A stretch of 64,000 nucleotides of DNA, taken from the sequence record NC_041878.1, one strand, 5' to 3'. The position numbers and the translations under genes are program-made. The notes under the pieces were generated by a model. The model was not told the origin of the DNA. It ran no database searches and worked only from the letters and a program-made list of their open reading frames with translations. This document shows, piece by piece, positions 1 to 64,000 of the stretch. Position 1 is the stretch's first letter, and each line of letters starts with the position of its first letter.

Positions 1-267
1 GCAAGTTTAGTTGATGGAAGGAATGAAGCTCCACAAAGACTAATACAAGCTAGTTTAGGTATGTACAAGTATGATTATTTGTCATGTCCTGAACCATATG
101 TTAATTTCTGGAAAGAACGTGCAATGCAAGCTCTACAAAAAGCGGTTGCAATTCTCCAGAAAACATATATACTTAAATTCAGAAACGCGACAATGTATGA
201 CTTATCTCCAGTGCCGGAGAGATTCACGCCAATAAACGCTTTTCATTGGAATATAAAAAGGACGTAA
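1..267 (+). CDS. hypothetical protein (5' partial)
   Basis: Frame open from base 1; followed by terminator. Confidence 0.6.
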   Translation, partial: ASLVDGRNEAPQRLIQASLGMYKYDYLSCPEPYVNFWKERAMQALQKAVAILQKTYILKFRNATMYDLSPVPERFTPINAFHWNIKRT

Positions 268-282
268 TTTTCGTCCTTTTTT
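256..282 (+). terminator. intrinsic terminator
   Basis: AAAAAGGACG-taattt-CGTCCTTTTTT hairpin + U tract. Confidence 0.75.
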
Positions 283-293
283 CATTTTAGCCC

Positions 294-325
294 TTGACAG
301 GGCATGAAAAATGCAGTACTATAAT
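294..325 (+). promoter_or_regulatory. sigma70-type promoter
   Basis: TTGACA-17-TACTAT. Confidence 0.85.
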
Positions 326-403
326 CACATGAAAACAACGGCTCTAGCCGTGAACTTCTATGGGTTAAAAAATAAACTTTCTATATCTTAAAAAGGAACC
401 AGA

Positions 404-943
404 ATGAAAACTGTAACTTTCGTATACACCGACAACGTAACCTACAAAGCCGCCAACGTAATTTCTATTGACAATCACGGCGATACTATTGAGTACGTTC
501 AGGACAGCACCAACACTGATGGCTCTATTGTCGGTCTGAACATGCGTTCTGTTGACACCTACGATCTTCTGTACGCAGTAGTTAAAGATGTTGACACCAA
601 AGAAGTGACTATCATTCCTGGTCTGTTTGACAGCTTTGATGTTGTTCCTAAAGGTGTAGCAGTTCAACGTCAGGCAAACATCGATGCAGAAGCGGCTCGC
701 GTAGCAGCAGATCGTGCAGCGAAAGCACCAGCACGTGAAGCAAAAGAAAAAGCAAAATACGAAGCTCGTCGTGCGGCTCGTAAAGCAGAATGGGTTGGCA
801 ACGAAGGTGATGTTGCGGTGGCCGACACCACTGAAGCGGCTCCAGTAGCAGCAGAAACCGAAGATAACAGCGTGTTCGGTCAACTGGCAGCAGCAGGTAT
901 CTCTGCTCGTGATCTGGCTGTTCTGCGTGAAGTTCTAAAGTAA
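404..943 (+). CDS. hypothetical protein, Ala-rich helical C-half
   Basis: SD AAGGA, high-expression codon bias. Confidence 0.85.
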   Translation: MKTVTFVYTDNVTYKAANVISIDNHGDTIEYVQDSTNTDGSIVGLNMRSVDTYDLLYAVVKDVDTKEVTIIPGLFDSFDVVPKGVAVQRQANIDAEAARVAADRAAKAPAREAKEKAKYEARRAARKAEWVGNEGDVAVADTTEAAPVAAETEDNSVFGQLAAAGISARDLAVLREVLK

Positions 944-976
944 TAAAATTTGACTTTCAAATAAGGAAAAGGTAAT

Positions 977-1177
977 ATGAAATCTGGTAATTACATTATT
1001 GCAGGTACTGATAAGGCAACTGGTCGTAGCTCAATTTCGGCAAAACCAAAAGAGCATGTAAGCGAAGCATCAGCGAAAGCTGAAGCAGCACGTCTTGCTC
1101 AGGACAACGACGAAAAAGATTTTACTGTACTACGTGTTGTCGCTACTGCTTCAGTAGCTAAAGTATCCTGGCGTTAA
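977..1177 (+). CDS. hypothetical protein
   Basis: SD AAGG, co-oriented ORF. Confidence 0.8.
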   Translation: MKSGNYIIAGTDKATGRSSISAKPKEHVSEASAKAEAARLAQDNDEKDFTVLRVVATASVAKVSWR

Positions 1178-1187
1178 GGTTTGTTTT

Positions 1188-1212
1188 GGGGAATGAAAGT
1201 TCCCCGCTTTTT
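1188..1212 (+). terminator. intrinsic terminator
   Basis: GGGGAA-tgaaag-TTCCCC then T tract. Confidence 0.7.
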
Positions 1213-1235
1213 AATTTAACTGCGAGAATTATAAG

Positions 1236-2432
1236 ATGAAAGGCAAATATTTTTTCAACGATGGTCGTCAGAACATTGAAATTCAAGAGTTCGATTACGA
1301 CTATGTTCGTAACTCATTGTTAAAAGTATTTGATAAGAACGTTGCTAAGAAATATATCTTCAACGTTATTGTCAGCCGTACCTATGATGGTAACGGTATG
1401 CCGATCTTTGATGTTCGTCCGTTGAATCTGAACGACATTTTCTATGATAGTACTCGGCTCCGTGTACTGGAAATGATGTTAGATGACATTTATTTCGGAC
1501 GGATCTCAATCAAAGAACTTCCGGTTCCTCGCTTACAGCAGGAATATCAGGAGTATCTTGAAGGTCGTGCAAAACCAGTAGTACAAAATACTACACCTGA
1601 CGTTCCTGCACCAATCGTGTTCGAACGTGTAGAACTGAACGAAAACGATTCACGTCTTCCTGCTATCATTGAAATGCAGAAAGATCAAGAAAACTTTCAT
1701 CCAATGAAAGTACTCGACTGGATTGAAAACTTCGAAGTGTGTAGCCAGGAAATCACGGTTAGCATTCAGAAGTCATCCGAAGAACAGATTCGTTTAGTAC
1801 AGGTCTTGAAAACTAACAGTGAATACATCCACGGTGTTTTCAACAATCTGACCTCTGTACTGGAAAGTTTGTTCCCACTGAAGCCAAGCTTTACACAACG
1901 TCTGTTCGGTTATAAGAAAGATGTTGAAGTGAAGCAGGAAGACTTAGGTACTATTCTAAGTACTCTGCGTAATGCGGTTGCTATTGACCCTAATCGCTTT
2001 AGTGGTATCTCTGAAGTCTTTAAAGGAATTCAGAGCAATTTCTCTGACATTAAAGATACTGTAGAACACGGTATCAAAGGTTGTGAGTATGTAATCACTA
2101 CAGAAGAAGATGCGTATGAGTTCGAACTTCGTCGGGAACGTCTGATGAAGATTCGTGCAACCACGGATATTTCTGAAATGTCATTAACTACGATCAACAA
2201 AAAATTCCTTTCTGACTTGAATAAGTTGAAAGAAGTACAGGAAGTGGTTGTACCACTGCTGATTGTTAAACTTCAGAATCAGGTTTCTAAGAAAGTTGAT
2301 GACGAAACAGTTAACATCATCCGTAATCTTGCGTATCGTCAAGAAGCTCCGATCCAATCGGACTCTACCGAAGCAAGTAATGATGACAGTACTGAGCAAG
2401 GCACTGGAACGTTTAGTACGGGTCCGAAATAA
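1236..2432 (+). CDS. hypothetical coiled-coil protein upstream of TelA
   Basis: 398 aa ORF, helical C-half. Confidence 0.8.
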   Translation: MKGKYFFNDGRQNIEIQEFDYDYVRNSLLKVFDKNVAKKYIFNVIVSRTYDGNGMPIFDVRPLNLNDIFYDSTRLRVLEMMLDDIYFGRISIKELPVPRLQQEYQEYLEGRAKPVVQNTTPDVPAPIVFERVELNENDSRLPAIIEMQKDQENFHPMKVLDWIENFEVCSQEITVSIQKSSEEQIRLVQVLKTNSEYIHGVFNNLTSVLESLFPLKPSFTQRLFGYKKDVEVKQEDLGTILSTLRNAVAIDPNRFSGISEVFKGIQSNFSDIKDTVEHGIKGCEYVITTEEDAYEFELRRERLMKIRATTDISEMSLTTINKKFLSDLNKLKEVQEVVVPLLIVKLQNQVSKKVDDETVNIIRNLAYRQEAPIQSDSTEASNDDSTEQGTGTFSTGPK

Positions 2433-2444
2433 TCGAAAAAACCC

Positions 2445-2473
2445 TTGACAAATCATGTGGGTGCTGTTAGAAT
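2445..2473 (+). promoter_or_regulatory. sigma70-type promoter
   Basis: TTGACA-17-TAGAAT. Confidence 0.85.
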
Positions 2474-2524
2474 GTTTACATCAAGACGGCACTCCTAATT
2501 AACTTAGAATGAAGGATTTAAAAG

Positions 2525-3667
2525 ATGGCAATTGACGACGTTAACAATGGTTTCGAAGAAGTTAAGCCACAGCGTAAAACTGGAACTCGTAAGCGTAAAC
2601 CTGCGGCAACTAAAGCAGAACCAGTAACTATCGAACAAGAAGAATTCGCACAGAGCGAAAAACAGTTACCATCTCTGCGTGATGCAAAAGGTACTTCAAT
2701 GGAACTGACTGTAGCGAATATCCATACTTTGGGTTCCGATGCTGGTCAGAACATTGGTAAACTTTCTGAAGAAATTCTTTCTAAAGTTAAAGTTGCTGAT
2801 ACTGGTGAACTCGGTGATGGTATTTCTAATATTCTGACTTTGACTCGTAAAGTCGATATTACCCGCCTGGGTGAACAACGTAATGGTCTGCTTTCTCGTG
2901 TTTGGAATATCTTTGGTGATACCAAACAGAAAGTACTGGATCAGTTCGAAACCAGTAAAGACCAAATCGAAAAGATCACTGGCACTCTCAGTACTGGTAT
3001 TGATCGTATGCGTGGTGAAGCAGTATGGCTTGAAAATGCATATGATGCGAACATTGAATATCTGCATGAACTGGAAGATATTCTGGTAAACGTTGATGAA
3101 GTTAAAATCATTGAAGATCAGAAGTTGGCTAAACTCATGGCTGATCCTGAAACTCCAATGAACGTACTGGATGACCAGCGTATGCTTACCGATGCACTGG
3201 ATAAGCAAGCCGACAAACTTCGCCGTCTGGTACAACTGGCAAAACTGACCGCACCGCAGATTGCGTCAATGCGTAAAGTTAACATGAACACCGTTGAGAA
3301 GTTTGAATCTCTCAACACCGTTGTTATCCCAGCGTGGAAAAACAACATGAGTCTTTCTCTGATTAGTTTGCAGCAGAAGAAAGATAACGAATTGTCGAAC
3401 ATGATCGACAATGAAACAAACCGTCTGTTGAAAGACAACGCGAAAACTGTTGCACAGAACATGAAAGACGCAGCAGCGGCGAACCAACGTGGGGTAGTGG
3501 ATTTGAGTACTCTTCAGTCTATCCAGAACGATATGTTGAATGGTATCAAAGAAACCATTCGCATTGAAGAAGCTGGACGCCAAGAGCGTAAACAAGCTGC
3601 AATCGAAATGCAGAAAATGGATCAAAATCTGAAAATCGCACTTCGCGATATTGCTCAGAAAAAATAA
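2525..3667 (+). CDS. telA: toxic anion (tellurite) resistance protein TelA family
   Basis: 380 aa; LLSRVWNIFG...LDQFET and SLNTVVIPAWKNNM segments typical of TelA. Confidence 0.85.
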   Translation: MAIDDVNNGFEEVKPQRKTGTRKRKPAATKAEPVTIEQEEFAQSEKQLPSLRDAKGTSMELTVANIHTLGSDAGQNIGKLSEEILSKVKVADTGELGDGISNILTLTRKVDITRLGEQRNGLLSRVWNIFGDTKQKVLDQFETSKDQIEKITGTLSTGIDRMRGEAVWLENAYDANIEYLHELEDILVNVDEVKIIEDQKLAKLMADPETPMNVLDDQRMLTDALDKQADKLRRLVQLAKLTAPQIASMRKVNMNTVEKFESLNTVVIPAWKNNMSLSLISLQQKKDNELSNMIDNETNRLLKDNAKTVAQNMKDAAAANQRGVVDLSTLQSIQNDMLNGIKETIRIEEAGRQERKQAAIEMQKMDQNLKIALRDIAQKK

Positions 3668-3687
3668 TCCAAAAAGCAGTACTACAA

Positions 3688-3714
3688 AAGCTCCCAACAC
3701 TTGGGGGCTTTTTT
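3688..3714 (+). terminator. intrinsic terminator
   Basis: AGCTCCCAA-cac-TTGGGGGCT TTTTT. Confidence 0.8.
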
Positions 3715-3733
3715 CATATGGAGAAATAAAAAT

Positions 3734-4066
3734 ATGGATAACCTATACACTCAAGAACTACTAACTAAGCTATCAGAAATCATTTCAGAAAATGATATGG
3801 ATGATGATAAAGAAGGTAAGTACAATGATGAAGGTATCAAGTACATCACAGTTGTAGAAGGTGATTGGACAGACGAAGGTAAGTACTCTTTCTGTGACTG
3901 GACTTTCTTCTTCCCTGAACTAAATGTATATGTCTATTGCTCACAATCTCGTAGTGGTTCTTACTATAGCGATTACTACTATGACGACCCTGATTTTAGC
4001 TTTGTAGAACCATACACCGAAACGGTTGTAGTTACAAATTACCGTACTGTTAAGGTGACTGCATAA
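3734..4066 (+). CDS. hypothetical protein
   Basis: SD GGAG; start moved to MDNLY. Confidence 0.8.
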   Translation: MDNLYTQELLTKLSEIISENDMDDDKEGKYNDEGIKYITVVEGDWTDEGKYSFCDWTFFFPELNVYVYCSQSRSGSYYSDYYYDDPDFSFVEPYTETVVVTNYRTVKVTA

Positions 4067-4740
4067 TGAATCTTTTTTCTTTAGACATTGAAACACTTGG
4101 TACTCCAGAGAACTCAGGTTATGGAATCGTAATTCCGAACTATGCTATTGTTAAAATCCCTGAAGTACTAACACATGAATTAGAATGGATTTATGTTCAA
4201 CTACCAATTCAAGATCAGATTGATGTAGGTCTTAAAATGGATGCAAGTACTATGAACTTCTGGTTCGATACTTGTGCACAGGAATTCCCTCTAGCATTGT
4301 GTGAAATGCAGCAATCATTTAAACTTAAAGCACCAACGGTTCTACACTCAGATGGTGATACTCATGAATCCACCAATATTCCACTAGTCGTTAAGAATTT
4401 CTTACATGGACAGGAAGAACCAAAGTTCAATACTAAAGTCTTTGGAAATGGTTGTAACTTTGATTGTAGTATTCTACAAGAGAACCATCGAGTAATGTTC
4501 GGTGACGGTAATTTGTGGCAATATGCTGCACCAAACAATGTTCGTTCACTAAGACTTCTTCTTTCTAAAGAAGATGAAGAATTAATGAAAGATACGATTG
4601 ATCCATATCTTAGCCGGTTCTGTGATTCTATTGATGAAGTGGGTTGGATGTTTGATCTTTGTTTACATAATCCTCTGTTCGATGCGGCTAAAGAAGCGTT
4701 GTTCGTAACTTATATTATGAACTTAAAAAAATCAGCTTGA
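4066..4740 (+). CDS. DEDDh 3'-5' exo(ribo)nuclease
   Basis: SLDIETLG, GNGCNFD and HNPLFDA motifs. Confidence 0.75.
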   Translation: MNLFSLDIETLGTPENSGYGIVIPNYAIVKIPEVLTHELEWIYVQLPIQDQIDVGLKMDASTMNFWFDTCAQEFPLALCEMQQSFKLKAPTVLHSDGDTHESTNIPLVVKNFLHGQEEPKFNTKVFGNGCNFDCSILQENHRVMFGDGNLWQYAAPNNVRSLRLLLSKEDEELMKDTIDPYLSRFCDSIDEVGWMFDLCLHNPLFDAAKEALFVTYIMNLKKSA

Positions 4741-4766
4741 CAAACAGCCCCTTAACGTTGTACAAT
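4737..4766 (+). promoter_or_regulatory. sigma70-type promoter
   Basis: TTGACA-18-TACAAT. Confidence 0.7.
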
Positions 4767-4796
4767 AGCCCTGTTAACCACTAATAGGGCTAGATC

Positions 4797-5894
4797 ATGA
4801 ATTTCCTCATTATTGCTGCACCAGCGTTATTGATCATGATCATCATGAAATATAAGTACTCACATCAAATAACAACTAAGGAATTAGGTTTTCATTTCTT
4901 AGCAGTGTGCGTAAGTATTGGTATCATGATGGGAATCACTTACACAAGTTTATACGTATCAATGGCTGATACTGAAATTTTAAATGGTAAAGTACTTTCT
5001 AAATCTCGTGATGTTGAATGGTGTACTTCACAAAGTTCTTCATGTAAACATTACACATGGCATGAACGTTGTTCGTACTACACAGATAGTAAAGGTAAAC
5101 GCCAGAAGTCGTGTGAATCATATAAAGTTTTTGATTATCCATACGAAGTAGATTGGACAGTACGGACTTCAGTTGATTCACATACTATTGAACGTGTAAA
5201 CCGTCAGGGAACTAAAGTACCGCCACGTTGGGCACAAATTAATATTGGTGATCCAGCAAGTACTGAACACCGTTATATCAATTACCTTTTAGGTAATAAA
5301 GATTCTTTATTCTACGAGAATGAATACGAAAAAGAATTCACCGAAGAATACAAGAAAGAGTTACCAAATTACCCACAAGTTTATGATTATTATCGTGTAA
5401 ACCACGTAATAAATTTGACAAAGGCTGATGCCACAGGGTATAATGATTACATCAACATGGCACTGCGGGAAATGGGAGCGAGTAAACAAGTTAACATTGT
5501 ACTGATTATGTATCCTGCTACTAATGTTGATTTGGTAAAAGCAACCACAGCAAAATGGCGTGGCGGTAAAAAGAACGATGTAATTATGTTCGCTGGCTTG
5601 GATGAAGATGGTACTGTAACTAAGTTTAGTAGTACTTCATTCGGCAAGGGAATGAAAAATGAATACTTACATAGTACTTTACGAATGACTGCACTAACTG
5701 AGAAAATGTCTCTGAACTTAGTACAGTTACTTGTAAAAGACGTAAATGATAATTTCAATCGTCTTCCTAATAAGGAATTCGAATACTTGAAATATAAATT
5801 AGAACCTAGCCTTTGGGTAGTTATTTTATGCTCAATCTTAGCTGCGGTATCTTCAATCTTAGTTGGTAATTACATGAGGAAAGTTGATTTATGA
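4797..5894 (+). CDS. membrane protein (2 N-terminal + 1 C-terminal TM), TPM-like C domain
   Basis: Hydrophobic termini; WRGGKKNDVIMF segment. Confidence 0.7.
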   Translation: MNFLIIAAPALLIMIIMKYKYSHQITTKELGFHFLAVCVSIGIMMGITYTSLYVSMADTEILNGKVLSKSRDVEWCTSQSSSCKHYTWHERCSYYTDSKGKRQKSCESYKVFDYPYEVDWTVRTSVDSHTIERVNRQGTKVPPRWAQINIGDPASTEHRYINYLLGNKDSLFYENEYEKEFTEEYKKELPNYPQVYDYYRVNHVINLTKADATGYNDYINMALREMGASKQVNIVLIMYPATNVDLVKATTAKWRGGKKNDVIMFAGLDEDGTVTKFSSTSFGKGMKNEYLHSTLRMTALTEKMSLNLVQLLVKDVNDNFNRLPNKEFEYLKYKLEPSLWVVILCSILAAVSSILVGNYMRKVDL

Positions 5895-6445
5895 AAGCAG
5901 GAACAGCAGTACTTCTGTCATTCGTTGCAGTGATCGCGGTGGGTGCTTTGGGTTTTGCGGGTATGTATAAGAGTTCTTACGATACTGCAAATAATTACGA
6001 AGCAAATATCAATCGTCTGAACAAAGCAAGTGAATCGCAGCTTAGTACTTATACTTTGAAAGTACAAGAACAAGCACAAATTCCTGCTATGTATTCTGAA
6101 GATCTTCAGAAAACTATTAAGGCGTACTTCGAAGGTCGTGGTAAACAAGATGAAACATTCATCCGTTCCTTCGTAACACAGAACGTACCTAATCTGTCAC
6201 CTAAGATGTATGAAAATCTGATGGTAACAATTGATGCTGGTCGTGATGCGTTTAACAACGTACAGAAACAGAAGATCGATACCTGTTCTGACTATGATGA
6301 ATTCCGTGGTAAATTCTGGAGTAGCTTTACTCTGCCAGGGAAGTTCCCAAGCAAGAATATCGAAAAGCTCTGCCAGGTAGTTTCTGATGCACGTACTCAG
6401 AAAGCATTCGAAACTGGTGTTCAGGAAACTATTAAATTCCGCTAA
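5891..6445 (+). CDS. membrane-anchored LemA-like protein
   Basis: N-terminal TM + helical domain, coupled to preceding membrane gene; family call is inference. Confidence 0.55.
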   Translation: MKAGTAVLLSFVAVIAVGALGFAGMYKSSYDTANNYEANINRLNKASESQLSTYTLKVQEQAQIPAMYSEDLQKTIKAYFEGRGKQDETFIRSFVTQNVPNLSPKMYENLMVTIDAGRDAFNNVQKQKIDTCSDYDEFRGKFWSSFTLPGKFPSKNIEKLCQVVSDARTQKAFETGVQETIKFR

Positions 6446-6453
6446 TAGTTTAT

Positions 6454-6481
6454 AAGCTGGCCTTAGTTGGTCAGCTTTTTT
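6454..6481 (+). terminator. intrinsic terminator
   Basis: AAGCTGGCC-ttagtt-GGTCAGCTTTTTT. Confidence 0.8.
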
Positions 6482-6494
6482 AAGTAAGAAGTGC

Positions 6495-6523
6495 TTGACA
6501 AATTGAATATAAAATGTTATAGT
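6495..6523 (+). promoter_or_regulatory. sigma70-type promoter
   Basis: TTGACA-17-TATAGT. Confidence 0.8.
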
Positions 6524-6557
6524 ACTAGCAAGATATGAAATTAAGTGAGGGTTCACT

Positions 6558-6737
6558 ATGTCGTACTTAATATTAGTTCTCGCAATGAAAGCAGGTAACT
6601 TAGCTCCTACGTCTGTAACAATGAAACTTGATGTAGATGTTGATAACTGTGAACAGGTCTTTATTCCTGAAGCAAAGAAACAGTATGCGAGTACGCCTCT
6701 TACAGTAATTTCAGCAAAATGTTTTCCGACTAAGTGA
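6558..6737 (+). CDS. small hypothetical protein (59 aa, below ORF-track cutoff)
   Basis: SD GAGG, MSYLILVLAM...CFPTK*. Confidence 0.65.
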   Translation: MSYLILVLAMKAGNLAPTSVTMKLDVDVDNCEQVFIPEAKKQYASTPLTVISAKCFPTK

Positions 6738-6748
6738 GGGTTTAACAA

Positions 6749-7096
6749 ATGTGGGCGTTTCTATCGATCATGCTTCTTTGCATGGTAATAAACTTTGGAA
6801 TTTGGTACGCAGTTTCGCGTTGGTATCTTAAAGACGACTTTGTTATCATCATTGGTGATAACATGAAACGCTTCATGAAAACAATGCTAATTGCAATTGT
6901 AATTTCAATTCTGTTGTGTTCTGTTAAACTTTATAAAATGGCTTCATGTCAAACTAAAGGTTGGATTACGAATGCCAGTACTCAATACTCATGGGTAATG
7001 GATCAATGCCAGGCAAAAAATAGTACTGGAGTATACGTAGATATTGAACGTACTCGTGGTACACCTGGTGAAGAAAATCACGACACAGCACAATAA
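6749..7096 (+). CDS. membrane protein
   Basis: Two hydrophobic segments. Confidence 0.75.
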   Translation: MWAFLSIMLLCMVINFGIWYAVSRWYLKDDFVIIIGDNMKRFMKTMLIAIVISILLCSVKLYKMASCQTKGWITNASTQYSWVMDQCQAKNSTGVYVDIERTRGTPGEENHDTAQ

Positions 7097-7101
7097 TAAA
7101 T

Positions 7102-7126
7102 AAAACCCTCCTAGTGAGGGTTTTTT
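7102..7126 (+). terminator. intrinsic terminator
   Basis: AAAACCCTC-ctagt-GAGGGTTTTTT. Confidence 0.8.
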
Positions 7127-7144
7127 ATATTTTAGGAGATTTGA

Positions 7145-7777
7145 ATGCCAAAAAAATTAGTTTATGAACATGGAATTAATGATTCAGACGAACCTATATG
7201 TAAACAAGAAAAAATTAATGGTAAATGGAAGGTTATTTGGAGATGCCCAATATATACTATGTGGAGAAATATACTAGAACGATGCTATTCGCAAAAACTT
7301 AAAGATAAATTTCCAACGTATAAAGATTGTACAATTCACGAAGAATGGTTGTATTTTTCAAATTTTAAGTCATGGGTTTTAACACAACCATATCAAAACC
7401 GAGATATTGATAAAGATTTATTATATAAAAATAATAAACACTATTCCCCACATACTTGCATTTTCGTTCCTCATGAAATCAATACATTTATTTTGCAATC
7501 TTCTACCATTCGCGGAGATTATGCATTAGGTGTATCTTATAATGCTTGTAGAAAAGCAAAACCTTTTTATTCTTATATTAGCGTTGAGAATAAAAAACTT
7601 CATCTTGGCGTTTTTGATAATGAATATGAAGCACATTTAGCATGGCAGCACAAAAAAATTTATTTTTGTAACCAATACATTGAGAAATACACCGATGATA
7701 AAAATATTATTTTAGTGTTAGAAAAATATAGAGATTCGATACAAAAAGATATTGACGAAAATAGGTTTACTATATAA
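7145..7777 (+). CDS. HNH-type homing endonuclease with AP2-like DNA-binding domain
   Basis: YTMWRNILERCY, EEWLYFSNF, DIDKDLL, YSPHTCIFVP motifs; lower GC than flanks. Confidence 0.75.
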   Translation: MPKKLVYEHGINDSDEPICKQEKINGKWKVIWRCPIYTMWRNILERCYSQKLKDKFPTYKDCTIHEEWLYFSNFKSWVLTQPYQNRDIDKDLLYKNNKHYSPHTCIFVPHEINTFILQSSTIRGDYALGVSYNACRKAKPFYSYISVENKKLHLGVFDNEYEAHLAWQHKKIYFCNQYIEKYTDDKNIILVLEKYRDSIQKDIDENRFTI

Positions 7778-8262
7778 TGTTTGAATTTGATGAAAATCCG
7801 ATATACAATCCTGAAGAAGATGGCATCACTCATATCAACATATATAGTCAAGCGAAAACTGAATTAGGAAGAATGCTCTCCAATTTTTATTACTCACCTT
7901 TCACATTTGAACCTTATGGGGAGTTTGCATCAGGGGAATCGTTCTGGTACTGGTATTTAACTGGTCAACAACACAATTCACTAAAAACCTTGCATGGTTT
8001 TGAAGCCAAAAAAGAAGGACGTAAATATCGTAATGACAGATTGGATGTACTTGGTCTAACTAATGAAGATTTAGAAGTTATGGAACAGATGTTAGTACAC
8101 AAGATTGCATACAATCCCAATATTGCGAAATTACTAAAAGAAAGTACTTTGCCGTTTGTTCACTATTATTCTTATCATGGTAGAGTAATAGTGCCAGATG
8201 GGGTAGACTGGTTATCCACCAGCTACGAGGATATCAGAACAGTCCTTAAAGAAACGAACTGA
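7777..8262 (+). CDS. NADAR/YbiA-like protein
   Basis: THINIYS...LGRMLSNFYYSPF...SGESFWY. Confidence 0.5.
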   Translation: MFEFDENPIYNPEEDGITHINIYSQAKTELGRMLSNFYYSPFTFEPYGEFASGESFWYWYLTGQQHNSLKTLHGFEAKKEGRKYRNDRLDVLGLTNEDLEVMEQMLVHKIAYNPNIAKLLKESTLPFVHYYSYHGRVIVPDGVDWLSTSYEDIRTVLKETN

Positions 8263-8321
8263 CCAAAGAATGGTCAATTTTATAAATAGTTCTACATTTT
8301 TTATACAACATGGAGTGTTAT

Positions 8322-10046
8322 ATGAATAAAACCAAAAATGTTCTACAAGTGGTTGTCAATTTTGAAACTGCTGAATCAGTACAAGAGCTTAAAAATCTAA
8401 TCCAATCTAAAGTTGGTGATGTTGATATTGTTCGTTACTCAGTTAATCCAACCAACGTAGTTCTTTATGTTCTTGCTGAACCGTCAGCCAATCTACATAC
8501 TATTCAGGTAGAAGATACAGGTAAAACTTACAGTACTATCAATGTAGTCGAATCTATTGTAGAAGACGGTACTAAAGAATATACAGGTACTGTTCAAGAG
8601 GCATTTGCTGAAGTTCAAACTTCTGAACCAAAACCTGCCAACGTTATCATCTTTGAACACGATCCTAAGCTCGTTGCATTACTTAATAAAGAATATAAAC
8701 TATCAAACGTTAGTGTTTATGATGGTTTGGTTTCTATCAGTACTGAAGATGAGATTGTGCTAATTGAACCACAAGTTAATGTGACTATTGATTATAGTAC
8801 TTATAATGAGAGTACTGGTACAGTCAAACTTGTTCAAACCAAAGATGAAGAATCTTCTATAATTGAAGCTTTTAACAATCGTGTTGCAGAAATTCAAGAA
8901 GAAGAATTGTCTAGTCGTGATTTTTCTGAATTAGTAAGTGCAATTGACAATATTGATAATGACCGATTATCATTAACCGAACAGTTTAAGGATAGTATTT
9001 TTGGTCCAGGTATTGCTAAAGCAGAAGACTATGCACGTATGAGTACCGAACGCAATACTATTAATCTAATGTCTGACATTATGAATACGTTTAATGCTAT
9101 TGAAAACGATTTACCTTACAAACTACCAGTTGAAGCACTTGCTAAGATGGATGAACATGAACGCAACGTGCATGAAATGAAAAACATTCTTCTAAATGTA
9201 CAAGGTTTAGGTGAAGAAATTTCTATGGCAGCAGCATTGAAAGAAGACGTGTCTCATACAACAGTAAAAGAAGTAGCTGGTGCGTCACAATCTGGATTTG
9301 TTGATGAAGATGATGATGATATAGAATCTCTATCAGCTTATAGTATTGGTGATACCGTAGTTGAAACAGTAACTCTAAAAGTTGCACTAATTAGCTTTAA
9401 TGCTTTTGATGAGTATGCTGCAAATCACAATATTGTTGGTTGGGATCTATTCACACCAACTACACTACTAATCAAGTACATGGAAGAAGGTGTAACTTCT
9501 GAAGAAAAAATTAAGAAATTTCATGAGATGATGGATAGTCTTGATACTGGTTGGGTACAGAAAGTTTCAGATGAAACTAAATTCTTATCAGAATTCAAGC
9601 AAGTACTAGACCGTGATGTAACACAAGAGTTCTTAGCTCGTGTTAAGAAACACAATGTCTTTGTTCGTGAAAATCTAGCGAAAATTCGTTCTGCACTTCT
9701 AGATATGGAAAAAGACTACGAAGAACTAAAAGATGAAGTCAATCTAACCATCGATTGGGAAAATCTAACCGCATTTGCATCCAAAAAGGAACGTATTGAG
9801 CATCGTGTAAGAGGTGTTCAAATGGTGTTCTCTGGCTCTAATCGTCCAGATGCAAACGTTGTAAGAGTTGATTCTGAATATGAAGGGAAAGATTTTTACA
9901 TTCCATTTAGTTTGATTACTGATGAAATTCGTGAAAAATATGTACTAGATAACGAACTTCTATACATTGAAAATGTTCCAGACTTCGCATTCTATGAAGT
10001 ACCTGTAAATGGTCATGTCATGATTATTGAAAAAACTGACCTATAA
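8322..10046 (+). CDS. large acidic hypothetical protein
   Basis: ~574 aa ORF. Confidence 0.8.
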   Translation: MNKTKNVLQVVVNFETAESVQELKNLIQSKVGDVDIVRYSVNPTNVVLYVLAEPSANLHTIQVEDTGKTYSTINVVESIVEDGTKEYTGTVQEAFAEVQTSEPKPANVIIFEHDPKLVALLNKEYKLSNVSVYDGLVSISTEDEIVLIEPQVNVTIDYSTYNESTGTVKLVQTKDEESSIIEAFNNRVAEIQEEELSSRDFSELVSAIDNIDNDRLSLTEQFKDSIFGPGIAKAEDYARMSTERNTINLMSDIMNTFNAIENDLPYKLPVEALAKMDEHERNVHEMKNILLNVQGLGEEISMAAALKEDVSHTTVKEVAGASQSGFVDEDDDDIESLSAYSIGDTVVETVTLKVALISFNAFDEYAANHNIVGWDLFTPTTLLIKYMEEGVTSEEKIKKFHEMMDSLDTGWVQKVSDETKFLSEFKQVLDRDVTQEFLARVKKHNVFVRENLAKIRSALLDMEKDYEELKDEVNLTIDWENLTAFASKKERIEHRVRGVQMVFSGSNRPDANVVRVDSEYEGKDFYIPFSLITDEIREKYVLDNELLYIENVPDFAFYEVPVNGHVMIIEKTDL

Positions 10047-10057
10047 TGTCTCCATAT

Positions 10058-10082
10058 ACCAGCCTAGTGCTGGTATTTTTTT
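10058..10082 (+). terminator. intrinsic terminator
   Basis: TACCAGC-ctagt-GCTGGTA TTTTTT. Confidence 0.8.
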
Positions 10083-10094
10083 AAGTAAGATTTA

Positions 10095-10123
10095 TGAAAC
10101 GTACTGAAAAAACATGGTATAAT
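10095..10123 (+). promoter_or_regulatory. class-B promoter (TGAAAC-17-TATAAT)
   Basis: TGAAAC gtactgaaaaaacatgg TATAAT. Confidence 0.75.
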
Positions 10124-10129
10124 GTCAGT

Positions 10130-10622
10130 ACAAGAATTATTAGATACAACTCTGATTGACAAGGATAGTCCTTGATGAGTAAAGAACCTGAACCTATCGA
10201 AAACGTAGATGGCAGATGAGTAGTTCAATCAGTACGATGTGCAAAAGAAACCCGTTAGAGTACTAGCAATCATACAAACGCGATGTAAGTCTACGAATCA
10301 CGGCAATGCGGCACAATAAAGGAATACACTAAGCATATCAAGTATTCCCTAGATAGACATATAAGGTCACTTACCAATACGCTAAGGGAGCCAGAAATGG
10401 CACAGTACTAATTTGGTCGAATAGATCAGTACTGAGTGTGGGAATGTTTAAATCCACGACCGTTGCATATGACTGTGATAGAGAGATTACCGAGCAACCC
10501 GCTTTCGCTCTCAGAAATTGTACAATGAAGTTGTATCTAAAATTCAGAGAAATTCACAATTCGACAGATTCCGACGACTATCATCGTCAGAAAAAATTCG
10601 TACACACTTGTGTACTTTTTTT
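10130..10622 (+). ncRNA. large structured RNA, ROOL-like
   Basis: Own promoter and terminator; no credible ORF; 12-bp helix 10140-10151/10529-10540; short motifs resembling ROOL as recalled. Confidence 0.55.
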
Positions 10623-10784
10623 ATGTCTTTATTCCCCTGCGGGGGGATGAAAATGTCCTCAACAAATCTCGTCAGTATAAATTGTGTTAAACATATAAAA
10701 TGTGAATTGAGTTAAGTACGAACAACGTGAGTACTAACGAAAATTCTTTGACATTCGAAGAATGGCAAATGAAAAGGAATAGAA

Positions 10785-11024
10785 ATGATCACTGCAATAT
10801 GTGAAATGTCAGATCAGGCTTGTGGTATTGAAGCAGTACGGATTATTGAAAATACACCTGAATCCATTGCGAGTTTTGAAGAAGAAATGGATGAAATGAT
10901 GTGTATGTTTGGTTATCAATTGTATTTCTATAATTCGATAATACCAGATACCAATAGTAATGAATCCATTGTTTATCAGTGGATGCGAGATAATGAACAA
11001 TATGAAATTGATGTGGATGTGTAA
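10785..11024 (+). CDS. hypothetical protein
   Basis: Co-oriented ORF with SD. Confidence 0.75.
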   Translation: MITAICEMSDQACGIEAVRIIENTPESIASFEEEMDEMMCMFGYQLYFYNSIIPDTNSNESIVYQWMRDNEQYEIDVDV

Positions 11025-11026
11025 TT

Positions 11027-11467
11027 ATGCCTAATATGAGTTACTGCATGTTTGAGAATACCTCAAAAGATATGCAAGATATTATTGATAAAATGTACGA
11101 AGATGATTTTGATCCTGATGAACTTTCTCGTTATGAACGTAGATACTACGATCAGTTATGGGATCAATGCGAAACTATGCTTCAGAGACTTGAAGAACTT
11201 CAAGAAATGATGGATGAACGAGAAGAAGCAGAGCAACGCCGTTTAGAAGATGAAGAACTTAGACGTGAAGAATATGACATGCATCGTGCAATTGTTGGTA
11301 CTCAACGAGCAGATGAAGATTTTGGTCATACCTTCACTCGTCATGATGATAGTAGTACTGACAATCATTCAACACATACTTTCAGTCGTGCTGATGACTG
11401 TTCTAGTTCAAGCTATGATTCTGGTAGTAGCAGTAGTGATTCAGGAAGTTCTTGTTCAGGAGATTAA
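11027..11467 (+). CDS. hypothetical protein with Ser/Asp/Gly-rich tail
   Basis: SSSSYDSGSSSSDSGSSCSGD C-terminus. Confidence 0.75.
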   Translation: MPNMSYCMFENTSKDMQDIIDKMYEDDFDPDELSRYERRYYDQLWDQCETMLQRLEELQEMMDEREEAEQRRLEDEELRREEYDMHRAIVGTQRADEDFGHTFTRHDDSSTDNHSTHTFSRADDCSSSSYDSGSSSSDSGSSCSGD

Positions 11468-11468
11468 T

Positions 11469-11672
11469 ATGTTTAACGAAGATGCAGTAAATGCTTTTTA
11501 TGCTGGTAAAGAAGATGGTTATGAGGAAAAACAGTACTCTAATCCTCACGCAGAAATGGTAGACTTTCTTGCTAAAAATGGTGTAACCGTATCAGTATCT
11601 AACAAACTACATGAACAGTACAAACGTGGTTATGAATGGGGTAAAGCTCAGAAAGATGAGGAAAAATCCTAA
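11469..11672 (+). CDS. hypothetical protein
   Basis: Start moved to MFNED; coupled to neighbours. Confidence 0.7.
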   Translation: MFNEDAVNAFYAGKEDGYEEKQYSNPHAEMVDFLAKNGVTVSVSNKLHEQYKRGYEWGKAQKDEEKS

Positions 11673-12019
11673 TGAAGCAAGAACCTTATATCATTCGTGA
11701 AGTAACACATATTATCCGTGAATATAATCCAGAATATGGTGATGACCGTATCTGTGAATGTGGTCATTCATATGATCGTCATTTTGATTCATATGAAGAT
11801 ATGGAAGCAGTAGGTTGTAAGTACTGTGATTGTTTTGAATTCATCGAAGTCTTACCTGGTCAAAAAACTGGTAAAGATGCAGAAGATGATGGTTATGACG
11901 ATGGTGTTTCGGGTTTGCCAATGCGTACCGAATATGAAAATACCAAATGGAAAGAAGTTTATGAACGTTGGTATGAATATGGAAACAACAAAAGATCTGC
12001 ACAGGACTACAAATTTTAA
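11672..12019 (+). CDS. hypothetical protein, Cys/His metal-binding motif
   Basis: CECGH..H...CKYCDC. Confidence 0.75.
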   Translation: MKQEPYIIREVTHIIREYNPEYGDDRICECGHSYDRHFDSYEDMEAVGCKYCDCFEFIEVLPGQKTGKDAEDDGYDDGVSGLPMRTEYENTKWKEVYERWYEYGNNKRSAQDYKF

Positions 12020-12020
12020 T

Positions 12021-12335
12021 ATGACTGATAATGAAGCACTAAAACTAGCAGTGAAAATGCATGATGAATTTAATGCATTAAGTACTCAATTTGATTTAGA
12101 ATTTGAACTACATAAACATATGTGGTTTAAATCTGGTTCTGATATTTGCGAAAACCGAGATAATAATAAAGAAGACCTCTTTGAAGGTGATGGTAATACT
12201 TATGGTTGGGAAGTTCGTTATATTCGTTATGAAGATGATGATTTCCTTCTCGCAAAAGTTGATAATGGTTGTGGTGACCAGTACTTTGCATTATTTTTAA
12301 AAGAGTTTGAGGTTAGTGAGTATGAAGACTGCTGA
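12021..12335 (+). CDS. hypothetical protein
   Basis: Start moved to MTDNE. Confidence 0.75.
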   Translation: MTDNEALKLAVKMHDEFNALSTQFDLEFELHKHMWFKSGSDICENRDNNKEDLFEGDGNTYGWEVRYIRYEDDDFLLAKVDNGCGDQYFALFLKEFEVSEYEDC

Positions 12336-12672
12336 TGAAGTACTTCACGAATTAAATTCAATCGTAGATGGATGGTCTTTATCATTTGACACTACTGAAT
12401 ACGCAATTCAATTAGGTGATTCATCTGGAGCAGCTTATGTCTTTTTTAATCAGACCCTATTGATTGAAATGACATATTGGACACACTCAAAAACTTATTC
12501 TGCATTACACCGCAAAGTTGTATTTGGTGATCGCCAAAATGCAGAAAGTGGCGAACGTGAATCTGCATTCGATGCTTATATTGGCTTGCAATGGATAATT
12601 AGAATGAAAGCCAAAGAATTATTAAACATTATTAATGAAATGAACAAGGATAGAAAGAATGGCAACTCGTAG
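12322..12672 (+). CDS. hypothetical protein
   Basis: Co-oriented ORF. Confidence 0.7.
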   Translation: MKTADEVLHELNSIVDGWSLSFDTTEYAIQLGDSSGAAYVFFNQTLLIEMTYWTHSKTYSALHRKVVFGDRQNAESGERESAFDAYIGLQWIIRMKAKELLNIINEMNKDRKNGNS

Positions 12673-13378
12673 TAATATTAACGTTAAAGTTGGTGATGTA
12701 TATCATACTATCTACTGTCACTTTGACGGTTATCCAGAAGGTGTAGGTAAAACTCTAGTACTAAATTATAATTCACAGGAACTGGCAGAAAAACTAGTTT
12801 CCTTTGGTGATATGTCATCTATTGATGATTCATGTGATGCACCAGCAGGTCATAGTTATGATAAACCAGTAAAAGGTCATTGTGTATATTATGGTCGTGA
12901 CCGTGGAGAAACTGGTACAGATATGAAAGTATCTGATAAACCACGTTACGAAGAAGAATACTGTTATGTATGGGAAGGTAATGGTTGGTACGTATCTGGT
13001 TATGATCTTGATCACAAGTTAGTATTAGATGTATTGGATATTGAAGTAATGACTGATGAAGTAGGTGATGAAGACGAAGAACCTATTTCCGATGGTGATA
13101 AAGTATTCAAGTACTTTGGTTGTTCAATTGAAGAAGTAATTGCAATTAACAATGAATGGGCTGTTACTTTCAATACACCAGATGAACGCATGACTGATGC
13201 ATATAACGAACGTATTCGTTGGATGGTTCGCCATCGTGAAGCACCGTATCAGGGTCTTGATGAAGATGGTATTTGGCATCACTCTTTCTTTGGTCGTACT
13301 TTGTACGAAGCAGTAAAACGTGGCGAAGAATATCTAAAACGTGGAAAAGATTGGGAAGCGGAACAGCATGGCAATTGA
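12659..13378 (+). CDS. conserved phage hypothetical protein
   Basis: MATRS...IYCHFDGYPEGVG N-terminus. Confidence 0.8.
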   Translation: MATRSNINVKVGDVYHTIYCHFDGYPEGVGKTLVLNYNSQELAEKLVSFGDMSSIDDSCDAPAGHSYDKPVKGHCVYYGRDRGETGTDMKVSDKPRYEEEYCYVWEGNGWYVSGYDLDHKLVLDVLDIEVMTDEVGDEDEEPISDGDKVFKYFGCSIEEVIAINNEWAVTFNTPDERMTDAYNERIRWMVRHREAPYQGLDEDGIWHHSFFGRTLYEAVKRGEEYLKRGKDWEAEQHGN

Positions 13379-13616
13379 TGAGAAATTGTTTGATACATTT
13401 CCCATTGATGAGCTAAAAGTTCCACAAGATAACCATAAAGTTTATATGAAACGGTACTGGATTGTATACGAAGGTTCAGTACTTCGTTTCAAGAAAACTA
13501 AAGCTTGGCAGTGTAATGGATTCAAACAGATAGTAGAACAGGTTATTGAAACCAATCCTATCTATGAAGGTTGTGAAATACAGTATTTCGAGTACTTATA
13601 CGTACCAGAGGGTTAA
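13368..13616 (+). CDS. hypothetical protein
   Basis: Co-oriented ORF. Confidence 0.7.
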   Translation: MAIDEKLFDTFPIDELKVPQDNHKVYMKRYWIVYEGSVLRFKKTKAWQCNGFKQIVEQVIETNPIYEGCEIQYFEYLYVPEG

Positions 13617-13620
13617 TACG

Positions 13621-13815
13621 ATGGATGAGCAATATATCTTTGATGAACCAAATGAATGCATTCAACGTGCTATTCGTGGTTTAGAACGTGCTGGTTTTAA
13701 CGGTACTGAGAAAGAAGCACTTGATTACTTGCAAGGGAAATTCACCAGTTACAGCAGGGATGAATTGCAACAAATTTATCGTCAGTACGGCGAAGTTGAA
13801 GATTTTGAAATTTAA
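13621..13815 (+). CDS. hypothetical protein
   Basis: Start moved to MDEQY. Confidence 0.7.
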   Translation: MDEQYIFDEPNECIQRAIRGLERAGFNGTEKEALDYLQGKFTSYSRDELQQIYRQYGEVEDFEI

Positions 13816-13831
13816 TATAAGGTAAAGAACA

Positions 13832-14851
13832 ATGTCACATTTTACAGTACTAGTACATCTGACTGAAGAAGAAGTTAAGAATAACATCCAAGAATGTGCA
13901 GCAATCAAACTGCAACCATATCATGAATTTGAATGTACTGGAGTCAAAGATCAGTACGTGGTAAAAGTTGATGAAACTGATGAAAAGTTGTATGATTACA
14001 ACACTGAAACAGTTGAAGCTGTTTATGATGAAGATGGAGCACTTCTTGGTTCTAAGTATTCTGAAGCATGTAAACGTTTCTGGCAACGTGCTGGTTATGG
14101 ATATTCTTCTGAAGATAAATTTGAACTTCCAGAAGGTTATACACTACGTAAAACTCCATTAAACGAAATTTATACCTTTGAAGGTTTCCTTCGTGATTGG
14201 CACGGTTATAGTTTAGATGGAGAGTATTCATCTTTAGAAGATGGTAAGTTTTATCGTTTTACAAACCCAAATGCTAAGTGGGATTGGTGGACTGTAGGCG
14301 GTCGTTGGTCTGGTATGTTCCTTGATACTAATGGTCAGAAGCAAGACATTATTCAGAAAAAAGATTGGGATCTTGCTGGTGAAGCTACAAAAGCAATTAC
14401 AGACTTTGCACCGTTCTTTGACCGCTTTGAAGAACACGCTGATAAATTCGACGGAGTGGTATTCATGTCATGGGATGAATGCTGTGATAAGTTTAAAACT
14501 CCAGATGGTAAAACTGATTATAATTCTGCTCGTGAATTTTATCATAACCAAGAGTACAAGAATATTTTAAAAACCGTGTTCAGTTCTGTCGGTGATGGCG
14601 AGCATGAATGGCTACTACATGACCCTAATAACTTCTATAACGTATCACGTGAAGACTTCATGAAAGCTCGTATCTTCAATCGCATAGGCACGTTCGCTGT
14701 ACTGGATGACGCTGGGTGGCACGAGAAAGGCTCTATGGGCTGGTTCGCGTGTGTGAGCGATGAAAAGGCAGATTGGAACCAAATTTACCTTGACAAAATC
14801 AACTCCATCCCTGATAATGATTACCTAGTTCTTGTGGATTGCCACATTTAA
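13832..14851 (+). CDS. conserved phage hypothetical protein
   Basis: NPNAKWDWWTVGGRWSG and LVLVDCHI motifs. Confidence 0.85.
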   Translation: MSHFTVLVHLTEEEVKNNIQECAAIKLQPYHEFECTGVKDQYVVKVDETDEKLYDYNTETVEAVYDEDGALLGSKYSEACKRFWQRAGYGYSSEDKFELPEGYTLRKTPLNEIYTFEGFLRDWHGYSLDGEYSSLEDGKFYRFTNPNAKWDWWTVGGRWSGMFLDTNGQKQDIIQKKDWDLAGEATKAITDFAPFFDRFEEHADKFDGVVFMSWDECCDKFKTPDGKTDYNSAREFYHNQEYKNILKTVFSSVGDGEHEWLLHDPNNFYNVSREDFMKARIFNRIGTFAVLDDAGWHEKGSMGWFACVSDEKADWNQIYLDKINSIPDNDYLVLVDCHI

Positions 14852-14860
14852 GGATAAATT

Positions 14861-15232
14861 ATGAATACGTTTGAAATTTGTCGTGGAATCCGCAGGGTTA
14901 TACTTAATAGTACTGCTGAAGTAATGAACTATCCTTCTTGGGGTTCTGAATTTGCATATAAACAAATTACCCAGCTTGCAGAAAGAATTAAAGATAATAG
15001 TACATTTAAATTTATTGACCCATCCGATTTAACTTTATCTGAAATGCAAGAATTAGGATTTGGGAAATGGGAAGAAGGATCAAAGTTGATGCTTATTCCG
15101 CTATGGCTAATGCAGTTTATTGATCCTGAACTTGAAGTAACTTGTATTTCTGGTGAAGTGTACAAATTTAAAGATGCTGACAATGATAATCGTTATGGTT
15201 GTCTTGCTTATGGCATTTTTCCCAAAGAATAA
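14861..15232 (+). CDS. hypothetical protein
   Basis: SD AAGGA. Confidence 0.75.
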   Translation: MNTFEICRGIRRVILNSTAEVMNYPSWGSEFAYKQITQLAERIKDNSTFKFIDPSDLTLSEMQELGFGKWEEGSKLMLIPLWLMQFIDPELEVTCISGEVYKFKDADNDNRYGCLAYGIFPKE

Positions 15233-15249
15233 AAATTGAGAATTTAAAA

Positions 15250-16299
15250 ATGAAAGAATCAGGTTTGTTTTTTGGTAAATTCGCCCCGTTACATACGGGG
15301 CATATTTCTGCAATTTTAAATGCAGCAACACAAGTAGAAGAACTTTATGTTGTACTGTGTTGGGATGAAAAGTTTCAAAGTACTTTAACCCCTGAATTGC
15401 AGAAGGTAATGACTTTACGTAATCGTCTTATGTGGTTGAAAGATACCTTCAAGCATATGAAAAAGATTAAAATTACATATGTGAATGAAACACCAATTCC
15501 TGCTTATCCGGTAGGTTGTGATGATTTCACAAAGCTGGTTCGTAATAAACTTATTACCGAATTCCACCAGCCTTATGTAGATATGGTATTCAGTTCTGAA
15601 ACTGATTATAACGATTACTTTAGTCAGTACTGGCCTGATTCTGAACATGTACTAATTGACCCACCACGTGAATTCGTGAACATTAGTGCTACTCGTATTC
15701 GCAACAATCCATATCAACATTGGGATCTGTTAGCTCCAGCTTCACATAAACATTTTGTGAAGAAAGTTTGTATTATCGGAGTTGAAAGCACTGGTAAAAG
15801 TACTTTAACTATAAATCTGGCAAACCACTTCAGTACTCAGTACGTTGAAGAAGTTGGGCGTACTATTTGCGAAAATGAATACCATTGGTCTGAAGCAATG
15901 ATGAACATTGAAGATTATGTTTACGTTGCGATGGAACATAAAGTAAAAGAACACAAAATGGCTGCTACAGCTAATAAAGTACTTTTTAGTGATACAAATA
16001 ACTTGATCACTTTATTCAGTGCTGAATGTAGCGGTCATACAAGTAGTCCTCTCCTAAGTCAAATGGCGTTCGCAGAGGATTATGACCTTGTAATAATGCT
16101 TGACATTGATGTACCGTGGGTGTATGATCCACTCAGGTTGAACAACACCGCTGAACTGCGGGAAAAAACGTTCAATCATTTAAAGTTTCTTTGTAAAGCA
16201 CACGGCGTTGAATATACCACAGTAAGTGGTGACTTTAATACCCGTTTTAAAACGGCGGTTGAACTCGTACAAAATCTATTACAAGGTAATAACAAATGA
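15250..16299 (+). CDS. nadR: NadR-like NMN adenylyltransferase / nicotinamide riboside kinase
   Basis: FGKFAPLHTGH (HxGH), NISATRIR, Walker A GVESTGKST. Confidence 0.9.
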   Translation: MKESGLFFGKFAPLHTGHISAILNAATQVEELYVVLCWDEKFQSTLTPELQKVMTLRNRLMWLKDTFKHMKKIKITYVNETPIPAYPVGCDDFTKLVRNKLITEFHQPYVDMVFSSETDYNDYFSQYWPDSEHVLIDPPREFVNISATRIRNNPYQHWDLLAPASHKHFVKKVCIIGVESTGKSTLTINLANHFSTQYVEEVGRTICENEYHWSEAMMNIEDYVYVAMEHKVKEHKMAATANKVLFSDTNNLITLFSAECSGHTSSPLLSQMAFAEDYDLVIMLDIDVPWVYDPLRLNNTAELREKTFNHLKFLCKAHGVEYTTVSGDFNTRFKTAVELVQNLLQGNNK

Positions 16300-17099
16300 A
16301 CGCACTCGTCACAAGTTTAAATTTGTCACCAACATTACTGTTGGGATACATTCTGTTTTTAACTACGGTTTGTGGAATTTACATTTACCGTATTGCTGGA
16401 ACTGATTTGAAACTTTCCCAAGTATTCAGTACTTGTGTAACAGACTTCAAAGGTTGGACAGTTAAAGAATATCTTTGGCTGTTTACTGCACCAGCAATCA
16501 TTTGTGCCGTATCACTTATTATGGGTGGCGGTTGGGTAGAATTCGTCTGCTCAGTTACAAGTATTATCGGTGCTATTCTTGTAGCTAAGGGTAAAATCAG
16601 TTCTTATGTTTGGGGATTTGTCGGTACTGCTTTGTATCTGTACATTTCTTACAAATATAAATTATACGGTGAAACGATCACATACGCATTGCTTTTCTTA
16701 CCGATGCAAGTATCAGGTTACTATTACTGGATTGTAAACAGTAAAGAAAAAGATACTGACGTAATTAAGAAAGTGATGACAACTAAACAACGTATCTGGT
16801 TGTTTGCCGGTACTGGTATTGCAATCGCTGCATATGCTGCATTCCTTCGTTATCTGGAAGGTGCAACGCCAGGTTTAGATTCAGCAACATCTATTCTGAG
16901 TATTGTAGCAACAACTCTGATGGTAAAACGTTATGCTGAACAATGGTTGATCTGGATTCTGGTTAACACCGTTGCAATCGTAATGTGGGTACTGGCAGTA
17001 CTTCATCATCAAGATCAAGGTTTCGCAGTACTGACTATGTGGATCACCTTCTGGTTGAACTCCGTATACGGTTGGTATCAATGGCGTAAAGGTAATTAA
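16296..17099 (+). CDS. pnuC: nicotinamide riboside transporter PnuC
   Basis: Multi-TM; LDSATSILSIVATTLMVKRYAEQWLIW; coupled to nadR. Confidence 0.9.
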   Translation: MNALVTSLNLSPTLLLGYILFLTTVCGIYIYRIAGTDLKLSQVFSTCVTDFKGWTVKEYLWLFTAPAIICAVSLIMGGGWVEFVCSVTSIIGAILVAKGKISSYVWGFVGTALYLYISYKYKLYGETITYALLFLPMQVSGYYYWIVNSKEKDTDVIKKVMTTKQRIWLFAGTGIAIAAYAAFLRYLEGATPGLDSATSILSIVATTLMVKRYAEQWLIWILVNTVAIVMWVLAVLHHQDQGFAVLTMWITFWLNSVYGWYQWRKGN

Positions 17100-17100
17100 T

Positions 17101-17412
17101 ATGTATGCACTCTATAATACTAAAAATAAACAATTTGCATGTTTAGGGTATATTCATACTGATGTTAGTGAGATTGAAGATACCTGTGTTTCAGTACTTT
17201 CATATGTACAAACAGATTGTGTATTCATACGCAATGATAAGAAAGAATTAGAGCGTATTATTTGTGAAAAAGATTGCAGTGATGATTCTTATGATGATGA
17301 ACTTGGTTATTTGGGAGATCTCAAAGGATCTCCATTAAATCCAATAATTATGTTTGAGTCGAACGATTATGATGAAACAATCATCATTGAAGTACAACCC
17401 AAATTGTCTTAA
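17101..17412 (+). CDS. hypothetical protein
   Basis: Co-oriented ORF. Confidence 0.7.
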   Translation: MYALYNTKNKQFACLGYIHTDVSEIEDTCVSVLSYVQTDCVFIRNDKKELERIICEKDCSDDSYDDELGYLGDLKGSPLNPIIMFESNDYDETIIIEVQPKLS

Positions 17413-17431
17413 TATATGTGACGAGGATAAT

Positions 17432-17674
17432 ATGAAATTCACTGAGTTTGTAAAATTTAAAGCAGTACAATTCCACGGTACAGAAGTACATGTACCTGAA
17501 CATATCAAGTACATCGCTGCTGATAAATCAGGTAAAGTAATTGGCTTTGAAAAAGAACCTGTACCTGATGCAGAATTTGAATGGTGGGATAATCCGACCG
17601 CAGATGATATGTACGATGTTGGTACTGTTGATCTGGAAGGAATGAACTGGACTGAAACTCTGGTCATTCTGTAA
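17432..17674 (+). CDS. hypothetical protein (related to 41202-41468)
   Basis: SD GAGG; V.FHGTEVHVP..IKYIAAD..G. Confidence 0.75.
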   Translation: MKFTEFVKFKAVQFHGTEVHVPEHIKYIAADKSGKVIGFEKEPVPDAEFEWWDNPTADDMYDVGTVDLEGMNWTETLVIL

Positions 17675-17681
17675 GAAGTAT

Positions 17682-17705
17682 CCCTGTACTAAGTACAGGG
17701 TTTTT
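17682..17705 (+). terminator. intrinsic terminator
   Basis: CCCTGTAC-taa-GTACAGGG TTTTT. Confidence 0.75.
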
Positions 17706-17720
17706 AATTGAGAGAACTAT

Positions 17721-17924
17721 ATGAAATATGAAGATTATCGTGACTTGCGTGATTGGTTTAATTTTGCACCTCGTAAGTTGAAGACCAACGTTAAATGGTT
17801 TATACTTGAACTTGGCTATGATAATAGTTCAGAATTGTGGAGTCACATTCTTGAGTGTTATCATATCCGCACCAATCGTGCAGTACTGAAACAATTAATT
17901 GACCATTACAAGGATTTAAAATGA
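17721..17924 (+). CDS. hypothetical protein
   Basis: Co-oriented ORF. Confidence 0.7.
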   Translation: MKYEDYRDLRDWFNFAPRKLKTNVKWFILELGYDNSSELWSHILECYHIRTNRAVLKQLIDHYKDLK

Positions 17925-18358
17925 AATACTTTCGTGTAAATTGCGGGGATGCTTCCGGTATGTCAGAATTTTGGGAATACTTTGCATTAAAGGAATACTC
18001 AATGTCTGATGAAGATTTGATGGATGAAGCCATTTCTCTTTTCACTGAAAATAATCATTGGGTTTATTCTCTGGATTGTGACCGCCGCCGTGCAGAAGAA
18101 TTGACTGAAGAACAGTACAAAACAGGTTTGCTGTTCAATAAGATGTACCAATATCAGCATGAACTGAATGCGTTTCGTCGTGAGCACAATATCTATCCTA
18201 CTATGGATATGGCAGTACTGTTCGCAAAGCGTGATCATAAATCTGGTTATGTTCGTGTTGGTCATCCTAACATTCATAATGTTTATAAAGTGAATGCTGA
18301 TGGTAATTTCATTTTTGTATATCATCACTGGTCTGACCGTGTTGGAGTACTGAAATGA
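17921..18358 (+). CDS. hypothetical protein
   Basis: ATGA overlap coupling. Confidence 0.75.
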   Translation: MKYFRVNCGDASGMSEFWEYFALKEYSMSDEDLMDEAISLFTENNHWVYSLDCDRRRAEELTEEQYKTGLLFNKMYQYQHELNAFRREHNIYPTMDMAVLFAKRDHKSGYVRVGHPNIHNVYKVNADGNFIFVYHHWSDRVGVLK

Positions 18359-18660
18359 TCCATATCATTTATGACATGAATGACGGCGTTTCTGTGCCAG
18401 ATAACAAGGTTAAAAACTTTGCAGCAGACATGGTATGGGATCTCGGTACTATCGATGAAGTTATTGAAGTACGAGTAGGTCAACTGAATATTATTCGTTC
18501 TGTTGCTTATGCAATGAAACACCGTAATATCCCGCATACTAATCTAACTATTAGTTATGCTCATAGTGATTCTAAAATCTGGTTAAATGCAGATTATCAT
18601 TTAGACGGTGTTTTTGATTTTTGTAATCACGATATTGAAGTACTAATGGACATGCTATGA
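18355..18660 (+). CDS. hypothetical protein, tandem paralog 1 (MIHIIYD family)
   Basis: Similar to next two ORFs. Confidence 0.75.
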   Translation: MIHIIYDMNDGVSVPDNKVKNFAADMVWDLGTIDEVIEVRVGQLNIIRSVAYAMKHRNIPHTNLTISYAHSDSKIWLNADYHLDGVFDFCNHDIEVLMDML

Positions 18661-18968
18661 TTCATATTATATACGACAAAAATTCTCCAGTTGCTTTCAA
18701 TGATGCTGCAATTATGAAAATTGCAGACAAAATTGTTAAAGAACATGGCAGTACTGAAGAAATTCATGAATGTACGGTAGGACAAGAATTGTTCTTGTCT
18801 GCTATTCGCTCTGCAATGTGTGTACAAGGCGTATCACATGAAAACCTTGTTGTATTTGCTGTTGATGATGAGAAAATACATCGAATTACTATTAATGACT
18901 GTTATAGTTTCGAAACATACGTTCATTTTCCTAATATAGTTTGTGAAATTTTAATGCCTTTATTTTAA
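18657..18968 (+). CDS. hypothetical protein, tandem paralog 2
   Basis: MIHIIYD start; GQ..I.SA.R pattern. Confidence 0.75.
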   Translation: MIHIIYDKNSPVAFNDAAIMKIADKIVKEHGSTEEIHECTVGQELFLSAIRSAMCVQGVSHENLVVFAVDDEKIHRITINDCYSFETYVHFPNIVCEILMPLF

Positions 18969-18976
18969 GGAACTGT

Positions 18977-19321
18977 ATGCTAATTGTTCAGTACAAGCCA
19001 AACGATTCTTCTGTAGCAATTGCTGATGGAAAAATAAAAGAAGTAGCCGAAGAATGGGTGCGTGATATTACGTTTCATGAACGTAAGGTTGTTTCCATCA
19101 GTCAATTACTTATGATTGATGGTATTCGTGCCGCATTGGTGGATCTGTATGTTGATCCATCATTGGTTGTAATTGAGGTTTATAACGCAGATGATGAACT
19201 TATGGAATCTGTAAGCATCACTGATCGTTATTGCTTGACTTCTTGGAATTCATTTCCACAAGTCCAAGTCGATTGTTTAAGAACTACAATTAAGAGTAGA
19301 AAATATGGACAAAACAACTAA
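18977..19321 (+). CDS. hypothetical protein, tandem paralog 3
   Basis: VAIADGKIKE..SQLLMIDGIR pattern. Confidence 0.7.
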   Translation: MLIVQYKPNDSSVAIADGKIKEVAEEWVRDITFHERKVVSISQLLMIDGIRAALVDLYVDPSLVVIEVYNADDELMESVSITDRYCLTSWNSFPQVQVDCLRTTIKSRKYGQNN

Positions 19322-19658
19322 TACAAGTAAAAGTTTTATTATTCGTTGTCATTGCTCTGATGCACGTGAACATGCTATTCATATTTGTCAGTACAATACT
19401 GGTGATGATACTGATGATTCAGAAATCGGTCTTTGTACTATCAATCTTAGTATGGAAATTCGTAATCCGTGGTATAAGCGTGTATGGATAGGTCTGAAAT
19501 ATATGTTCGGATATACTGACCATATGCATTACATGGATACAATGGTAGATGTTGATGTTTTGAAAGAAGTAGTTTCTAAACTAGACGATAACCGTACTGA
19601 AGAACAGAAAGCCGCTGCTAAAGAGCAACGTGAATGGAATAAATTTGAAGTATTGTAA
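19305..19658 (+). CDS. hypothetical protein
   Basis: Co-oriented ORF. Confidence 0.75.
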   Translation: MDKTTNTSKSFIIRCHCSDAREHAIHICQYNTGDDTDDSEIGLCTINLSMEIRNPWYKRVWIGLKYMFGYTDHMHYMDTMVDVDVLKEVVSKLDDNRTEEQKAAAKEQREWNKFEVL

Positions 19659-20017
19659 TGGAAAATATATTTGAGGGTCTAGAGTACGTTAAAAAATACG
19701 TACTCTTTGAAGATACAAAAAGTGTGTACTGGTATGATATTATTACTAATACATCAAATAACGTTGTAGTTATAAGTAATAAAAACTTCGATCCATATGT
19801 AACGTTAATTGCTGATGGCTACACACTCAAATATGATGGAACTGAATTGAAATTGACCTGTCTTATCGCAGGAAAATCATTTGATGACATTTGTGACCCA
19901 AATATTACCGAAGAATGGTTTTTCCAGTTGAGTACTATTAAAGACTTTGGTGCGTTGGAGTACATTGAAATTGAATTTGTAAAAGAAGTTTATAAAAGAT
20001 GTTTTAATACTAATTAG
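19658..20017 (+). CDS. hypothetical protein, EExxFQxxT family
   Basis: TEEWFFQLSTIKD. Confidence 0.7.
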   Translation: MENIFEGLEYVKKYVLFEDTKSVYWYDIITNTSNNVVVISNKNFDPYVTLIADGYTLKYDGTELKLTCLIAGKSFDDICDPNITEEWFFQLSTIKDFGALEYIEIEFVKEVYKRCFNTN

Positions 20018-20027
20018 GGGATTTAAT

Positions 20028-20333
20028 ATGCTTAATCCAATTTTTGAATCTATACTCAATGACGAGCGTTATGAAAGATATGACGGAATCAATGAAGTTC
20101 TGATTTTAAGTACAGTTGATTACGAAGTGAAAGTAACCAAAGAATACATGAAATTGGATAAAGTGCAATATAATATGAATTTGGTTAATCCACATCATGG
20201 AATCCCTTTACACCGCGAGACTGTTGCGGTAATCTACTATGAAACATTCCTTGCGTCAGACGACGAGGAAACATTTGGCATCACGAAAGACGATGTGAAC
20301 GCCGTTTTAAGCTATTATCGGAGTTTAGGATGA
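20028..20333 (+). CDS. hypothetical protein
   Basis: Co-oriented ORF. Confidence 0.7.
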   Translation: MLNPIFESILNDERYERYDGINEVLILSTVDYEVKVTKEYMKLDKVQYNMNLVNPHHGIPLHRETVAVIYYETFLASDDEETFGITKDDVNAVLSYYRSLG

Positions 20334-20779
20334 ATCAATTTGCAAGCGTAGTTGACCTGAAAGCAGACGAGTTGGAGTTTAAATTTAGTGAGTTCTACCA
20401 GCCCTGGAACAGTGTTAAACTAAATTACGATACCGTTGTGTTCACGGAAAAATTTAATATCAACATCAATATCTCTGAACGCAGCAGTTCTGTACATTTT
20501 ATGGATAACTTTGTCGATGATGGCAATAGTAAGCGTACTGTACATGTAGATTTCCGTACTGATGAAGACGAAGGTTACACTGTATCATTATTCAAAATGA
20601 ACCTTTCTGGTGATGAAAATGACTTCATTGAAGATTATGATGGCATTGATTATATTCCAGAGGTAGATCTCCGTCGCTGCTCGTTGGATGTAGAGACTTT
20701 ACGGGCTATGGCAAAACTTGCTGTTGAGATTGTAGAAAATCTCAAGAAAAATGAAACGATTATAAATTCTGTGCTATAA
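20330..20779 (+). CDS. hypothetical protein
   Basis: Co-oriented ORF. Confidence 0.7.
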   Translation: MNQFASVVDLKADELEFKFSEFYQPWNSVKLNYDTVVFTEKFNININISERSSSVHFMDNFVDDGNSKRTVHVDFRTDEDEGYTVSLFKMNLSGDENDFIEDYDGIDYIPEVDLRRCSLDVETLRAMAKLAVEIVENLKKNETIINSVL

Positions 20780-20780
20780 T
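20752..20780 (+). promoter_or_regulatory. class-B promoter
   Basis: TGAAAC-17-TATAAT before tRNA-Ser. Confidence 0.75.
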
Positions 20781-20790
20781 ATAAGTACTT

Positions 20791-20880
20791 GGTGAGTTGG
20801 GGGAGTGGTTTAACCCAGCACCCTGCTAAGGTGTCGGCCTCGCAAGAGGCCCGTGGGTTCAAATCCCACACTCACCGCCA
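20791..20880 (+). tRNA. tRNA-Ser(GCT)
   Basis: Cloverleaf, loop CTGCTAA, long variable arm, GTTCAAATC, CCA. Confidence 0.95.
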
Positions 20881-20894
20881 ATAAGAGAATAATA

Positions 20895-21311
20895 ATGATA
20901 ATTTTAAAAGAGAATTTTAAGCTTCGCGAAAATGAAGAAAAAGAAGTAACGTACACAAAGACTACAAGTGATGAAGGTAAAGAAACACATCATTATTCGT
21001 ATTTTGCTTGTACCTGTAGCGACGAAGATGAGAAGTACTGGAAAGATAAATTGAACGATGAGTTCAAAGATTATGATCCAGAAATTCATGCTGATTTCAC
21101 AAGCCAGTTAGCGATGGAAATAGCCCATACATTTGATGGTGGTATTAGTATTAATGCTGATATGTGGTTCGGAATCAGTACTTCCTGTAATATATGGAAT
21201 GGTGAAACTTCAGAATCTGTACATGTTTATATGTATTGTGATGAAATTGCAATTGGTCTTCTCGCTATAGTTGAAATACTTCGTAAGGTCACTGATAATG
21301 CCACAGATTAA
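20895..21311 (+). CDS. hypothetical protein
   Basis: Start moved past tRNA to MIILK. Confidence 0.7.
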   Translation: MIILKENFKLRENEEKEVTYTKTTSDEGKETHHYSYFACTCSDEDEKYWKDKLNDEFKDYDPEIHADFTSQLAMEIAHTFDGGISINADMWFGISTSCNIWNGETSESVHVYMYCDEIAIGLLAIVEILRKVTDNATD

Positions 21312-22125
21312 ATGGCTTGTGCAGGACACATCACGTATGTATTCTGCGATTGAGAATGAATTCACACCATTGGTTAGTTTAGGATATGAGGTAATACCGT
21401 TCGGTGTTATTCCCTTCACTAATACAATAACTGGAATTGATGATTTGAATCCTGACGATTTTTATATTATTCGTTCAGGTACAAAGATTGTACAATTACT
21501 TGAAAGTGGTGAACCTGATAATCTTTCTCCAGAATTAACTGCAAAGTTACGATTGGGTATTTCGTACAATCATCGTAACTTTGACCAAGCGTATTATTCA
21601 CAGTTAAACTTACCGCTACTGAATAGTACTCCAGAGATTTTAAATCTAAGTGATGAAAAAGATTTGTTTGCATCATTTAGCGTACCAAAGTTTGTAAAAC
21701 CAAGTTCAGACCTGAAAGCATTTACTGCGGGTATTCTTGAACCTGGTGAAGTACTGAAGTATTTCATTGAAAGTCATTACTACCGTTCTGGCTATCAGGA
21801 AGAAACTGCTTTAGTCCATGATGTAGTAGATATTATTGCTGAACATCGTTTCATTTGTCTTAATGGTGAAGTTATTACTGGTTCACAATATCGCCGTAAT
21901 AACAGTACTGTTTATGATGCTAATATTCCACAAGATGTACTTCGTGCCGCAGATGAATATGCAAAATTGTATGAACCTGCTGAAATTTACACGATGGATT
22001 TGGCTGAAACACCGTCCGGTATCAAGATAGTAGAATATAACTGCTGGAATGGTTCAGGCTTGTATCATATGGATACTAAAAAGCTTTTCAGTACAATTCA
22101 TGAATATTACAAAGGTAAACTTTAA
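21298..22125 (+). CDS. ATP-grasp domain protein
   Basis: KFVKPSSDLKAF, EHRFICLNGEV, MDLAETPSGIKIVEYN. Confidence 0.8.
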   Translation: MPQIKWLVQDTSRMYSAIENEFTPLVSLGYEVIPFGVIPFTNTITGIDDLNPDDFYIIRSGTKIVQLLESGEPDNLSPELTAKLRLGISYNHRNFDQAYYSQLNLPLLNSTPEILNLSDEKDLFASFSVPKFVKPSSDLKAFTAGILEPGEVLKYFIESHYYRSGYQEETALVHDVVDIIAEHRFICLNGEVITGSQYRRNNSTVYDANIPQDVLRAADEYAKLYEPAEIYTMDLAETPSGIKIVEYNCWNGSGLYHMDTKKLFSTIHEYYKGKL

Positions 22126-23390
22126 TGGGTTCTTTTAACACAACTTGTGCAGTAAGTCATTCACCCATTCGTGAAGGTGATAAAGTACGTTTATTCTTTT
22201 TAGTATCACAGCCACACTGGTATAAATTTGATCCACTTCGTCATTCATTGAATCAAGGGTGTCAATGTTATGCATGGGATGATTTTAATGTAATTGGCGG
22301 CATTTCACTTGAAGCTAAGTATAGTGATTACAATACTTATGAATTCGATGAAGATAGCATTTATGCACGTTACATTCGCTGGCTTATTCGTTCTAATTAC
22401 GTTATGAACGTTCCAGAAGAAGGTAAAGAATATAACGAATTCCACGATCACATGAATGTTCCTGTGGAAGATTTAACTTGGGAAAAGATTTTCGACATGC
22501 AACATAGCGGTCGTTTATTTTTACGAGGTTATGGTTCTGGTCCGCTTCCGTTCGTTGGTATTATGGCAATTCATGAATCTGTATATCAGATTATGTTGAA
22601 TGAACCATTCGAGGTTTATGTTGGTCGTGAAGACGGCAATGATTATCCTTATAAAATGGTAAGTTTTGAATCAGCACTTGCTAAAAAGCTTGCGGTTAGT
22701 GATCAACAAGAACTTGAAAAATTAGTACAAGAATTTAAAGAGTACTGTAAAGACCAAGATTGGTCTGAAGAAAAGCAGAATGAATGTGCATTACGAATGG
22801 CACAACACAAAATTGATAGTCGTTCTGAACGGCATCAATTGAATTTTGCATACACGAACGGGGTAACACCATACGCACAAATTCGTGATCTTTTAGCCTT
22901 TAATAATGAAAAAGATGACTCGGATGAAACTAAAATTGATTTTGGTGGTGTAACACTAGATGACATTAAAGCCAAAACCTTTGAAGGTGAATTCTTCAAT
23001 CAGCGTTTTGATGAACGTAACTTTATGTATCGTCCTATCATGACTTCTGGACAAGAACATGATTTAGTACGTGATGGTATTTTCTGGTCTAAAGTCAGTG
23101 CTGCAATTGGTTCTATCGGTTCTGAATGGGAAGAAGAAGAACATGTGGTAACACGTAAGTACTCTAGATCTTGGCAGGAAGTTACTATTGCTGAGATTAT
23201 GGAACGATTAACTGATTGGTACGAATCCGATGATGAAGAATTTATTGAACAGAAAAATCTTTTCGATGAACTTCTAAAAGATAAAGATGTAGTTGTTATT
23301 TCAGCAGAAGATTTTGATAAACCAGAATATTCAGCAATTCGTTCCTTAATTTGGAACAAAAGTTTAGACCTGCATATTTTTGCAAAGTAA
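22125..23390 (+). CDS. conserved phage hypothetical protein
   Basis: MGSFNTTCAVS start; 421 aa. Confidence 0.85.
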   Translation: MGSFNTTCAVSHSPIREGDKVRLFFLVSQPHWYKFDPLRHSLNQGCQCYAWDDFNVIGGISLEAKYSDYNTYEFDEDSIYARYIRWLIRSNYVMNVPEEGKEYNEFHDHMNVPVEDLTWEKIFDMQHSGRLFLRGYGSGPLPFVGIMAIHESVYQIMLNEPFEVYVGREDGNDYPYKMVSFESALAKKLAVSDQQELEKLVQEFKEYCKDQDWSEEKQNECALRMAQHKIDSRSERHQLNFAYTNGVTPYAQIRDLLAFNNEKDDSDETKIDFGGVTLDDIKAKTFEGEFFNQRFDERNFMYRPIMTSGQEHDLVRDGIFWSKVSAAIGSIGSEWEEEEHVVTRKYSRSWQEVTIAEIMERLTDWYESDDEEFIEQKNLFDELLKDKDVVVISAEDFDKPEYSAIRSLIWNKSLDLHIFAK

Positions 23391-23429
23391 CAAAGAAACA
23401 AATTTCTATAAACAAACAAAAGGTACAAG

Positions 23430-24620
23430 ATGTATAATCAAAGCGGTGACGTAATCACGATTGCTCGTGAATTTGGTAATAAAATTGAGAAGATTCCAGC
23501 AGGTACTTATACTGTTGAACAGAATCCTCAAACGGGGCAGTACTATCTTCTATCTTCAGCACCTTTCACACGTCCAGAGAAAGTGTACGGTGAAATGGCT
23601 TCACGTAACGAGAAAGTAATTAATACTTATCTAAAACGTGAAGGTAAAAACACTGGCGTACTACTAAGTGGTACTAAAGGTGCTGGTAAAACTCAACTAG
23701 CAAAAGATGTAAGTATTGCTCTTGCTGGTATGGGTATTCCAACCATCATTATTCAGAACTGCTACACTGATGGTGGATTTATTAACTTCATCAAAGATAT
23801 TAAAGACAAAGCTCTTATTCTTTTTGATGAGTTCGAAAAGGTTTATTCTGAGCGTGAGCATCAGGAAGCAATTCTAACGCTACTGGATGGTACTGGTTCG
23901 TACAATAAATTGTACATTCTAACCTCTAACAACCGTAACGTTTCTGAATTCCTACGTAACCGTCCTAGCCGTATCTTCTACCATTTCGAGTACAAGAAAC
24001 TTGCTAAACAAGTTATGTTTGATCTTCTGAACGACAAACTAGTGAACAAGTCGTTCATCCCACAGTTTGATACACTATGGGAAGTTGCGGAAACTATCAG
24101 TTTCGATATGATTCAGTGTCTAATCGAAGAACTGAACCGTTACCCAACTCAGACTTTCACTGAAACATTCCGTGAATTGAATGTTGAAGTTGAAACTCGT
24201 GAAGGTAACTCTTTCGCACTAACTGAGTTCACTATCGATGGTCAAGAGATCAAGTTCGATGCGAAGTACACCAACCGCTTCACTGCGTTCTCATTCATGT
24301 CTAAGTACGATTGTCTACGTGCGTATATCTACGCAGACGAAGGTACTCGTGAGAAAGAACTTCTAGCAATCGGTGCACGTGTATACGACATGGATTGGGA
24401 AGATGATGAAGTCGCCGCAGAAAGTGACTCTGAATCTGAAGAAGCAGTAGCACTTCGCGAGATTCAGTACTTCTTGAACCTAGAGTTCGACAAGGCTGAT
24501 ACTGTTGTTAACAGTACTAGCATCACCATTAATCGTGCATTCGGTGAACATCGGGTTCATGCGAAATTCTCGAAAGTGGATGCTCCAGACGTGATCGAAA
24601 CCATGTTCGATGGTAAATAA
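23430..24620 (+). CDS. AAA+ ATPase
   Basis: Walker A GTKGAGKT, Walker B ILFDEFEK, NRPSRI arginine finger. Confidence 0.9.
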   Translation: MYNQSGDVITIAREFGNKIEKIPAGTYTVEQNPQTGQYYLLSSAPFTRPEKVYGEMASRNEKVINTYLKREGKNTGVLLSGTKGAGKTQLAKDVSIALAGMGIPTIIIQNCYTDGGFINFIKDIKDKALILFDEFEKVYSEREHQEAILTLLDGTGSYNKLYILTSNNRNVSEFLRNRPSRIFYHFEYKKLAKQVMFDLLNDKLVNKSFIPQFDTLWEVAETISFDMIQCLIEELNRYPTQTFTETFRELNVEVETREGNSFALTEFTIDGQEIKFDAKYTNRFTAFSFMSKYDCLRAYIYADEGTREKELLAIGARVYDMDWEDDEVAAESDSESEEAVALREIQYFLNLEFDKADTVVNSTSITINRAFGEHRVHAKFSKVDAPDVIETMFDGK

Positions 24621-24674
24621 ATAAGAACAGAGAGAGGACTTTGTTAGTACTTGTACTTCCCCCTCTCTCGATTT

Positions 24675-24749
24675 GGGAGTATCGTATATCGGCTATTATG
24701 TTCGGTTCCAACCCGAAAGAGCAGGGTTCAACTCCTTGTGCTCCCGCCA
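24675..24749 (+). tRNA. tRNA-Trp(CCA)
   Basis: TTCGG-TTCCAAC-CCGAA arm, GGTTCAACTCC, CCA. Confidence 0.9.
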
Positions 24750-24756
24750 AATAAAT

Positions 24757-24785
24757 TTGACTTCCCATGACAGTGCGTGTAGAAT
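24757..24785 (+). promoter_or_regulatory. sigma70-type promoter
   Basis: TTGACT-17-TAGAAT. Confidence 0.75.
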
Positions 24786-24816
24786 AGCCCTATCTTAAAA
24801 GTTAGGGTTTTATTCT

Positions 24817-25290
24817 ATGAAATTGCTCACGAAGGACGGACATAAAGTTTACTACAGCCAGTACCATCTGAAAGTACACGCAGATGTTATTGAGTACTTA
24901 GAAGAAGCTATGAGCAAAATTGACAGTAAAGATGAATCATTCATTAAAGTAGCTGTTGATTTCAATAAAACCATCGGTCATAGTACTTGTGTTAAAGTAC
25001 AAGACGGTGATAAATTCCGTTATGCTAAACGTTTAGGTAGGAAATATCCAACACGCTTCGTAATGAATCGTGAACCTGAACCGTGTAGTACTGTAACTGT
25101 TATTATGAAACGTACACCTAATAGTGATAAGTATGGATACTCTTTACTTACTGCTTATATCGGTGGATTAGCAACTAAAGAAGTACACGATCCTAAATTA
25201 GAATATGAAGAAGCTCATGAAGCAAATGAGTTCTGGAGTAAACATGCTTTAATTTGGGATGAAACGATATTAGAAAAAGAAGACGCTTAG
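24817..25290 (+). CDS. hypothetical protein
   Basis: ORF ending in TAG. Confidence 0.8.
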   Translation: MKLLTKDGHKVYYSQYHLKVHADVIEYLEEAMSKIDSKDESFIKVAVDFNKTIGHSTCVKVQDGDKFRYAKRLGRKYPTRFVMNREPEPCSTVTVIMKRTPNSDKYGYSLLTAYIGGLATKEVHDPKLEYEEAHEANEFWSKHALIWDETILEKEDA

Positions 25291-25313
25291 AGCGTCTTTT
25301 TTATTGGGATAGT

Positions 25314-25646
25314 ATGACAGTACAAGAATTAATTGAAGAACTTCTAAGATACAATTTAGAAGACGAAGTTGTAATTGGTGCGAGTTATACCTTTATTACA
25401 GCAGGCCAAAGACCAAGTACTAATGTTATAGGTACACAGAAAGGGTTTGATTGGGATAGAGGAAAAATATTCATCAGAACTGAGCCGCATTTAGTACAAC
25501 TAAATAACTACCAATATGGTGAGTTCTGTAAAGAAATTAGAGAACATGACTGGATTAGAAGTGATATACATCGTGGTATAAAACCTCGTGGTGTAATTCC
25601 TCCAATGTTTAATCCTACAGCACCAGAAAATAAAACTGAGGAATAA
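25314..25646 (+). CDS. hypothetical protein
   Basis: MTVQELIEEL start. Confidence 0.7.
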   Translation: MTVQELIEELLRYNLEDEVVIGASYTFITAGQRPSTNVIGTQKGFDWDRGKIFIRTEPHLVQLNNYQYGEFCKEIREHDWIRSDIHRGIKPRGVIPPMFNPTAPENKTEE

Positions 25647-25649
25647 CCT

Positions 25650-26237
25650 ATGCCATATGGCTATTGCCCTTATTGTGGTGGTGAAGGTGTTACTGCTGCC
25701 CGTAATCCAGTTGGTCCAACCTATTGCGAAAACGGTCATGAATATCCGCATATGATGCGACAACCTACACCTAATCCATTACCAGTACTAGCAGGTACTA
25801 AACGCTCTCTCCGTATCTATGTTGATATGGATGGTGTGATTGCAGACTTTGAAAAGAATCTTAATGGTCGTAATCCTAAAGCTGTAAAATTGATGCCTGG
25901 TACATATATTCGTTTAGACCCAATTCCTGGGGCTATTGAAGCGGTACGTAAACTTATTGCAATGGGTCATGATGTTTGGATTGCTACAAAAACTCCAACA
26001 CATAACTTACTTGCGGATTCGGAAAAGAAACACTGGATTAGTGAACATATTCCAGAGTTACTTCCGAAAACCATCATTACTCCAGACAAAGGTTGTTTGC
26101 GTGGTGATGTACTAATTGATGATCGCAAGCATAAAGCAAATTGCGAATCATTTGAAGGACACTTTATTCATTATGGAACAGAAGAATTTCCATCATGGGA
26201 TGAAGTACTAAAATATATTGAGGAAATAGAATGTTAA
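25650..26237 (+). CDS. 5'(3')-deoxyribonucleotidase (HAD) with N-terminal Zn ribbon
   Basis: IYVDMDGVIADF; KKHWISEH; GDVLIDDR; CPYC...CENGH. Confidence 0.85.
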   Translation: MPYGYCPYCGGEGVTAARNPVGPTYCENGHEYPHMMRQPTPNPLPVLAGTKRSLRIYVDMDGVIADFEKNLNGRNPKAVKLMPGTYIRLDPIPGAIEAVRKLIAMGHDVWIATKTPTHNLLADSEKKHWISEHIPELLPKTIITPDKGCLRGDVLIDDRKHKANCESFEGHFIHYGTEEFPSWDEVLKYIEEIEC

Positions 26238-26785
26238 AAGAAGTACAGGACGTAATTAAACGCATTGAAGCATTTTTAGCTGAAAAAGAAAATTTCGAAA
26301 CCGTTGTTGAACAAGATGGTCTAGCAATTCGGGTATTTCCTCGTGATGCTGAACCTTCAGTTTATCATGGTTATGAACTATTCCTAATGGAAAAAGTAGT
26401 ACAGAAACTTGGTCATACTCTGGACTTTAAACTATCTAAAGATGATGAAGGTATTGAACGCTTTATCGTAACAACTGAAGCTAACTTTAATCTAATGTCT
26501 TATATTCGCAGTACTAACGAATCACTTGCGGCTGCTTGTGCACAAAGCGATGAACTAAGTACTATTTTCCTATGTGAAAAACTAACTGAAGATTCACGTG
26601 GTGAATTTACTATTCTAACTGGTTATTCTAACGGTACTTGGACACGTTGCGACATTACTAAAGCTGAACTGCTTTATGCTGCAACTCATGACCTTGCTAT
26701 TACACAGAACGAAAATGGTATCTTCTGGTACGAAGACCTAATCACTATGAATAACTCTCTTTTTGATGAAATCGAAGCAGAGTAA
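26231..26785 (+). CDS. hypothetical protein
   Basis: High-expression codon bias. Confidence 0.8.
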   Translation: MLKEVQDVIKRIEAFLAEKENFETVVEQDGLAIRVFPRDAEPSVYHGYELFLMEKVVQKLGHTLDFKLSKDDEGIERFIVTTEANFNLMSYIRSTNESLAAACAQSDELSTIFLCEKLTEDSRGEFTILTGYSNGTWTRCDITKAELLYAATHDLAITQNENGIFWYEDLITMNNSLFDEIEAE

Positions 26786-26837
26786 TTCAATACAATATGA
26801 GTGGTTCAAAAAATCACTCATTTTTAAGTAAGAAAAA

Positions 26838-26866
26838 TGAAACGACAAAATTTTTTGTGATATAAT
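26838..26866 (+). promoter_or_regulatory. class-B promoter
   Basis: TGAAAC-17-TATAAT. Confidence 0.75.
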
Positions 26867-26907
26867 ATACACATGAACAGAATGAGACAGATTGGAGAAT
26901 CAGCAGA

Positions 26908-27486
26908 ATGAAATTAACACTACGTAAAGCACATCGTTTAGTAAAAGAATTACAACAAAAAGCAGCAGTACGTTTCGCTGCAAAAGCAATTCATCATTCT
27001 GCAACGGATGAAGAAGTACTAGAAACTATCGCAGCAGTGAACAGCGAAAGTTTCAAAGCTGTTGAAACAGCACTTGCTGTACAAGATGCAATTTACGAAA
27101 TTCGTAAAGCTCTACAGGAAGCAAATTCCAAAGAAGTTGATGGTAACTCCATTGATTCTCTACTGAATCAGAAGGTTCTGGTAGAAGCTCGTATGAAAGT
27201 ACTTGCTGTCTTCCGTGAGAAGTCTAAATCCACCGATGAAGAAACGCAAAACCGCATTCTTCGTGAAGTGCAAGACAATCATACCAGTACTTCTGAGTAC
27301 CGTAACACTTACACACAAGTAAGTGGGCTATCAGCAGTAATGCATGATAATCTGAACAGTCTGTACATTCAGATGAAACAAGAACAAGAAAGTGTAAGCG
27401 ATAAACTTGCTTACATCAACAACAAACTTGAAATCGAAATTGATGACAAGTTCGCAGAATTGTTTAAAGAACTTCAGGTTCTTTAA
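26908..27486 (+). CDS. coiled-coil hypothetical protein (MKLTLRKA family)
   Basis: 192 aa helical ORF after its own promoter. Confidence 0.8.
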   Translation: MKLTLRKAHRLVKELQQKAAVRFAAKAIHHSATDEEVLETIAAVNSESFKAVETALAVQDAIYEIRKALQEANSKEVDGNSIDSLLNQKVLVEARMKVLAVFREKSKSTDEETQNRILREVQDNHTSTSEYRNTYTQVSGLSAVMHDNLNSLYIQMKQEQESVSDKLAYINNKLEIEIDDKFAELFKELQVL

Positions 27487-27489
27487 TAA

Positions 27490-27780
27490 CTGAACACTGC
27501 TCCTTGAAGTGTGTTTACAATGGAGATAGGTGAGTAATTTAGATTAACTCACTCCCTAACTCCCCTTGCTAAAGAAGCACATCGCCTACAAAGCGATGCT
27601 CTTATCTTCGTATGAAGAATGGTCAATTACAATTTATGTAATCTACTATTGAAAGAGTTTGCTCCATTTATACTGAACAGATATTATATCTTGCTTGGTT
27701 GTGGAAATGGCTTAACTCGATTGTGTGGTTGCTTGTTTGTATGGTTGCCTGGTTGCTTCGCTTCTTTAGCACAATCTTTT
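27490..27780 (+). ncRNA. candidate structured RNA downstream of coiled-coil ORF
   Basis: 12-bp helix 27567-27578/27760-27771, internal hairpins, GGTTGY repeats. Confidence 0.45.
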
Positions 27781-27818
27781 TACTATGTTTTTATATTGTT
27801 AAATAAAAATGTAGTACT

Positions 27819-27891
27819 GCTTCTATCGTATAATGGCTTATTACTTTGGCTTTGTAACCCAAAAATCTGCGTTCGATTCGCAGTGGAAGCA
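27819..27891 (+). tRNA. tRNA-Thr(TGT), C31-C39 mismatch, no encoded CCA
   Basis: Acceptor GCTTCTA/TGGAAGC, loop TTTGTAA, CTGCG-TTCGATT-CGCAG. Confidence 0.8.
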
Positions 27892-27901
27892 CAAAAATAA
27901 T

Positions 27902-28042
27902 CATATTATAAGGATGTAATAAGATGGTGATGCAGAAAATAATTCCCCATCTAATCTAAAAATACTTTGCCCGAATTGTCATTCAATGACACCGACATTT
28001 AGGGCAAGAAATAAAAACTCTAAAAGAAAAAGATAATGACTG
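27902..28042 (+). pseudogene. HNH endonuclease remnant
   Basis: HI-[IRM**]-DGDAENNSPSNLKILCPNCHSMTPTF; N-terminus missing, two in-frame stops. Confidence 0.7.
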
Positions 28043-28362
28043 AAGAACAAATTAAAGAAATATCAGAATTAATTCCAACCGTTTATCATGAACTGTTTTC
28101 CAGTAAAGAAGATATTGCTAATCGGTTTGAAATCCCATTGAGTGATATTGAAGATTTAGAAATTCTTTATGCATTTTATGAGTATGAAGATTATTCCGGT
28201 TCTGCAACTGTATTCTATTATGATCCTAAAGACAATACTTACTATGAAGTTCGTGGTGGTCATTGTTCTTGTTACGGTCTAGAAGGTCAGTGGGACCCAG
28301 AAGAAATTGGTTATTTCAGTACTTTTATTGAATACGTACAGCGTGTAAATTACAAGTACTAA
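28036..28362 (+). CDS. conserved phage hypothetical protein
   Basis: YEDYSGSA...EVRGGHCSCYGLEGQW. Confidence 0.8.
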   Translation: MTEEQIKEISELIPTVYHELFSSKEDIANRFEIPLSDIEDLEILYAFYEYEDYSGSATVFYYDPKDNTYYEVRGGHCSCYGLEGQWDPEEIGYFSTFIEYVQRVNYKY

Positions 28363-28455
28363 AGAATTCCCTGTAGGTTAGGGTATGCTGCAATAGGTTT
28401 TCTGTTGCGGATTAGACAAGTCATCATTTCTGACTATAACTGAAATTTTTTAAAA

Positions 28456-28521
28456 CGTCATACACAGCACAAGCTGTATCGAAGAAATTCTGAGGCCAGT
28501 CAGCCAAGAAACAGAATGACA
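28456..28521 (+). ncRNA. ACAGCA-helix family RNA, variant closing helix
   Basis: GTCAT-ACACAGCA...AGA-ATGAC. Confidence 0.4.
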
Positions 28522-28547
28522 TAAGAAAAGTACTTCGGTGCTTTTAT

Positions 28548-28671
28548 CGGGAATTGGTGTAATGGCAGCACAACGTTATAACATAGATTCTTGTATATAG
28601 GAATTTCACAGCAACCAATACAATTGCATAGGGAGCCGTGAGATGAGGTTCGATTCCTTGATTCCCGACTA
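28548..28671 (+). ncRNA. tRNA-Pro-like (AGG loop) with 50-nt ACAGCAA insert in anticodon stem
   Basis: Acceptor CGGGAAT/ATTCCCG-A, D arm, T arm GGTTCGATTCC; insert 28576-28625. Confidence 0.6.
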
Positions 28672-28679
28672 ATTAACTA

Positions 28680-28702
28680 AACCAGCTTTATGCTGGTTTT
28701 TT
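28680..28702 (+). terminator. intrinsic terminator
   Basis: AAACCAGC-tttat-GCTGGTTTTTT. Confidence 0.75.
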
Positions 28703-28720
28703 CATTTCTGAGGTCATACC

Positions 28721-28870
28721 ATGAAGATATTAAAAGTACACAAAAGTATCGGATATTCAATTTTGCCGTTTAAGCAGAATCCTACTTATGGTCGTTGCTC
28801 CACTTGCGGAAGATATGATAATGATGGTGGTCCATTATGTGGTAATGTATTTTGCCCAGGAGGGAACTGA
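28721..28870 (+). CDS. small Cys-rich hypothetical protein (49 aa)
   Basis: SD GAGG; CSTC...CGNVFC. Confidence 0.55.
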   Translation: MKILKVHKSIGYSILPFKQNPTYGRCSTCGRYDNDGGPLCGNVFCPGGN

Positions 28871-29124
28871 TGAATCCTAATGATTTAAACAATTCTGAAA
28901 ATTTTACATGGTGTTATACTTGGTCAGACCTTCGTGAGAATTATGATAAAGTAAAACTAGTTAATCCAGAATTCATTGAACTGTATGGATTTGCTATTCC
29001 AGATGATGTGAAAGTTGGTGATGTTTTTGCAGTCACAGAACTTACTGAAGATGGTGGAACTCGTGTTGACCGTGGATTTGTTATTCCACGTCAATATCTT
29101 GATTACTTTGAGGCTAATTGCTGA
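28870..29124 (+). CDS. hypothetical protein
   Basis: Start moved to MNPND. Confidence 0.7.
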   Translation: MNPNDLNNSENFTWCYTWSDLRENYDKVKLVNPEFIELYGFAIPDDVKVGDVFAVTELTEDGGTRVDRGFVIPRQYLDYFEANC

Positions 29125-29915
29125 TGCACTTTTTGATAATGGATAAGTACTTTAACGAAGATGGATTTCGTATCATGAAAGAATACATGGTACAGAATAA
29201 TATTCCTCATACTTCAGTTAAGCCTGTGCCATTTATTAACATATTCGTACCAGAAGACGTTAATGATTATTCTGATTCTACATATGAAAAGTACTTCGAC
29301 AAAAGCATTCCTACTATGTCATTTGGTAGTTATGCATTAGCTCATCAGCTAATTGAAGCCGGTTATACACCTGGTGGATATATTAATGATAATCATAATA
29401 TTGAAATACAGATGCGTGAATGGGGTTCTGAGAATTTCTTAAATGGTAATTGTATCTTCACTACTATGGGTGAAATTGAGAATCCTGGTTGGGATAATAT
29501 TTTCATTCGCCCTGTACATGATACTAAAGTTATGGTTGCTCGTGTAATGGAACAACGTAATTTTAATGCTGAAGTTGATGCATTCTTTTCATTCTACGGT
29601 GATCCAGAATTTGAAGTACTATTAGCAGAAGCACAAGAAATACTGGCAGAATATCGGTTATTCATTGTTAACGGTAAAGTTGTATCACATTCTTTATATA
29701 AAGTTCGTGGAACATTTTGTATCAATCCTGAAGTGCCAAAAGAAATTATTGATATTGCAGAAGAACTCTGTACTAAATGGGTTCCAGCCGATGCATTTGT
29801 TATGGATTTTGCGGAAACAGATAACGGCTTTAAAGTACTGGAAGTTAATAACATAAATTGTGCTGGATTTTATGCAGCCAACATACCAGCAATAGTTGAG
29901 GCATTCCGTGCGTAA
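29124..29915 (+). CDS. ATP-grasp domain protein (paralog of 21298-22125)
   Basis: IFIRPVHDTK, EYRLFIVNGKV, MDFAETDNGFKVLEVNNINCAGFY. Confidence 0.8.
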   Translation: MHFLIMDKYFNEDGFRIMKEYMVQNNIPHTSVKPVPFINIFVPEDVNDYSDSTYEKYFDKSIPTMSFGSYALAHQLIEAGYTPGGYINDNHNIEIQMREWGSENFLNGNCIFTTMGEIENPGWDNIFIRPVHDTKVMVARVMEQRNFNAEVDAFFSFYGDPEFEVLLAEAQEILAEYRLFIVNGKVVSHSLYKVRGTFCINPEVPKEIIDIAEELCTKWVPADAFVMDFAETDNGFKVLEVNNINCAGFYAANIPAIVEAFRA

Positions 29916-30285
29916 TCATCTTAAAGAATTTCTTGAAAAACATAATACAGTTGCGTATGAATTACAAACTGATGTTAGAAAAAGTATTGAAGATTTAGAG
30001 TTCGTTTATATAAAACTTACGTGTGTATATAATGATTATATGACTCTGCACTATTATACAGATAGTGATAATTTACAAATATGGGATGAGATTGATAAAT
30101 CGGTATACATATATAATGACTTTTCAAAGTTATCTGATGAAGCATACCATTTCCAACAAATGACAGTACTAGACCATATCGGATTTGAACATGATGAAGT
30201 GCAGCCGATGATGGATATTATAAACCGGATTAAAAGAAAACATGAAACCAAATCTACCAAAAGAACCAGATCCAAGACTAATTGA
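29908..30285 (+). CDS. hypothetical protein, EExxFQxxT family
   Basis: DEAYHFQQMTVLD. Confidence 0.65.
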   Translation: MRNHLKEFLEKHNTVAYELQTDVRKSIEDLEFVYIKLTCVYNDYMTLHYYTDSDNLQIWDEIDKSVYIYNDFSKLSDEAYHFQQMTVLDHIGFEHDEVQPMMDIINRIKRKHETKSTKRTRSKTN

Positions 30286-30703
30286 AAGTATGTGTCTACG
30301 TTATGACCATTCTCATGCTATGCGTGTACCACGCTTTAAGAATGGGTCATTTGAAATTGAAACAGAAGAAGAATTTGAACGCCGTAGAGATGCAAATCGT
30401 CGTGTAATGCGTCAATTGTATGAAGAAGTATCCGGTAACGGTTTCTATCAATATCCAAATCCAAAGGACAAAATGAATAAATCTATTTGCTTAACTCTAC
30501 CTGAAGGTGATCAGTCCGACCTTGAAATTGCAGTTTCTCGTTTTATTGAAAGCCTTAATATTGGTTCTGAAGAACCGTGGGGTGAATGCTATGTACTGCA
30601 AGGTAATATCTTACATGGTGTTCAATGGTCATTAACTGAAGATGGTGATTGTGAAATTGGGTGCTCATGGCACGAAAATGATAATTACTCTGGAGAAGCA
30701 TGA
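30242..30703 (+). CDS. hypothetical protein
   Basis: Co-oriented ORF. Confidence 0.7.
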   Translation: MKPNLPKEPDPRLIESMCLRYDHSHAMRVPRFKNGSFEIETEEEFERRRDANRRVMRQLYEEVSGNGFYQYPNPKDKMNKSICLTLPEGDQSDLEIAVSRFIESLNIGSEEPWGECYVLQGNILHGVQWSLTEDGDCEIGCSWHENDNYSGEA

Positions 30704-30972
30704 TGAGTACTAAAGTAACATTTAAAGTCACTGATGAAGATATGGAATATGCACGTTCTATTTGGGATAGTGCTGATTATGTACTTTCTGAAGTGAACCG
30801 TATATTAGCTGAACGTGGTATTGATATTAAATTTGATGTTGATAACTGCCATGATGATGAATATCTTGAAGAGTACTGGAATGAAGAACATCCAGATTAT
30901 AATCGGGGTATTGTCATTGTAGAAACACCTAACGATGATGAATGCGACTTCATGGACAAATTGATTAAATGA
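30700..30972 (+). CDS. hypothetical protein
   Basis: Co-oriented ORF. Confidence 0.7.
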   Translation: MMSTKVTFKVTDEDMEYARSIWDSADYVLSEVNRILAERGIDIKFDVDNCHDDEYLEEYWNEEHPDYNRGIVIVETPNDDECDFMDKLIK

Positions 30973-31484
30973 CAAAAACTGATCCAAATCTAAATGATGA
31001 TTTTATCGATTACTTAGCAGATGTATATCCAGATGCAGCCTGGAGTATTACATACATTCACTGGCATGAAAGTGTTGGTGAATACTGCGTGTATATCGAT
31101 GACAAATGGCGTGATTATGTTCCAGAAGAATATATCTTCAAAGCAGGGTTCGAACATTATACACGGTGGGTGAACTATTGGAACAAATATCGTGAACAAG
31201 AACTTGAAATGTATCTGGTAGGAAAACATGTTAGAACGCTTATCAAATTTTGTACGGAAAAAGGTACTGTATCATCTGATTATTTGGGCTATGTACAGTA
31301 CTTTATTGATACTATACGGAGTCGGGCGATTACTTCAGAAATGCAGGATTTTGCCTTAACACGAGCTAAAGAGTGGTTAGAACAAAATGGATACACGGCT
31401 GGTGCAGGACTTGTGGTTTCGGAAATTGGAAATAAAAGTGAGCAACATTCTAGGATTCAAAGAACTTCTCGACAAGTTCTTTAA
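30969..31484 (+). CDS. hypothetical protein
   Basis: Co-oriented ORF. Confidence 0.7.
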   Translation: MTKTDPNLNDDFIDYLADVYPDAAWSITYIHWHESVGEYCVYIDDKWRDYVPEEYIFKAGFEHYTRWVNYWNKYREQELEMYLVGKHVRTLIKFCTEKGTVSSDYLGYVQYFIDTIRSRAITSEMQDFALTRAKEWLEQNGYTAGAGLVVSEIGNKSEQHSRIQRTSRQVL

Positions 31485-31893
31485 ACATGATGCAGTACTT
31501 CGAAAAACAGTGAATCGTTCAACTGCTTGTTATTTCAAATTCGGAGTACAGGAACATTTGGAAGTAAAAATTACTGAACATGGGCTTGTTGAATTTAAAT
31601 ATAAGCCTAATGTGTATGATCACTATCATCTGAATTATGATATTAAAAATGATTCACTAATTCGATATAAAACATCTGTATCATATGCGGGTCAAAATCA
31701 TAATCGTGCTGCCCCGCAAAATGAGTTAGTACTAAGAAACTTAAAACGTCTTTGTACTGAAGAAGGATTTTTTCAAGAAATGACACGTCAGGACTTGACA
31801 AATCTAGAAGAAGCTGATATTATACGTTTCTTAGATTTGGTAGATAAGATTATAAAAATCAGGAACGAAGCAAATGACAAAGCCAGTACTTGA
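31387..31893 (+). CDS. hypothetical protein, EExxFQxxT family
   Basis: TEEGFFQEMTRQD. Confidence 0.65.
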   Translation: MDTRLVQDLWFRKLEIKVSNILGFKELLDKFFKHDAVLRKTVNRSTACYFKFGVQEHLEVKITEHGLVEFKYKPNVYDHYHLNYDIKNDSLIRYKTSVSYAGQNHNRAAPQNELVLRNLKRLCTEEGFFQEMTRQDLTNLEEADIIRFLDLVDKIIKIRNEANDKAST

Positions 31894-32302
31894 ATATAAG
31901 TGTTATGTACTTCTACGTGAAGACCTTGAGATGCCTATTGGGAAATTCTCTGCACAGGTTGGTCATGGTTTAGACCAAGTTTGGGGTCAGTACAATACGT
32001 ACAAAGAACGTAGCCGTAAAGAAGATAATGAAGACCTAATTATGCCTGTCGCTAACTTTGAAGGTTGGCATAAAGAAGGTCGTCGTAAGATTATTCTTCG
32101 TATCAAAGATGAAGATCAAATGAATAAGGTGAAAGCCAAAATTCAGGAACAGATCGACGGTGAACAGTACCATCCTGGTTATTTTGTTCATGACATTTTT
32201 GATTACGGTTTCAACTTCTTCAACGGTCTAACACAAACTGGTTTGATTATCTATCCGAACAAAGAAGAAATCAAAGCAGTAAAAAGGTTGCGTTGTTGGT
32301 AA
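31874..32302 (+). CDS. peptidyl-tRNA hydrolase, Pth2 type
   Basis: YVLLREDLEMPIGKFSAQVGHG, RKIILR, DYG...T. Confidence 0.8.
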   Translation: MTKPVLEYKCYVLLREDLEMPIGKFSAQVGHGLDQVWGQYNTYKERSRKEDNEDLIMPVANFEGWHKEGRRKIILRIKDEDQMNKVKAKIQEQIDGEQYHPGYFVHDIFDYGFNFFNGLTQTGLIIYPNKEEIKAVKRLRCW

Positions 32303-32308
32303 AATAAA

Positions 32309-32337
32309 TGAAACGGAACTAAAAATTGTGGTATAAT
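32309..32337 (+). promoter_or_regulatory. class-B promoter
   Basis: TGAAAC-17-TATAAT (TGTGG extended -10) before tRNA-Leu. Confidence 0.8.
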
Positions 32338-32356
32338 ATAGATAAATAAGACAAAC

Positions 32357-32442
32357 GGGGATGTGGCGAAATTGGTAGCACGCATGAGTTTTAGGTACTC
32401 ACGCCTTCGGGCGTGTCGGTTCGAGTCCGACCATCCCCACCA
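32357..32442 (+). tRNA. tRNA-Leu(TAG)
   Basis: TGAGT-TTTAGGT-ACTCA, long variable arm, CCA. Confidence 0.95.
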
Positions 32443-32488
32443 ATTAAAGTTTTTATTTTGGAGTCTTATAACACGTCTTAAATCTTTT

Positions 32489-32517
32489 TTGACACTAAAC
32501 GCTATAAATGTTATAGT
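32489..32517 (+). promoter_or_regulatory. sigma70-type promoter
   Basis: TTGACA-17-TATAGT. Confidence 0.75.
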
Positions 32518-32574
32518 ATGAGTGTTAAGCTTTCAAGCTGCTTAATGCAGCTTTTTTTATTTCTGGAGAATAAG

Positions 32575-32934
32575 ATGAATAATACAAACGTTGGTTGGTT
32601 TATCTTCTTTTGGATTGCATTCACTGTTGTTAACATCAAGATTAGTATGTTGGATGTTCGTGAAGAAGTAGTACAGCAATATACTAAGAAAGAAACTGAA
32701 GCCAAACGTCAAGACGAACCGATGTATATTGCAGTACTTAATAAAATCAAAGATGAATCCTGTAAAGGAACAACTGATAAAGAGAACAACACTTTCTATG
32801 TTTGTGCTGATGGTTCCAAAGTTAGCATGATACATTGGACTCGCGGCACTGATCGCAAAGGTGTTGTTACTCGTGAGTATGATCCAAATGGTAAATTAAT
32901 TCTAATCTACGGACACCCTGACGATGTTTACTAA
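32575..32934 (+). CDS. membrane-anchored hypothetical protein
   Basis: SD GGAG; N-terminal TM. Confidence 0.7.
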   Translation: MNNTNVGWFIFFWIAFTVVNIKISMLDVREEVVQQYTKKETEAKRQDEPMYIAVLNKIKDESCKGTTDKENNTFYVCADGSKVSMIHWTRGTDRKGVVTREYDPNGKLILIYGHPDDVY

Positions 32935-33157
32935 AATTGAAAACGCTGAAGTACTAATTAAAACCGCTGGTGGTTATAAAGTACTTCCTGTGTACTTCCG
33001 AAACAGCAATGAATATTTGTATGCAAAAAATGGTCAAATGTTCATCGCCCTCCTTAATAGCTCTGTAACGAGTAATGCAAAAATGACTTGGCAGGAGATT
33101 AATATTCCTGTACAATACGAAAAAGGTAATATGGTGCAATGCAACACTACATCCTAA
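32924..33157 (+). CDS. hypothetical protein
   Basis: Co-oriented ORF. Confidence 0.7.
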   Translation: MFTKIENAEVLIKTAGGYKVLPVYFRNSNEYLYAKNGQMFIALLNSSVTSNAKMTWQEINIPVQYEKGNMVQCNTTS

Positions 33158-33241
33158 CGAGTACACAAGGTAATCGTACTTTTATGATGACAAGTCACGA
33201 TTTGCACTCTTTCATTGTGTTTGACAATCCAAAAAGTGAAG

Positions 33242-33271
33242 TTGACAAACACGGAAACACACTGGTATACT
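33242..33271 (+). promoter_or_regulatory. sigma70-type promoter
   Basis: TTGACA-18-TATACT. Confidence 0.65.
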
Positions 33272-33302
33272 TCAGTACTATTCACATTCGCAGGATATAA
33301 TT

Positions 33303-33557
33303 ATGACTAAGGTAGTTCGTAAACGTCGCGTATTAGATAATGATGAGTTTAAAACTTTAGATATTCATCGCAACTTATGGCGTAGGCTTTGTGCTGGCGA
33401 ACCGCAGTTAGTAGTTACTGAAACTTACGAAGAACCTGAAAAACTGTTTGGACAGTACTTTGCTGTATTCAACCATTTTATGAATAAAGGTCTACTCAGG
33501 GTAATTACCATTGATGAGTTAGATCCATCAGAACACGAATTTACTGTAATTAAATGA
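33303..33557 (+). CDS. hypothetical protein
   Basis: SD AGGA. Confidence 0.75.
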   Translation: MTKVVRKRRVLDNDEFKTLDIHRNLWRRLCAGEPQLVVTETYEEPEKLFGQYFAVFNHFMNKGLLRVITIDELDPSEHEFTVIK

Positions 33558-33563
33558 GGATTT

Positions 33564-33926
33564 ATGTGGAATAACCGAATAATGATCGAATCATATACTT
33601 TTGAAGATGGTGAAGTTGAACTAACTGCAACTGTTCATGAAGTATATTATATGAAAGAAGGTGTTGGATATACTAGTCCTATCTCACCTGCTGGTACTGG
33701 AGAAACTGAACTTGCCGCATTAGAAGAACTGAAGTTAGAACTTCAATTAATGCTTGAGGCAGTTGATTATGCGATACAGAATAAAACTTCTGTTTTCGAT
33801 TATGATAATCCTGAAACTCATAATCCTGGTGCACCTTCTTTAATCATGCGTGAACATAAAGCAAAAAATTCAGTACTGGACAAAGATGATGCCTACATGG
33901 ATGAAAAATATGGCGAAGAAGATTGA
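33564..33926 (+). CDS. hypothetical protein
   Basis: SD GAGG. Confidence 0.75.
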   Translation: MWNNRIMIESYTFEDGEVELTATVHEVYYMKEGVGYTSPISPAGTGETELAALEELKLELQLMLEAVDYAIQNKTSVFDYDNPETHNPGAPSLIMREHKAKNSVLDKDDAYMDEKYGEED

Positions 33927-34374
33927 ACTACTTAGTTTTAGAAATATTATTGATAAAGCAAACGAATTAATTGATTCCAATCCCATTCTTCATCAAGAAA
34001 GAGATGATGAATGTAAAATAACAGTTCCTAATCCAACTAATATTGGATATGATGAATTGTGGGAAATATGGGGATATGAACGATTCGTGAGAATTAAGTT
34101 CAGAGATCCAGACCAATTAATTGAATATCAAATCGATCTTCTTCCCTGGAACATGTCAGTAAATTATAATATCTGGAATGATAATAAGAATTCCCCTTCA
34201 TCGATGGTAAGAAAAATACATATTAAATTTACCGACACAGAAGAAGAATACTTTCAACGAATGACTCAACAGGATAATTCATTCTTCACGATGGAAGAAT
34301 TGCGTGATGCAAAACTTCTAATGAAAAGAGTTTACGAGTACTTCAATATCACTCCAGTACCACAAGAACAATAA
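33910..34374 (+). CDS. hypothetical protein, EExxFQxxT family
   Basis: TEEEYFQRMTQQD; start uncertain. Confidence 0.65.
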   Translation: MAKKIELLSFRNIIDKANELIDSNPILHQERDDECKITVPNPTNIGYDELWEIWGYERFVRIKFRDPDQLIEYQIDLLPWNMSVNYNIWNDNKNSPSSMVRKIHIKFTDTEEEYFQRMTQQDNSFFTMEELRDAKLLMKRVYEYFNITPVPQEQ

Positions 34375-34395
34375 TTAAAATAGAAAAGGATTTCT

Positions 34396-35256
34396 ATGAA
34401 ACCAATAACAGTACTATCGTTATTCAACGGTATGTCCTGCGGGTATATGGCATTACAAAATGCTGGTATTCCTATTGACAAGTACTACTCATCTGAAATC
34501 GACAAGTACGCAATTGCGGAAAGTCAAGAAAACTTTCCTGATATAATCCAACTTGGTGATGTTACTAAGTGGGAAGAATGGGATATAGACTGGAGTAGTA
34601 TTGATCTTCTTATGGGTGGATTCCCATGTCAAGCTTGGTCAGTCGCAGGTAAACAAGGTGGAACTAACGATCCACGTGGTATGTTGTTCCATACAATGAT
34701 TGATATTTTCAATCATATAAAAAGTGTAAATCCAGATGTGAATTATCTTTTCGAAAACGTCAAGATGAAGAAGGATTTTGAAGAGTACTGTTCTGGTATT
34801 ATTGGCAGAACTCCGCACTTAATTAATTCAGAAAACTACACAGCACATTACAGGCAACGTTATTATTGGATTAGTACTGATAACTTTATTATTCCTCCAC
34901 CAAAAAGCATTGCACCTGAACTTTATCAAATACTTGAATCAGGATTTGTTGATAGAACTAAATCTTATTGTTTAGATGCAAATTATTTCAAAGGTGGAGA
35001 TGCTAACCAGTACTTTAATAAATCCAGGCGTCAGCTAGTATTTTTTAATTATCCTATTGACAAGCAGTATCTTGTTGAAAACGGTAAAAATGGGGTTGAC
35101 TATCGTAAGCTAAGTGTGGTAGAATGTTGTCGTCTTCAGGGTGTTCCTGATGATTTTTTTAAAGTTTCTTCAAATACACAAGCGTACAAAATGCTTGGGA
35201 ATGGCTGGACAGTTCCAGTTATTGAACATCTTTTAAGAGAAATATTTAATGGATAA
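34396..35256 (+). CDS. DNA (cytosine-5) methyltransferase
   Basis: LSLFNG motif I, GGFPCQ motif IV, FENV motif VI, RQRYYW motif VIII, KMLGNG motif X. Confidence 0.92.
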   Translation: MKPITVLSLFNGMSCGYMALQNAGIPIDKYYSSEIDKYAIAESQENFPDIIQLGDVTKWEEWDIDWSSIDLLMGGFPCQAWSVAGKQGGTNDPRGMLFHTMIDIFNHIKSVNPDVNYLFENVKMKKDFEEYCSGIIGRTPHLINSENYTAHYRQRYYWISTDNFIIPPPKSIAPELYQILESGFVDRTKSYCLDANYFKGGDANQYFNKSRRQLVFFNYPIDKQYLVENGKNGVDYRKLSVVECCRLQGVPDDFFKVSSNTQAYKMLGNGWTVPVIEHLLREIFNG

Positions 35257-35560
35257 GATCGAATTTTTAAAACAAGCCGAAGCAGACTTATGGGAACAGG
35301 TTCAGAATCTACGCAACCGTAGTAATGAATCACTTGAAAGTGATGCTCAGTACTGTTTTGTTTTGTGCAATGCGAAGATTAACTTTATTAATTCAATTTT
35401 GAACTCAGTTCGCTTCGCAATGTCTGGACATGCACCTGAAGAAGTGGTAGAATCTACCATAGAAGCAGTGAAGCACGTAGAAGAAAACTTTAAAGTATTC
35501 TTGGGTACTCCATGCGAAACTTCAGTTTGTAAACGTACTGAAAATGAACTTGGTATCTAA
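35249..35560 (+). CDS. hypothetical protein
   Basis: Co-oriented ORF. Confidence 0.7.
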   Translation: MDKIEFLKQAEADLWEQVQNLRNRSNESLESDAQYCFVLCNAKINFINSILNSVRFAMSGHAPEEVVESTIEAVKHVEENFKVFLGTPCETSVCKRTENELGI

Positions 35561-35562
35561 CC

Positions 35563-35904
35563 ATGAAAAAAGCCAAAGTGAAATTTCTTATTGATGCATA
35601 TGGTGTTATCGATGGTATTAATGATGGTACTATCTATGCACGAATTTATGATATTAATACCTATGAATATATCGACGATATAACATTAAGTATTGATGAA
35701 TTTTGTACTGAACATCAAGAACTGTTGCATCCAACTGTTATATTCACTTGGCGGTTAGGGTACATTGGTAAGAAGGCATTTTCTAACTTTAGAGTTAAAA
35801 TGCGGGAATATCCACGTTTACCAAAAATGACTTACGAGGAAATATGTGAACTTTCTCGTAGGGTACGAAATAACGATTCAATCGACTTTGGTGAAGCAGA
35901 ATGA
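35563..35904 (+). CDS. hypothetical protein
   Basis: Co-oriented ORF. Confidence 0.7.
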   Translation: MKKAKVKFLIDAYGVIDGINDGTIYARIYDINTYEYIDDITLSIDEFCTEHQELLHPTVIFTWRLGYIGKKAFSNFRVKMREYPRLPKMTYEEICELSRRVRNNDSIDFGEAE

Positions 35905-36605
35905 ATGAAAAACTGAAAAAAGCATTAGAAGCTGCTGCGGAAGATATTCGCAATATGCCACGTGATGAATTCTTTAAATCACTATTTGGGTATACTCCAG
36001 AAGAAGAAAAAGCGTATACTCAAGAACAGTTTCTTGAAGAACTGACTTATCTTCGTACTTTTTTTGTAAACGGGCAGTATTCTTTTGAGCCGAAATATAA
36101 TGGTGAACCAGAAGCAACTGTAAGTAAGTTATTCTGGAATTACATCAATAAAAATGCACGTTCTAACTATCAAGATAGTACTGAAACGTTCCCAACGTAC
36201 TATATCGAATTACCACAATATGGCATTCGTGTAACGCAAATTTACGGCCAGGGTACACTTACCATTGTCGAAGATTTTGATTACAGTGATGTGAAGTACA
36301 TCATTAGTAATGCTACACGTCTGAAGCGTGAAGCAGTTTGGCGTGAACAAGAACGTATCAAAGAAATGCTTCGTGGTAAACCGAACCTTTATGATGAAGT
36401 ACGGTTCAGTACTGAAGTGAATGGTATCGGTATTGTAGACACTGGTGTAATCACTAAGGTTTACACGAAGAAAGGTGTTATTCGTTACATGATCGATTCT
36501 GTACACAACGGAACAGTACTGGTTTATTTTGAACAGGGTGACAAATATCCTATGGACATGGTTGAAGTAACCGTGTATCATCCTGACAACTACGATAATT
36601 ATTAA
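35901..36605 (+). CDS. hypothetical protein
   Basis: Co-oriented ORF. Confidence 0.8.
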   Translation: MNEKLKKALEAAAEDIRNMPRDEFFKSLFGYTPEEEKAYTQEQFLEELTYLRTFFVNGQYSFEPKYNGEPEATVSKLFWNYINKNARSNYQDSTETFPTYYIELPQYGIRVTQIYGQGTLTIVEDFDYSDVKYIISNATRLKREAVWREQERIKEMLRGKPNLYDEVRFSTEVNGIGIVDTGVITKVYTKKGVIRYMIDSVHNGTVLVYFEQGDKYPMDMVEVTVYHPDNYDNY

Positions 36606-36615
36606 GGTACATAAC

Positions 36616-36972
36616 ATGGAAATCGATTTCAAACTGGTACGTGAAATTACCCATGATCTGGAAATGAACGGTCGCCAGTACATTATTCGTTGTCGTAAAA
36701 TTGACGAAATGAAAAATGACGGTACATACGATGTTAAACATGGACAAGATTTACAGTACTTCCATATTGTAAGTTCTATGGGTAATGCAGTACTGGAAAA
36801 GATTTTCATGTACTTTGAACTTCGCCATCTTTCTGACGAGTTAGAAAAAGCATTTCGTGAGAATGTAGAAAAAGCATATGCTGAGTACAAAGAACGTTTG
36901 ACGCACTCAGGCTTTTTAACTGAAATGGATCGTAAGTACTGTTTGAATTTTTATAATAAAACTGCGGAATAA
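36616..36972 (+). CDS. hypothetical protein
   Basis: SD AAGG. Confidence 0.75.
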   Translation: MEIDFKLVREITHDLEMNGRQYIIRCRKIDEMKNDGTYDVKHGQDLQYFHIVSSMGNAVLEKIFMYFELRHLSDELEKAFRENVEKAYAEYKERLTHSGFLTEMDRKYCLNFYNKTAE

Positions 36973-36975
36973 TTT

Positions 36976-37500
36976 ATGGATTTGAAAAAACCAGAAATCA
37001 TTTCACGTTTGAATGCAATGGCTAATAAGTACCAACAAGTAGTAAAAGATTCATTTCGTTTGTTTAATTACGATTTTGAAATCAGTTGGACAGGACATTT
37101 CATTGACCGTTTCATTCAGCGTTACCCGACTTATGAAGTAGCTCAAGGTATTGTTGAACCAATGCTGGATTTGTTCTTTGAAAACAAAAACGAACTGATC
37201 TTTAGTGGTGTTGATGGTTTCAAAGAGTACAAACTTGTAAACATTCGTCATTCGAACTTACAACGTCAAAATGTAATTGTTATGACAGTTGAACGTATCG
37301 ACAATGTTTTTAAAATCACGTTTGTAACGGTGTATCGTAAAACAACATCGTACATTAACAACAATCCAACTGAGTATGTACAGCTTCATAAGAAACCACG
37401 CTTTTTTGTTCCAGGTGTAGTTGGTAAACGTTTAAAGAAGTTTGCTGAAAATAATGAAGTGCCTGAAGAACTGAAATGCATTAGCAAACTTTGGAATTAA
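36976..37500 (+). CDS. hypothetical protein (HFIDRF motif)
   Basis: Co-oriented ORF. Confidence 0.75.
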   Translation: MDLKKPEIISRLNAMANKYQQVVKDSFRLFNYDFEISWTGHFIDRFIQRYPTYEVAQGIVEPMLDLFFENKNELIFSGVDGFKEYKLVNIRHSNLQRQNVIVMTVERIDNVFKITFVTVYRKTTSYINNNPTEYVQLHKKPRFFVPGVVGKRLKKFAENNEVPEELKCISKLWN

Positions 37501-37501
37501 T

Positions 37502-37699
37502 ATGCAAAAAGAACCACGTTTGACGCCTAAATATTGGGCTGCACATGATTCACGTACTGATGATCTACTAATCAGTACTATGTTTAAACACCGTCAAGAT
37601 ACCTATGATCAACTGGTATCAATGTTCGGGGAAAATTGGGAAGAAACACATCCTCATTTTCAAATAGATTTGGTTGAACTCAAACTAGTTCAGCAATAA
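37502..37699 (+). CDS. hypothetical protein
   Basis: Co-oriented ORF. Confidence 0.7.
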   Translation: MQKEPRLTPKYWAAHDSRTDDLLISTMFKHRQDTYDQLVSMFGENWEETHPHFQIDLVELKLVQQ

Positions 37700-37708
37700 T
37701 GATCACTG

Positions 37709-37958
37709 ACCGTTGTTAGGATGTAGGCTTAGAAGCAGCCACATTTAAAGAGTGTCGAGGACGATCCGTAATTGGGAAACATATCACAAGTACCAAACGT
37801 ATAAGTTCAGGGGAAGAAAAGACCGGATACAGTTGTATTAATATGGTATACACGGGCGGCGTATACTTAATGACATGAATCGTAGGTGATATTACGTGAA
37901 GCGTTAGATGTTAATACAGACCCTTAGAGACTTTGGCGTAACAGCACACTATCAACGG
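37709..37958 (+). ncRNA. 23S rRNA GTPase-associated-centre (uL11-binding, H42-H44) mimic with ~181-nt insert
   Basis: AGGATGTAGGCTTAGAAGCAGCCACATTTAAAGAGTG...GCGTAACAGCACACT matches 23S nt ~1054-1105; closed by CCGTTG/CAACGG. Confidence 0.8.
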
Positions 37959-38002
37959 CTTTTTAATTGAGATTTTATTAACCATAGAAAGAGGAAATAA
38001 AA

Positions 38003-38341
38003 ATGGCACAATAGAATGAAAAAACTTGGATTTACGTATTTGTTCGCACGGATCTTCCGATTGAACAAATAGTAGTACAATCAAACCACGCAGCTTATGA
38101 AAGCGGCTTGGCCTTCGAAAATAACAGTACTGAGACTAGTTCTTTAATTGTTATTTCGTGTAAGAATAAACATAAGTTACAAAAAGCATATGATGAACTC
38201 AAAGATTCTGGTATTGACTTTGTTCAGTTCCATGAACCTGATTGGGATTATGGCTTCACCGCCTTTGCTAGTGCTCCTGTAACTGCTGAACAGCGTAGTA
38301 TCTTCCGTAAGTATCAATTATTCAAGGGAGGTGCTAAATGA
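38003..38341 (+). CDS. Pth2-like protein with in-frame TAG at codon 4
   Basis: SD GAGG, ATG GCA CAA TAG AAT...; IYVFVRTDLP..QIVVQSNHAA, FHEPD..YGFTA. Confidence 0.65.
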
Positions 38342-38904
38342 TTTATCCTAACACTTTCGAAGAATTACTACACGTAATGCAGAATACAGAACAAATGAAA
38401 GATCTTAGTGTACATGCACATGGTCTGATGGTTGTTGAGCAATATAAAGTACTAATTTCTGAATTAGACACTGGATAGGGCGATTCTGTACTACTTGAAG
38501 TATATGGTAAAATCAAAGATAAGATTCTACCAGATGAAATAGTACTACGATACCAGGAATATCATGATTGTGGTAAACCATTGTGTCGTGTAGTTGATGA
38601 AGATGGAAAAGTACATTTCCCTGATCACGCTAATATTAGTGCTGATACTTGGAAGCACTTATTCCCTGAAGAAACTGTCATTCAAGAGTTAATGCGAAAG
38701 GATATGACTTTTCACATGGCAAAATCGGAAGATTTTGAATCCATCTGGAATGATCCGTTAGCACCAACTTTATATTTGACAGCGTGGGCTGAAATACTCG
38801 CGAACTGCACAATGTTTGGTGGACAGGATAGTACATCTTTTAAAATCAAAAAGAAAAAACTAATCCAAGCGGGTAAAAAGTACTTAAACTCTTTGCCTAA
38901 ATAA
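38338..38904 (+). CDS. HD-domain protein with in-frame TAG (38476-38478)
   Basis: SD GGAGG, ATGA overlap; SVHAHG...TG*GD...YHDCGKP...HFPDHA. Confidence 0.7.
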
Positions 38905-38949
38905 AAATGTATTGGCACTCATCTGAGTGCCACTATTAAGGAAACTGTA

Positions 38950-39381
38950 ATGCAAGATCCTATTTTGAAGTTTCAGAAATATTGTTCACAAACTGATAAA
39001 CTTATTGATGTGTGTCAGATTCGTTTGCAGTACTTTACACCAGAAGCAATCACTGAACTATGGGATTATGAAGTAGACCATAAAGGTGATTGGAAACGTG
39101 CATTCAAATGTGGTGAAATAAATTCACGTGAACATACTACCAAAATATTGTTCGGTGTTAATGGATATGTTTACTCTTTTGCTAAGGTATTTGCTAAAAG
39201 TGGAAAACATCATCCACATGATCATTTGGTTGCATCATTTAGTGGATATGGTGATTGTACTGGCTCTACTATTATTATGGATCTTGCACAGTACTCTAAT
39301 GCAGCTTCCTCCGCATTGAAACCGATCATTGATGATTATGATCTGCTGATGCAAAAATATAATGAAATTAATGTAACATAA
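38950..39381 (+). CDS. hypothetical protein
   Basis: SD AAGGA. Confidence 0.75.
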   Translation: MQDPILKFQKYCSQTDKLIDVCQIRLQYFTPEAITELWDYEVDHKGDWKRAFKCGEINSREHTTKILFGVNGYVYSFAKVFAKSGKHHPHDHLVASFSGYGDCTGSTIIMDLAQYSNAASSALKPIIDDYDLLMQKYNEINVT

Positions 39382-39390
39382 GGAAATGTC

Positions 39391-39585
39391 ATGATTACAG
39401 AAAACGTGACAATCTATGATAACCTAAATGAAAGTTATGGTTCTCCATATGGTTTCAGTTATCATGGGTTTATCTTTGTCTTCGAAACTGCTGAAGAACG
39501 CGATGCGTGGATTCAGGATTGTACAGTAGAAGATTTAGAATACATCATCAATGAAAGTGAAGAAGAAATAAACGCCGAGGGCTAA
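39391..39585 (+). CDS. hypothetical protein
   Basis: SD AAGGA. Confidence 0.7.
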   Translation: MITENVTIYDNLNESYGSPYGFSYHGFIFVFETAEERDAWIQDCTVEDLEYIINESEEEINAEG

Positions 39586-39586
39586 A

Positions 39587-39937
39587 ATGGGTTCGAACGT
39601 AGAAGCAGAAGTTAAAGTTAAACTCCTTAAACAACCACGTGGTGTTAAAGGAGCAACAATTGATATGTCACAGTTACACAAAGATCTTGAAACAATTGTA
39701 ACTGATGAAAGTTTTTATATTCAACGAGATACTTTTGTTGCACAGCAAGAATGTCGCTGGTATTCGATTGAAGAAGATATGCGTAAACTTTCAGCGATGT
39801 ATCCAGGTGTACTATTCACTGTAAAATCAGATGTACCTGATTATGGTGAAGATCCAGTTGTTCAGTACTTCTACGAAGGTAAAACACATAAAGCAGTAAT
39901 CACATATTCGCCATTTGACGAATCATTGTTAAACTAA
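39587..39937 (+). CDS. hypothetical protein, tandem paralog A
   Basis: WYSIEEDMRKLSAMYPGVLFTV. Confidence 0.75.
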   Translation: MGSNVEAEVKVKLLKQPRGVKGATIDMSQLHKDLETIVTDESFYIQRDTFVAQQECRWYSIEEDMRKLSAMYPGVLFTVKSDVPDYGEDPVVQYFYEGKTHKAVITYSPFDESLLN

Positions 39938-39947
39938 TAGAGGAATA

Positions 39948-40283
39948 ATGGGATATTACACAAACTACGAAATTTCTATTGATAAACATAATTCTGAAAT
40001 AGATGTACATAGTTCCGATTTTGTTGAAATTGTAGTTAATCGTTTAAACGAACTTTCTGACTACGGATTCGATGAAGACCTATCTCAGTACGGTATTAAA
40101 TGGTACGATTGGGAAGAACATATGAGGCAACTTAGTTCTGAATTCCCTTCAGTACTGTTCACCGTTAATGGTGTTGGTGAAGAAGATGGTGATATTTGGC
40201 GAGCATACTTTACTAATGGTAAAAGCCAGATTGAACAAGCACGAGTTTCTTTTGCACCGTTCGACGAAACAAAATTGAAGTAA
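39948..40283 (+). CDS. hypothetical protein, tandem paralog B
   Basis: WYDWEEHMRQLSSEFPSVLFTV. Confidence 0.8.
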   Translation: MGYYTNYEISIDKHNSEIDVHSSDFVEIVVNRLNELSDYGFDEDLSQYGIKWYDWEEHMRQLSSEFPSVLFTVNGVGEEDGDIWRAYFTNGKSQIEQARVSFAPFDETKLK

Positions 40284-40303
40284 ATAATATGCCACAAAGT
40301 TTT

Positions 40304-40332
40304 TGAAACAATCAAAGATTTTGTGGTATAAT
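40304..40332 (+). promoter_or_regulatory. class-B promoter
   Basis: TGAAAC-17-TATAAT before tRNA-Arg. Confidence 0.8.
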
Positions 40333-40344
40333 AGTAATATCAAT

Positions 40345-40419
40345 GCTCCTATAGTTAAGTGGAAATAACAGGAACCTTCTAAGTTCTAGTCCCTGGTTCG
40401 ATTCCAGGTGGGAGTGCCA
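40345..40419 (+). tRNA. tRNA-Arg(TCT)
   Basis: GGAAC-CTTCTAA-GTTCT, T arm, CCA. Confidence 0.95.
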
Positions 40420-40425
40420 ATTTAA

Positions 40426-40450
40426 ACCCAAGCATAGTCTTGGGTTTTTT
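40426..40450 (+). terminator. intrinsic terminator
   Basis: AAACCCAAG-catagt-CTTGGGTTTTTT. Confidence 0.75.
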
Positions 40451-40467
40451 CTTTTGTGGAGCAATCT

Positions 40468-40572
40468 ATGAGTAATAAAGATAAAAAGCCATCGCCTATG
40501 GATCGAGTCAAAGACCTCCTTAAAACGCCTCCTATGCCCGTCAACAAGTACCCAAAGGATGGTAAGCAATGA
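40468..40572 (+). CDS. small hypothetical protein (34 aa)
   Basis: SD GGAG; overlaps next start. Confidence 0.45.
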   Translation: MSNKDKKPSPMDRVKDLLKTPPMPVNKYPKDGKQ

Positions 40573-40790
40573 GCCTCGATCTAGGCATGAGCTTCGGCAC
40601 GTTGACTCTGGAGGGCTGGTCAGCCCAGGGTTTCACCGAACTCTTTGAAAATGCTAAAAAAGTACTTGACACGATACCAGCAATTCGGGTACAATTTCAC
40701 TTCAACGGATACATGATCGTAGTGAACGATAACACTGCACAAAGTGCGTGGGAAAAGTATCTTAACAAAGAATTTGAAAAAATAGGTTGA
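40569..40790 (+). CDS. hypothetical protein
   Basis: Co-oriented ORF. Confidence 0.6.
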   Translation: MSLDLGMSFGTLTLEGWSAQGFTELFENAKKVLDTIPAIRVQFHFNGYMIVVNDNTAQSAWEKYLNKEFEKIG

Positions 40791-40815
40791 CTATGAATCC
40801 ACGACCGAATACAAT
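40787..40815 (+). promoter_or_regulatory. sigma70-type promoter
   Basis: TTGACT-17-TACAAT. Confidence 0.65.
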
Positions 40816-40911
40816 GGCTAAGCCGATGAGTGATGAGCAAAAACTTCGCTTACTGGAAATGATTAAACCCAATAGTAATGTAGTATTCGTTGACTTCAAA
40901 AGGAAGTAATT

Positions 40912-41205
40912 ATGGATACGTTATTAACTTTGATGTACTGGTACATTGGTTTAAGTTTTGCTGGTATGCTATATATTGCATTGTACTTCGCATATACAGA
41001 TTTGCGAGCATATTTCCATATTAATGGGCATAAACCAGACAATAAATTTGGGTATGCGTATGGTTCTGGAATTGTGTTAACAATTTTCTTTATCCTTGCT
41101 GCACTTCCATTTGTTAATATAGTGTCTGCTGGGGTAGTGATTTATCTTTCTATCTTTAATAAGAAGGAAAGAGCTAAACGTGAAGCACAAAAGGCGAACC
41201 AATGA
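40912..41205 (+). CDS. membrane protein
   Basis: Two hydrophobic segments. Confidence 0.75.
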   Translation: MDTLLTLMYWYIGLSFAGMLYIALYFAYTDLRAYFHINGHKPDNKFGYAYGSGIVLTIFFILAALPFVNIVSAGVVIYLSIFNKKERAKREAQKANQ

Positions 41206-41468
41206 AACTTACATCGTACACTGAACCAGTACTGGTAACTATTAACGGTACTGAAGTAAAAGTACCTAAAGGTATTTTGTTTTTAACTATTAACCAGTAC
41301 AATCATCTTCAGGGATGGATTACTCGTCCATCAATTGATGAAGGTTTTTGGTCATCTTCCACGCAACCTATTTCTTTAGGTTTTGTTGAACTTGAAGAAG
41401 ATGATAAACGTTGGGATATTTTTGATGTTAAACGCAACGACTGGTACGAGAGTTATTACTATGACTAA
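41202..41468 (+). CDS. hypothetical protein (related to 17432-17674)
   Basis: INGTEVKVP..ILFLTIN. Confidence 0.7.
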   Translation: MKLTSYTEPVLVTINGTEVKVPKGILFLTINQYNHLQGWITRPSIDEGFWSSSTQPISLGFVELEEDDKRWDIFDVKRNDWYESYYYD

Positions 41469-41715
41469 TAGTGAAGTTTACAATGCAGCTATGATCTATC
41501 GTGAACTTCGTGCTAAACGTGGTTGTAGTAAAGATAAAAAGTACTGGAATACTGAATTAAGAATTCGTGTTGCAGTAGTTAATCATGAGATAATCATGAA
41601 TCGTGGAAAGGCTGGAACAGATAAAGAACGTCCTGAACTTCAGGATGCATATGATTATCTGGCTGAAGGTTTAAAAGAAGCCATGACTTATGCTGTTCCA
41701 CTTAAATGTCAGTAA
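41461..41715 (+). CDS. hypothetical protein
   Basis: Start moved to MTNSE. Confidence 0.7.
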   Translation: MTNSEVYNAAMIYRELRAKRGCSKDKKYWNTELRIRVAVVNHEIIMNRGKAGTDKERPELQDAYDYLAEGLKEAMTYAVPLKCQ

Positions 41716-41730
41716 AATAAAGAAAAAACT

Positions 41731-41759
41731 TGAAACGGCGATAAAAACTGTGGTATAAT
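41731..41759 (+). promoter_or_regulatory. class-B promoter
   Basis: TGAAAC-17-TATAAT. Confidence 0.8.
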
Positions 41760-41785
41760 AAAGGCATCGGTAAGGAGATAAACAA

Positions 41786-41986
41786 ATGGCAAAGAATGGT
41801 CGTTTGGGTCGTTACACGGTGATTATTAATGGTGATTATGGTTATCTGAGTAAACATGTTAAAGCACATAGTTATTCTGAAGCTGAAGAAGTCGCCACGG
41901 AAGAATACAAAAACGAGAATCCTGAAGATAAAGATGTTGGCTGTGCTGGAATTATTCGCGGCTGGCATGTAGTTTGGGGTGCTTAA
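41786..41986 (+). CDS. hypothetical protein
   Basis: SD AAGGAG. Confidence 0.75.
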   Translation: MAKNGRLGRYTVIINGDYGYLSKHVKAHSYSEAEEVATEEYKNENPEDKDVGCAGIIRGWHVVWGA

Positions 41987-41994
41987 AGAATTAC

Positions 41995-42068
41995 GCCTTT
42001 GTAGCTCAGCGGTAGAGCGGGGATCTCTAAAATCCTTTGTCGTGGGTTCGAATCCCTCCATCGGCACA
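41995..42068 (+). tRNA. tRNA with CTA anticodon (amber suppressor candidate), Phe-like body
   Basis: GGGAT-CTCTAAA-ATCCT; canonical D arm; 2 acceptor and 1 T-stem mismatches. Confidence 0.7.
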
Positions 42069-42113
42069 AATTGAAAATATAAGTGAGCTTTAGTGGTTCA
42101 TTGGTAAAACAAT

Positions 42114-42203
42114 GCGGGTAGTAGTGTTATTGACCTAGCACGTATCGGTTTCCTTAACTTTAGCCGATAAAGATTGGGGGTTTGAATCCCTCTACCCGCC
42201 GCA
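42114..42203 (+). ncRNA. tRNA-like RNA with 13-nt anticodon loop
   Basis: Acceptor GCGGGTA/TACCCGC; TATCGGT-13nt-GCCGATA; GGGGG-TTTGAAT-CCCTC. Confidence 0.55.
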
Positions 42204-42282
42204 CTAAAGGTAGCGTACATAGTACGAGCAACTAACACGAGGCGTCGGATTCCACGCCTACACTTATATTAAACTGTACAAT

Positions 42283-42369
42283 GCGGGTGTGGCGGTATTG
42301 GTAGTACGCAAGGGATTTAAAATCCCTCAGACTTCGGTCTTGTGAGTTCGAATCTCATCACCCGTACCA
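42283..42369 (+). tRNA. tRNA-Leu(TAA)
   Basis: AGGGA-TTTAAAA-TCCCT, long variable arm, CCA. Confidence 0.95.
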
Positions 42370-42371
42370 AT

Positions 42372-42483
42372 GCATAAATGACGGAATTGGTAAACGTAGA
42401 GTCTGACAATAGCGAAAGCGACGATAGGACTTCGGGAGTAGCCGTGAGGTTCCCTTGTAGGTTCGAATCCTGCTTTATGCACC
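42372..42483 (+). ncRNA. class II tRNA-like RNA with anticodon loop replaced by ~22-nt insert
   Basis: GCATAAA/TTTATGC acceptor, D and T arms intact; GC-GAAA-GC in place of anticodon. Confidence 0.6.
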
Positions 42484-42506
42484 TTTTTAATTAAGCGGAG
42501 TTTATC

Positions 42507-42740
42507 ATGGATAAATGTACTGTTTGTAATGGTGATGGTTGGCATTATGGTGGTGATGGTACTATGTACGAATGTGAACCATGTAATAGTACTGGTGTAG
42601 TTCAAACAAATCGTCGTGTACTTTCTGAAGAATCTTTCAATCAAGTACAAGAAGCAATTAACAAACCAGCTAATCCATTTTTAATGCTGCGTAAACTTAT
42701 GCGTCGTAAAAGTACTAACAGTACTTATATCAAGAAATAA
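42507..42740 (+). CDS. hypothetical protein with CxxC-CxxC Zn ribbon
   Basis: CTVCNGDG...CEPCNSTG. Confidence 0.7.
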   Translation: MDKCTVCNGDGWHYGGDGTMYECEPCNSTGVVQTNRRVLSEESFNQVQEAINKPANPFLMLRKLMRRKSTNSTYIKK

Positions 42741-42747
42741 TTAATTC

Positions 42748-42824
42748 GGCCCTTTGTACTGTCGCGTGAAAGTACTCTGCTCATAACAGATGTAAGGTGG
42801 GTTAGACTCCCACAAGGGCCACCA
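42748..42824 (+). tRNA. tRNA(CAT), probably Ile2 (lysidine)
   Basis: GGCCCTT/AAGGGCC-ACCA with C4:G69, C5:G68 like E. coli ileX; loop CTCATAA; T loop TTAGACT. Confidence 0.8.
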
Positions 42825-42850
42825 ACTTTTTAAATGGATTTTGTGTTTTA

Positions 42851-43255
42851 ATGAAAATGGATTTAGAATATCCGTACAACCAAGATTGGCAACGCGGATA
42901 CCTTGTGGTTAATCCAGAAGGAAGAAAAACAGTTATATTGTTTAATTCGGATAATGATAGAAGCTCTACTGCATATGCACGATATTTACTAGCAGTAAAA
43001 GAGGGTAGATATTTAACTGAAAATGAACAAGCTGATCATATAGATGCGGATAAAACTAATGATAGTATTGATAATCTGCAAATATTAACAATAGAACAGC
43101 ATAAAGAAAAAAGTTTATTTGAATCTCCTGGTAAAACGTATGTTGAATTTATATGCCAATATTGTGGGGAATCATTTAAAAGAGAAATTCGCCAAATTAA
43201 ACCATACACTAAGTATTGTAGTAGAAGATGTGGATGGGATAGTTTAAAAAAATAA
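42851..43255 (+). CDS. HNH homing endonuclease
   Basis: ADHIDADKTNDSIDNLQILT..H; C-terminal CQYC...YCSRRC. Confidence 0.85.
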   Translation: MKMDLEYPYNQDWQRGYLVVNPEGRKTVILFNSDNDRSSTAYARYLLAVKEGRYLTENEQADHIDADKTNDSIDNLQILTIEQHKEKSLFESPGKTYVEFICQYCGESFKREIRQIKPYTKYCSRRCGWDSLKK

Positions 43256-43266
43256 CTAAGAATTAT

Positions 43267-43437
43267 GCCGTGTACAGGTTCGATTCCTGTTCATTCACTG
43301 AGAGAAAGTACTCGAAAGGTGCACACAGTACAGTACGAGTATCAATAATGGTATTGTGATAGGGTGACAAGAAGATATTCTTGAGTGGTTGGTACTACGT
43401 TCATCTGAAATGGGTTCGAACCCCATTTGCGGCTCCT
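43267..43437 (+). ncRNA. RNA with two T-arm modules
   Basis: ACAGG-TTCGATT-CCTGT and ATGGG-TTCGAAC-CCCAT; ends GCCGTG/TGCGGC pair. Confidence 0.5.
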
Positions 43438-43455
43438 ATTAATTGAGGATTGAAT

Positions 43456-43608
43456 ATGATGCAGTACTTAAAAGAAAACTTGTGTTTTATTTTGTTCGGT
43501 ATCTTATTCTTATGCGTCTGTGGCATTATTACTAATGCAATTATTGACGGTGTACAGCGTAACATCACTCAGAAAATGATTGATGACACATATCGTATTC
43601 ACAAGTGA
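43456..43608 (+). CDS. small membrane protein (50 aa)
   Basis: SD GAGG; hydrophobic N-half. Confidence 0.55.
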   Translation: MMQYLKENLCFILFGILFLCVCGIITNAIIDGVQRNITQKMIDDTYRIHK

Positions 43609-43614
43609 GATCAT

Positions 43615-43815
43615 ATGACAATCAAAGAAATCCAAAAAGTACTCAGTACTTCGTTTAAAAACGGGGTATACATTCGCCGTCCAAGTTTTAACAACATTGA
43701 ACTTTATATTAATAAAGATGGTAAAGTGTGGCAATGTGAAAAACTAACTGGTCACGTGTTCGAAACAGAACTCATGAAGCATGAATTTAATCATGATGAT
43801 TGGGAAGTTGTATAA
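43615..43815 (+). CDS. hypothetical protein
   Basis: Co-oriented ORF. Confidence 0.7.
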   Translation: MTIKEIQKVLSTSFKNGVYIRRPSFNNIELYINKDGKVWQCEKLTGHVFETELMKHEFNHDDWEVV

Positions 43816-44030
43816 TGAATACTATGTTTGTAATACAACTTATTATTTCAGCCATTCTCGGTGTAGCTTCAAGTATTTTGTATCCAGGTTTTAAATCCGG
43901 CTCATATAGCAGTATTTTTCTTGCTATAATCTTTATATCTATTTTCCTAATGGGTAAAGGTTTTGGTGAATTGTGTACTGCAATGAAACTTCGTGAAGAT
44001 AAACCAGAATCGGGGTTTAAAAAGAAATGA
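43815..44030 (+). CDS. membrane protein
   Basis: Two TM segments. Confidence 0.7.
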   Translation: MNTMFVIQLIISAILGVASSILYPGFKSGSYSSIFLAIIFISIFLMGKGFGELCTAMKLREDKPESGFKKK

Positions 44031-44224
44031 GTCCAGTACTAGCAATTATTTGTATTTGGGCGTTTATGTTTTCGATTTATTATATGAGTAAATCTATTAA
44101 AACTATAATCGCTGGTGAATTTCGTAAATTCGGGTCTGCTGTTGGTATGTTTGTACCATTTGCAATTGTTTGGATTGATGCGTTTCTTCGTATCTTTTCG
44201 GTTCAACACACAGGTTTGTGGTAA
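44027..44224 (+). CDS. membrane protein
   Basis: Two TM segments. Confidence 0.7.
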   Translation: MSPVLAIICIWAFMFSIYYMSKSIKTIIAGEFRKFGSAVGMFVPFAIVWIDAFLRIFSVQHTGLW

Positions 44225-44664
44225 TGGAAATTCTAACCCCTGATAATATGCCAGTTAAAGTACTGGCTGAAATGGCATTAAATGAAGGTTTATATCATTC
44301 ACCAGCATGGACAATGATTTCATGTTATCGTGATATTATTACTAATCCAGATGTTGAAGAAACTTCAGTCATGCTGGTACTGCGTGATGATGAACAGAAT
44401 TGCATTGGTGCTACATTCTTCAATGATGAATTCTGTGATTATTATTGGGGTACTAACATTCAGATGTTTGTTAAGCCTCAGTATCGCGGTCAGGGGTATG
44501 CAAAATTATTATTCACACAACTGAATAATTACTTGAAAAAATCTGGCTGGAATGGTACACTGTTTTGCGGTTACGGTGTTGAAGGTTCAGGTAATTTTTG
44601 GTATCAAATGAACAAATTACATTTGAATGAACCTGAACAGTACTGTCAAGTTTGTTTAAATTAA
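44224..44664 (+). CDS. GNAT-family acetyltransferase
   Basis: MFVKPQYRGQGYAKLL acetyl-CoA motif; NFWY. Confidence 0.8.
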   Translation: MEILTPDNMPVKVLAEMALNEGLYHSPAWTMISCYRDIITNPDVEETSVMLVLRDDEQNCIGATFFNDEFCDYYWGTNIQMFVKPQYRGQGYAKLLFTQLNNYLKKSGWNGTLFCGYGVEGSGNFWYQMNKLHLNEPEQYCQVCLN

Positions 44665-44671
44665 AAATTTA

Positions 44672-44756
44672 GCGTTTGTGGTGAAATTGGTAAACACAGG
44701 AGACTTAAAATCTCCCGCCTTTAGGTTTGTCGGTTCGAGTCCGACCAGACGCACCA
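44672..44756 (+). tRNA. tRNA-Leu(TAA), second copy
   Basis: GGAGA-CTTAAAA-TCTCC, CCA. Confidence 0.95.
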
Positions 44757-44770
44757 ATCATGAGGTTTAT

Positions 44771-44983
44771 ATGGATAAGTACGTAATCTCTTATGTTGAT
44801 AGTACTGGTAACACACATTATCTTATAAGTTCAGGTGCACAGACTTATACTGCCAATGTTGGCGAAGCTACAGAGTTCGATCATGAAACTGCAATTGCAT
44901 TGCAAAACTATATTACTCGTGTGAAGAAAACTGAAGCTCAAATGTCACGTGTTGAAAAAATCTATCATAAGGTTCAAAACTGA
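44771..44983 (+). CDS. hypothetical protein
   Basis: SD GAGG; start moved past tRNA. Confidence 0.7.
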   Translation: MDKYVISYVDSTGNTHYLISSGAQTYTANVGEATEFDHETAIALQNYITRVKKTEAQMSRVEKIYHKVQN

Positions 44984-45228
44984 TGAAGACTTTGAATAAA
45001 CTGATTTTGGGTGTAGCAATTGCTGCTGCCCTAGTTAGTACTGCAAACGCAGAAAGAATGCGACCCGCACGATATATTGCAGAGTGCTCCACTCCGAAAG
45101 GAGTTTATGAAGAAAAAGTGTATGATTACGACTACTATAATGGTAGTAGTATCAAAGTAACACCACTTCTCGGAAAGCAAATTTTATTTGTAAATGCTTT
45201 TTGTGTATTTTATCCATTGGAAAATTAA
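44983..45228 (+). CDS. exported hypothetical protein
   Basis: Signal-peptide-like N-terminus (AxA). Confidence 0.7.
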   Translation: MKTLNKLILGVAIAAALVSTANAERMRPARYIAECSTPKGVYEEKVYDYDYYNGSSIKVTPLLGKQILFVNAFCVFYPLEN

Positions 45229-45230
45229 TA

Positions 45231-45458
45231 ATGAAAATTATCGAAGATGCAGTACTGGCTAAAATGAATCTGCAACGTCTGAAAGCACATCGCACTTCAG
45301 TACTTGCACATATTAGTAAAAACTTTTATGAAAACGACGAAGATGATATTCGCCGTCCAGTAAATCACGATACTCAAGAATTTAAAGATGCTATTGAGTA
45401 TCGTAATAAAGTAAACAAATACTACGACTCTGCTCGTACCGCAATTAAGGTTAAGTAA
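45231..45458 (+). CDS. hypothetical protein
   Basis: Co-oriented ORF. Confidence 0.7.
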   Translation: MKIIEDAVLAKMNLQRLKAHRTSVLAHISKNFYENDEDDIRRPVNHDTQEFKDAIEYRNKVNKYYDSARTAIKVK

Positions 45459-45718
45459 TGTCTGATAAGTTTATTCTTGAAACACGCTTTTGTATGGTAA
45501 GCAGTGATGTTAATTCAGTAGGTAAGATGCTTGGCCTGGAATGGAACTATGTTTGTGGTTTAGTTTCTGAGGCAGGATTGTACGGCGAAGATGGTGCTGG
45601 TTATACTATCGTTGAACGTGATGAATATGAATTTGATTCAGAACTGGATCAAATCTTTGACAAAATTTTTGCAGACAATCCAGAATGTAATGTAATTTAT
45701 ATTTTAGACGACTGCTAA
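45458..45718 (+). CDS. hypothetical protein
   Basis: Co-oriented ORF. Confidence 0.7.
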   Translation: MSDKFILETRFCMVSSDVNSVGKMLGLEWNYVCGLVSEAGLYGEDGAGYTIVERDEYEFDSELDQIFDKIFADNPECNVIYILDDC

Positions 45719-45724
45719 AAACCC

Positions 45725-45753
45725 TTGACAGTACTGTAACTGTATGATATAGT
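45725..45753 (+). promoter_or_regulatory. sigma70-type promoter
   Basis: TTGACA-17-TATAGT. Confidence 0.8.
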
Positions 45754-45780
45754 ACTGTTTATTAAGTGAGAGAACAAATC

Positions 45781-45984
45781 ATGACTAAAGCAGAATTGAT
45801 TGAAGCATTGAAAGATTATCCAGATGATGCCTGTATTGAAATAGTACATGGTTCTGGTGGCAATCATTATGATATTGGTAAAGTAGTACATTATAATGAT
45901 TATGGTATTCAAATTGCAGAACTGGCTATTAGTGAACCTAAAACTGTGCCAGAATCTATTATTCGTGGTATTCGCGAGGCTTAA
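45781..45984 (+). CDS. hypothetical protein
   Basis: MTKAELIEAL start. Confidence 0.7.
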   Translation: MTKAELIEALKDYPDDACIEIVHGSGGNHYDIGKVVHYNDYGIQIAELAISEPKTVPESIIRGIREA

Positions 45985-46785
45985 ATGAACGAGTTCATCG
46001 AGAAGTTTATTACAGGTTATACTGGTTTGAGTTCTAAAACTCGTAACCATATTCGTTCTTTCAACCGCCGAATCAGTAATTACAAATTTGTAATGATTCA
46101 TCCAGTACTTATTAAAGATGATTATGAACTGATGGTGGGATTTGTTAATGACAACTCCAATATCTGGCCTTTGGGTGAAGAAGAACAGCGTAAAGCGTTT
46201 GAATTCATTGGTCATCGTGGTCATGAATTCCTGCGTACTGATGATAAGCTGGATACGGAAATGTTCAACCAAACGTTGTACATTGAAACTTCCCGTTTCT
46301 CTCCAATTGCTTTGGAAACCGGTTCTTGGGAGCAATTACTGAATGCTCCGAAAATCGAAGATGGTGACTTTGAACTTCTCAGTGAACCATTTAGTACTTT
46401 CTTTAATCTGGATGAACATTACAACAACGATTTTGACGTATGGGAATTCTTTCAAGAAAAGAATAAACCATCTGACGTAGAACTGCGTGTTGTCTGGAAA
46501 GATGTTGACAGTGACCATAAGTACGGGAACATTAACACACTAATTTTCTGGCAGGGTGAATTCATCGGATGGGTGAATAGTGGTTCTAAATGGTTGGCAA
46601 CACACGTGTATAATACTGTGAATGCTGAACGTTGGGCTGCATTCATGCAGTACTTGTATCAGTGTTCCGGTCAAACGCCAAATAATACATTACGTGGAAT
46701 TTACGTGGTTGACATGAATAGCGTTACTGACGTTGAGAGTGTTATCAGTATTCCTGGATTAACTGAACCAGATTACGGTGAATAA
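45985..46785 (+). CDS. hypothetical protein
   Basis: 266 aa ORF. Confidence 0.8.
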   Translation: MNEFIEKFITGYTGLSSKTRNHIRSFNRRISNYKFVMIHPVLIKDDYELMVGFVNDNSNIWPLGEEEQRKAFEFIGHRGHEFLRTDDKLDTEMFNQTLYIETSRFSPIALETGSWEQLLNAPKIEDGDFELLSEPFSTFFNLDEHYNNDFDVWEFFQEKNKPSDVELRVVWKDVDSDHKYGNINTLIFWQGEFIGWVNSGSKWLATHVYNTVNAERWAAFMQYLYQCSGQTPNNTLRGIYVVDMNSVTDVESVISIPGLTEPDYGE

Positions 46786-47089
46786 TATGACATTCATGCA
46801 TTTTGTTAACTTCGGAAAGAAAAAACCACAAAGTGATGAAAAAATTATTATTCATCTTGAACATTCTGTTTTTGAAAGTGGCATTACTGAAGAATTGGAA
46901 GGTATAATCGCAAAAGCATTAAAAGATGGTACATGGTCACGTACTACGCTTATACCACCATCACCAATAAGTATCAATATGAGTACTGGTGAAGGTACAC
47001 CATTGCCACTAGGTCAAATGTCAACGGATATTTTAATTGACATGTGTAATGAAATCCTTAAACGTTTGCAGGATGATACTGATGAATGA
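46778..47089 (+). CDS. hypothetical protein
   Basis: Co-oriented ORF. Confidence 0.65.
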   Translation: MNNMTFMHFVNFGKKKPQSDEKIIIHLEHSVFESGITEELEGIIAKALKDGTWSRTTLIPPSPISINMSTGEGTPLPLGQMSTDILIDMCNEILKRLQDDTDE

Positions 47090-47489
47090 ACTGATTGAAA
47101 CTTGGATGCACAATGTTAAAGTGTATCCACCTGCGGAAATCTTTTTTGAAAAGTACGGGAAAGAAGCAAAAGCTGAAGAACGTATTAAGCAACTTTGTGA
47201 AGATGTTTATCGTTTCTGCTTCCCTGAAGGTACTAAAAACCCGTTGGGTGATCTTGGTCAATCGTATCGTGAATTTGAAGTTGCATATCTTATGGGCTTC
47301 GACGGCATGAAACCAGAGTACATCACAAAAGTTAAAGATGCGTTCCTTGCTGATGTGAAGTACGCAATAACTGAACTGGAAAAAATGTTCAAAAAGGATC
47401 AAATCCTTCAGCAGTACTATGCACCGTGGAAAGTCAAATTCGCGGATATTAACTCAGCCGTTTATGATATGACTAAGGATTATGTATGA
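47082..47489 (+). CDS. hypothetical protein
   Basis: Start moved to MNELI. Confidence 0.7.
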   Translation: MNELIETWMHNVKVYPPAEIFFEKYGKEAKAEERIKQLCEDVYRFCFPEGTKNPLGDLGQSYREFEVAYLMGFDGMKPEYITKVKDAFLADVKYAITELEKMFKKDQILQQYYAPWKVKFADINSAVYDMTKDYV

Positions 47490-47713
47490 AAATCTTAGCC
47501 ATTGAACGTTATGGTGATTTTGATATGCCATATCTGGTATTATTCAAAGGTTCAGAAGAATCCCCTGAACCATCGGTAGTACTTGCTGAACTTGAAGCAA
47601 TCAATGAACCAACTTGGTTGGAACAAGAGAAACTTCATAATCAAATGGTTCGTATTTTGACTAGTCATGGCTATACAAAATTTGAACCACCAATGGTCAC
47701 TATTAGTGATTAA
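47486..47713 (+). CDS. hypothetical protein
   Basis: Co-oriented ORF. Confidence 0.7.
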   Translation: MKILAIERYGDFDMPYLVLFKGSEESPEPSVVLAELEAINEPTWLEQEKLHNQMVRILTSHGYTKFEPPMVTISD

Positions 47714-47722
47714 TATTTAAAA

Positions 47723-47836
47723 GCAGTGATCGTCTAGCGGCCCAGGACACGAAAAGCGATTCTTGATTAAGAATCTTACGGCATCTATAACTTTCATTTC
47801 ACGAACGTAACGTAGGTTCGAATCCTACTCACTGCT
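47723..47836 (+). tRNA. tRNA-Glu(TTC) with 41-nt insert between nt 28 and 29
   Basis: Glu-type D arm GTCTAGCGGCCCAGGAC; CG[insert 47752-47792]TTC-ATTTCAC-GAACG. Confidence 0.65.
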
Positions 47837-47859
47837 CAAATTATAAAAGGCTTTTTAAA

Positions 47860-48153
47860 ATGAAAAGTATTTTATTCTTTCAATATGCAGCAACTGGTGA
47901 AGGTTGGCGTACAGAAATCCGTTTCTGTAATCAGTCAAGACTCAGTGATGAACAAGCGATAGAACAGTTTAAGCAGAAACATCACGAGTACTTTCATTGT
48001 GGTATAGAAATGCATGACATTGATGAAGCGAAGGAAGACAAACGTTTTCTGCAACATTTGCAAGAACACGTACCTGCTTTACATCGTTATGTTGTGGGAA
48101 ATCGTGGTTGTTTAATTGATATTGACTACGTTCATTACGTGAATTTCTCATAA
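47860..48153 (+). CDS. hypothetical protein
   Basis: Co-oriented ORF. Confidence 0.7.
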   Translation: MKSILFFQYAATGEGWRTEIRFCNQSRLSDEQAIEQFKQKHHEYFHCGIEMHDIDEAKEDKRFLQHLQEHVPALHRYVVGNRGCLIDIDYVHYVNFS

Positions 48154-48159
48154 AAATCC

Positions 48160-48188
48160 TTGACTTGCGTCGGTTGACCTGATAGAAT
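48160..48188 (+). promoter_or_regulatory. sigma70-type promoter
   Basis: TTGACT-17-TAGAAT. Confidence 0.75.
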
Positions 48189-48228
48189 GTATTTACTGAT
48201 TTGAAATATAAAAGTTAACGAGGCTATC

Positions 48229-48510
48229 ATGAGCAACGGTACTGGTATTGCAATGCGTATTCAGATATTACCTAGTGGTCTTATCATCGGTCATGTGGTT
48301 CCTGAAGAACATCCGGCAAATGGTCATATTACAATGAAAACTGATCACGTATATGAGTTGCAGTTTGAACTTGCATACGGACGTGAACAATTGCGTGATA
48401 TTGGCGAAGCCGATGTGAAAATGTTTGATATTCAACCTGGTGGTTGTGGTCTGGATAAATTCATTGCTCTGGCTGGTGGTAAACATCTTACTGTGAAGAA
48501 CGGAAAGTAA
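48229..48510 (+). CDS. hypothetical protein
   Basis: SD GAGG. Confidence 0.75.
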   Translation: MSNGTGIAMRIQILPSGLIIGHVVPEEHPANGHITMKTDHVYELQFELAYGREQLRDIGEADVKMFDIQPGGCGLDKFIALAGGKHLTVKNGK

Positions 48511-48512
48511 CC

Positions 48513-48710
48513 ATGAAAGTACAATGGATCAAAATTAAAAATCCAGACGATATGCAATTCTTCGCTGGAAAGATTTATCCAAAAGATGATGCTGACTATC
48601 AGTACATCGAAGATGAATTTGGTACTCAGTACTCAGTAAGTCCTGATGGACTTAAAGAACTTCAGAATTTCGGATGGGAAATTGAGGTACAATATGAAAG
48701 TATACATTGA
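48513..48710 (+). CDS. hypothetical protein
   Basis: Co-oriented ORF. Confidence 0.7.
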   Translation: MKVQWIKIKNPDDMQFFAGKIYPKDDADYQYIEDEFGTQYSVSPDGLKELQNFGWEIEVQYESIH

Positions 48711-49059
48711 TGATATTCGTGATCCTCAAAAGTACTTGACTGCTGAACAAGCTGAAGGTATTGTATGGCTCAAAGAATGGTGGGAAGCAAAACGTTTTTT
48801 GATTGAACATTCTTCTGAAATTGAAGTAATTCATTTTGACCATTATATGGATGAACCAACTTTAACTGGTACTGATCTGTTTATGATGGTTGCGGGTGAT
48901 TGCATGTGGGGTGATAAAGAAAATTGGCCTAATGTGAAAACCATTTATCTTCATTCTTCGGATGAAGACAGTATTGAAGAATTGATGGAAAACTATGCAG
49001 AACCTATGCATAAGGCTGGTGTAGAAGTTATCAATAATAGTCAGAGGAATAATTACTGA
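48694..49059 (+). CDS. cyclic-phosphate-processing receiver domain protein
   Basis: KVYIDDIRDP...IHFDHYM...TGTD...IYLHSS. Confidence 0.7.
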   Translation: MKVYIDDIRDPQKYLTAEQAEGIVWLKEWWEAKRFLIEHSSEIEVIHFDHYMDEPTLTGTDLFMMVAGDCMWGDKENWPNVKTIYLHSSDEDSIEELMENYAEPMHKAGVEVINNSQRNNY

Positions 49060-49415
49060 TGAAAGTATATGTTGATGATATTCGTAATCCAGAAAACCAT
49101 CTCAGTGCTGAACAGGCAGAAGGAATCCACTGGAAAAAAGAATGGTGGGAAGCAAAGAACTTTATCTTCGATAACTGCGAAGAAATTGAAACTATCCATC
49201 TGGACAATTTCTTAGGTGATCGTACTCATACTGGTGCTGATATACTTCGTATGGTAACTCGTAGTTTAAAACGCGGTACGTTCCCTAAACTGAAACAAAT
49301 TTATCTTCACAGTTCTGACAAAGAAGTTGTGAATAACTTATATAACTCTCAGATTGAGTGTTGTAAAGAAGCAGGTGTTGAGTTAATTAAAAACTCACGT
49401 CCTAATCGTACTTAA
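49059..49415 (+). CDS. cyclic-phosphate-processing receiver domain protein (tandem paralog)
   Basis: KVYVDDIRNP...IHLDNFLG..TGAD...IYLHSS. Confidence 0.7.
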   Translation: MKVYVDDIRNPENHLSAEQAEGIHWKKEWWEAKNFIFDNCEEIETIHLDNFLGDRTHTGADILRMVTRSLKRGTFPKLKQIYLHSSDKEVVNNLYNSQIECCKEAGVELIKNSRPNRT

Positions 49416-49423
49416 TAAAATAT

Positions 49424-49548
49424 GGCGAGTTAGCTCAGTGGTAGAGCACGTATGAAACCCAGGATTCCTGTACTTGAATCCCGCAGCAACTATACTCTCA
49501 AGCCTTTTAAGCTCGTGGTCATTGGTTCGAATCCAATACTCGCCACCA
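49424..49548 (+). tRNA. tRNA-Lys(TTT) with 50-nt insert between nt 28 and 29
   Basis: Removing 49451-49500 leaves a 75-nt cloverleaf: CGAGC-CTTTTAA-GCTCG, ACCA. Confidence 0.75.
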
Positions 49549-49565
49549 AACATTGAGGAAAAGAT

Positions 49566-49799
49566 ATGTCTATCTTTGCTGAAATTAAACAAAGTTTTTT
49601 AGATGCAGTACGTACTGATGTGACTTTTGCTGATCCAGCAATTGCACGTGAGCAATCATCTAAGTCAGTAAACCCTACTACTTATGATCGCTATCAGAAG
49701 TATCATTTTGACGCTGGTGAAATGTCTAAACTGGACAAAGTACTTGGCAATTTTATTAACCCTGTAATCGATAATATTAAAAAGGTTATCATTAAATGA
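49566..49799 (+). CDS. hypothetical protein
   Basis: SD GAGG. Confidence 0.7.
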   Translation: MSIFAEIKQSFLDAVRTDVTFADPAIAREQSSKSVNPTTYDRYQKYHFDAGEMSKLDKVLGNFINPVIDNIKKVIIK

Positions 49800-50419
49800 C
49801 AATTAAACTGACTCCTGTTAGTACTAAAAATCCATTAAGTCTACTTCGTGTAAAGCTATCCTTTATGCATGGTGATGCAGACGCATACACTAGTGACAGT
49901 TTTGATGTTCGTCTTCCAAATGTGGAAAACAAAAATGAACTGATCGGTCGTATTCTTCGCGGAGTCAGTATTGGCTTAGATTTGATGGATGATGATAATT
50001 ATCCAGAATGTCCGTTTATGGTTGCTGATGGGGATTGGAATACATCTAATATGATTGATGGTATTCCGTTAATCGGTACTAAAGTTCAATTCGTATATGA
50101 AGTTAAGCATTCTGAATACTGGACTGAACGTTGTATTGATACTGGTACTGTAGTAGAAGCAAACGAAGACACAGTTACTGTTGAATTCGAAGGTTCTAAA
50201 TACGTAGTACCGAACGATGAAGATCATATTGCACCAGAAAGTTCAGTTGCCATTATTGTTGATGGTAATGAATGTACCTTTACGGTTGATGGTGCGAAAG
50301 TGTATTTTAACGGTCAGGGTGATTGTACTTGTGATGGTCAACGTTCAGCCCAGCCAAGTTTTGACGAAGTACTTTACTTTGACGAAAACGGCAACAAATT
50401 CACTGTTTCGGGATTCTAA
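49796..50419 (+). CDS. hypothetical protein
   Basis: 207 aa ORF. Confidence 0.8.
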   Translation: MTIKLTPVSTKNPLSLLRVKLSFMHGDADAYTSDSFDVRLPNVENKNELIGRILRGVSIGLDLMDDDNYPECPFMVADGDWNTSNMIDGIPLIGTKVQFVYEVKHSEYWTERCIDTGTVVEANEDTVTVEFEGSKYVVPNDEDHIAPESSVAIIVDGNECTFTVDGAKVYFNGQGDCTCDGQRSAQPSFDEVLYFDENGNKFTVSGF

Positions 50420-50443
50420 GTGTAAAAAAACCAGCGGGAACGC

Positions 50444-50472
50444 TTGACAACTGCCAAACACCCCGCTATAAT
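50444..50472 (+). promoter_or_regulatory. sigma70-type promoter
   Basis: TTGACA-17-TATAAT. Confidence 0.85.
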
Positions 50473-50485
50473 AGTGGGGTATCCT

Positions 50486-50641
50486 ATGAAGTACTTTTTT
50501 GAAGTTTTAATTTTAATTATCATAGTTATGGCGTTGTTGGCATTCGTCTTTAAAAGCCATGTAATAGCAATCACTGGCATTACCATATTTCTTTTGGGAT
50601 GCTTACTTGAATACATTCTTAACAGGAATTCAAAAACATGA
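50486..50641 (+). CDS. small membrane protein
   Basis: Two TM; start moved to MKYFF. Confidence 0.65.
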   Translation: MKYFFEVLILIIIVMALLAFVFKSHVIAITGITIFLLGCLLEYILNRNSKT

Positions 50642-51012
50642 AATATTTTAGTGAAGTACTTTTCCTCGCTCTGGCACTTATTCTGTTTGTATGTGGTCAA
50701 ACTGGCCTTGCAATATTCTCTGCAATGTTCTGTGTAATTGCATGGATGTGGCCGCATTATAAAGAACCAAAAACTGCTGAACAGTTGATGGCAGAAGCTG
50801 ATCCAGGTAATGCAGTACTGGTATTTGTTGAATATGAATTTAATTCTAACAAAGGTGAAACCTTCACTGCTGAATTGCATCATGACAGTACTATTCCTCT
50901 TACTGAAGAAGAAGTACTAACTGATCTGGCTGAACATGTAACTGAACACACTGGTATTCCGATTGATGCTTCACGCCTTCATGTACTGAAGTTCAATCAA
51001 ATTGCAGCGTAA
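50638..51012 (+). CDS. membrane protein
   Basis: N-terminal TM hairpin resembling previous ORF. Confidence 0.75.
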   Translation: MKYFSEVLFLALALILFVCGQTGLAIFSAMFCVIAWMWPHYKEPKTAEQLMAEADPGNAVLVFVEYEFNSNKGETFTAELHHDSTIPLTEEEVLTDLAEHVTEHTGIPIDASRLHVLKFNQIAA

Positions 51013-51061
51013 TTAAACGATCCTTTAATAAGTATTAGTTTAATAAAAATAAATTTTAATT

Positions 51062-51085
51062 AAGCCCTTATCATAGGGCTTTTTA
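51062..51085 (+). terminator. intrinsic terminator
   Basis: AAGCCCT-tatcat-AGGGCTTTTT. Confidence 0.75.
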
Positions 51086-51088
51086 TTT

Positions 51089-51174
51089 GGGAATATGGCG
51101 AAATTGGTAGTACGCACCACACTCAAAATGTGGCGAGGCAACTCGTGTCGGTTCGAGTCCGACTATTCCCACCA
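51089..51174 (+). tRNA. tRNA-Leu(CAA)
   Basis: CCACA-CTCAAAA-TGTGG, long variable arm, CCA. Confidence 0.95.
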
Positions 51175-51203
51175 ATTTTAATTGAGAAAGGTAGTTTATA
51201 TTC

Positions 51204-51788
51204 ATGCATACGTTTGATGTTTGTGAAACGGATTTAGAACTACTAGGTGAAGGTTCTTCGCGTAGAGTTTATGGTTTAGATCCAGAATGGGCTATTAAAA
51301 AGCCAATTAATTACGGCGGCATTTGGCAAAACAAAAATGAAATAAAAGTTTTTAAAAAGTACAAGAACAGTACTTTACCGTTGTGTCCAATTGATCTTGA
51401 ACGTTCAACATCGCAATCTATTATTATGCGTAGAGTGAAGCCATTAGATGATATGCAATTAAGCATGTTTGATGGTGCAGTAATGGATTATGTTGATGAA
51501 TGTCATATAAAATATATTAGTACTGAACAGAAGCGTAACTTCATAAAAGAAATGATTGAAAGCAACTATGATCCTAAAGTAGTTGAATTCGTAAAGAAAC
51601 TTGCACGTTTCAAAAGTGAAGATATTCATCATTTCTTTTATGATGTTTGCTCTTTTAATTGTGGTATGTTAAATGATCAAATTGTAATTATTGATTATGG
51701 TTATCCTGATGAAGATTACCATGATGATCATTTTTATACCAGTACTAAGGAATATGAAAGATATTTTGAATGTTCTTTGACAGCTTAA
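51204..51788 (+). CDS. minimal protein-kinase-like protein
   Basis: LGEGSSRRVY, AIKK, NKNE, IIMRRV, D...FNCG, VIIDYG. Confidence 0.7.
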   Translation: MHTFDVCETDLELLGEGSSRRVYGLDPEWAIKKPINYGGIWQNKNEIKVFKKYKNSTLPLCPIDLERSTSQSIIMRRVKPLDDMQLSMFDGAVMDYVDECHIKYISTEQKRNFIKEMIESNYDPKVVEFVKKLARFKSEDIHHFFYDVCSFNCGMLNDQIVIIDYGYPDEDYHDDHFYTSTKEYERYFECSLTA

Positions 51789-51806
51789 TTAAAAAAGAGT
51801 AATATT

Positions 51807-52313
51807 ATGTCTGATACAATGTTTCCTTATATTGGTAAAGGTTGTTCAAGGATGGTGTACGCGATTAATGATGATATAGTCATTAAGGTTGCACGATACT
51901 TAGATAGTTCATCTGGCACTACATTAGCCAAATGGGGCATAGATCAGTGTAAAACAGAATTAGATACGTACTTAAAGTACGGAGAAAAGATGCCATTCTG
52001 TAAAATTTACGTTGACATGTGCACAGATGAGCGTATAATAATGGAACGGGTCACACCACTGTCTGACCTTCCGAGTGAAATTACAGATTTTGATGAAGTG
52101 ACTGACTTGATTTCACGTTTAGAATTTGAACGTGAGAACGAGTCTGGATATTTAGAGTCGTTACATCCTGCGATGCAGCGGTTTGCTGAAAAAGTTTTAA
52201 AAAGTGGCTTGACACGTCAGGAAATACGAGATATACTCTCTGACGTTGAGTACAGTAATATGGGTATTAAAAACGGGGAACTTTATATTTTAGACTTTGG
52301 AATATACGGCTAA
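51807..52313 (+). CDS. minimal protein-kinase-like protein (tandem paralog)
   Basis: IGKGCSRMVY, VIKVA, CKTE, IIMERV, DVEYSNMG, ILDFG. Confidence 0.75.
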   Translation: MSDTMFPYIGKGCSRMVYAINDDIVIKVARYLDSSSGTTLAKWGIDQCKTELDTYLKYGEKMPFCKIYVDMCTDERIIMERVTPLSDLPSEITDFDEVTDLISRLEFERENESGYLESLHPAMQRFAEKVLKSGLTRQEIRDILSDVEYSNMGIKNGELYILDFGIYG

Positions 52314-52330
52314 AATATTTAAAAAAGTCC

Positions 52331-52359
52331 TTGACTCTGGTTTGAAAGTTTGATACTAT
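52331..52359 (+). promoter_or_regulatory. sigma70-type promoter
   Basis: TTGACT-17-TACTAT. Confidence 0.75.
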
Positions 52360-52461
52360 AATCACATCGACGGATGTAAAGCGTAAAAGTTGGTATATAA
52401 TTATAAAATAAAGATTATAATTAGTACTTTTTGTAAAAATAAAATATAAGGTTTATAAAGA

Positions 52462-52677
52462 ATGGCTAAGAATGTTATTACTGATATTGGCGAAGTTGAA
52501 CGTACTGTGAACTACATCCAGTTCCAGATCTCTCAGGCAGATGCAATGCTTGCTCCTTTCGCTAACAGCGATAAATCAAAGATCTGCTATGCACATCTTC
52601 TGGATTGGAAGAAGTCTTTGCAGAACGAACTGCATGAGATCCGTAAGGCTCAGCAGAAAGCACGTTACCACAAGTAA
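52462..52677 (+). CDS. hypothetical protein
   Basis: High-expression codon bias. Confidence 0.75.
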   Translation: MAKNVITDIGEVERTVNYIQFQISQADAMLAPFANSDKSKICYAHLLDWKKSLQNELHEIRKAQQKARYHK

Positions 52678-52740
52678 TGTGAAGCCATGCCGCCAACATT
52701 GTTGGCGGTACTTTTAAGTTAGAAACAAAGGAACTGCAAA

Positions 52741-52983
52741 ATGAAAAGTGCAACTGACCTTAAAAACTTGCATAAACGTATTCAACAGTTGAAAGGGCAG
52801 CAGAAGTTACTTAATGTAGAATATGCTGAACTGGATGCTAAAGAAAACAAAACCAAAGATGAAACGAAACATCTTGCGTCTATTCGCAATTTGCAGTGGT
52901 CTTTGATTTATCAAATTCGTGGGCTGGAATTAACGTTCAAAGAACTGAAAGACCAGGTTATTCAAGAAATTATTAACTCGTAA
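52741..52983 (+). CDS. coiled-coil hypothetical protein
   Basis: SD AAGGA. Confidence 0.7.
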   Translation: MKSATDLKNLHKRIQQLKGQQKLLNVEYAELDAKENKTKDETKHLASIRNLQWSLIYQIRGLELTFKELKDQVIQEIINS

Positions 52984-52995
52984 CTGGAGATTATA

Positions 52996-53466
52996 ATGGG
53001 TACAATTATACTGTACTGTGTTTTGGGAAGTCTAGGTTTATTCATTCTGTACATGTTGGTGATCACTTCATCTTTGGGTACTGAACGTTTTAAAGTACCG
53101 CAATTCTTAATGTCATCTTTGACGTACAGCGAAGAAGCAACAACTAAGTTGAATCTTCTGATTGATAAGTACGAAGCTGGTCTTCTGAACATTCGCCGTA
53201 CTGATAAAACATTAATTTTTACTGATGTTGAAACTGGTCAAAAAGCTGGTGAAATCTGGATTCAGAACAAGTACTATTCGTATGGTAATCTGCATCGTTA
53301 CGGTGCACAAGATGACAAACAATGGTCTTGTAATAAACCAAACATCAAAACGTTCAAGCGTATTATCAAACTTGAACAAACTCTAGAAAAAACTTCTCAA
53401 GAGCAATCTGCGGTTAGTACTCCTAAACCAGCAGCTAAAGCTGGTGAAGAAGTTGTTCTAGACTAA
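52996..53466 (+). CDS. membrane-anchored hypothetical protein
   Basis: SD GGAG; N-terminal TM. Confidence 0.75.
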   Translation: MGTIILYCVLGSLGLFILYMLVITSSLGTERFKVPQFLMSSLTYSEEATTKLNLLIDKYEAGLLNIRRTDKTLIFTDVETGQKAGEIWIQNKYYSYGNLHRYGAQDDKQWSCNKPNIKTFKRIIKLEQTLEKTSQEQSAVSTPKPAAKAGEEVVLD

Positions 53467-53484
53467 GGGCGAAAGCCCTTTTTT
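53466..53484 (+). terminator. intrinsic terminator
   Basis: AGGGC-gaaa-GCCCT TTTTT. Confidence 0.8.
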
Positions 53485-53520
53485 AATTGAGATGTTTTTC
53501 AGTACTTTATGAAAAATAAA

Positions 53521-53549
53521 TGAAACGATAGAAATTTTTGTGGTATAAT
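53521..53549 (+). promoter_or_regulatory. class-B promoter
   Basis: TGAAAC-17-TATAAT before permuted tRNA mimic. Confidence 0.8.
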
Positions 53550-53566
53550 ATAGTACATAAGGCAAC

Positions 53567-53687
53567 GGAATCTTACAGCAAAAATAATTAATTTTTGATG
53601 AAAACAAAACGATGGCGGTTCGAATCCCCACCCACGATTTTGCCTTATTTTAAGTGGGAGCATGGTGCTGGATAAACAAGAGATTCC
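53567..53687 (+). ncRNA. circularly permuted tRNA mimic (ACAGCAA family)
   Basis: GGAATC-TTACAGCAA, T arm, CCCAC/GTGGG closed acceptor, D-like hairpin, GATTCC. Confidence 0.7.
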
Positions 53688-53709
53688 AGATTTTAATTTA
53701 GAAAATTTT

Positions 53710-53738
53710 TGAAACGAATCAAAAATTTGTGGTATAAT
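53710..53738 (+). promoter_or_regulatory. class-B promoter
   Basis: TGAAAC-17-TATAAT. Confidence 0.8.
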
Positions 53739-53755
53739 AAACGTATTAGCAACAC

Positions 53756-53873
53756 GAAATCTTACAGCAAACAATATCTTATATTTTTTATGCGAAAAAA
53801 ACGATGTGGTTCGAATCCACAACAACCATGTTGCTATGTTGGTTGTGCATGGGGCTAGAAAACAAAAGATTTC
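53756..53873 (+). ncRNA. circularly permuted tRNA mimic (ACAGCAA family)
   Basis: GAAATCTT-ACAGCAA; TGTGG-TTCGAAT-CCACA; ACAACC/GGTTGT; AAGATTTC. Confidence 0.75.
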
Positions 53874-53907
53874 AGTTTTTTTAATTAAGACAAATAGGAC
53901 AACGGCA

Positions 53908-54054
53908 ATGACCGCAGAAGAAAATTTAGAAATCCTTCGTAAAATTCTTGACGGAATTCGTGATGGCGATTTGAATGAAGTAATGTCCGAAATAGGTTTT
54001 GAAGTATCCAAAAGTACAGATAAAAGTACTGAATGGATAAACAAAAACCAATAA
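53908..54054 (+). CDS. small hypothetical protein
   Basis: SD AGGA; MTAEENLEIL. Confidence 0.6.
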   Translation: MTAEENLEILRKILDGIRDGDLNEVMSEIGFEVSKSTDKSTEWINKNQ

Positions 54055-54060
54055 CAATCA

Positions 54061-54133
54061 GTTCCCATCGTCTAGTGGTAGGACTTTTGACTTTCTATCA
54101 AAAAACCTCGGTTCGAATCCGGGTGGGAACGCA
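54061..54133 (+). tRNA. tRNA-Glu(TTC)
   Basis: TTTGA-CTTTCTA-TCAAA, T arm. Confidence 0.9.
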
Positions 54134-54142
54134 AAGATATTT

Positions 54143-54231
54143 GGGGGAATAGTCCGTAGTTGGTAGCGGGGCAGACTGTAAATCTGCTACACGAAAGTGT
54201 TCGGGTGGTTCGACTCCATCTTCCCTCACCA
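54143..54231 (+). tRNA. tRNA-Tyr(GTA)
   Basis: GCAGA-CTGTAAA-TCTGC, long variable arm, CCA. Confidence 0.95.
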
Positions 54232-54232
54232 A

Positions 54233-54338
54233 AAGAATCGCACAGCAAACATCAATCTTATATATTTCATTTGGCGAAAACACCTTCGGTTCGATTCCGA
54301 TTTACCACTGGATGTGGGGATAGAAAAACACGATTCTT
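54233..54338 (+). ncRNA. ACAGCAA family RNA with T arm and short closed acceptor
   Basis: AAGAATCG-CACAGCAA...TCGG-TTCGATT-CCGA...CGATTCTT. Confidence 0.65.
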
Positions 54339-54376
54339 GTTTCTAATTTAGCGTGAGTTAACAGAATTTAGCACAC

Positions 54377-54533
54377 GGATTCAGACAGCAAACATAAAAT
54401 CTTAAAAATCATATCATATAACGAGATTGTCTACTCGGACGTAAAACTCCCTTCGTAGTCACTTGGCAACTAGGGATATATAAATTAGTTGTATCGAACA
54501 GTGCTAAGGTTTTTGTTCGATTACATTGAATCC
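54377..54533 (+). ncRNA. ACAGCAA family RNA with inverted closing helix
   Basis: GGATTCA-GACAGCAA...TGAATCC. Confidence 0.55.
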
Positions 54534-54563
54534 AGTAATCAAAGTACTTCATTGTACTTTTAT

Positions 54564-54654
54564 GGAAGATTGGCAGAGCGGTTTAATGCACATGTCTTGA
54601 AAACATGCGGGGGTTAATAGCCCTCCCTGGGTTCGAATCCCAGGTCTTCCACCA
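54564..54654 (+). tRNA. tRNA-Ser(TGA)
   Basis: CATGT-CTTGAAA-ACATG, long variable arm, CCA. Confidence 0.95.
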
Positions 54655-54660
54655 AATTTT

Positions 54661-54781
54661 GGGAAAGTAGCTCAGTTGGTAGAGCACGTATAGACGATTC
54701 TTGTAGTTGAATCTTACAGCAACCATACAATTGCATATATGAAAGCACGGTGTCATTGGTTCGAATCCAGTCTTTCCCACA
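54661..54781 (+). ncRNA. tRNA (Phe-like body) with 43-nt ACAGCAA insert and 10-nt loop
   Basis: GGGAAAG/CTTTCCC, canonical D and T arms; CG[54689-54731]TGC-ATATATGAAA-GCACG. Confidence 0.65.
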
Positions 54782-54845
54782 TAGAATCTAACAGCAAACC
54801 TTATTTTATCAAACCTAACCTTTGAAGCGAAAATAATAGATTCTA
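54782..54845 (+). ncRNA. minimal ACAGCAA family RNA
   Basis: TAGAATCTA-ACAGCAA...TAGATTCTA. Confidence 0.6.
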
Positions 54846-54870
54846 GTACTTTTAATTTGAGAAATACATA

Positions 54871-55272
54871 TTGGAAAATGATGAAATTGAAAATATGTTA
54901 GTTGACGCATTGCGAAAAATCGACACTTCATCATATGATTTTAAATCTTCCAAAGAGATTTCGAATTCAGAATTCGGTTCTGACGGCAAACGGCGATACT
55001 TGAAACTCTACTTTCAAAAAAGTTCAGGTGAAGGTATTATAGAATTCATTTATCATTCGATAAAAGATACGCTACGATTCAGAATTCAATATATTGATAA
55101 CTCTGATGAAGATGAAGATTTTGATGGAACTAGCATATCGTATAAGATACCAAGAACTGAGGAACAATATTTTCAGTACGATACAATTCAGGACAACATG
55201 TTTAGTTTAGAATTCTATATTTTACTAGAAAAAACAATGTCAGAATTGACACTACTATGGTATAGTAGATGA
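54871..55272 (+). CDS. hypothetical protein, EExxFQxxT family
   Basis: TEEQYFQYDTIQD. Confidence 0.7.
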   Translation: MENDEIENMLVDALRKIDTSSYDFKSSKEISNSEFGSDGKRRYLKLYFQKSSGEGIIEFIYHSIKDTLRFRIQYIDNSDEDEDFDGTSISYKIPRTEEQYFQYDTIQDNMFSLEFYILLEKTMSELTLLWYSR

Positions 55273-55295
55273 TTTAATCACCACAAGGAAATGAA

Positions 55296-55505
55296 ATGTT
55301 TTACGATTATTATTATAAAGTAGATGGTGCACTTCGTCGTCATACTTCTGCGGAAGAACTAAATGATGAACAAGTAAGCAACATCTTCGGTGCACAAAAA
55401 CGTGTAGTACTTCTTGAGCCAGTAGTGTTTGAACGCGAAGTTCAGGAAGATGAAAAAACTAAAACTGTTAAAGAACATGTAGGGTTTATCGGTTACGTAG
55501 AATAA
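55296..55505 (+). CDS. hypothetical protein
   Basis: SD AAGGA. Confidence 0.7.
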   Translation: MFYDYYYKVDGALRRHTSAEELNDEQVSNIFGAQKRVVLLEPVVFEREVQEDEKTKTVKEHVGFIGYVE

Positions 55506-55532
55506 TAAATGTAACGTACTGATAAATAAAAT

Positions 55533-55577
55533 AGAATCCATCCAGCATTGACCGGAAAATAATATATTGGATTCTTG
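55533..55577 (+). ncRNA. minimal ACAGCAA family variant
   Basis: AGAATCCA-TCCAGCA...TGGATTCT-TG. Confidence 0.45.
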
Positions 55578-55600
55578 TATTAATTGAGATGAGATATATT

Positions 55601-55825
55601 ATGGATAATCAACACAAACAAATTAAAGGATACCGAGATTTATCTCAGAAAGAGATTAATCAAATGAATGCATTAAAAGATATTGCTAATAAAGTTGGCG
55701 ATATTATTGAAGCACTACAAGATGACCCTGACGTTGATCAACGATGGCTTGCAATTGCGAAGACTGACCTTCAAAAAGGTTTCATGTCAGCAGTTCGAAG
55801 CGTTGCTAAACCGGACTCGTTTTAA
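55601..55825 (+). CDS. acb2: anti-CBASS cyclic-nucleotide sponge, Acb2 family
   Basis: MDNQHKQIKGYRDLSQKEI..MN...RWLAIAKTDLQKGFM...AKPDSF matches Acb2/Vs.4 as recalled. Confidence 0.85.
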   Translation: MDNQHKQIKGYRDLSQKEINQMNALKDIANKVGDIIEALQDDPDVDQRWLAIAKTDLQKGFMSAVRSVAKPDSF

Positions 55826-56223
55826 TGGACAAATATGATCGTTTAGATTCAATAGGTGAAGAACACCTGTTGAGCTTGATGAAAGTACAAAATCCAAGAA
55901 CAATGATAGGATTATCTGACCAGATAGTGTTTAATGAAAATGATTCATTCTCACTTATTACTGGAGAGGTAATCCTTTTTCATTTGGATGATGGTAGTAA
56001 CACATTTAGTGTAATGATACTACCAAACAATACATTCAAAGTACTGTACTATGTAACAGATGATGAAGATGATGGTAACTACATATTCACTTTCAACAAT
56101 GTTCCATATGATATTACTGAAGAATGGCATTTTCAAAAGAGTACACAAAAACGTTTACCATTCACTTATGAATTTCATGAGAAGATGAAAGAATTCGTTG
56201 AGTACTGTTTGAAGTTAATTTAA
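55825..56223 (+). CDS. hypothetical protein, EExxFQxxT family
   Basis: TEEWHFQKSTQK. Confidence 0.7.
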   Translation: MDKYDRLDSIGEEHLLSLMKVQNPRTMIGLSDQIVFNENDSFSLITGEVILFHLDDGSNTFSVMILPNNTFKVLYYVTDDEDDGNYIFTFNNVPYDITEEWHFQKSTQKRLPFTYEFHEKMKEFVEYCLKLI

Positions 56224-56226
56224 CCT

Positions 56227-56300
56227 AGCGGGTTAGTATAGAGGCATTACACTCGACTGATAATCGAGCGAAGGCGGATCGTTACCGCCACCCGCTACCA
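56227..56300 (+). tRNA. tRNA-Ile(GAT), atypical T loop
   Basis: CTCGA-CTGATAA-TCGAG; GGCGG-ATCGTTA-CCGCC; CCA. Confidence 0.9.
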
Positions 56301-56310
56301 ACGAATTTTC

Positions 56311-56448
56311 GGAATCTAACAGCAATTAAAAATGTTAACTAAAAAATAGCTGCCGCAAGGCTTGTAGGTTCAAGTCCTACAAATTATGTCTTCATGAATA
56401 ATGATGGTGAAAATGGTAAACACGGCTATTAACTAAACAATGGATTCC
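56311..56448 (+). ncRNA. circularly permuted class II (Leu-like) tRNA mimic, ACAGCAA family
   Basis: GGAATC-TAACAGCAA; ATAGC; CC-GCAA-GG variable arm; TGTAGG-TTCAAGT-CCTACA; D arm GGTGAAAATGGTAAACAC; GCTAT; GGATTCC. Confidence 0.8.
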
Positions 56449-56464
56449 TGTATTAATTAAACCA

Positions 56465-56560
56465 CAAGAGCATACGTACATTGATTCAATAATCTATAGG
56501 CTTTGTACGATGGGTGGCAGATGGATTATCATCTGAAGATAGTTACGCTGCGGCTATCAA
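56465..56560 (+). ncRNA. candidate three-hairpin RNA
   Basis: CGTACA/TGTACG, CAGATG/CATCTG, GATAG/CTATC hairpins in tandem. Confidence 0.3.
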
Positions 56561-56567
56561 CAAAATT

Positions 56568-56712
56568 TGGAATTTGCCAGCAATTAACTTATTCAACGCT
56601 GCGGGTCGCAGGTTCGAGTCCTGCCAGATATGAAATGATGCTTCGTAAGATAAATCAGATTAGTACTGTAGCTCAGTTGGGAGAGCAGCAGCCCACACAA
56701 AGATGAATTCCA
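56568..56712 (+). ncRNA. circularly permuted tRNA mimic, ACAGCAA family
   Basis: TGGAATT-TGCCAGCAA; GCTGC; GCAGG-TTCGAGT-CCTGC; CAG/CTG; TAGCTCAGTTGGGAGAGC; GCAGC; GAATTCCA. Confidence 0.85.
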
Positions 56713-56725
56713 GTATTAATTAAGT

Positions 56726-56902
56726 AGGGCGGTTGTAACCAGTACTAGAATAATACTTAGGAGAGTAGTGACTCAATAGTACTAGTAGCTTTTCAGAAAT
56801 GAGAGCTTTCACGAGGCCAGCACAGTTAAGATCACAACTTAATTGTACACGTAGAGTTGGCAAAAAACGGATAAGTAGTCATTCACTGGTTAGGGTGGCC
56901 TT
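56726..56902 (+). ncRNA. candidate nested multi-helix RNA
   Basis: TAACCAGT/ACTGGTTA, GTGACT/AGTCAT, GCCAGC/GTTGGC, ACAGTTAAG/CTTAATTGT. Confidence 0.5.
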
Positions 56903-56959
56903 ATAAACTATTAATTGAGACATAAATATTCCTATACGTTTTTTAGTAAGGATATAATT

Positions 56960-57559
56960 ATGGAAATGAAAAAACTAATGGAAGATATTTCTGCCATTAT
57001 GGAAGGACAATTACCTGACTATTACTATCATGGTAGTTCTTCACCAATCACAAATTTCAGTGATGAGTTTGTTGGTAGAGGTAATGATGAATACGGTCCT
57101 GGTATATATTTTAGCTCCGTTCCTAGTACTGCAATTGGTTATGCCAAAGATGGTGCAAATGGTGTAGTATATCAGTGTCAGATAACTTTAAGAAAAGTAC
57201 TCTCAAAGAAACAAAAAATCAATAAAGCAGTACTTTTAAAGTTAATGCAAGCAACACCAGATGATGAAGCATATACTAATTGGGATGAAAACCCCAATAG
57301 AGCATATCAAAATGCATTGAATTCATATATTGATGCAGAAACTAATATGTATGATGCTTTGATGGATGTATGGTACGATTGGTATCGTTATCATGGTACT
57401 GAATTTGTACGTAATCTTGTTAAATTAGGTTATGATGGTTATATCTACGAATTTCCAAATGGAGAAAGATTTGTAGTAGTATATAATCCAGCAAGTATTA
57501 AAGTTGTAAATAGTTATTCTCCAGAAGAAGCTCTACAAACACTAGTTAAATCTAAATAA
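56960..57559 (+). CDS. ADP-ribosyltransferase-fold protein (ART-PolyVal-like)
   Basis: YHGS....F...GPGIYFS....AIGYA...LGYDGYI...VVYNP..IK. Confidence 0.6.
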   Translation: MEMKKLMEDISAIMEGQLPDYYYHGSSSPITNFSDEFVGRGNDEYGPGIYFSSVPSTAIGYAKDGANGVVYQCQITLRKVLSKKQKINKAVLLKLMQATPDDEAYTNWDENPNRAYQNALNSYIDAETNMYDALMDVWYDWYRYHGTEFVRNLVKLGYDGYIYEFPNGERFVVVYNPASIKVVNSYSPEEALQTLVKSK

Positions 57560-57593
57560 TTATAGTACTAACTATATTAGAAGGATTTTTAAA

Positions 57594-57947
57594 GTGTTTA
57601 AGACTAGATTAAAAGTTGAATTAATCAACAACGAAGGAAAGAAGTGGAAACTTATTGAAGATTTAGTTTACGAAGATGAAATGCATGGAAGAATTACTGT
57701 TCCTGCTGGATTTGAAACTGACTTTGCAAGTGTACCTAGAATACCAGTTGTGTTTGAATTGGTAGGGGATCGTGGTCATGCAGCAGCAACACTTCACGAT
57801 TGGTTGTATCATAATGATAATCTATCACGTAAAGAAGTTGATAAGATTCTACTTCAGGCTTTAAGAGATACGAATGTGGGTAAAGTTCGTTCATATTTGA
57901 TGTACTTTGGTGTACGTGGATTTGGATGGTTATTCTACATGAAATAA
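57594..57947 (+). CDS. DUF1353 family protein
   Basis: ITVPAGFETDFASVPR...AATLHDWLY. Confidence 0.85.
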   Translation: MFKTRLKVELINNEGKKWKLIEDLVYEDEMHGRITVPAGFETDFASVPRIPVVFELVGDRGHAAATLHDWLYHNDNLSRKEVDKILLQALRDTNVGKVRSYLMYFGVRGFGWLFYMK

Positions 57948-57952
57948 GAATT

Positions 57953-58210
57953 TGGAATTTAACAGCACAAAACATTTTGTCGCAGGTTCGAATCCTGCCA
58001 GAAATATTTAATTTGTAGATTACTTTATTATCATTTTCTAGATATTGATAATATTGAACATGTAACACCGTGGAGGTAACAGCTTTAGCGGGTTGTGAGA
58101 TAAACGCAGGGGTTACAATATATGTTGCAACGACCGATATGGCTAATCATAACAAATTAACTTAGTTCTGTAGCTTAGCTGGTAGAGCAAATGATAACGA
58201 ATAAATTCCA
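57953..58210 (+). ncRNA. circularly permuted tRNA mimic with 162-nt acceptor-stem insert
   Basis: TGGAATTT-AACAGCA; CATTT; GCAGG-TTCGAAT-CCTGC; CAGAA..TTCTG; TAGCTTAGCTGGTAGAGC; AAATG; AAATTCCA. Confidence 0.8.
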
Positions 58211-58245
58211 GTATTAATTAAACTAAAAAAAAAAGGTGCAATACA

Positions 58246-58680
58246 GTGGAACACGCTTTTAAAATTAACATCGGAGATTATTCTGATGATGGTCATGGTA
58301 AAAACGAAGTTATTATTGTTAAAAGTACTAAATCAGTACAAGATGTACTTAATGCGTTCATCAGTGCTGGTACTAAATTGAATGTAGTTCAACATGGTAG
58401 ATTTGTAATTGCTGAAGAATATGAAGATTCAAAGCTAAGTAATGAACATGCTGACTTCCTTCGTAATGCAGGTATCGAATTCGAAGATCTAGTTTATAAC
58501 GATGGTGACGAAGAAGAACCTGAATACATGATTAACGGCACTAATGAAATCATCCATTTAGTAATGCGTATTGCACAAACAGAATTAGACTTCGATTATC
58601 AAATTGCGAATGATACAATTCCATCATTCAATGGTTTTAGTGGAGCGGGTCCACAAATCGGATACGGTCTATTCTGGTAA
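58246..58680 (+). CDS. conserved phage hypothetical protein
   Basis: IGDYSDDGHGK...IGYGLF. Confidence 0.8.
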   Translation: MEHAFKINIGDYSDDGHGKNEVIIVKSTKSVQDVLNAFISAGTKLNVVQHGRFVIAEEYEDSKLSNEHADFLRNAGIEFEDLVYNDGDEEEPEYMINGTNEIIHLVMRIAQTELDFDYQIANDTIPSFNGFSGAGPQIGYGLFW

Positions 58681-58687
58681 TAAAATT

Positions 58688-58753
58688 TGGAATCTAGCAG
58701 CAACCATAAAATGAAATCAACTGTTAATTGAAAACCTCAAAAAATGGATTCCA
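58688..58753 (+). ncRNA. minimal ACAGCAA family RNA carrying Asn-type anticodon hairpin
   Basis: TGGAATC-TAGCAGCAA...TCAA-CTGTTAA-TTGA...GGATTCCA. Confidence 0.65.
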
Positions 58754-58760
58754 GCCTTTT

Positions 58761-59072
58761 ATGAATATAAAAGAAATTGTAGAACAAATTGAAAGTACTA
58801 TGAAAACTTCAGGTGATAATTACATGAAGGAGTTAATACTAACAAATAGGAAGAAATTACGTAACACATTCTGTGATGAATGTAATTCTTACTCCGTGTT
58901 CATGATAGTACATGATGAATTATGGAACATCATAAGTGACGGTAACTTAGATATTTTCTTATGTCCTAAATGTATGGAAAATCGATTAGGTAGAAAAATA
59001 GAAATTGCTGATTTAAAAATTTGTAATGTAAATTACCCTTACTTTTTAGCATTACAAATGATTGAAAAATAA
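58761..59072 (+). CDS. hypothetical protein with CxxC motifs
   Basis: CDEC...LCPKCMENRLGR. Confidence 0.65.
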   Translation: MNIKEIVEQIESTMKTSGDNYMKELILTNRKKLRNTFCDECNSYSVFMIVHDELWNIISDGNLDIFLCPKCMENRLGRKIEIADLKICNVNYPYFLALQMIEK

Positions 59073-59073
59073 A

Positions 59074-59102
59074 TGAAACGCCACAAGAAATTGTGGTATA
59101 AT
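59074..59102 (+). promoter_or_regulatory. class-B promoter
   Basis: TGAAAC-17-TATAAT before tRNA-Asn. Confidence 0.8.
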
Positions 59103-59122
59103 ATAAGTAAGAAAAACAACTT

Positions 59123-59196
59123 GACTGTATAGCTCAGAGGCAGAGCGGCTCCCTGTTAAGGAGAAGGTCGGGATTTCGAAATTCCCTACGGTCGCA
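59123..59196 (+). tRNA. tRNA-Asn(GTT)
   Basis: CTCC-CTGTTAA-GGAG; acceptor GACTGTA/TACGGTC. Confidence 0.9.
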
Positions 59197-59320
59197 AAGA
59201 ATCAAATTCACCAGGCGTACTATGGTGCAATACGGATAGCATGTTATTCTATAAGATTGGAATAGAATACGTATTAGAACCTTGTAAAGTTCTTCTGTAA
59301 ACTCAATTTGATACCTTCTT

Positions 59321-59387
59321 TAGAATCTAACAGCAAACACATTTAAACATATATTTTTGGGATATAAAACGTTAAAAACGGATTCTA
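59321..59387 (+). ncRNA. minimal ACAGCAA family RNA
   Basis: TAGAATC-TAACAGCAA...TATAT-TTTTGGG-ATATA...GATTCTA. Confidence 0.6.
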
Positions 59388-59417
59388 GTCTTATTAAAAG
59401 CAATCGAGAATATTTAC

Positions 59418-59648
59418 ATGAAAACGATCAAAATGTATTTGCTACAACGTCCAGGCCGCGATGATGATTATATCTCAGTACTAGATGATAAAATCAACGT
59501 TCAGTCAAGTCTATTAAAACATATGTGGAATGACCCAAGTAAGATCAATTTCAAAATTCTGACATTCCCTTATACATTAGAAACCTATTATGGTGATTCT
59601 AATGTTCTGGAAGATGCAGTACTATTATGGGAACATAATATAGATTAA
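59418..59648 (+). CDS. hypothetical protein
   Basis: Co-oriented ORF. Confidence 0.65.
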   Translation: MKTIKMYLLQRPGRDDDYISVLDDKINVQSSLLKHMWNDPSKINFKILTFPYTLETYYGDSNVLEDAVLLWEHNID

Positions 59649-59653
59649 AAATT

Positions 59654-59709
59654 TAGAATCTAACAGCAATTAAAACTCATTTGGATAATATGAAAACCGA
59701 TAGATTCTA
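59654..59709 (+). ncRNA. minimal ACAGCAA family RNA (near-identical to 60718-60772)
   Basis: TAGAATCTAACAGCAATTAAAACTCATTTGGATAATATGAAAA...TAGATTCTA. Confidence 0.65.
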
Positions 59710-59715
59710 GTCTTT

Positions 59716-59790
59716 AGGCGTATAGTGTAATTGGTTAGCACACCAGGTTTTGATCCTGGTAATCGAGGTTCAAGTCCTTGTATGCCTGCA
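59716..59790 (+). tRNA. tRNA-Gln(TTG)
   Basis: CCAGG-TTTTGAT-CCTGG; CGAGG-TTCAAGT-CCTTG. Confidence 0.9.
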
Positions 59791-59809
59791 AAATAAAATA
59801 AGGCAAATT

Positions 59810-60058
59810 ATGTTCGAACAAGAATACAGCAATTCAACTCCAGTACAAGATATGCTTGCATATTTTGTAACCGGTACAGTACGAATTAGCGATTATATGG
59901 TTGAAGAACCAAGAAGATATAATAAGTCACACATTGTTTATGCTCTTGATGAAAATGACGCAGAACGTAAGTTCATAGAACATTATGAAAAGAAAACTTC
60001 AGAGTATGAACGTTACTACAGTGTAAGTAATGTAGAAGTTTCAGAAACCTTAATTTAA
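59810..60058 (+). CDS. hypothetical protein
   Basis: Start moved past tRNA to MFEQE. Confidence 0.7.
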   Translation: MFEQEYSNSTPVQDMLAYFVTGTVRISDYMVEEPRRYNKSHIVYALDENDAERKFIEHYEKKTSEYERYYSVSNVEVSETLI

Positions 60059-60194
60059 AAAATTTCATTTCCTTGTGAAACAAGCTCGCATGATTCCCCT
60101 AGCTTGTAAAATTGTATGATGGGAACCGCGTTGCACCTGTACAGGTCAGATTGTAAAGATCAAGTATGTACAGTACTGAGAGCGGCAGTACACT

Positions 60195-60269
60195 GCATCC
60201 ATCGTATATCGGCTATTATAATTGGCTTCCACCCAATAGAACGGAGTTCGACCCTCCGTGGATGCTCGA
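60195..60269 (+). tRNA. tRNA-Gly(TCC)
   Basis: ATTGG-CTTCCAC-CCAAT; U73. Confidence 0.9.
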
Positions 60270-60383
60270 AGATTAACAAACAATAAGGTAAATTATATGC
60301 TATAGAATCCTAGTACTGGTCCTCCTGATAAGTTTAATTCAGAACAAACTACTAAATTAAACAATATCAAAAAGGAACATATT

Positions 60384-60710
60384 ATGTTAAACAAAGAACA
60401 ATACATTACTGTAAAAGCAACCTGGAAAAAAGTAAAAGAGCACACTGTACACGAACACATTATCTATAATGTACTTCGGGGTAAAGAGGCTGATGAAGGG
60501 TTTGTAGCTTTAACTGATTGGGGTCGTTTGAATGCAAGTGATAACAATCCGTGGTTCAACTATGATAACGCAGTACGCGAAATTCACTATCAGTTGAATG
60601 CTAAACGTTATAACTATGAAGGTACAGTAAAACATTATTCCGATGTTTTCGGCATTGATTTAACACCTGAACTAATTGCAGAAGTACTACAAGCAATTAA
60701 GTTCAAGTAA
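60384..60710 (+). CDS. conserved phage hypothetical protein
   Basis: SD AAGGA; HIIYNVLRGK. Confidence 0.75.
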   Translation: MLNKEQYITVKATWKKVKEHTVHEHIIYNVLRGKEADEGFVALTDWGRLNASDNNPWFNYDNAVREIHYQLNAKRYNYEGTVKHYSDVFGIDLTPELIAEVLQAIKFK

Positions 60711-60717
60711 CAGAATT

Positions 60718-60772
60718 TAGAATCTAACAGCAATTAAACTCATTTGGATAATATGAAAAACAATAGATTCTA
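60718..60772 (+). ncRNA. minimal ACAGCAA family RNA
   Basis: Direct repeat of 59654-59709. Confidence 0.65.
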
Positions 60773-60797
60773 GTACTTTTTTAGCTAAGAGACAAAT

Positions 60798-61034
60798 ATG
60801 AAACGTGAATTCATGCATTTTATGCCTGAGCCAAAAGCGAAAGAACCAAAGAAAACAATGACTCCTGAAGCATTTGCTGATATGGTTGAAGAACAAATCA
60901 GAAAAATGTTGGAAGATGGTGAAGAATATGGTGAACTTCGAATTGATATTCCTGAGAATTTAACTCCAGAACAAGCTGCACAGTTTGTTGAAGAAATCAT
61001 CAAACGTTTCAATAGTGAGGAAGATGATGAGTAA
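60798..61034 (+). CDS. hypothetical acidic protein
   Basis: Co-oriented ORF. Confidence 0.7.
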   Translation: MKREFMHFMPEPKAKEPKKTMTPEAFADMVEEQIRKMLEDGEEYGELRIDIPENLTPEQAAQFVEEIIKRFNSEEDDE

Positions 61035-61512
61035 TACTACTGAAAGAACTTTACAGGTATTACGGATGTTCTTCAATAATAAAGAACAACTACAATCAAT
61101 GGTTGACAATGATACATTAAAATGTCATCCTTCTTTGAAGTTCTATGTTAAACATGTACTTGATGGTACTGTTGATAGTCTGGATATGCAACTATATTCA
61201 CGTGACATTAATGAGTATCACAAGATTTTCTTAGACTTAAAAGAAAAGAGTAAGCCAATTCACGGTAACTTCTACGATGACTTGCGTCAGCGTTACTTTG
61301 ATTTACTTAACTGTACACCAATTGAAAATCCCAATGAACCACTAAATGATACACATTTAGCATGGATGTTAACTAAACTCTCAGATGATACAATGTCTGA
61401 AACTAAAAAGCATCGTTGGTTGGGATACATTCAGGGTTGTATGGCGTACCGTGGATTTATTACAGTGAATGAGGAACGTGATAATACACGTGAAATATTC
61501 AAAGGAAAATAA
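61027..61512 (+). CDS. hypothetical protein
   Basis: C-terminal KKHRWLGYIQGCM motif. Confidence 0.75.
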   Translation: MSNTTERTLQVLRMFFNNKEQLQSMVDNDTLKCHPSLKFYVKHVLDGTVDSLDMQLYSRDINEYHKIFLDLKEKSKPIHGNFYDDLRQRYFDLLNCTPIENPNEPLNDTHLAWMLTKLSDDTMSETKKHRWLGYIQGCMAYRGFITVNEERDNTREIFKGK

Positions 61513-61513
61513 T

Positions 61514-61717
61514 ATGAAGTACTTTGTACGATACACATATAAAGCTGATTATAATAATGAAATTCATGATTATGATCGAATTGAAGAAAGTGATATTATT
61601 AGTACTGAAGAAGAATTTGATGATATTTACGATGTGAAAACAGTACTGAAAGGTATGTTCACATGGAAAAATCTTCAAGAAACAGATTTTGATATTATAG
61701 CTTTAACCAAGCTGTAA
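61514..61717 (+). CDS. hypothetical protein
   Basis: SD AAGGA. Confidence 0.7.
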   Translation: MKYFVRYTYKADYNNEIHDYDRIEESDIISTEEEFDDIYDVKTVLKGMFTWKNLQETDFDIIALTKL

Positions 61718-61724
61718 TATTTTT

Positions 61725-61798
61725 GGAGCCATCGTTCAACGGTTAGGATACGGCACTGTCACTGCTGAGATGGGGTTTCGATTACCCCTGGTTCCGCA
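61725..61798 (+). tRNA. tRNA-Asp(GTC)
   Basis: CGGCA-CTGTCAC-TGCTG; G73. Confidence 0.9.
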
Positions 61799-61818
61799 AA
61801 ATAAACAAAGAGACATAT

Positions 61819-62202
61819 ATGAGTATATCAGCATCCATAGATTTTAAAATAATACAAAAATCTGATTTTGATGGTATAAATTTAATCAGAGAAATACAAA
61901 CATTCATAGAACGTATTCAGCGATTGTCTTATTATACTGTTGAATTCGATAATGATTTAAATTATTTTTCAATTTTTTATGATAGATGGGATCATGTAAA
62001 TCATGACCATATTAAACAATCTATTTCAGGATTACATTCATTTGATTTAGAATACAAAGAACATGTTTACGATGGCAGTACTGAACCCTATACAATTAGA
62101 TTAGTAAAAGGTACTGGTGAATGTATCAATCAAATGATTAAATATTATCCGTGGCTTGAAATAGAAGATGAATCTGTACAGGTCGAAGATCTACATGAAT
62201 AA
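61819..62202 (+). CDS. hypothetical protein
   Basis: Co-oriented ORF. Confidence 0.65.
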   Translation: MSISASIDFKIIQKSDFDGINLIREIQTFIERIQRLSYYTVEFDNDLNYFSIFYDRWDHVNHDHIKQSISGLHSFDLEYKEHVYDGSTEPYTIRLVKGTGECINQMIKYYPWLEIEDESVQVEDLHE

Positions 62203-62458
62203 GAAAGCTAAGCAACGAATAATGAATAAATTAATCGAAGCTGAACCATCATTAAGTACTGACTATAAAAGACAGAATCGTTTTAAAAAGATTATTCTGA
62301 TGAGTAGTAGATGTACTGGTGACAAGATGAATGAAGAACGTATACTTAATATGTTGCTTCGTCATATTGAAAATGCAAAACAGTTTCATGCAGCAATAGC
62401 AAAAAGTGCAGTTCGTGAAGAACAATACTATGGTCTGTTGTGTGGTAAACCAAATTAG
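62195..62458 (+). CDS. hypothetical protein
   Basis: Start moved to MNKKA; ends in TAG. Confidence 0.65.
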   Translation: MNKKAKQRIMNKLIEAEPSLSTDYKRQNRFKKIILMSSRCTGDKMNEERILNMLLRHIENAKQFHAAIAKSAVREEQYYGLLCGKPN

Positions 62459-62641
62459 TAACAAAGAGTGTAAGGGTTAGTACTCAGTATCATATTCCCC
62501 CTCTGCCATCTTCCCCCATATGTTATGGGTTCTAGTCGCAGACACAGTTAGTACTTTGTTACTCGCGATTTTCCCGAAAGGGTGACGGTGTGAATAGTGC
62601 ACATCACTGCTGTACGTGACAGTACAGATTTTACAATAATT

Positions 62642-62719
62642 GTTTGTGTAGCTCAGTTGGAATTAGAGCATTTGTCTACGAAACAAAGGGTCGCAGGTTC
62701 GAGTCCTGCCATGAACACA
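62642..62719 (+). tRNA. tRNA-Arg(ACG)
   Basis: TTTGT-CTACGAA-ACAAA; GCAGG-TTCGAGT-CCTGC. Confidence 0.9.
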
Positions 62720-62739
62720 AAATCTAAAGGATTAATGAA

Positions 62740-62958
62740 ATGAGTAAATTACTAGACATGGTTAAAGACAAACACGTTAAGTTTAGCCATTATAAAGAAA
62801 ACGAGTTATGGTACAGTACTGAATGCGGCTTTATGTTTCCGGTTCCGGTATCTGATACAGGTAACGCAGAATTTAAAAATGAAGACAAAGCCACGTTCTT
62901 CATGCGTTGGATTCGTAAACATCTAGAAATGCTTACGAAAGAACAAGAAAATGCATGA
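62740..62958 (+). CDS. conserved phage hypothetical protein
   Basis: LWYSTECGFMFPVPVSDTGNAEF..EDKATFFMRWIRK. Confidence 0.8.
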   Translation: MSKLLDMVKDKHVKFSHYKENELWYSTECGFMFPVPVSDTGNAEFKNEDKATFFMRWIRKHLEMLTKEQENA

Positions 62959-63301
62959 TGAAACTTGGAAGGATTATCCCGATAAAAGGGATTTTCCATC
63001 CGAAGACCAATGGAAGAAGGTGCACTACGTACTCAATGTTTGCCAAACGGTAGGTGTTAAGTACTGTACATCGTACTTCACATATGAGTACTTTAGAAAG
63101 TACTGCTATGTACCGGATACGGGGTTTTGTTTTAACACACAATATGTGTATTTTGACGGAATTCCCCGATACATAGATAAAGTACATTCAGAAGAATCAT
63201 TCTTTCAGCAAAGTACTGTACATGATTATCATGATCTCACATTCGAAGAAATCATGATACTCAAAGAAATCTATGAATTTATAGTAGGGGATTTTCCGTA
63301 A
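62951..63301 (+). CDS. hypothetical protein, EExxFQxxT family
   Basis: SEESFFQQSTVHD. Confidence 0.7.
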   Translation: MHDETWKDYPDKRDFPSEDQWKKVHYVLNVCQTVGVKYCTSYFTYEYFRKYCYVPDTGFCFNTQYVYFDGIPRYIDKVHSEESFFQQSTVHDYHDLTFEEIMILKEIYEFIVGDFP

Positions 63302-63331
63302 GGGAAATCCCTTTTTTCGTTTAGGGATTAT

Positions 63332-63727
63332 ATGGCAAGCTTAGTACAAAAATTTAAAGCATTTACTGATATATCAAGTAATGACATTACAAGAATCTAT
63401 GATGCTCTTTACATACAAAAAATATTAGTTAAGTTTCATCCTAATTTCACATTGTATGCAGATAGAGAAGATATTCTAATACTAGATGTTCAGCAAAAAG
63501 AAGTACTAACATATATTGAATTCCATGAGAATCATATGCTTGTTAATGTATCACGAGATTTCACGGATGACGAAGTAAACAGTGCTGAAGAATTTATTTT
63601 GAAGTACGATGCAACATCAGAATGGTTGTTCCAATTAAGTACTATTCACGATTTAGGATTTATTGAGAATCGTTATATGAAGTACTTGAATAAGTTACGT
63701 GACCTTTATAGTACTGACTATGATTAA
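63332..63727 (+). CDS. hypothetical protein, EExxFQxxT family
   Basis: SEWLFQLSTIHDLG. Confidence 0.7.
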   Translation: MASLVQKFKAFTDISSNDITRIYDALYIQKILVKFHPNFTLYADREDILILDVQQKEVLTYIEFHENHMLVNVSRDFTDDEVNSAEEFILKYDATSEWLFQLSTIHDLGFIENRYMKYLNKLRDLYSTDYD

Positions 63728-63730
63728 AAA

Positions 63731-63759
63731 TGAAACGAAAAAATAAACTATGGTATAAT
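63731..63759 (+). promoter_or_regulatory. class-B promoter
   Basis: TGAAAC-17-TATAAT before tRNA-Pro pair. Confidence 0.8.
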
Positions 63760-63780
63760 GTAGTTAGAAAATAAAAAATT

Positions 63781-63854
63781 CTCCGGTTGGGTCAATGGTT
63801 GATCGCTTGTTTTGGGAACAAGAATATGGAAGTTCGATTCTTTCACTGGAGACA
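63781..63854 (+). tRNA. tRNA-Pro(TGG)
   Basis: CTTGT-TTTGGGA-ACAAG; C1:G72, A73. Confidence 0.85.
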
Positions 63855-63857
63855 AAA

Positions 63858-63933
63858 CGGGATGTAGCTCAGTTGATAGAGTGCGTCGTTTGGGGCGATG
63901 AAGCCGCTGGTTTGAGTCCAGCCATCCCGACCA
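63858..63933 (+). tRNA. tRNA-Pro(TGG), second copy
   Basis: CGTCG-TTTGGGG-CGATG; CCA. Confidence 0.9.
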
Positions 63934-63948
63934 ATTAAGGATAACATA

Positions 63949-64000
63949 ATGAAACGTAATAGACAAATGATATTGTCCAGTACTTCAGAAACCGATATTA
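63949..64000 (+). CDS. hypothetical protein (3' partial)
   Basis: SD AAGGA; runs off window. Confidence 0.5.
   Translation, partial: MKRNRQMILSSTSETDI

What the first reader, a model, noticed from the sequence alone, without database searches (positions are those of the whole stretch)
49424..49548. tRNA-Lys(UUU) interrupted by a precise 50-nt module between nt 28 and 29
Seen: deleting 49451-49500 yields a 75-nt canonical tRNA-Lys (CGAGC-CTTTTAA-GCTCG, ACCA). The insert holds GGATTC-ctgtactt-GAATCC-CGCAGCAA. This is not the usual bacterial tRNA intron position (group I introns sit in the anticodon loop). It is the only Lys tRNA in the window and follows two cyclic-phosphate receiver genes. 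Established: tRNA-Lys(UUU) is the target of PrrC and PARIS AriB anticodon nucleases. Inference: either a novel spliced or protected tRNA, or a protein-tethered decoy.
Basis: partly seen in the sequence, partly recalled or inferred. Interest (0 to 1): 0.85.

Follow-up and report, generated by a model that had tools for sequence, protein, structure and literature searches.

The report
tRNA-Lys carrying a Y-RNA-like module
The 50-nt insert in this phage tRNA-Lys gene is real and matches no known intron type; it is one copy of a repeated stem-plus-ACAGCAA RNA module that, across many unrelated phages, travels with a Ro60-like RNA-binding protein, so the gene most likely makes a tRNA-shaped "Y RNA" of a kind not yet described.

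Summary
Window 49424-49548 (Pectobacterium jumbo phage CBB) is a tRNA-Lys(UUU) with a 50-nt insert (49451-49500) between nt 28 and 29.

It is not unique. Three more tRNA-like genes in the window carry the same module, plus about 10 stand-alone units, all on the + strand. The core string occurs 16 times against 2.2 expected by chance.

The module is a stem of variable sequence, followed by ACAGCAAY. It recurs in dozens of unrelated viral contigs and shows strong covariation.

Clustering neighbouring ORFs without prior assumptions found one partner: a DUF2828/DUF7788 protein, present beside the module in 19 of 29 independent lineages. Its predicted fold matches Ro60. CBB encodes this protein (CBB_183, detected in virions) next to an Rnl2-type RNA ligase.

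In a mycobacteriophage, a Campylobacter phage, a Listeria phage and a metagenomic contig, the same stem and motif close stand-alone RNAs beside the Ro-like gene. Two of these RNAs contain a circularly permuted tRNA, which is the known YrlA Y RNA topology.

Best reading (confidence about 0.55): the module is kept and serves as the binding site for the Ro-like protein. Excision followed by ligation remains possible (about 0.25).

Neither Rfam nor the searchable literature describes this family.

The parts
49424..49450 (+). 5' part of tRNA-Lys (nt 1-28): acceptor 5' strand, D arm, and the first two anticodon-stem nucleotides C27 and G28
   Evidence: Direct reading; Rfam tRNA alignment
49451..49461 (+). 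Module 5' linker UAUGAAACCCA (A-rich and variable between lineages)
49462..49481 (+). Module stem GGAUUC/GAAUCC capped by CUGUACUU. The cap matches the 3' trailing sequence of stand-alone units
   Evidence: All 8 stem pairs show compensatory changes in 18 sequences, and the first loop G is invariant.
49482..49490 (+). Conserved single-stranded motif CG-CAGCAAC (family consensus YUA-C-N-GCA-A-Y). Proposed contact site for the Ro-like protein
   Evidence: C.GCA is invariant in alignment A2. The same motif follows the 5' stem strand in the Faith1, L185, CP30A and LP-125 units
49491..49500 (+). Module tail UAUACUCUCA (A/U-rich, 7-16 nt across the family)
49501..49548 (+). 3' part of tRNA-Lys (nt 29-76): AGC, loop CUUUUAA, GCU-CG, variable loop, T arm, acceptor 3' strand, discriminator A, and an encoded CCA
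   Evidence: The inner stem 29-31/39-41 covaries
28547..28668 (+). Second module-bearing tRNA-like gene ('X-type', residual loop AUAGGGA), missed by both ARAGORN and Rfam
   Evidence: Covariance model R1 hit; sequence. The same loop occurs in phage BF, Vibrio phage D479 and contig L186
47723..47836 (+). Third module-bearing gene: tRNA-Glu(UUC) with a 41-nt module at 47752-47792, also between nt 28 and 29
54661..54779 (+). Fourth module-bearing tRNA-like gene, with a 10-nt residual loop. RefSeq mis-annotates it as tRNA-Ser AGA
53567..53687 (+). Stand-alone Y-like RNA gene. It has a TGGTATAAT promoter, stem GGAAUCUU/GAGAUUCC, ACAGCAAA, and a payload with a T-arm-like hairpin, a capped hairpin and a D-like arm
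53756..53873 (+). Stand-alone Y-like RNA gene in the YrlA-like topology. It has a TGGTATAAT promoter, stem GAAAUCUU/AAGAUUUC, ACAGCAAA, T arm UGUGG-UUCGAAU-CCACA, a capped 7-bp acceptor-like hairpin, and a U-run
54233..54338 (+). Stand-alone unit with a T-arm-like hairpin, directly after tRNA-Tyr
54782..54845 (+). Small (64-nt) stand-alone unit UAGAAUCUA-ACAGCAAAC...UAGAUUCUA, directly after the fourth module-bearing gene
56311..56448 (+). Stand-alone unit with T arm GUAGG-UUCAAGU-CCUAC, directly after tRNA-Ile
59321..59387 (+). Small (67-nt) stand-alone unit
59653..59710 (+). Small (58-nt) stand-alone unit UUAGAAUCUA-ACAGCAAUU...UAGAUUCUAG, just before tRNA-Gln
60717..60773 (+). Small (57-nt) stand-alone unit, a near-duplicate of 59653-59710
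48646..49415 (+). Two paralogous cREC_REC genes (48646-49059 and 49059-49415) directly upstream. tRNA-Lys starts 9 nt after the second stop codon and has no promoter of its own
   Evidence: Pfam; promoter scan. This synteny is limited to the CBB clade

Best explanation
The insert is a copy of a conserved RNA module. The module is a stem of variable sequence, here capped by CUGUACUU, followed by the unpaired motif (YUA)CNGCAAY. This module defines a large, previously uncurated family of phage RNAs that are partnered with a Ro60-like protein (Pfam DUF2828 + DUF7788; CBB_183 in this phage).

In stand-alone family members the stem joins the RNA's 5' and 3' ends, as in Y RNAs, and the payload can be a circularly permuted tRNA, which is the YrlA topology. 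In the CBB tRNA-Lys gene the same parts are circularly permuted: the stem is capped and the acceptor end is open.

The most likely product is therefore a 125-nt, tRNA-Lys-shaped Y-like RNA. It would keep the module as a side arm on the anticodon stem (a three-way junction). Its ends would be processed like those of a tRNA. CBB_183 would bind it through the stem and ACAGCAA element, giving an RNP that presents a tRNA-Lys body and anticodon loop.

What is shown: the anatomy, the covariation, the family membership, the genomic coupling to the Ro-like gene, and the protein's predicted Ro60-like fold.

What is inferred: physical binding, retention of the module, and what the RNP does. By analogy with Ro60/Y RNA/ligase systems, its role could be tRNA quality control or repair, or engaging tRNA-directed enzymes.
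For: 1. The module is repeated and strand-specific in the window. GAATCTNACAGCAA with up to 2 mismatches occurs 16 times, all on the + strand, against 2.2 expected. Motif-plus-stem units number 15 against 4.3 in shuffles on the + strand, and 3 against 3.5 on the - strand.

2. The RNA structure is under selection. 92% of cells are paired, against 59% in shuffles and 32-46% when partners are slid. All 8 module-stem pairs and all 3 inner anticodon-stem pairs show compensatory double changes, and G-U pairs occur on this strand.

3. Clustering ORFs around module-bearing tRNAs in viral contigs, without prior assumptions, gives one dominant neighbour: the DUF2828/DUF7788 protein, in 30 loci from 19 of 29 lineages, usually within 1 kb.

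4. That protein's predicted structure (pLDDT 81) has Ro60/TROVE proteins as its five best PDB matches, all full-length: Thermus phage phiLo Ro60 at E 1.6e-8, Xenopus Ro60 at E 2e-6 with TM 0.52, and Deinococcus Rsr at E 7e-6.

5. Every isolate phage that has the interrupted Lys/Glu orthologues also has the protein. CBB_183 was detected in virions.

6. In unrelated phages, stem-ACAGCAA units lie directly beside the Ro-like gene. Faith1 has 3 units, the middle one a permuted tRNA with loop CUGUUAA. CP30A has 2. LP-125 has 3. L185 has 5, one of them a permuted tRNA. Rfam's YrlA model aligns weakly to the permuted ones.

7. The window holds promoter-driven YrlA-like units with the same stem and motif. 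The trailing sequence of stand-alone units equals the 'loop' of the tRNA-Lys module.

8. The phage has a normal tRNA-Lys(UUU) as well. Some orthologues have non-Lys or non-canonical loops: Yen9-04 has AUGAUAA and D479 has CCGUUAA. This argues that decoding is not what is being conserved.
Against: - There are no RNA data. Nothing shows that the 125-nt form accumulates or that CBB_183 binds it.
- In CBB the Ro-like gene lies about 195 kb from the tRNA-Lys gene, so adjacency holds only in other lineages. Ro-like genes also tend to sit beside ordinary tRNA clusters, as in JH2, which could inflate the association.
- After removal of the module, most family members restore a perfect 5-bp stem and a canonical 7-nt anticodon loop, with many different anticodons. 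That is what a true intron would leave behind.
- The unspliced RNA as a whole folds no better than shuffled sequence (z = -1.0).
- The motif differs from the Ro60-binding motif known in bacterial Y RNAs, GNCGAAN0-1G.
- The sequence-level link of the protein to Ro60 is weak (E 0.03).
Confidence: 0.55

Rival explanations
1. The insert is a true, protein-dependent intron. It is cut out at the two helix junctions and the nick left in the anticodon stem between nt 28 and 29 is sealed by a phage RNA ligase, giving a functional 75-76-nt tRNA-Lys(UUU). The Ro-like protein would act as the platform or chaperone that recognises the stem and ACAGCAA signal. For permuted units, the same machinery would circularise the payload, and opening at the acceptor stem would then yield a tRNA.
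For: - Removing the insert restores perfect 5-bp stems and canonical 7-nt loops of many identities (Lys, Asn, Asp, Arg, Ile, Thr, Glu), with appropriate nucleotides at positions 37 and 38.
- The spliced form folds as a strong cloverleaf.
- A break in the stem at nt 28/29 would be a nick in duplex RNA, which is the preferred substrate of Rnl2-type ligases (established knowledge).
- CBB's Ro-like gene sits next to an Rnl2-type ligase, PF09414, with only an HNH gene inserted between them. Listeria phage LP-125 has an RtcB ligase near its Ro-like gene.
- cREC genes, which are predicted to process cyclic-phosphate RNA ends, flank the Lys gene.
Against: - No endonuclease candidate was identified.
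- Junction nucleotides are not conserved, and the tail length after the motif varies from 7 to 16 nt, so there is no obvious measuring mechanism.
- The small stand-alone units have 30-45-nt payloads with no tRNA to release.
- The phage already has uninterrupted Lys-UUU and Glu-UUC genes.
- Some orthologues leave non-canonical loops: a 10-nt loop, C33, and AUAGGGA.
Confidence: 0.25
2. The RNA is a decoy or sponge for anticodon nucleases (PrrC, RloC, PARIS AriB and similar), or a nuclease-resistant reserve of tRNA-Lys. It is compatible with a retained module and a bound protein.
For: - The anticodon loops displayed by family members (Lys, Glu, Asn, Asp, Arg, Tyr-like) overlap the known targets of anticodon nucleases (established knowledge; loops listed).
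- The genes are extra copies alongside normal isoacceptors.
- The neighbourhood is RNA-repair themed.
Against: - This was not tested in any way here.
- Many family members have no anticodon arm at all (the small units).
- The X-type loops (AUAGGGA) correspond to no known nuclease target.
- The family occurs in hosts as different as Mycobacterium, Listeria and Campylobacter.
Confidence: 0.15
3. The insert is a selfish or decaying insertion. A small mobile element, perhaps spread with the HNH homing endonucleases common in these tRNA regions, has disrupted redundant tRNA genes, which are now pseudogenes.
For: - Annotators call several of these genes 'pseudo'.
- HNH genes lie nearby. Yen9-04 g436 sits directly downstream of the orthologue, and L188 has an HNH ORF inside the gene.
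- Some residual loops are degenerate.
Against: - Orthologous interrupted genes are kept from Enterobacterales jumbo phages to a Vibrio T4-like phage, with compensatory changes in the acceptor, T, anticodon and module stems.
- The elements are strictly on one strand.
- Some stand-alone units have their own promoters.
- The element is consistently coupled to one protein family.
Confidence: 0.07
4. The insert is a self-cleaving or self-splicing small ribozyme that removes itself.
For: Its size (41-65 nt) is in the range of small ribozymes, and it has a conserved stem and an invariant core.
Against: - No Rfam family matches, even at E up to 10.
- The junction layout does not fit hammerhead, hairpin, twister or pistol cores (by inspection).
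- The same stem and motif simply close stand-alone RNAs.
Confidence: 0.03

Closest known systems
Bacterial and phage Y RNAs of the YrlA type with Ro60/Rsr (Rfam RF02553; Chen et al. 2014, PMC4201824; Thermus phage phiLo Ro60, PMC12135203)
   Same: - A tRNA-shaped RNA is partnered with a ring-shaped Ro60-fold protein that has a vWA domain.
- A terminal stem plus an adjacent conserved single-stranded motif sits where the anticodon stem would be.
- T and D arms and an acceptor-like stem are present.
- RNA ligase genes lie nearby (rsr-yrlA-rtcBA in Salmonella; gp181-gp183 here).
- Permuted members (Faith1, L185, and the window units at 53.6-53.9 kb) have the YrlA topology. M. smegmatis YrlA is opened by RNase P and receives CCA, which makes it topologically like the CBB gene.
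   Different: - The protein belongs to a different sequence family (DUF2828/DUF7788, not Pfam TROVE).
- The motif is ACAGCAA, not GNCGAAN0-1G.
- The CBB Lys gene has ordinary tRNA ends with an encoded CCA, a capped stem, and a complete anticodon stem-loop, which YrlA lacks.
- Rfam YrlA scores are far below the gathering threshold: 33 and 22 bits against 69, and no hit at all in the window.
Dictyostelium Class I RNAs (Rfam RF01414; Kjellin et al. 2021, PMC7919456)
   Same: - They are 42-65-nt RNAs.
- A short stem joins the 5' and 3' ends; its sequence varies, with many compensatory changes.
- A conserved unpaired motif, CCUUACAGCAA, follows directly after the 5' stem strand.
- The 3' end is CUGU, compared with CUGUAC or GUACUU after the phage stems.
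- RF01414 hits the phage units at 26-36 bits.
   Different: - They are eukaryotic, transcribed from DUSE promoters, and reported to be unique to dictyostelids.
- No Ro-like partner is known (Rnp1A/CIBP was reported as a binder).
- Scores are below the gathering threshold (41.5), and the window units are not hit.
- Homology as opposed to convergence was not tested.
tRNA introns: bacterial group I introns in anticodon loops; archaeal and eukaryal bulge-helix-bulge introns; permuted or split tRNA genes
   Same: A tRNA gene is interrupted, and joining the flanks restores a canonical tRNA. Permuted arrangements also exist in this family.
   Different: - The position is nt 28/29, in the stem.
- At 41-65 nt the insert is far too small for a group I intron, and Rfam gives no hit.
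- No bulge-helix-bulge motif can be drawn (by inspection).
- The hosts are bacteria, which lack a splicing endonuclease.
- The Lak megaphage 'enigmatic introns' are a different class: position 37/38, 80-115 nt, an internal T arm, and no CAGCAA.
Phage tRNAs that evade anticodon nucleases (for example T5 tRNA-Lys against PARIS, PMC11464382; anticodon-loop variants, PMC10264068)
   Same: A phage-encoded extra tRNA-Lys(UUU) copy in a large tRNA cluster.
   Different: Those are ordinary-length tRNAs that evade the nuclease through base changes. Here a structured module is added, and it is tied to an RNA-binding protein.
T4 stable RNAs rnaC and rnaD (species 1 and 2) in the T4 tRNA cluster
   Same: They are unexplained small stable RNAs encoded among phage tRNA genes, and rnaC has a T arm and a tRNA-like 3' end.
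   Different: No stem-ACAGCAA module or sequence similarity was found.

Membership tests
Canonical bacterial-type tRNA-Lys(UUU) | Cloverleaf with acceptor, D and T arms and tRNA-model similarity | tested here: met
   Rfam RF00005 at 50.2 bits against a threshold of 29
Canonical bacterial-type tRNA-Lys(UUU) | Contiguous 5-bp anticodon stem and 7-nt loop; total length about 76 nt | tested here: not met
   A 50-nt insert lies between nt 28 and 29, the gene is 125 nt, and ARAGORN does not call it. The feature is met only after joining the flanks in silico
Group I intron in a tRNA gene | Located in the anticodon loop; more than 200 nt; conserved P1-P9 core | tested here: not met
   The insert is in the stem at nt 28/29 and is 50 nt long. 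No Rfam hit at E up to 10
Archaeal/eukaryal endonuclease-type tRNA intron | Bulge-helix-bulge motif (3-nt bulges flanking a 4-bp helix) at the splice sites | tested here: not met
   By inspection, no 4-bp helix can be drawn between the nucleotides preceding the 5' site and those preceding the 3' site. There is only a weak 2-3 bp tendency at intron nt 4-5 with nt -4/-5
Known small self-cleaving ribozymes | Match to a curated ribozyme covariance model | tested here: not met
   cmscan of 49440-49515 at E up to 10 gave no matches
YrlA / Y RNA (RF02553) | Score at or above the Rfam gathering threshold (69 bits) | tested here: not met
   No hit in the window. Related permuted units scored 33.3 bits (L185) and 21.7 bits (Faith1)
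YrlA / Y RNA (RF02553) | tRNA-like domain with T arm, D arm and acceptor stem | tested here: met
YrlA / Y RNA (RF02553) | Terminal stem formed by the RNA's own 5' and 3' ends | tested here: not met
   In the CBB Lys gene the stem is capped by an 8-nt loop. The feature is met in stand-alone units of the same family
YrlA / Y RNA (RF02553) | GNCGAAN0-1G Ro60-binding motif | tested here: not met
   The motif here is (YUA)CNGCAAY (definition in PMC4201824)
YrlA / Y RNA (RF02553) | Encoded within about 4 kb of a Ro60 orthologue on the same strand | tested here: inconclusive
   Not met for the CBB Lys gene, where the Ro-like gene is about 195 kb away. Met for module-bearing tRNAs or units in 19 of 29 metagenomic lineages and in Faith1, CP30A, LP-125 and JH2
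YrlA / Y RNA (RF02553) | Physically bound by the Ro60 protein | not testable with these tools
   Needs RIP/CLIP or EMSA
Ro60/TROVE protein family (for the partner protein CBB_183) | HEAT-repeat ring plus a C-terminal vWA domain with a MIDAS motif | tested here: met
   The AlphaFold model has an alpha-helical repeat part followed by an alpha/beta part. The five best Foldseek matches are all Ro60, aligned over their full length. The D-x-S-G-S motif is invariant
Ro60/TROVE protein family (for the partner protein CBB_183) | Sequence membership in Pfam TROVE | tested here: not met
   Pfam assigns DUF2828 and DUF7788 only. A profile search against PDB Ro60 gave E 0.03
Dictyostelium Class I RNA (RF01414) | Stem joining the ends, the 11-nt CCUUACAGCAA after the 5' stem strand, 42-65 nt, score at or above 41.5 bits | tested here: inconclusive
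   The architecture and motif are met by the small phage units. L185 units scored 26-36 bits, below threshold. The window units were not hit. The organism is different

The most novel reading that the evidence does not exclude
The stem and ACAGCAA module, the Ro60-like DUF2828 protein and the adjacent RNA ligase together form a protein-guided RNA cut-and-join system. This system would excise the module from interrupted tRNAs, sealing a nick in the anticodon stem, and would circularise permuted ones. That would be a phage-encoded tRNA splicing pathway in bacteria, producing tRNA-Lys and other tRNAs on demand.

A second, separate extension is that the same RNP type is ancient and cross-kingdom, with Dictyostelium Class I RNAs as its eukaryotic RNA partners.
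Probability: 0.2. Interest if true: 0.95.

Novelty: new variant of a known kind. Interest (0 to 1): 0.8.

Why it matters
Phage genome annotations are full of overlong tRNAs labelled 'pseudo', 'undetermined' or mis-typed. In CBB this gene is annotated tRNA-Phe GAA and another as tRNA-Ser AGA. This work gives those genes a coherent explanation.

It also gives the widespread 'Ro-like' DUF2828 protein, found in 711 phage records, a candidate RNA partner with a defined motif, which can be tested directly by RIP or EMSA.

It extends tRNA mimicry by Y RNAs to molecules that are complete tRNAs with real anticodon arms and CCA ends. That raises the question of whether they are charged, whether they engage anticodon nucleases, and whether they are substrates for ligases.

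It offers a candidate identity for the very abundant unexplained transcripts seen next to the Ro-like gene of a Listeria phage.

It also points to an unexpected resemblance to the dictyostelid Class I RNAs, whose function is unknown.

Tried and rejected
- **Group I intron, bulge-helix-bulge intron, or a known ribozyme.** All rejected (and inspection).
- **Homology to T4 rnaC/rnaD.** No module found.
- **cREC genes as general partners of the module.** jackhmmer finds them only in the CBB/GAP32/BF/Yen clade.
- **The 'RNA ligase' near the interrupted cluster in Vibrio phage D479.** It is an Acb1 anti-CBASS phosphodiesterase.
- **Pairing of the motif's CAGC with the 3' strand of the anticodon stem, as in the minimum-free-energy fold.** It does not covary in orthologues (BF and Yen), so it is rejected.
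- **A closing helix between the two ends of the insert.** There is only a weak signal at positions 4-5 with -4/-5: 15 of 19 and 12 of 19 paired, against about 42% expected.
- **First collection scan with TTGAATCNNNCAGCAAC.** All 118 hits were chance matches with no tRNA context.
- **An empty-site allele of the same gene.** None was found; only generic tRNA-Lys homologues turned up.
- **Lak megaphage 'enigmatic tRNA introns' as the same class.** They are different.
- **Rfam recognition of the window's stand-alone units.** None.
- **Sequence-profile link of DUF2828 to Ro60.** Only E 0.03, so structure comparison was needed.
- **Literature searches for phage tRNA introns, DUF2828, or ACAGCAA-type Y RNAs.** No description of this family was found.
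Full report
**Source and observation**

The window is 100% identical to Pectobacterium jumbo phage vB_PcaM_CBB; window position 48000 corresponds to record position 296000. Twenty-seven nucleotides of tRNA (nt 1-28 in standard tRNA numbering) are followed by a 50-nt insert (49451-49500) and then by the remaining nucleotides, nt 29-76, including an encoded CCA.

The evidence that this is a tRNA with an insert is as follows:
- The joined flanks fold into a strong cloverleaf (z = -4.2).
- They align without a gap across the junction to ordinary phage tRNA-Lys genes.
- Rfam's tRNA model bridges the insert at 50.2 bits.
- ARAGORN misses the gene.

RefSeq annotates the gene as 'tRNA-Phe, anticodon GAA', a mis-call caused by a GAA inside the insert.

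The gene has no promoter of its own and starts 9 nt after the second cREC stop codon.

**Not a one-off**

Rfam and the record's annotation revealed other overlong tRNAs in the window. Three of them carry a homologous insert:
- 47723-47836 is a tRNA-Glu(UUC), again interrupted between nt 28 and 29.
- 54661-54779 is a tRNA-like gene with a 10-nt residual loop.
- 28547-28668 was found only with my covariance model. Its residual loop is AUAGGGA.

These are documented.

Orthologous interrupted genes occur in GAP32, Serratia phage BF, the Erwinia pEa_SNUABM phages, Yersinia phages fHe-Yen9-03 and -04, Kaldavass and XbC2. More distantly, they occur in the T4-like Vibrio phage D479, which has at least six.

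Among the Lys orthologues the inner anticodon stem covaries: AGC/GCU in CBB, ACA/UGU in BF, and ACU/AGU in Yen9-04. The residual loop, however, is not always Lys: Yen9-04 has AUGAUAA and D479 has CCGUUAA.

CBB, BF, Yen9-04 and D479 all also encode ordinary, uninterrupted tRNA-Lys(UUU) and tRNA-Glu(UUC) genes. The two CBB Lys genes are quite divergent from each other.

**A large family**

A scan of the viral contig collection, anchored on the 5' exon and the conserved core, returned 69 loci. About 40 of these are genuine.

In 26 of 35 non-redundant cases, removing an insert at exactly nt 28/29 leaves a perfect 5-bp stem and a 7-nt loop. Many identities are represented: Lys UUU, Asn GUU, Arg UCU and CCU, Ile UAU, and Thr UGU and GGU.

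The module has a consistent anatomy:
- a 5' linker that usually starts UA and is A-rich;
- a 5-9 bp stem whose sequence differs almost completely between lineages, capped by a loop whose first base is an invariant G;
- 2-4 further nucleotides;
- an invariant C-N-G-C-A within (YUA)CNGCAAY;
- a 7-16 nt A/U-rich tail.

On an 18-sequence alignment, 92% of cells form pairs. This compares with 59% in column shuffles and 32-46% when pairing partners are slid. All 8 module-stem pairs and all 3 inner anticodon-stem pairs show compensatory double changes. G-U pairs on this strand indicate structure at the RNA level rather than the DNA level.

Some have the module at nt 31/32 rather than 28/29.

**What it is not**

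- No Rfam family matches the insert, even at E up to 10.
- It is far too small, and in the wrong place, for a group I intron.
- No bulge-helix-bulge motif can be drawn.
- The junction nucleotides are merely A/U-rich, and the distance from the motif to the 3' junction varies.
- T4's rnaC and rnaD share nothing specific with it.
- The cREC pair is syntenic only within the CBB clade.
- The Lak megaphage tRNA introns are a different class.

**The partner protein**

I clustered all ORFs around the genuine loci without any prior expectation. One protein stood out: about 515 aa, present in 30 loci from 19 of 29 independent lineages, and usually within 1 kb of the module-bearing tRNAs.

Pfam assigns it DUF2828 + DUF7788. 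Phage annotators call it the 'Ro-like' or 'Ro sixty-related' RNA-binding protein. It occurs in about 711 phage records. These include every isolate that has the interrupted Lys/Glu orthologues, and CBB itself (gp183 = CBB_183, record 102737-104251).

An AlphaFold model (pLDDT 81) has Ro60 proteins as its five best PDB matches, all full-length. They are Thermus phage phiLo Ro60, Xenopus Ro60 bound to RNA, and Deinococcus Rsr, with E values from 1.6e-8 to 7e-6. The sequence-profile link alone is weak.

In CBB the gene lies next to an Rnl2-type RNA ligase (gp181; PF09414 plus an OB domain), separated from it only by an inserted HNH gene. A CCA-adding enzyme with 2',3'-cyclic phosphodiesterase activity lies a few genes further on.

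CBB_183 was detected by mass spectrometry in purified CBB virions (PMC5259590). The Listeria phage CKA15 homologue was also found in virions (PMC12282133).

**The architecture, resolved**

In mycobacteriophage Faith1, three tandem RNA units directly follow the Ro-like gene. Each unit has a 7-8 nt stem strand, then ACAGCAAY, then a payload, then the perfectly complementary stem strand, and finally a GUAA-type spacer.

The middle payload is a circularly permuted tRNA. In order it contains an anticodon hairpin (CCA-CUGUUAA-UGG), a T arm, an acceptor stem closed by a loop, and a D arm ending ...GAGCGCG|UAUGCAAAA. This is the known YrlA Y RNA topology, and Rfam's YrlA model aligns to it end to end, although weakly.

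The same kind of unit arrays lie beside the Ro-like gene in four other places:
- Campylobacter phage CP30A has 2 units.
- Listeria phage LP-125 has 3 units, 74-337 nt upstream of the gene.
- Felixounavirus JH2 has 2 units inside its tRNA cluster.
- Metagenomic contig L185 has 5 units, one of which holds a permuted tRNA.

These are shown.

The CBB 'insert' therefore corresponds to the terminal stem plus the adjacent motif of a Y-like RNA. In CBB the stem is capped and the acceptor end is open; in Faith1 it is the reverse. A tandem duplication of a permuted unit would convert one form into the other (inference).

**The window itself**

A motif-plus-stem scan finds 15 units on the + strand against 4.3 expected in shuffles. 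The - strand is at chance, with 3 against 3.5. The string GAATCTNACAGCAA, allowing up to 2 mismatches, occurs 16 times, all on the + strand, against 2.2 expected.

Besides the four tRNA-embedded copies there are two kinds of stand-alone unit:
- At least four larger units with T-arm-like hairpins: 53567-53687, 53756-53873, 54233-54338 and 56311-56448. The first two have their own TGGTATAAT promoters, and 53756-53873 is followed by a U-run.
- Four small units of 57-67 nt: 54782-54845, 59321-59387, 59653-59710 and 60717-60773.

Most of these units are intergenic. The sequence that trails their stems, (C)UGUA(C/U)UU or GUACUUU, is the same sequence that forms the 'loop' of the module inside tRNA-Lys. 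Rfam recognises none of these units.

**Mechanism**

What is shown:
- the module's structure and conservation;
- its membership of a multi-copy, strand-specific family;
- its genomic coupling to a protein with a Ro60-like fold;
- the circular-permutation relationship to YrlA-like RNAs.

What is inferred, by analogy with Ro60 and Y RNAs, where Ro60 binds the terminal stem and the adjacent conserved strand (PMC4201824, PMC12135203):
- CBB_183 binds the stem and ACAGCAA element.
- The 125-nt RNA keeps the module as a side arm of the anticodon stem.
- Its ends are processed like those of a tRNA.

The RNA would then present a tRNA-Lys body within an RNP. M. smegmatis YrlA gives a precedent: it is opened by RNase P, receives CCA, and stays bound to Rsr as two pieces.

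What the RNP does is unknown. The ligase neighbour, the cREC genes and the range of displayed anticodon loops point toward tRNA damage, repair or surveillance.

The main rival is genuine excision followed by nick-sealing with the Rnl2-type ligase. The canonical anticodon arms restored across the family favour this reading. The small payload-only units, the redundancy with normal isoacceptors and the non-canonical loops count against it.

I put the retained-module, Ro-like RNP model at about 0.55, splicing at about 0.25, and a selfish or decaying element at about 0.07. A decoy role against anticodon nucleases is compatible with the leading model but was not tested.

**Comparison with what is known, and novelty**

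The closest known system is Ro60 with tRNA-like YrlA Y RNAs. This family differs from it in four ways:
- the protein sequence family (DUF2828/DUF7788);
- the RNA motif;
- a topological variant in which the RNA is a complete tRNA with an anticodon arm and a CCA end;
- the presence of many small units.

The small units share their architecture and motif (a stem followed by CCUUACAGCAA, ending in CUGU) with Dictyostelium Class I RNAs, which are reported to be unique to dictyostelids (PMC7919456). Whether this reflects homology was not tested.

Neither Rfam nor the searchable literature describes the family. A Listeria phage study reported three very abundant, unexplained transcripts within 2 kb upstream of its Ro-like gene and speculated that they might be Y RNAs. 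The three units I predict in the sister phage LP-125 fit that description, but I could not map their data.

I classify the finding as a new variant of a known kind, with high interest.

Noticed in passing
window 28547-28668 (+): A tRNA-like gene with the module that ARAGORN, Rfam (at its gathering threshold) and the RefSeq annotation all miss. Its residual loop AUAGGGA is identical in Serratia phage BF and Vibrio phage D479, and near-identical (AUAGGGU) in metagenomic contig L186. If read as an anticodon loop it would be AGG with G37.
   Followed up: partly
window 54661-54779 (+) and 49424-49548 (+): RefSeq mis-annotates these genes as tRNA-Ser (AGA) and tRNA-Phe (GAA). In both cases the supposed anticodon lies inside the module. 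The gene at 54661 has an odd 10-nt residual loop, AUAUAUGAAA.
   Followed up: yes
window 42372-42481 (+): A 110-nt tRNA-like gene (Rfam 37 bits) with a long variable arm and a different insert in the anticodon region. The insert contains a GCGAAAGC GNRA-type hairpin and is not the ACAGCAA module.
   Followed up: no
window 53540-53880 (+): Two small RNA genes, each with its own TGGTATAAT extended -10 promoter; the second is followed by a U-run. They have the Y RNA (YrlA-like) topology: terminal stem, ACAGCAAA, T arm, capped acceptor-like hairpin and D-like arm.
   Followed up: partly
window 54782-54845, 59321-59387, 59653-59710 and 60717-60773 (+): Four 57-67-nt stand-alone units of the form (U)UAGAAUCUA-ACAGCAA(A/U)(C/U)...UAGAUUCUA(G). 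They have the same architecture and motif as Dictyostelium Class I RNAs.
   Followed up: partly
window 41995-42067 (+): A tRNA with a CUA anticodon (an amber suppressor; ARAGORN labels it Pyl). It is also annotated in BF and Yen9-04. No evidence of stop-codon reassignment was looked for.
   Followed up: no
L005 (Yersinia phage fHe-Yen9-04) 20001-20121 and 18168-18281: The orthologue of the interrupted Lys gene has the loop AUGAUAA (anticodon GAU), with a compensatory change in the stem. The Glu orthologue reads AUUCAAC (anticodon UCA). The body is conserved while the 'anticodon' drifts.
   Followed up: partly
L185 3900-4480 and L189: Metagenomic contigs in which ARAGORN finds no tRNAs at all. 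They carry arrays of 5 stem-ACAGCAA units next to a Ro-like gene. One payload is a circularly permuted tRNA (3' half, capped acceptor stem, 5' half).
   Followed up: partly
L188 2500-3200: A module-bearing tRNA gene that has additionally been invaded by a 157-aa HNH homing-endonuclease ORF, with a degenerate duplicate of the anticodon arm.
   Followed up: partly
CBB record 100739-104251 (L195 1440-4952), outside the window: An Rnl2-type RNA ligase (gp181), an inserted HNH endonuclease (gp182) and the Ro-like DUF2828 protein (gp183) form a cluster. A CCA-adding enzyme with 2',3'-cyclic phosphodiesterase activity (gp192) and a ribosome hibernation factor (gp188) lie nearby.
   Followed up: partly
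CBB_183 and Listeria phage CKA15_055 (literature): The Ro-like protein was detected by mass spectrometry in purified virions of two unrelated phages. This suggests it, and perhaps its RNAs, are packaged.
   Followed up: no
L198 (Listeria phage LP-125) 6355-7566: An RtcB 'tRNA-splicing ligase' gene lies 1.3 kb downstream of the DUF2828 gene, echoing the rsr-yrlA-rtcBA arrangement in Salmonella.
   Followed up: no
window 48646-49415 (+): A tandem pair of paralogous cREC_REC genes (predicted to process cyclic-phosphate RNA ends), conserved with the Lys gene in GAP32, BF and Yen9-04.
   Followed up: yes

What the first reader, a model, noticed from the sequence alone, without database searches (positions are those of the whole stretch)
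53521..53873. Two permuted tRNA mimics, each with its own dedicated promoter
Seen: class-B promoters at 53521 and 53710 place the start a few bases upstream of GGAATC (53567) and GAAATC (53756). Each RNA has a T arm (GGTTCGAATCC), an acceptor stem closed by a loop (CCCAC/GTGGG; ACAACC/GGTTGT) and a short GG-containing D-like hairpin. Independent strong promoters argue that these are functional genes, not tRNA debris.
Basis: partly seen in the sequence, partly recalled or inferred. Interest (0 to 1): 0.75.

Follow-up and report, generated by a model that had tools for sequence, protein, structure and literature searches.

The report
Two permuted tRNA-like phage RNA genes
Two neighbouring genes of a giant Pectobacterium phage encode conserved RNAs that are tRNAs "turned inside out", and their ends carry the two halves of a previously undescribed RNA cassette that interrupts real tRNA genes in the same and other large phages, which makes the puzzle of phage tRNA "introns" testable.

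Summary
The window is Pectobacterium jumbo phage vB_PcaM_CBB. Two paralogous elements, E1 (53557-53687) and E2 (53747-53873), each follow a TGAAACG/TGTGGTATAAT promoter of the class that also drives ordinary tRNAs here. Each has a T arm, a loop-closed acceptor stem and a 3-bp GG-loop hairpin.

I add three features:
- a complete anticodon-arm-like hairpin;
- a covariation-supported pseudoknot between the 5' leader and the acceptor-closing loop;
- a terminal helix, P1, followed by ACAGCAA.

P1 plus ACAGCAA is a cassette. As a hairpin it sits as a 42-51-nt insert in the anticodon arm of tRNA-Lys and other phage tRNA genes, mostly after position 28. Opened up, it flanks spacers beside tRNA genes in several large-phage lineages. 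E1 and E2 are therefore circular permutations of insert-bearing tRNAs.

They are not YrlA/Y RNAs: there is no Rfam match, no Ro-helix motif and no TROVE gene among the neighbours. They are not decoding tRNAs either.

Function is inferred only. I favour cassette-directed processing, possibly circularisation, into nuclease-resistant tRNA mimics that act as decoys. The cassette matches no Rfam family, and four targeted full-text searches found no description of it.

The parts
53465..53480 (+). Intrinsic-terminator-like hairpin plus T run ending the upstream gene (CBB_448), which insulates E1
53521..53549 (+). E1 promoter: TGAAACG (-35-like), 11-nt spacer, extended -10 TGTGGTATAAT. Predicted start near 53555-53557.
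   Evidence: Promoter class described in PMC5259590. The start site is inferred from spacing only.
53557..53565 (+). E1 5' leader, the 5' strand of the pseudoknot (ATAAGGCAA)
   Evidence: Pairs with 53640-53648. The ninth pair is A-U, G-C or U-A in different phages.
53567..53573 (+). E1 P1a, the 5' strand of the terminal cassette helix (GGAATCT)
   Evidence: Pairs with 53681-53687. Invariant among E1 orthologues. Covaries across the cassette family.
53575..53581 (+). E1 cassette motif ACAGCAA
53593..53609 (+). E1 anticodon-arm-like hairpin TTTTG-ATGAAAA-CAAAA (7-nt loop with U33, GAA, A37). The stem starts 10 nt after the 7-nt motif.
   Evidence: Alignment A2. The only changes are A to G opposite U. 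Ruler.
53613..53630 (+). E1 T arm (one bulged C in CBB and GAP32), T loop TTCGAAT
   Evidence: Covariation G-C to A-U. Also present in the MFE fold.
53631..53658 (+). E1 acceptor-like 5-bp stem CCCAC/GTGGG closed by an 18-nt loop. The loop holds the pseudoknot 3' strand TTGCCTTAT (53640-53648).
   Evidence: The stem itself is invariant, so it has no covariation.
53660..53668 (+). E1 D-like hairpin GCA-TGG-TGC (3 bp, GG in the loop)
   Evidence: Weak: the third pair is broken in 4 of 8 sequences.
53670..53687 (+). E1 A-rich cassette strand (GGA|TAAACAAG) and P1b AGATTCC (53681-53687)
53710..53738 (+). E2 promoter (TGAAACG, spacer, TGTGGTATAAT). Predicted start near 53745.
53747..53754 (+). E2 leader, the pseudoknot 5' strand TAGCAACA
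   Evidence: Pairs with 53829-53836. Eneladusvirus copies have AAAGCAAC/GTTGCTTT.
53756..53770 (+). E2 P1a GAAATCTT plus motif ACAGCAA
53785..53801 (+). E2 anticodon-arm-like hairpin TTTTT-ATGCGAA-AAAAA. Eneladusvirus-group copies carry a TTTTTC/GAAAAA stem: 7-nt loop CTGCTAT in two IMG/VR contigs (L125, L133), 8-nt loop CTTGCATA in BF and the Yersinia phage.
53805..53821 (+). E2 T arm TGTGG-TTCGAAT-CCACA
   Evidence: The middle pair is G-C, C-G or U-A.
53822..53846 (+). E2 acceptor-like 7-bp stem ACAACCA/TGGTTGT closed by an 11-nt loop that holds the pseudoknot 3' strand (53829-53836)
   Evidence: The fourth pair is G-C, A-U or U-A. Present in the MFE fold.
53847..53873 (+). E2 D-like hairpin (53847-55), A-rich strand TAGAAAACAA and P1b AAGATTTC (53866-73)
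54233..54338 (+). E3: a cassette-flanked T-arm element directly behind tRNA-Tyr. It is a paralogue lacking the D-like hairpin.
54368..54533 (+). E4: a larger structured RNA with the same cassette ends and its own leader:loop pairing (54368-74 with 54501-07)
56569..56711 (+). A second kind of permuted tRNA gene, with a full D arm. Its GAP32 orthologue (L091:113-232) has a 7-bp acceptor closed by TTCG.
49424..49545 (+). tRNA-Lys(UUU) gene carrying the cassette as a 50-nt hairpin insert after position 28. This is the unpermuted counterpart of E1 and E2.
54661..54779 (+). Insert-bearing tRNA-like gene (GAA inside a 10-nt loop), followed by a minimal cassette at 54782-54845
28548..28667 (+). Unannotated insert-bearing tRNA (loop ATAGGGA, insert after position 29)
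58688..60772 (+). Four minimal cassettes: 58688-58753, 59321-59390, 59654-59709 (ends 6 nt before tRNA-Gln) and 60718-60772

Best explanation
What is shown:
- E1 and E2 are paralogous genes for pseudoknotted tRNA-like RNAs of about 125-135 nt, made by host RNA polymerase from the phage's tRNA-type promoters.
- Each is a circular permutation of a tRNA. The order is anticodon arm, 4-nt variable loop, T arm and acceptor 3' strand, then a loop, then the acceptor 5' strand and a miniature D hairpin.
- The RNA ends lie where the D arm meets the anticodon stem.
- The ends carry the two halves of a phage RNA cassette: helix P1, the strand NN-ACAGCAA on its 3' side, and an A-rich strand on its 5' side.
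- The same cassette, closed into a hairpin, sits as a 42-51-nt insert in the anticodon arm of tRNA-Lys and other tRNA genes in this and other large phages, after position 28 in most. In open form it also stands as a spacer next to tRNA genes.
- The first 8-9 transcribed bases pair with the loop that closes the acceptor stem.

What is inferred:
- The cassette is the recognition element of an excision-and-joining activity that cuts at a fixed distance, 10 nt 3' of the motif and just before a UA on the other side.
- On a permuted substrate that reaction would join 53672 to 53593 (E1) and 53855 to 53782 (E2). The products would be covalently closed tRNA-sized RNAs of 80 and 74 nt. I put this at about 0.35-0.4.
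- With no free CCA end and a stunted D arm they cannot decode. They would act as stable tRNA mimics that titrate a tRNA-binding factor, most plausibly a host tRNA-targeting defence nuclease. I put this at about 0.3.
- If no excision occurs, the P1 helix and pseudoknot simply clamp both ends of a linear mimic with the same role.
For: Identity and conservation:
- The window is 100% identical to phage CBB.
- E1 and E2 orthologues occur in GAP32, XbC2, Kaldavass, BF, the pEa_SNUABM phages, Yersinia fHe-Yen9 and IMG/VR or metagenome contigs.
- E1 and E2 align to each other at 75% identity.

Structure:
- Compensatory pairs in the T stem and acceptor stem.
- The ninth pseudoknot pair is A-U, G-C or U-A.
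- 88-96% of cells pair, against 41-62% in the slid controls.
- Changes in the anticodon-arm stem keep pairing.

Transcription unit:
- Upstream terminator and promoter.
- The same promoter class sits 11-22 nt before five ordinary tRNAs.
- The promoter places the pseudoknot strand at the very 5' end.

Cassette:
- ATCNNACAGCAA gives 16 hits against 5.5 expected. All nine exact copies are on the + strand between 53.5 and 60.7 kb.
- A covariance model of 40 minimal copies finds only + strand hits between 41.3 and 60.8 kb; all nine with E<0.2 lie at 53.5-60.8 kb.
- The cassette occurs in other phage lineages. In the 14 cassette-bearing loci checked with ARAGORN it lies among same-strand tRNA genes, often 5-8 nt before a tRNA.
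- P1 covaries freely.

Insert form:
- In 11 of 14 insert-bearing tRNA genes from CBB, GAP32, XbC2, Kaldavass, BF, Vibrio phage D479 and IMG/VR contigs, deleting one 42-51-nt segment restores a canonical 5-bp stem and 7-nt loop.
- In nine of the 11 genes the best-paired solution puts the insert after position 28 (29 in CBB 28548), and in those nine it starts with TA. In eight of the nine and in CBB 28548 it ends 10 nt after the motif, and 11 nt after it in D479_4.
- E1's anticodon-arm stem starts exactly 10 nt after the motif.

Permutation:
- The GAP32 permuted gene is called a tRNA by ARAGORN once it is re-permuted in silico.

Context:
- The phage encodes two RNA ligases (PMC5259590).
- The same gene array holds an Acb2/Tad1-like anti-defence protein.
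- Phage tRNAs are known to counter tRNA-cleaving defences (PMC13096335).
Against: - No expression, end-mapping or circular-RNA data exist. The start site and every processing step are inferred.
- MFE stability is not better than shuffled sequence.
- E1's acceptor stem and P1 never vary among orthologues, so covariation says nothing about them there.
- The E2 pseudoknot (8 bp inside an 11-nt loop) is sterically hard to form together with the 7-bp acceptor stem, so the two may alternate.
- The P1 covariation set was chosen by requiring complementary arms, which makes that test partly circular.
- CBB also has canonical tRNA-Lys(UUU) and tRNA-Phe(GAA). D479 has canonical tRNA-Glu and tRNA-Lys. The insert-bearing copies are therefore extra copies and need not be spliced to be useful.
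- No endonuclease is identified.
- The insert shows no BHB motif (by inspection) and no self-splicing-intron or small-ribozyme match.
- Two insert-bearing genes (54661 and L095) give no canonical arm after deletion.
- The cassette also occurs with almost no cargo, which a pure splicing model does not explain.
Confidence: 0.5

Rival explanations
1. E1 and E2 are linear tRNA mimics that are never excised or joined. The cassette is a structural end-clamp or processing punctuation for small RNAs and tRNA spacers, for example defining ends after host RNase cleavage and protecting against exonucleases. The inserts in tRNA genes are retained extra arms that make non-decoding tRNA variants.
For: - Canonical tRNA-Lys, tRNA-Phe and tRNA-Glu copies exist beside the insert-bearing ones.
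- Minimal cassettes with almost no cargo sit between tRNAs, 3 nt after one and 5-8 nt before the next.
- P1 plus the pseudoknot tie down both ends.
Against: - The fixed 10-nt distance from the motif to the resumption of the exon, and the conserved UA at the other border, in different tRNA species and distant phages, look like defined cleavage sites.
- An independent insert at the same structural position in Lys, Pro, Glu and Asn-like tRNAs is what mobile, removable introns do.
Confidence: 0.25
2. They are Y RNA/YrlA-type RNAs. The terminal helix binds a Ro60/Rsr ring protein and the tRNA-like module recruits an effector.
For: - Same topology as YrlA: T arm, loop-closed acceptor stem and D arm, with the ends in a helix replacing the anticodon stem.
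- YrlA-like RNAs exist in phages.
- M. smegmatis YrlA, which has a 7-bp acceptor as E2 does, is cut by RNase P (PMC4201824).
Against: - No RF02553 hit at E<=10.
- No GNCGAAN0-1G motif.
- No TROVE domain in the 10 neighbouring ORFs.
- E1 and E2 keep an anticodon arm, which YrlA lacks.
- The terminal helix belongs to a cassette that is shared with tRNA inserts.
Confidence: 0.04
3. They are permuted genes for real decoding tRNAs, matured through a circular intermediate and RNase P and 3' processing in the acceptor loop, as in Cyanidioschyzon.
For: - Canonical 7-nt anticodon loops with U33 and A37 (AUGAAAA, AUGCGAA).
- E2 has a 7-bp acceptor stem stacked on a 5-bp T stem.
- A sister locus (56569-56711 and GAP32 L091) is a full permuted tRNA.
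Against: - After re-permutation E1 is not recognised as a tRNA. E2 is recognised only in ARAGORN's relaxed mitochondrial mode.
- The D arm is reduced to 3 bp and a 3-nt loop.
- E1's acceptor stem has only 5 bp.
- The anticodon stems are all A-U.
- E2's loop sequence is not conserved between genera.
- A canonical tRNA-Phe(GAA) exists.
Confidence: 0.07
4. They are non-functional debris left by recombination between tandem insert-bearing tRNA genes.
For: - Tandem duplication plus loss of the outer halves would generate exactly this gene order.
- The region is rich in odd tRNA-like fragments.
Against: - 90% identity of E1 across two genera whose flanking DNA does not align at the blastn threshold used.
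- Compensatory changes.
- A conserved promoter-to-structure spacing, and an upstream terminator.
Confidence: 0.05
5. The region is protein-coding: the annotated minus-strand CDS CBB_449, or the 189-aa ORF at 53499-54068.
For: GenBank annotates a hypothetical protein here, and a 189-aa ORF exists.
Against: - The ORF is broken into pieces of 40-87 aa in different frames in XbC2, BF and GAP32.
- GAP32 has a 576-bp + strand gene inserted between E1 and E2.
- Indels among orthologues are not multiples of three.
Confidence: 0.01

Closest known systems
YrlA (bacterial and phage Y RNA-like RNAs, Rfam RF02553)
   Same: - A non-coding RNA whose core mimics tRNA with a T arm, a loop-closed acceptor stem and a D arm.
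- The 5' and 3' ends pair in a helix at the anticodon side.
- Found in some phages.
- A 7-bp acceptor version is an RNase P substrate (PMC4201824).
   Different: - No sequence or CM similarity, no Ro-binding motif, and no Ro60 gene nearby.
- E1 and E2 keep an anticodon arm, have a leader:loop pseudoknot, and end in a cassette shared with tRNA inserts.
Circularly permuted tRNA genes of Cyanidioschyzon merolae (and split or multi-intron archaeal tRNAs)
   Same: - The 3' half is encoded upstream of the 5' half, joined through the acceptor ends.
- The transcript termini carry the two halves of the motif that marks introns in ordinary tRNA genes of the same genome.
- Expected origin by tandem duplication.
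- (The comparison is from established knowledge. Reviews mentioning it were found.)
   Different: - There the motif is a bulge-helix-bulge cut by the splicing endonuclease, and the products are decoding tRNAs.
- Here the motif is P1 plus ACAGCAA, no enzyme is known, the host is a bacterium, and E1 and E2 are too reduced to decode.
'Enigmatic' introns in Lak megaphage tRNAs (PMC6784885)
   Same: Short, highly conserved inserts in phage tRNA genes with no known splicing mechanism.
   Different: - A different phage group (Prevotella phages).
- No cassette, permuted copies or free-standing copies were described. Sequence relatedness was not tested here.
Phage T4 stable RNAs species 1 and 2 (rnaC, rnaD)
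   Same: - Small stable RNAs of unknown function encoded in the tRNA cluster of a distantly related myovirus.
- rnaC carries a T arm.
   Different: - No P1/ACAGCAA cassette. rnaD has only a loose CACAGCAGAAAC.
- They are not permuted and have no dedicated promoter.
Two-piece (permuted) tmRNA
   Same: A permuted gene order with a tRNA-like domain that has a reduced D region.
   Different: - No conserved tag reading frame, no G3:U70, and no free CCA end.
- The Rfam tmRNA_permuted model does not hit E1 or E2.

Membership tests
YrlA / Y RNA | Scores above threshold with the family covariance model (RF02553, gathering score 69 bits) | tested here: not met
   No hit on E1 or E2 even at E<=10. The only YrlA hit in 53400-55000 is 18.6 bits, on the T arm of tRNA-Ser.
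YrlA / Y RNA | GNCGAAN0-1G motif in the Ro-binding terminal helix | tested here: not met
   The motif is absent from 53553-53886. Motif definition from PMC4201824.
YrlA / Y RNA | Encoded next to a Ro60/Rsr (TROVE) gene | tested here: not met
   The ten ORFs flanking the locus (51204-56223) have no TROVE domain. The only Pfam hit is Acb2/Tad1. No such product is annotated in the neighbourhoods of six related phages. The rest of the 378-kb genome was not scanned.
YrlA / Y RNA | tRNA-like module in the order T arm, closed acceptor stem, D arm | tested here: met
tRNA (RF00005) | Recognised as a cloverleaf by tRNA finders | tested here: not met
   ARAGORN and the Rfam tRNA model do not call E1 or E2.
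Circularly permuted tRNA gene | 3' half upstream of 5' half, with the acceptor strands complementary and joined by a linker | tested here: met
Circularly permuted tRNA gene | The re-permuted sequence is a canonical tRNA | tested here: not met
   E1 is not called. E2 is called only in the relaxed mitochondrial mode (61-64 nt, anticodon GCG). The sister gene in GAP32 (L091) is called in standard mode.
Circularly permuted tRNA gene | Termini form the same motif that marks introns of ordinary tRNA genes in that genome | tested here: met
   The halves of P1 plus ACAGCAA plus the A-rich strand match the insert of tRNA-Lys 49424 and its relatives.
Circularly permuted tRNA gene | Circular RNA intermediate | not testable with these tools
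   Needs RNA data.
Archaeal/eukaryal BHB tRNA intron | Two 3-nt bulges separated by a 4-bp helix at the splice sites | tested here: not met
   By inspection of the borders fixed. The 5' border lies at a helix junction without a bulge. The 3' border follows a single-stranded tail or a helix end.
Group I intron / permuted intron-exon | Catalytic core (P3-P9) of about 200 nt or more, matching Rfam Intron_gpI | tested here: not met
   The inserts are 42-51 nt. No intron or small-ribozyme family hit in 53400-55000 at E<=10.
Permuted tmRNA | Tag ORF, alanine identity (G3:U70), family model | tested here: not met
   No conserved frame: 1-nt indels between copies. The acceptor pairs are G-C or U-A. 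No model hit on E1 or E2.

The most novel reading that the evidence does not exclude
Large bacteriophages possess a previously unrecognised, non-group-I system for excising and joining tRNA inserts. A 42-51-nt cassette (helix P1 plus C[AC]GCA[AC] plus an A-rich strand) would be cut out mostly after anticodon-stem position 28, by a ruler measuring 10 nt from the motif, and the nick sealed by a phage RNA ligase. On naturally permuted genes such as E1 and E2 the same reaction would make circular tRNA-like RNAs that serve as counter-defence decoys. This would be the first protein- or small-RNA-dependent tRNA splicing, and the first natural back-spliced tRNA mimics, in the bacterial world.
Probability: 0.25. 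Interest if true: 0.92.

Novelty: new variant of a known kind. Interest (0 to 1): 0.74.

Why it matters
Phage tRNA genes are now known to be weapons against tRNA-cleaving bacterial defences, and short "enigmatic" introns in phage tRNAs have had no explanation.

This locus ties three things together in one sequence family:
- inserts in real tRNA genes;
- free-standing spacers beside tRNAs;
- two conserved, separately promoted, permuted tRNA mimics.

It also yields exact, checkable predictions: borders after position 28, a 10-nt ruler, and back-join coordinates.

If the cassette directs excision and joining, bacteria-infecting viruses would have a tRNA splicing and circularisation pathway parallel to the archaeal and eukaryal one. 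Even if it does not, E1 and E2 are a new class of pseudoknotted tRNA mimic, and the GenBank records mis-annotate or miss several of these genes.

Tried and rejected
- **Rfam.** A scan of the whole window at gathering scores, and of 53400-55000 at E<=10, found nothing on E1 or E2 except chance hits such as Dicty Class I RNA. No ribozyme, intron, tmRNA or YrlA match.
- **T4 rnaC/rnaD homology.** Fetched and read. No cassette.
- **BHB motif, hammerhead-like cores, boxA-like antitermination and integron attC-like sites.** Considered from the sequences and dropped, because the defining bases or pairings are absent.
- **tmRNA-like tag ORF starting at GCA of ACAGCAA.** The frame is not conserved between copies.
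- **Intrinsic terminator role for P1 plus the T run.** The T run after E2 is not conserved in orthologues. The scan finds no terminator there.
- **Protein-coding reading (CBB_449).** Not conserved.
- **Thermodynamic significance.** z-scores are unremarkable.
- **Search for an insert-less close orthologue of tRNA-Lys 49424.** This would have shown a precise insertion. None was found. Only insert-bearing copies turned up, plus a new one in Vibrio phage D479.
- **IMG/VR scan with a 14-mer.** Mostly chance hits, but it incidentally revealed the cassette in other lineages.
- **Metagenome scan for more E1 copies.** Only four near-identical ones.
- **Literature.** Searches for phage tRNA introns, permuted tRNAs and circular RNAs found no description of this cassette.
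- **Whole-genome check for a TROVE protein, a polynucleotide kinase or a candidate endonuclease.** Not done.
Full report
**Source and setting.** The window is 100% identical to Pectobacterium phage vB_PcaM_CBB (KU574722), record positions about 248001-312000. CBB is a 378-kb Rak2-like jumbo myovirus. The window holds 21 ARAGORN tRNAs plus three long Rfam tRNA hits, all on the + strand, interspersed with small ORFs. GenBank annotates no RNA at the finding, only a minus-strand hypothetical CDS, CBB_449.

**Check of the observation.** Both promoters are as described.
- Each has TGAAACG, an 11-nt spacer and TGTGGTATAAT (53521-53549 and 53710-53738).
- The generic sigma-70 scan scores them 10/12 and 11/12 with TG extensions. 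A count of two is not above chance for this AT-rich stretch.
- The specific composite pattern occurs nine times in the window, always on the + strand.
- In five cases it ends 11-22 nt before an ordinary tRNA gene (Ser, Leu, Arg, Asn, Pro). It is therefore the phage's tRNA-type promoter. It is also the 'divergent RpoD-like' promoter reported for CBB and GAP32 (PMC5259590).
- A terminator-like hairpin with a T run (53465-53480) lies just before E1's promoter.
- The T arms, loop-closed acceptor stems and short GG hairpins are all present.

1. The outermost bases pair: GGAATCT with AGATTCC, and GAAATCTT with AAGATTTC. I call this helix P1.
2. Between P1 and the T arm lies an anticodon-arm-like hairpin with a 5-bp stem and a 7-nt loop.
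   - E1 has TTTTG-ATGAAAA-CAAAA at 53593-53609, with U33, GAA and A37.
   - E2 has TTTTT-ATGCGAA-AAAAA at 53785-53801.
   - In E1 orthologues the only changes in this stem are A to G opposite U.
   - In the Eneladusvirus-group E2 copies the stem becomes TTTTTC/GAAAAA with a different loop.
3. The transcribed leader is complementary to the loop that closes the acceptor stem.
   - In E1, ATAAGGCAA pairs with TTGCCTTAT. The ninth pair is A-U in CBB, BF and Yersinia phage, G-C in XbC2, Kaldavass and L060, and U-A in L095.
   - In E2, TAGCAACA pairs with TGTTGCTA. Eneladusvirus copies have AAA(A)GCAAC with GTTGCTTT(T).
   - With the usual 7-nt spacing from the -10 element, the RNA would begin 0-2 nt before this strand.
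4. E1 and E2 are paralogues, aligning at 75% column identity.

**Conservation and covariation.**
- Orthologues of both elements exist in Mimasvirus (GAP32, XbC2, Kaldavass), in Eneladusvirus (BF, pEa_SNUABM phages, Yersinia fHe-Yen9-03/04) and in IMG/VR and metagenome contigs.
- In the Eneladusvirus records megablast aligned only query positions 1015-1240, that is E1 and part of E2's promoter, at 88-89% identity, and not the flanks.
- Mean column identity is 90% for E1 and 80% for E2.
- On the E2 alignment the T-stem middle pair is G-C, C-G or U-A. One acceptor pair is G-C, A-U or U-A. Overall 88.5% of cells pair, against 41-62% when partners are slid.
- On E1, 95.6% of cells pair, against 41-54%.
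- The sample is small, and E1's P1 and acceptor stem never vary.
- MFE energies are no better than shuffles.
- The long minus-strand ORF of CBB is not conserved.

**The ends are halves of a cassette.**
- The string GAATC-NN-ACAGCAA recurs on the + strand between 49.4 and 60.8 kb. There are 16 hits at up to one mismatch against 5.5 expected, and nine exact hits.
- Each free copy has a complementary arm 45-150 nt downstream, with compensatory differences between copies: GGATTCA/TGAATCC, AAGAATCG/CGATTCTT, TAGAATCTA/TAGATTCTA.
- The shortest copies are 43-65 nt.
- A covariance model built from 40 such copies finds only + strand hits in the window, between 41.3 and 60.8 kb. The nine with E<0.2 lie at 53.5-60.8 kb, and E1, E2 and E3 score as partial matches.
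- The cassette also occurs in unrelated IMG/VR phage contigs of 38-401 kb. In the 14 cassette-bearing loci checked with ARAGORN it sits inside tRNA gene clusters on the tRNA strand, often ending 5-8 nt before a tRNA 5' end or starting 2-3 nt after one.
- Across 40 copies, eight of nine P1 pairs show double changes. These copies were picked by requiring complementary arms, so that test is partly circular.

**The same cassette interrupts tRNA genes.** The three 'long tRNAs' led to this.
- In gene 49424-49545, removing 50 nt after position 28 gives a perfect tRNA-Lys(UUU) anticodon arm, CGAGC-CTTTTAA-GCTCG.
- The removed piece reads TA-TGAAACCCA, then GGATTC-loop-GAATCC, then CG-CAGCAAC plus 10 nt. 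That is the cassette with P1 closed by a loop.
- A scripted test on 14 such genes found a single 42-51-nt deletion restoring a 5-bp stem and 7-nt loop in 11 of them. The genes came from CBB, GAP32, XbC2, Kaldavass, BF, IMG/VR contigs, and four different tRNAs of Vibrio phage D479.
- In nine of the 11 the best-paired solution puts the insert after position 28, or after 29 in CBB 28548. In those nine it starts with TA. In eight of them and in CBB 28548 it ends 10 nt after the 7-nt motif C[AC]GCA[AC]N, and 11 nt after it in D479_4.
- The P1 hairpin covaries between phages, for example GGATTC/GAATCC versus AAATTAC/GTAATTT.
- E1's anticodon-arm stem begins exactly 10 nt after its motif.
- The A-rich strand before P1b reads GGA|TAAAC in E1 and GGC|TAGAAAAC in E2. 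This matches the insert's 5' end (G|TAGAAAC).
- E1 and E2 are therefore circular permutations of insert-bearing tRNAs, opened inside the P1 loop and closed at the acceptor end.
- A cleaner permuted gene lies at 56569-56711. Its GAP32 orthologue has a full D arm and a 7-bp acceptor closed by TTCG, folds with z = -3.0, and is called a tRNA by ARAGORN after in-silico re-permutation.
- After the same operation E1 is not called. E2 is called only in the relaxed mitochondrial mode.

**What they are not.**
- YrlA: no model hit at E<=10, no GNCGAAN0-1G motif, and no TROVE domain among ten neighbours.
- Decoding tRNAs: the D arm is 3 bp with a 3-nt loop, E1's acceptor has 5 bp, and CBB has a canonical tRNA-Phe(GAA) and tRNA-Lys(UUU) at record 312637-312710 and 313823-313895.
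- tmRNA, group I introns, BHB introns and known small ribozymes: the defining features are absent (and inspection).

**Mechanism, with status of each step.**
- Shown: gene order, pairings, conservation, the shared cassette, and the 10-nt spacing.
- Inferred: transcription from the mapped promoters, and folding into a tRNA-like L held by P1 and the pseudoknot.
- Inferred, about 0.35-0.4: an activity that recognises the cassette and cuts at its two borders.
  - Independent inserts at one structural position in Lys, Pro, Glu and Asn-like tRNAs of distant phages, with fixed borders, behave like removable, mobile introns.
  - A nick inside the anticodon stem would suit a phage RNA ligase. CBB encodes two.
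  - On E1 and E2 the same reaction would join 53672 to 53593 and 53855 to 53782, giving closed RNAs of 80 and 74 nt.
  - The leader:loop pairing would hold the 5' half-cassette on the body until then.
- Counter-evidence: canonical copies of the same tRNAs exist, minimal cassettes carry almost no cargo, and no nuclease is identified.
- Function, inferred, about 0.3: a stable tRNA mimic that titrates a tRNA-binding factor.
  - Several minimal cassettes carry anticodon-loop look-alikes as cargo: CTTTTAA or CTTTTAC (Lys-like) and CTGTTAA (Asn-like).
  - The same array encodes an Acb2/Tad1-like anti-defence protein.
  - Phage tRNAs are known counter-measures to tRNA-cleaving defences (PMC13096335).

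**Novelty.**
- No Rfam family covers E1, E2 or the cassette.
- Four targeted full-text searches found no description of it. The nearest report is of unexplained introns in Lak megaphage tRNAs (PMC6784885).
- As tRNA mimics with closed acceptor stems, E1 and E2 are a new variant of a known kind.
- The cassette and its three topologies (insert, spacer, permuted gene) appear to be undescribed.

Noticed in passing
window 49424-49545: An insert-bearing tRNA-Lys(UUU) that GenBank labels tRNA-Phe. Its orthologues are labelled tRNA-Lys, tRNA-OTHER or tRNA-Undet in other records. ARAGORN misses it.
   Followed up: yes
window 28548-28667: An unannotated tRNA with the cassette insert after position 29 and the anticodon loop ATAGGGA (Pro-like, anticodon AGG). 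Neither ARAGORN nor the Rfam gathering scan found it. Vibrio phage D479 has a tRNA with the same loop (L148:2681-2804).
   Followed up: partly
window 54661-54779: An insert-bearing tRNA-like gene, annotated tRNA-Ser(AGA). After removing the insert its anticodon arm has a 10-nt loop, ATATATGAAA. The insert-less positional homologue in BF and Yersinia phage also has a 10-nt loop, ATGCGAAAAC. It is probably not a decoding tRNA.
   Followed up: partly
window 56311-56448 and 56569-56711: Two more cassette-flanked RNAs lie after tRNA-Ile. One has a GCAA hairpin plus a T arm. The other is a permuted tRNA with a full D arm, whose acceptor stem is disrupted in CBB by an insertion of about 35 nt but is perfect in GAP32 (L091:113-232).
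   Followed up: partly
window 54368-54533: E4, a structured RNA of about 165 nt. It is conserved with covariation in XbC2 and Kaldavass, has the same cassette ends and has its own leader:loop pairing (TTAGCAC with GTGCTAA). Its cargo is not tRNA-like.
   Followed up: partly
window 55601-55825: CBB_453 has an Acb2/Tad1 hairpin domain (Pfam PF24729, E = 1.4e-19). It is a likely anti-CBASS/anti-Thoeris sponge sitting inside the tRNA and small-RNA array. A degenerate cassette (CAGCATT variant, 55533-55575) lies just upstream.
   Followed up: no
window 58688-58753; L002:3588-3649; L003:4135-4193; L129:4306-4372; L111:4573-4640: The cargo of several minimal cassettes is a 4-5-bp hairpin with a 7-nt loop identical or near-identical to the tRNA-Asn (CTGTTAA) or tRNA-Lys (CTTTTAA, CTTTTAC) anticodon loops. 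These may be anticodon stem-loop mimics.
   Followed up: no
window 41995-42067: A tRNA with anticodon CTA (an amber-reading suppressor type, called tRNA-Pyl by ARAGORN).
   Followed up: no
window 42372-42481: A 110-nt Rfam tRNA hit directly after tRNA-Leu, with a long internal insertion that lacks the ACAGCAA cassette.
   Followed up: no
L148 (Vibrio phage D479, OZ195776) 2681-4115: Four tRNA genes of 116-124 nt (Pro-like, Glu UUC, Asp-like, Asn/Lys-like) carry homologous cassette inserts. The motif varies to CCGCAAC or CCGCACAC. Canonical tRNA-Glu and tRNA-Lys lie 3-4 kb downstream.
   Followed up: partly
L006:2725-2860 (Serratia phage BF): Between the E2-type promoter and E2 lies an extra tRNA-like element of about 110 nt. 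It has a T arm and a GATTCTAG-containing hairpin but no ACAGCAA.
   Followed up: no
L085:1837-1907, L117:2467-2536, L024:1127-1198: ARAGORN calls tRNAs with two-base 'anticodons' (tt), that is, shortened anticodon loops, in other cassette-bearing phage contigs.
   Followed up: no
L074 minus strand (IMG/VR contig of 171.6 kb), element found at position 4630 of the reverse complement: A permuted tRNA top half in an unrelated large phage contig. Its order is P1a, ACAGCAAA, T arm, an 8-bp acceptor closed by TCT, a full D arm, P1b. It has no anticodon arm, which is a YrlA-like topology built on the same cassette.
   Followed up: no
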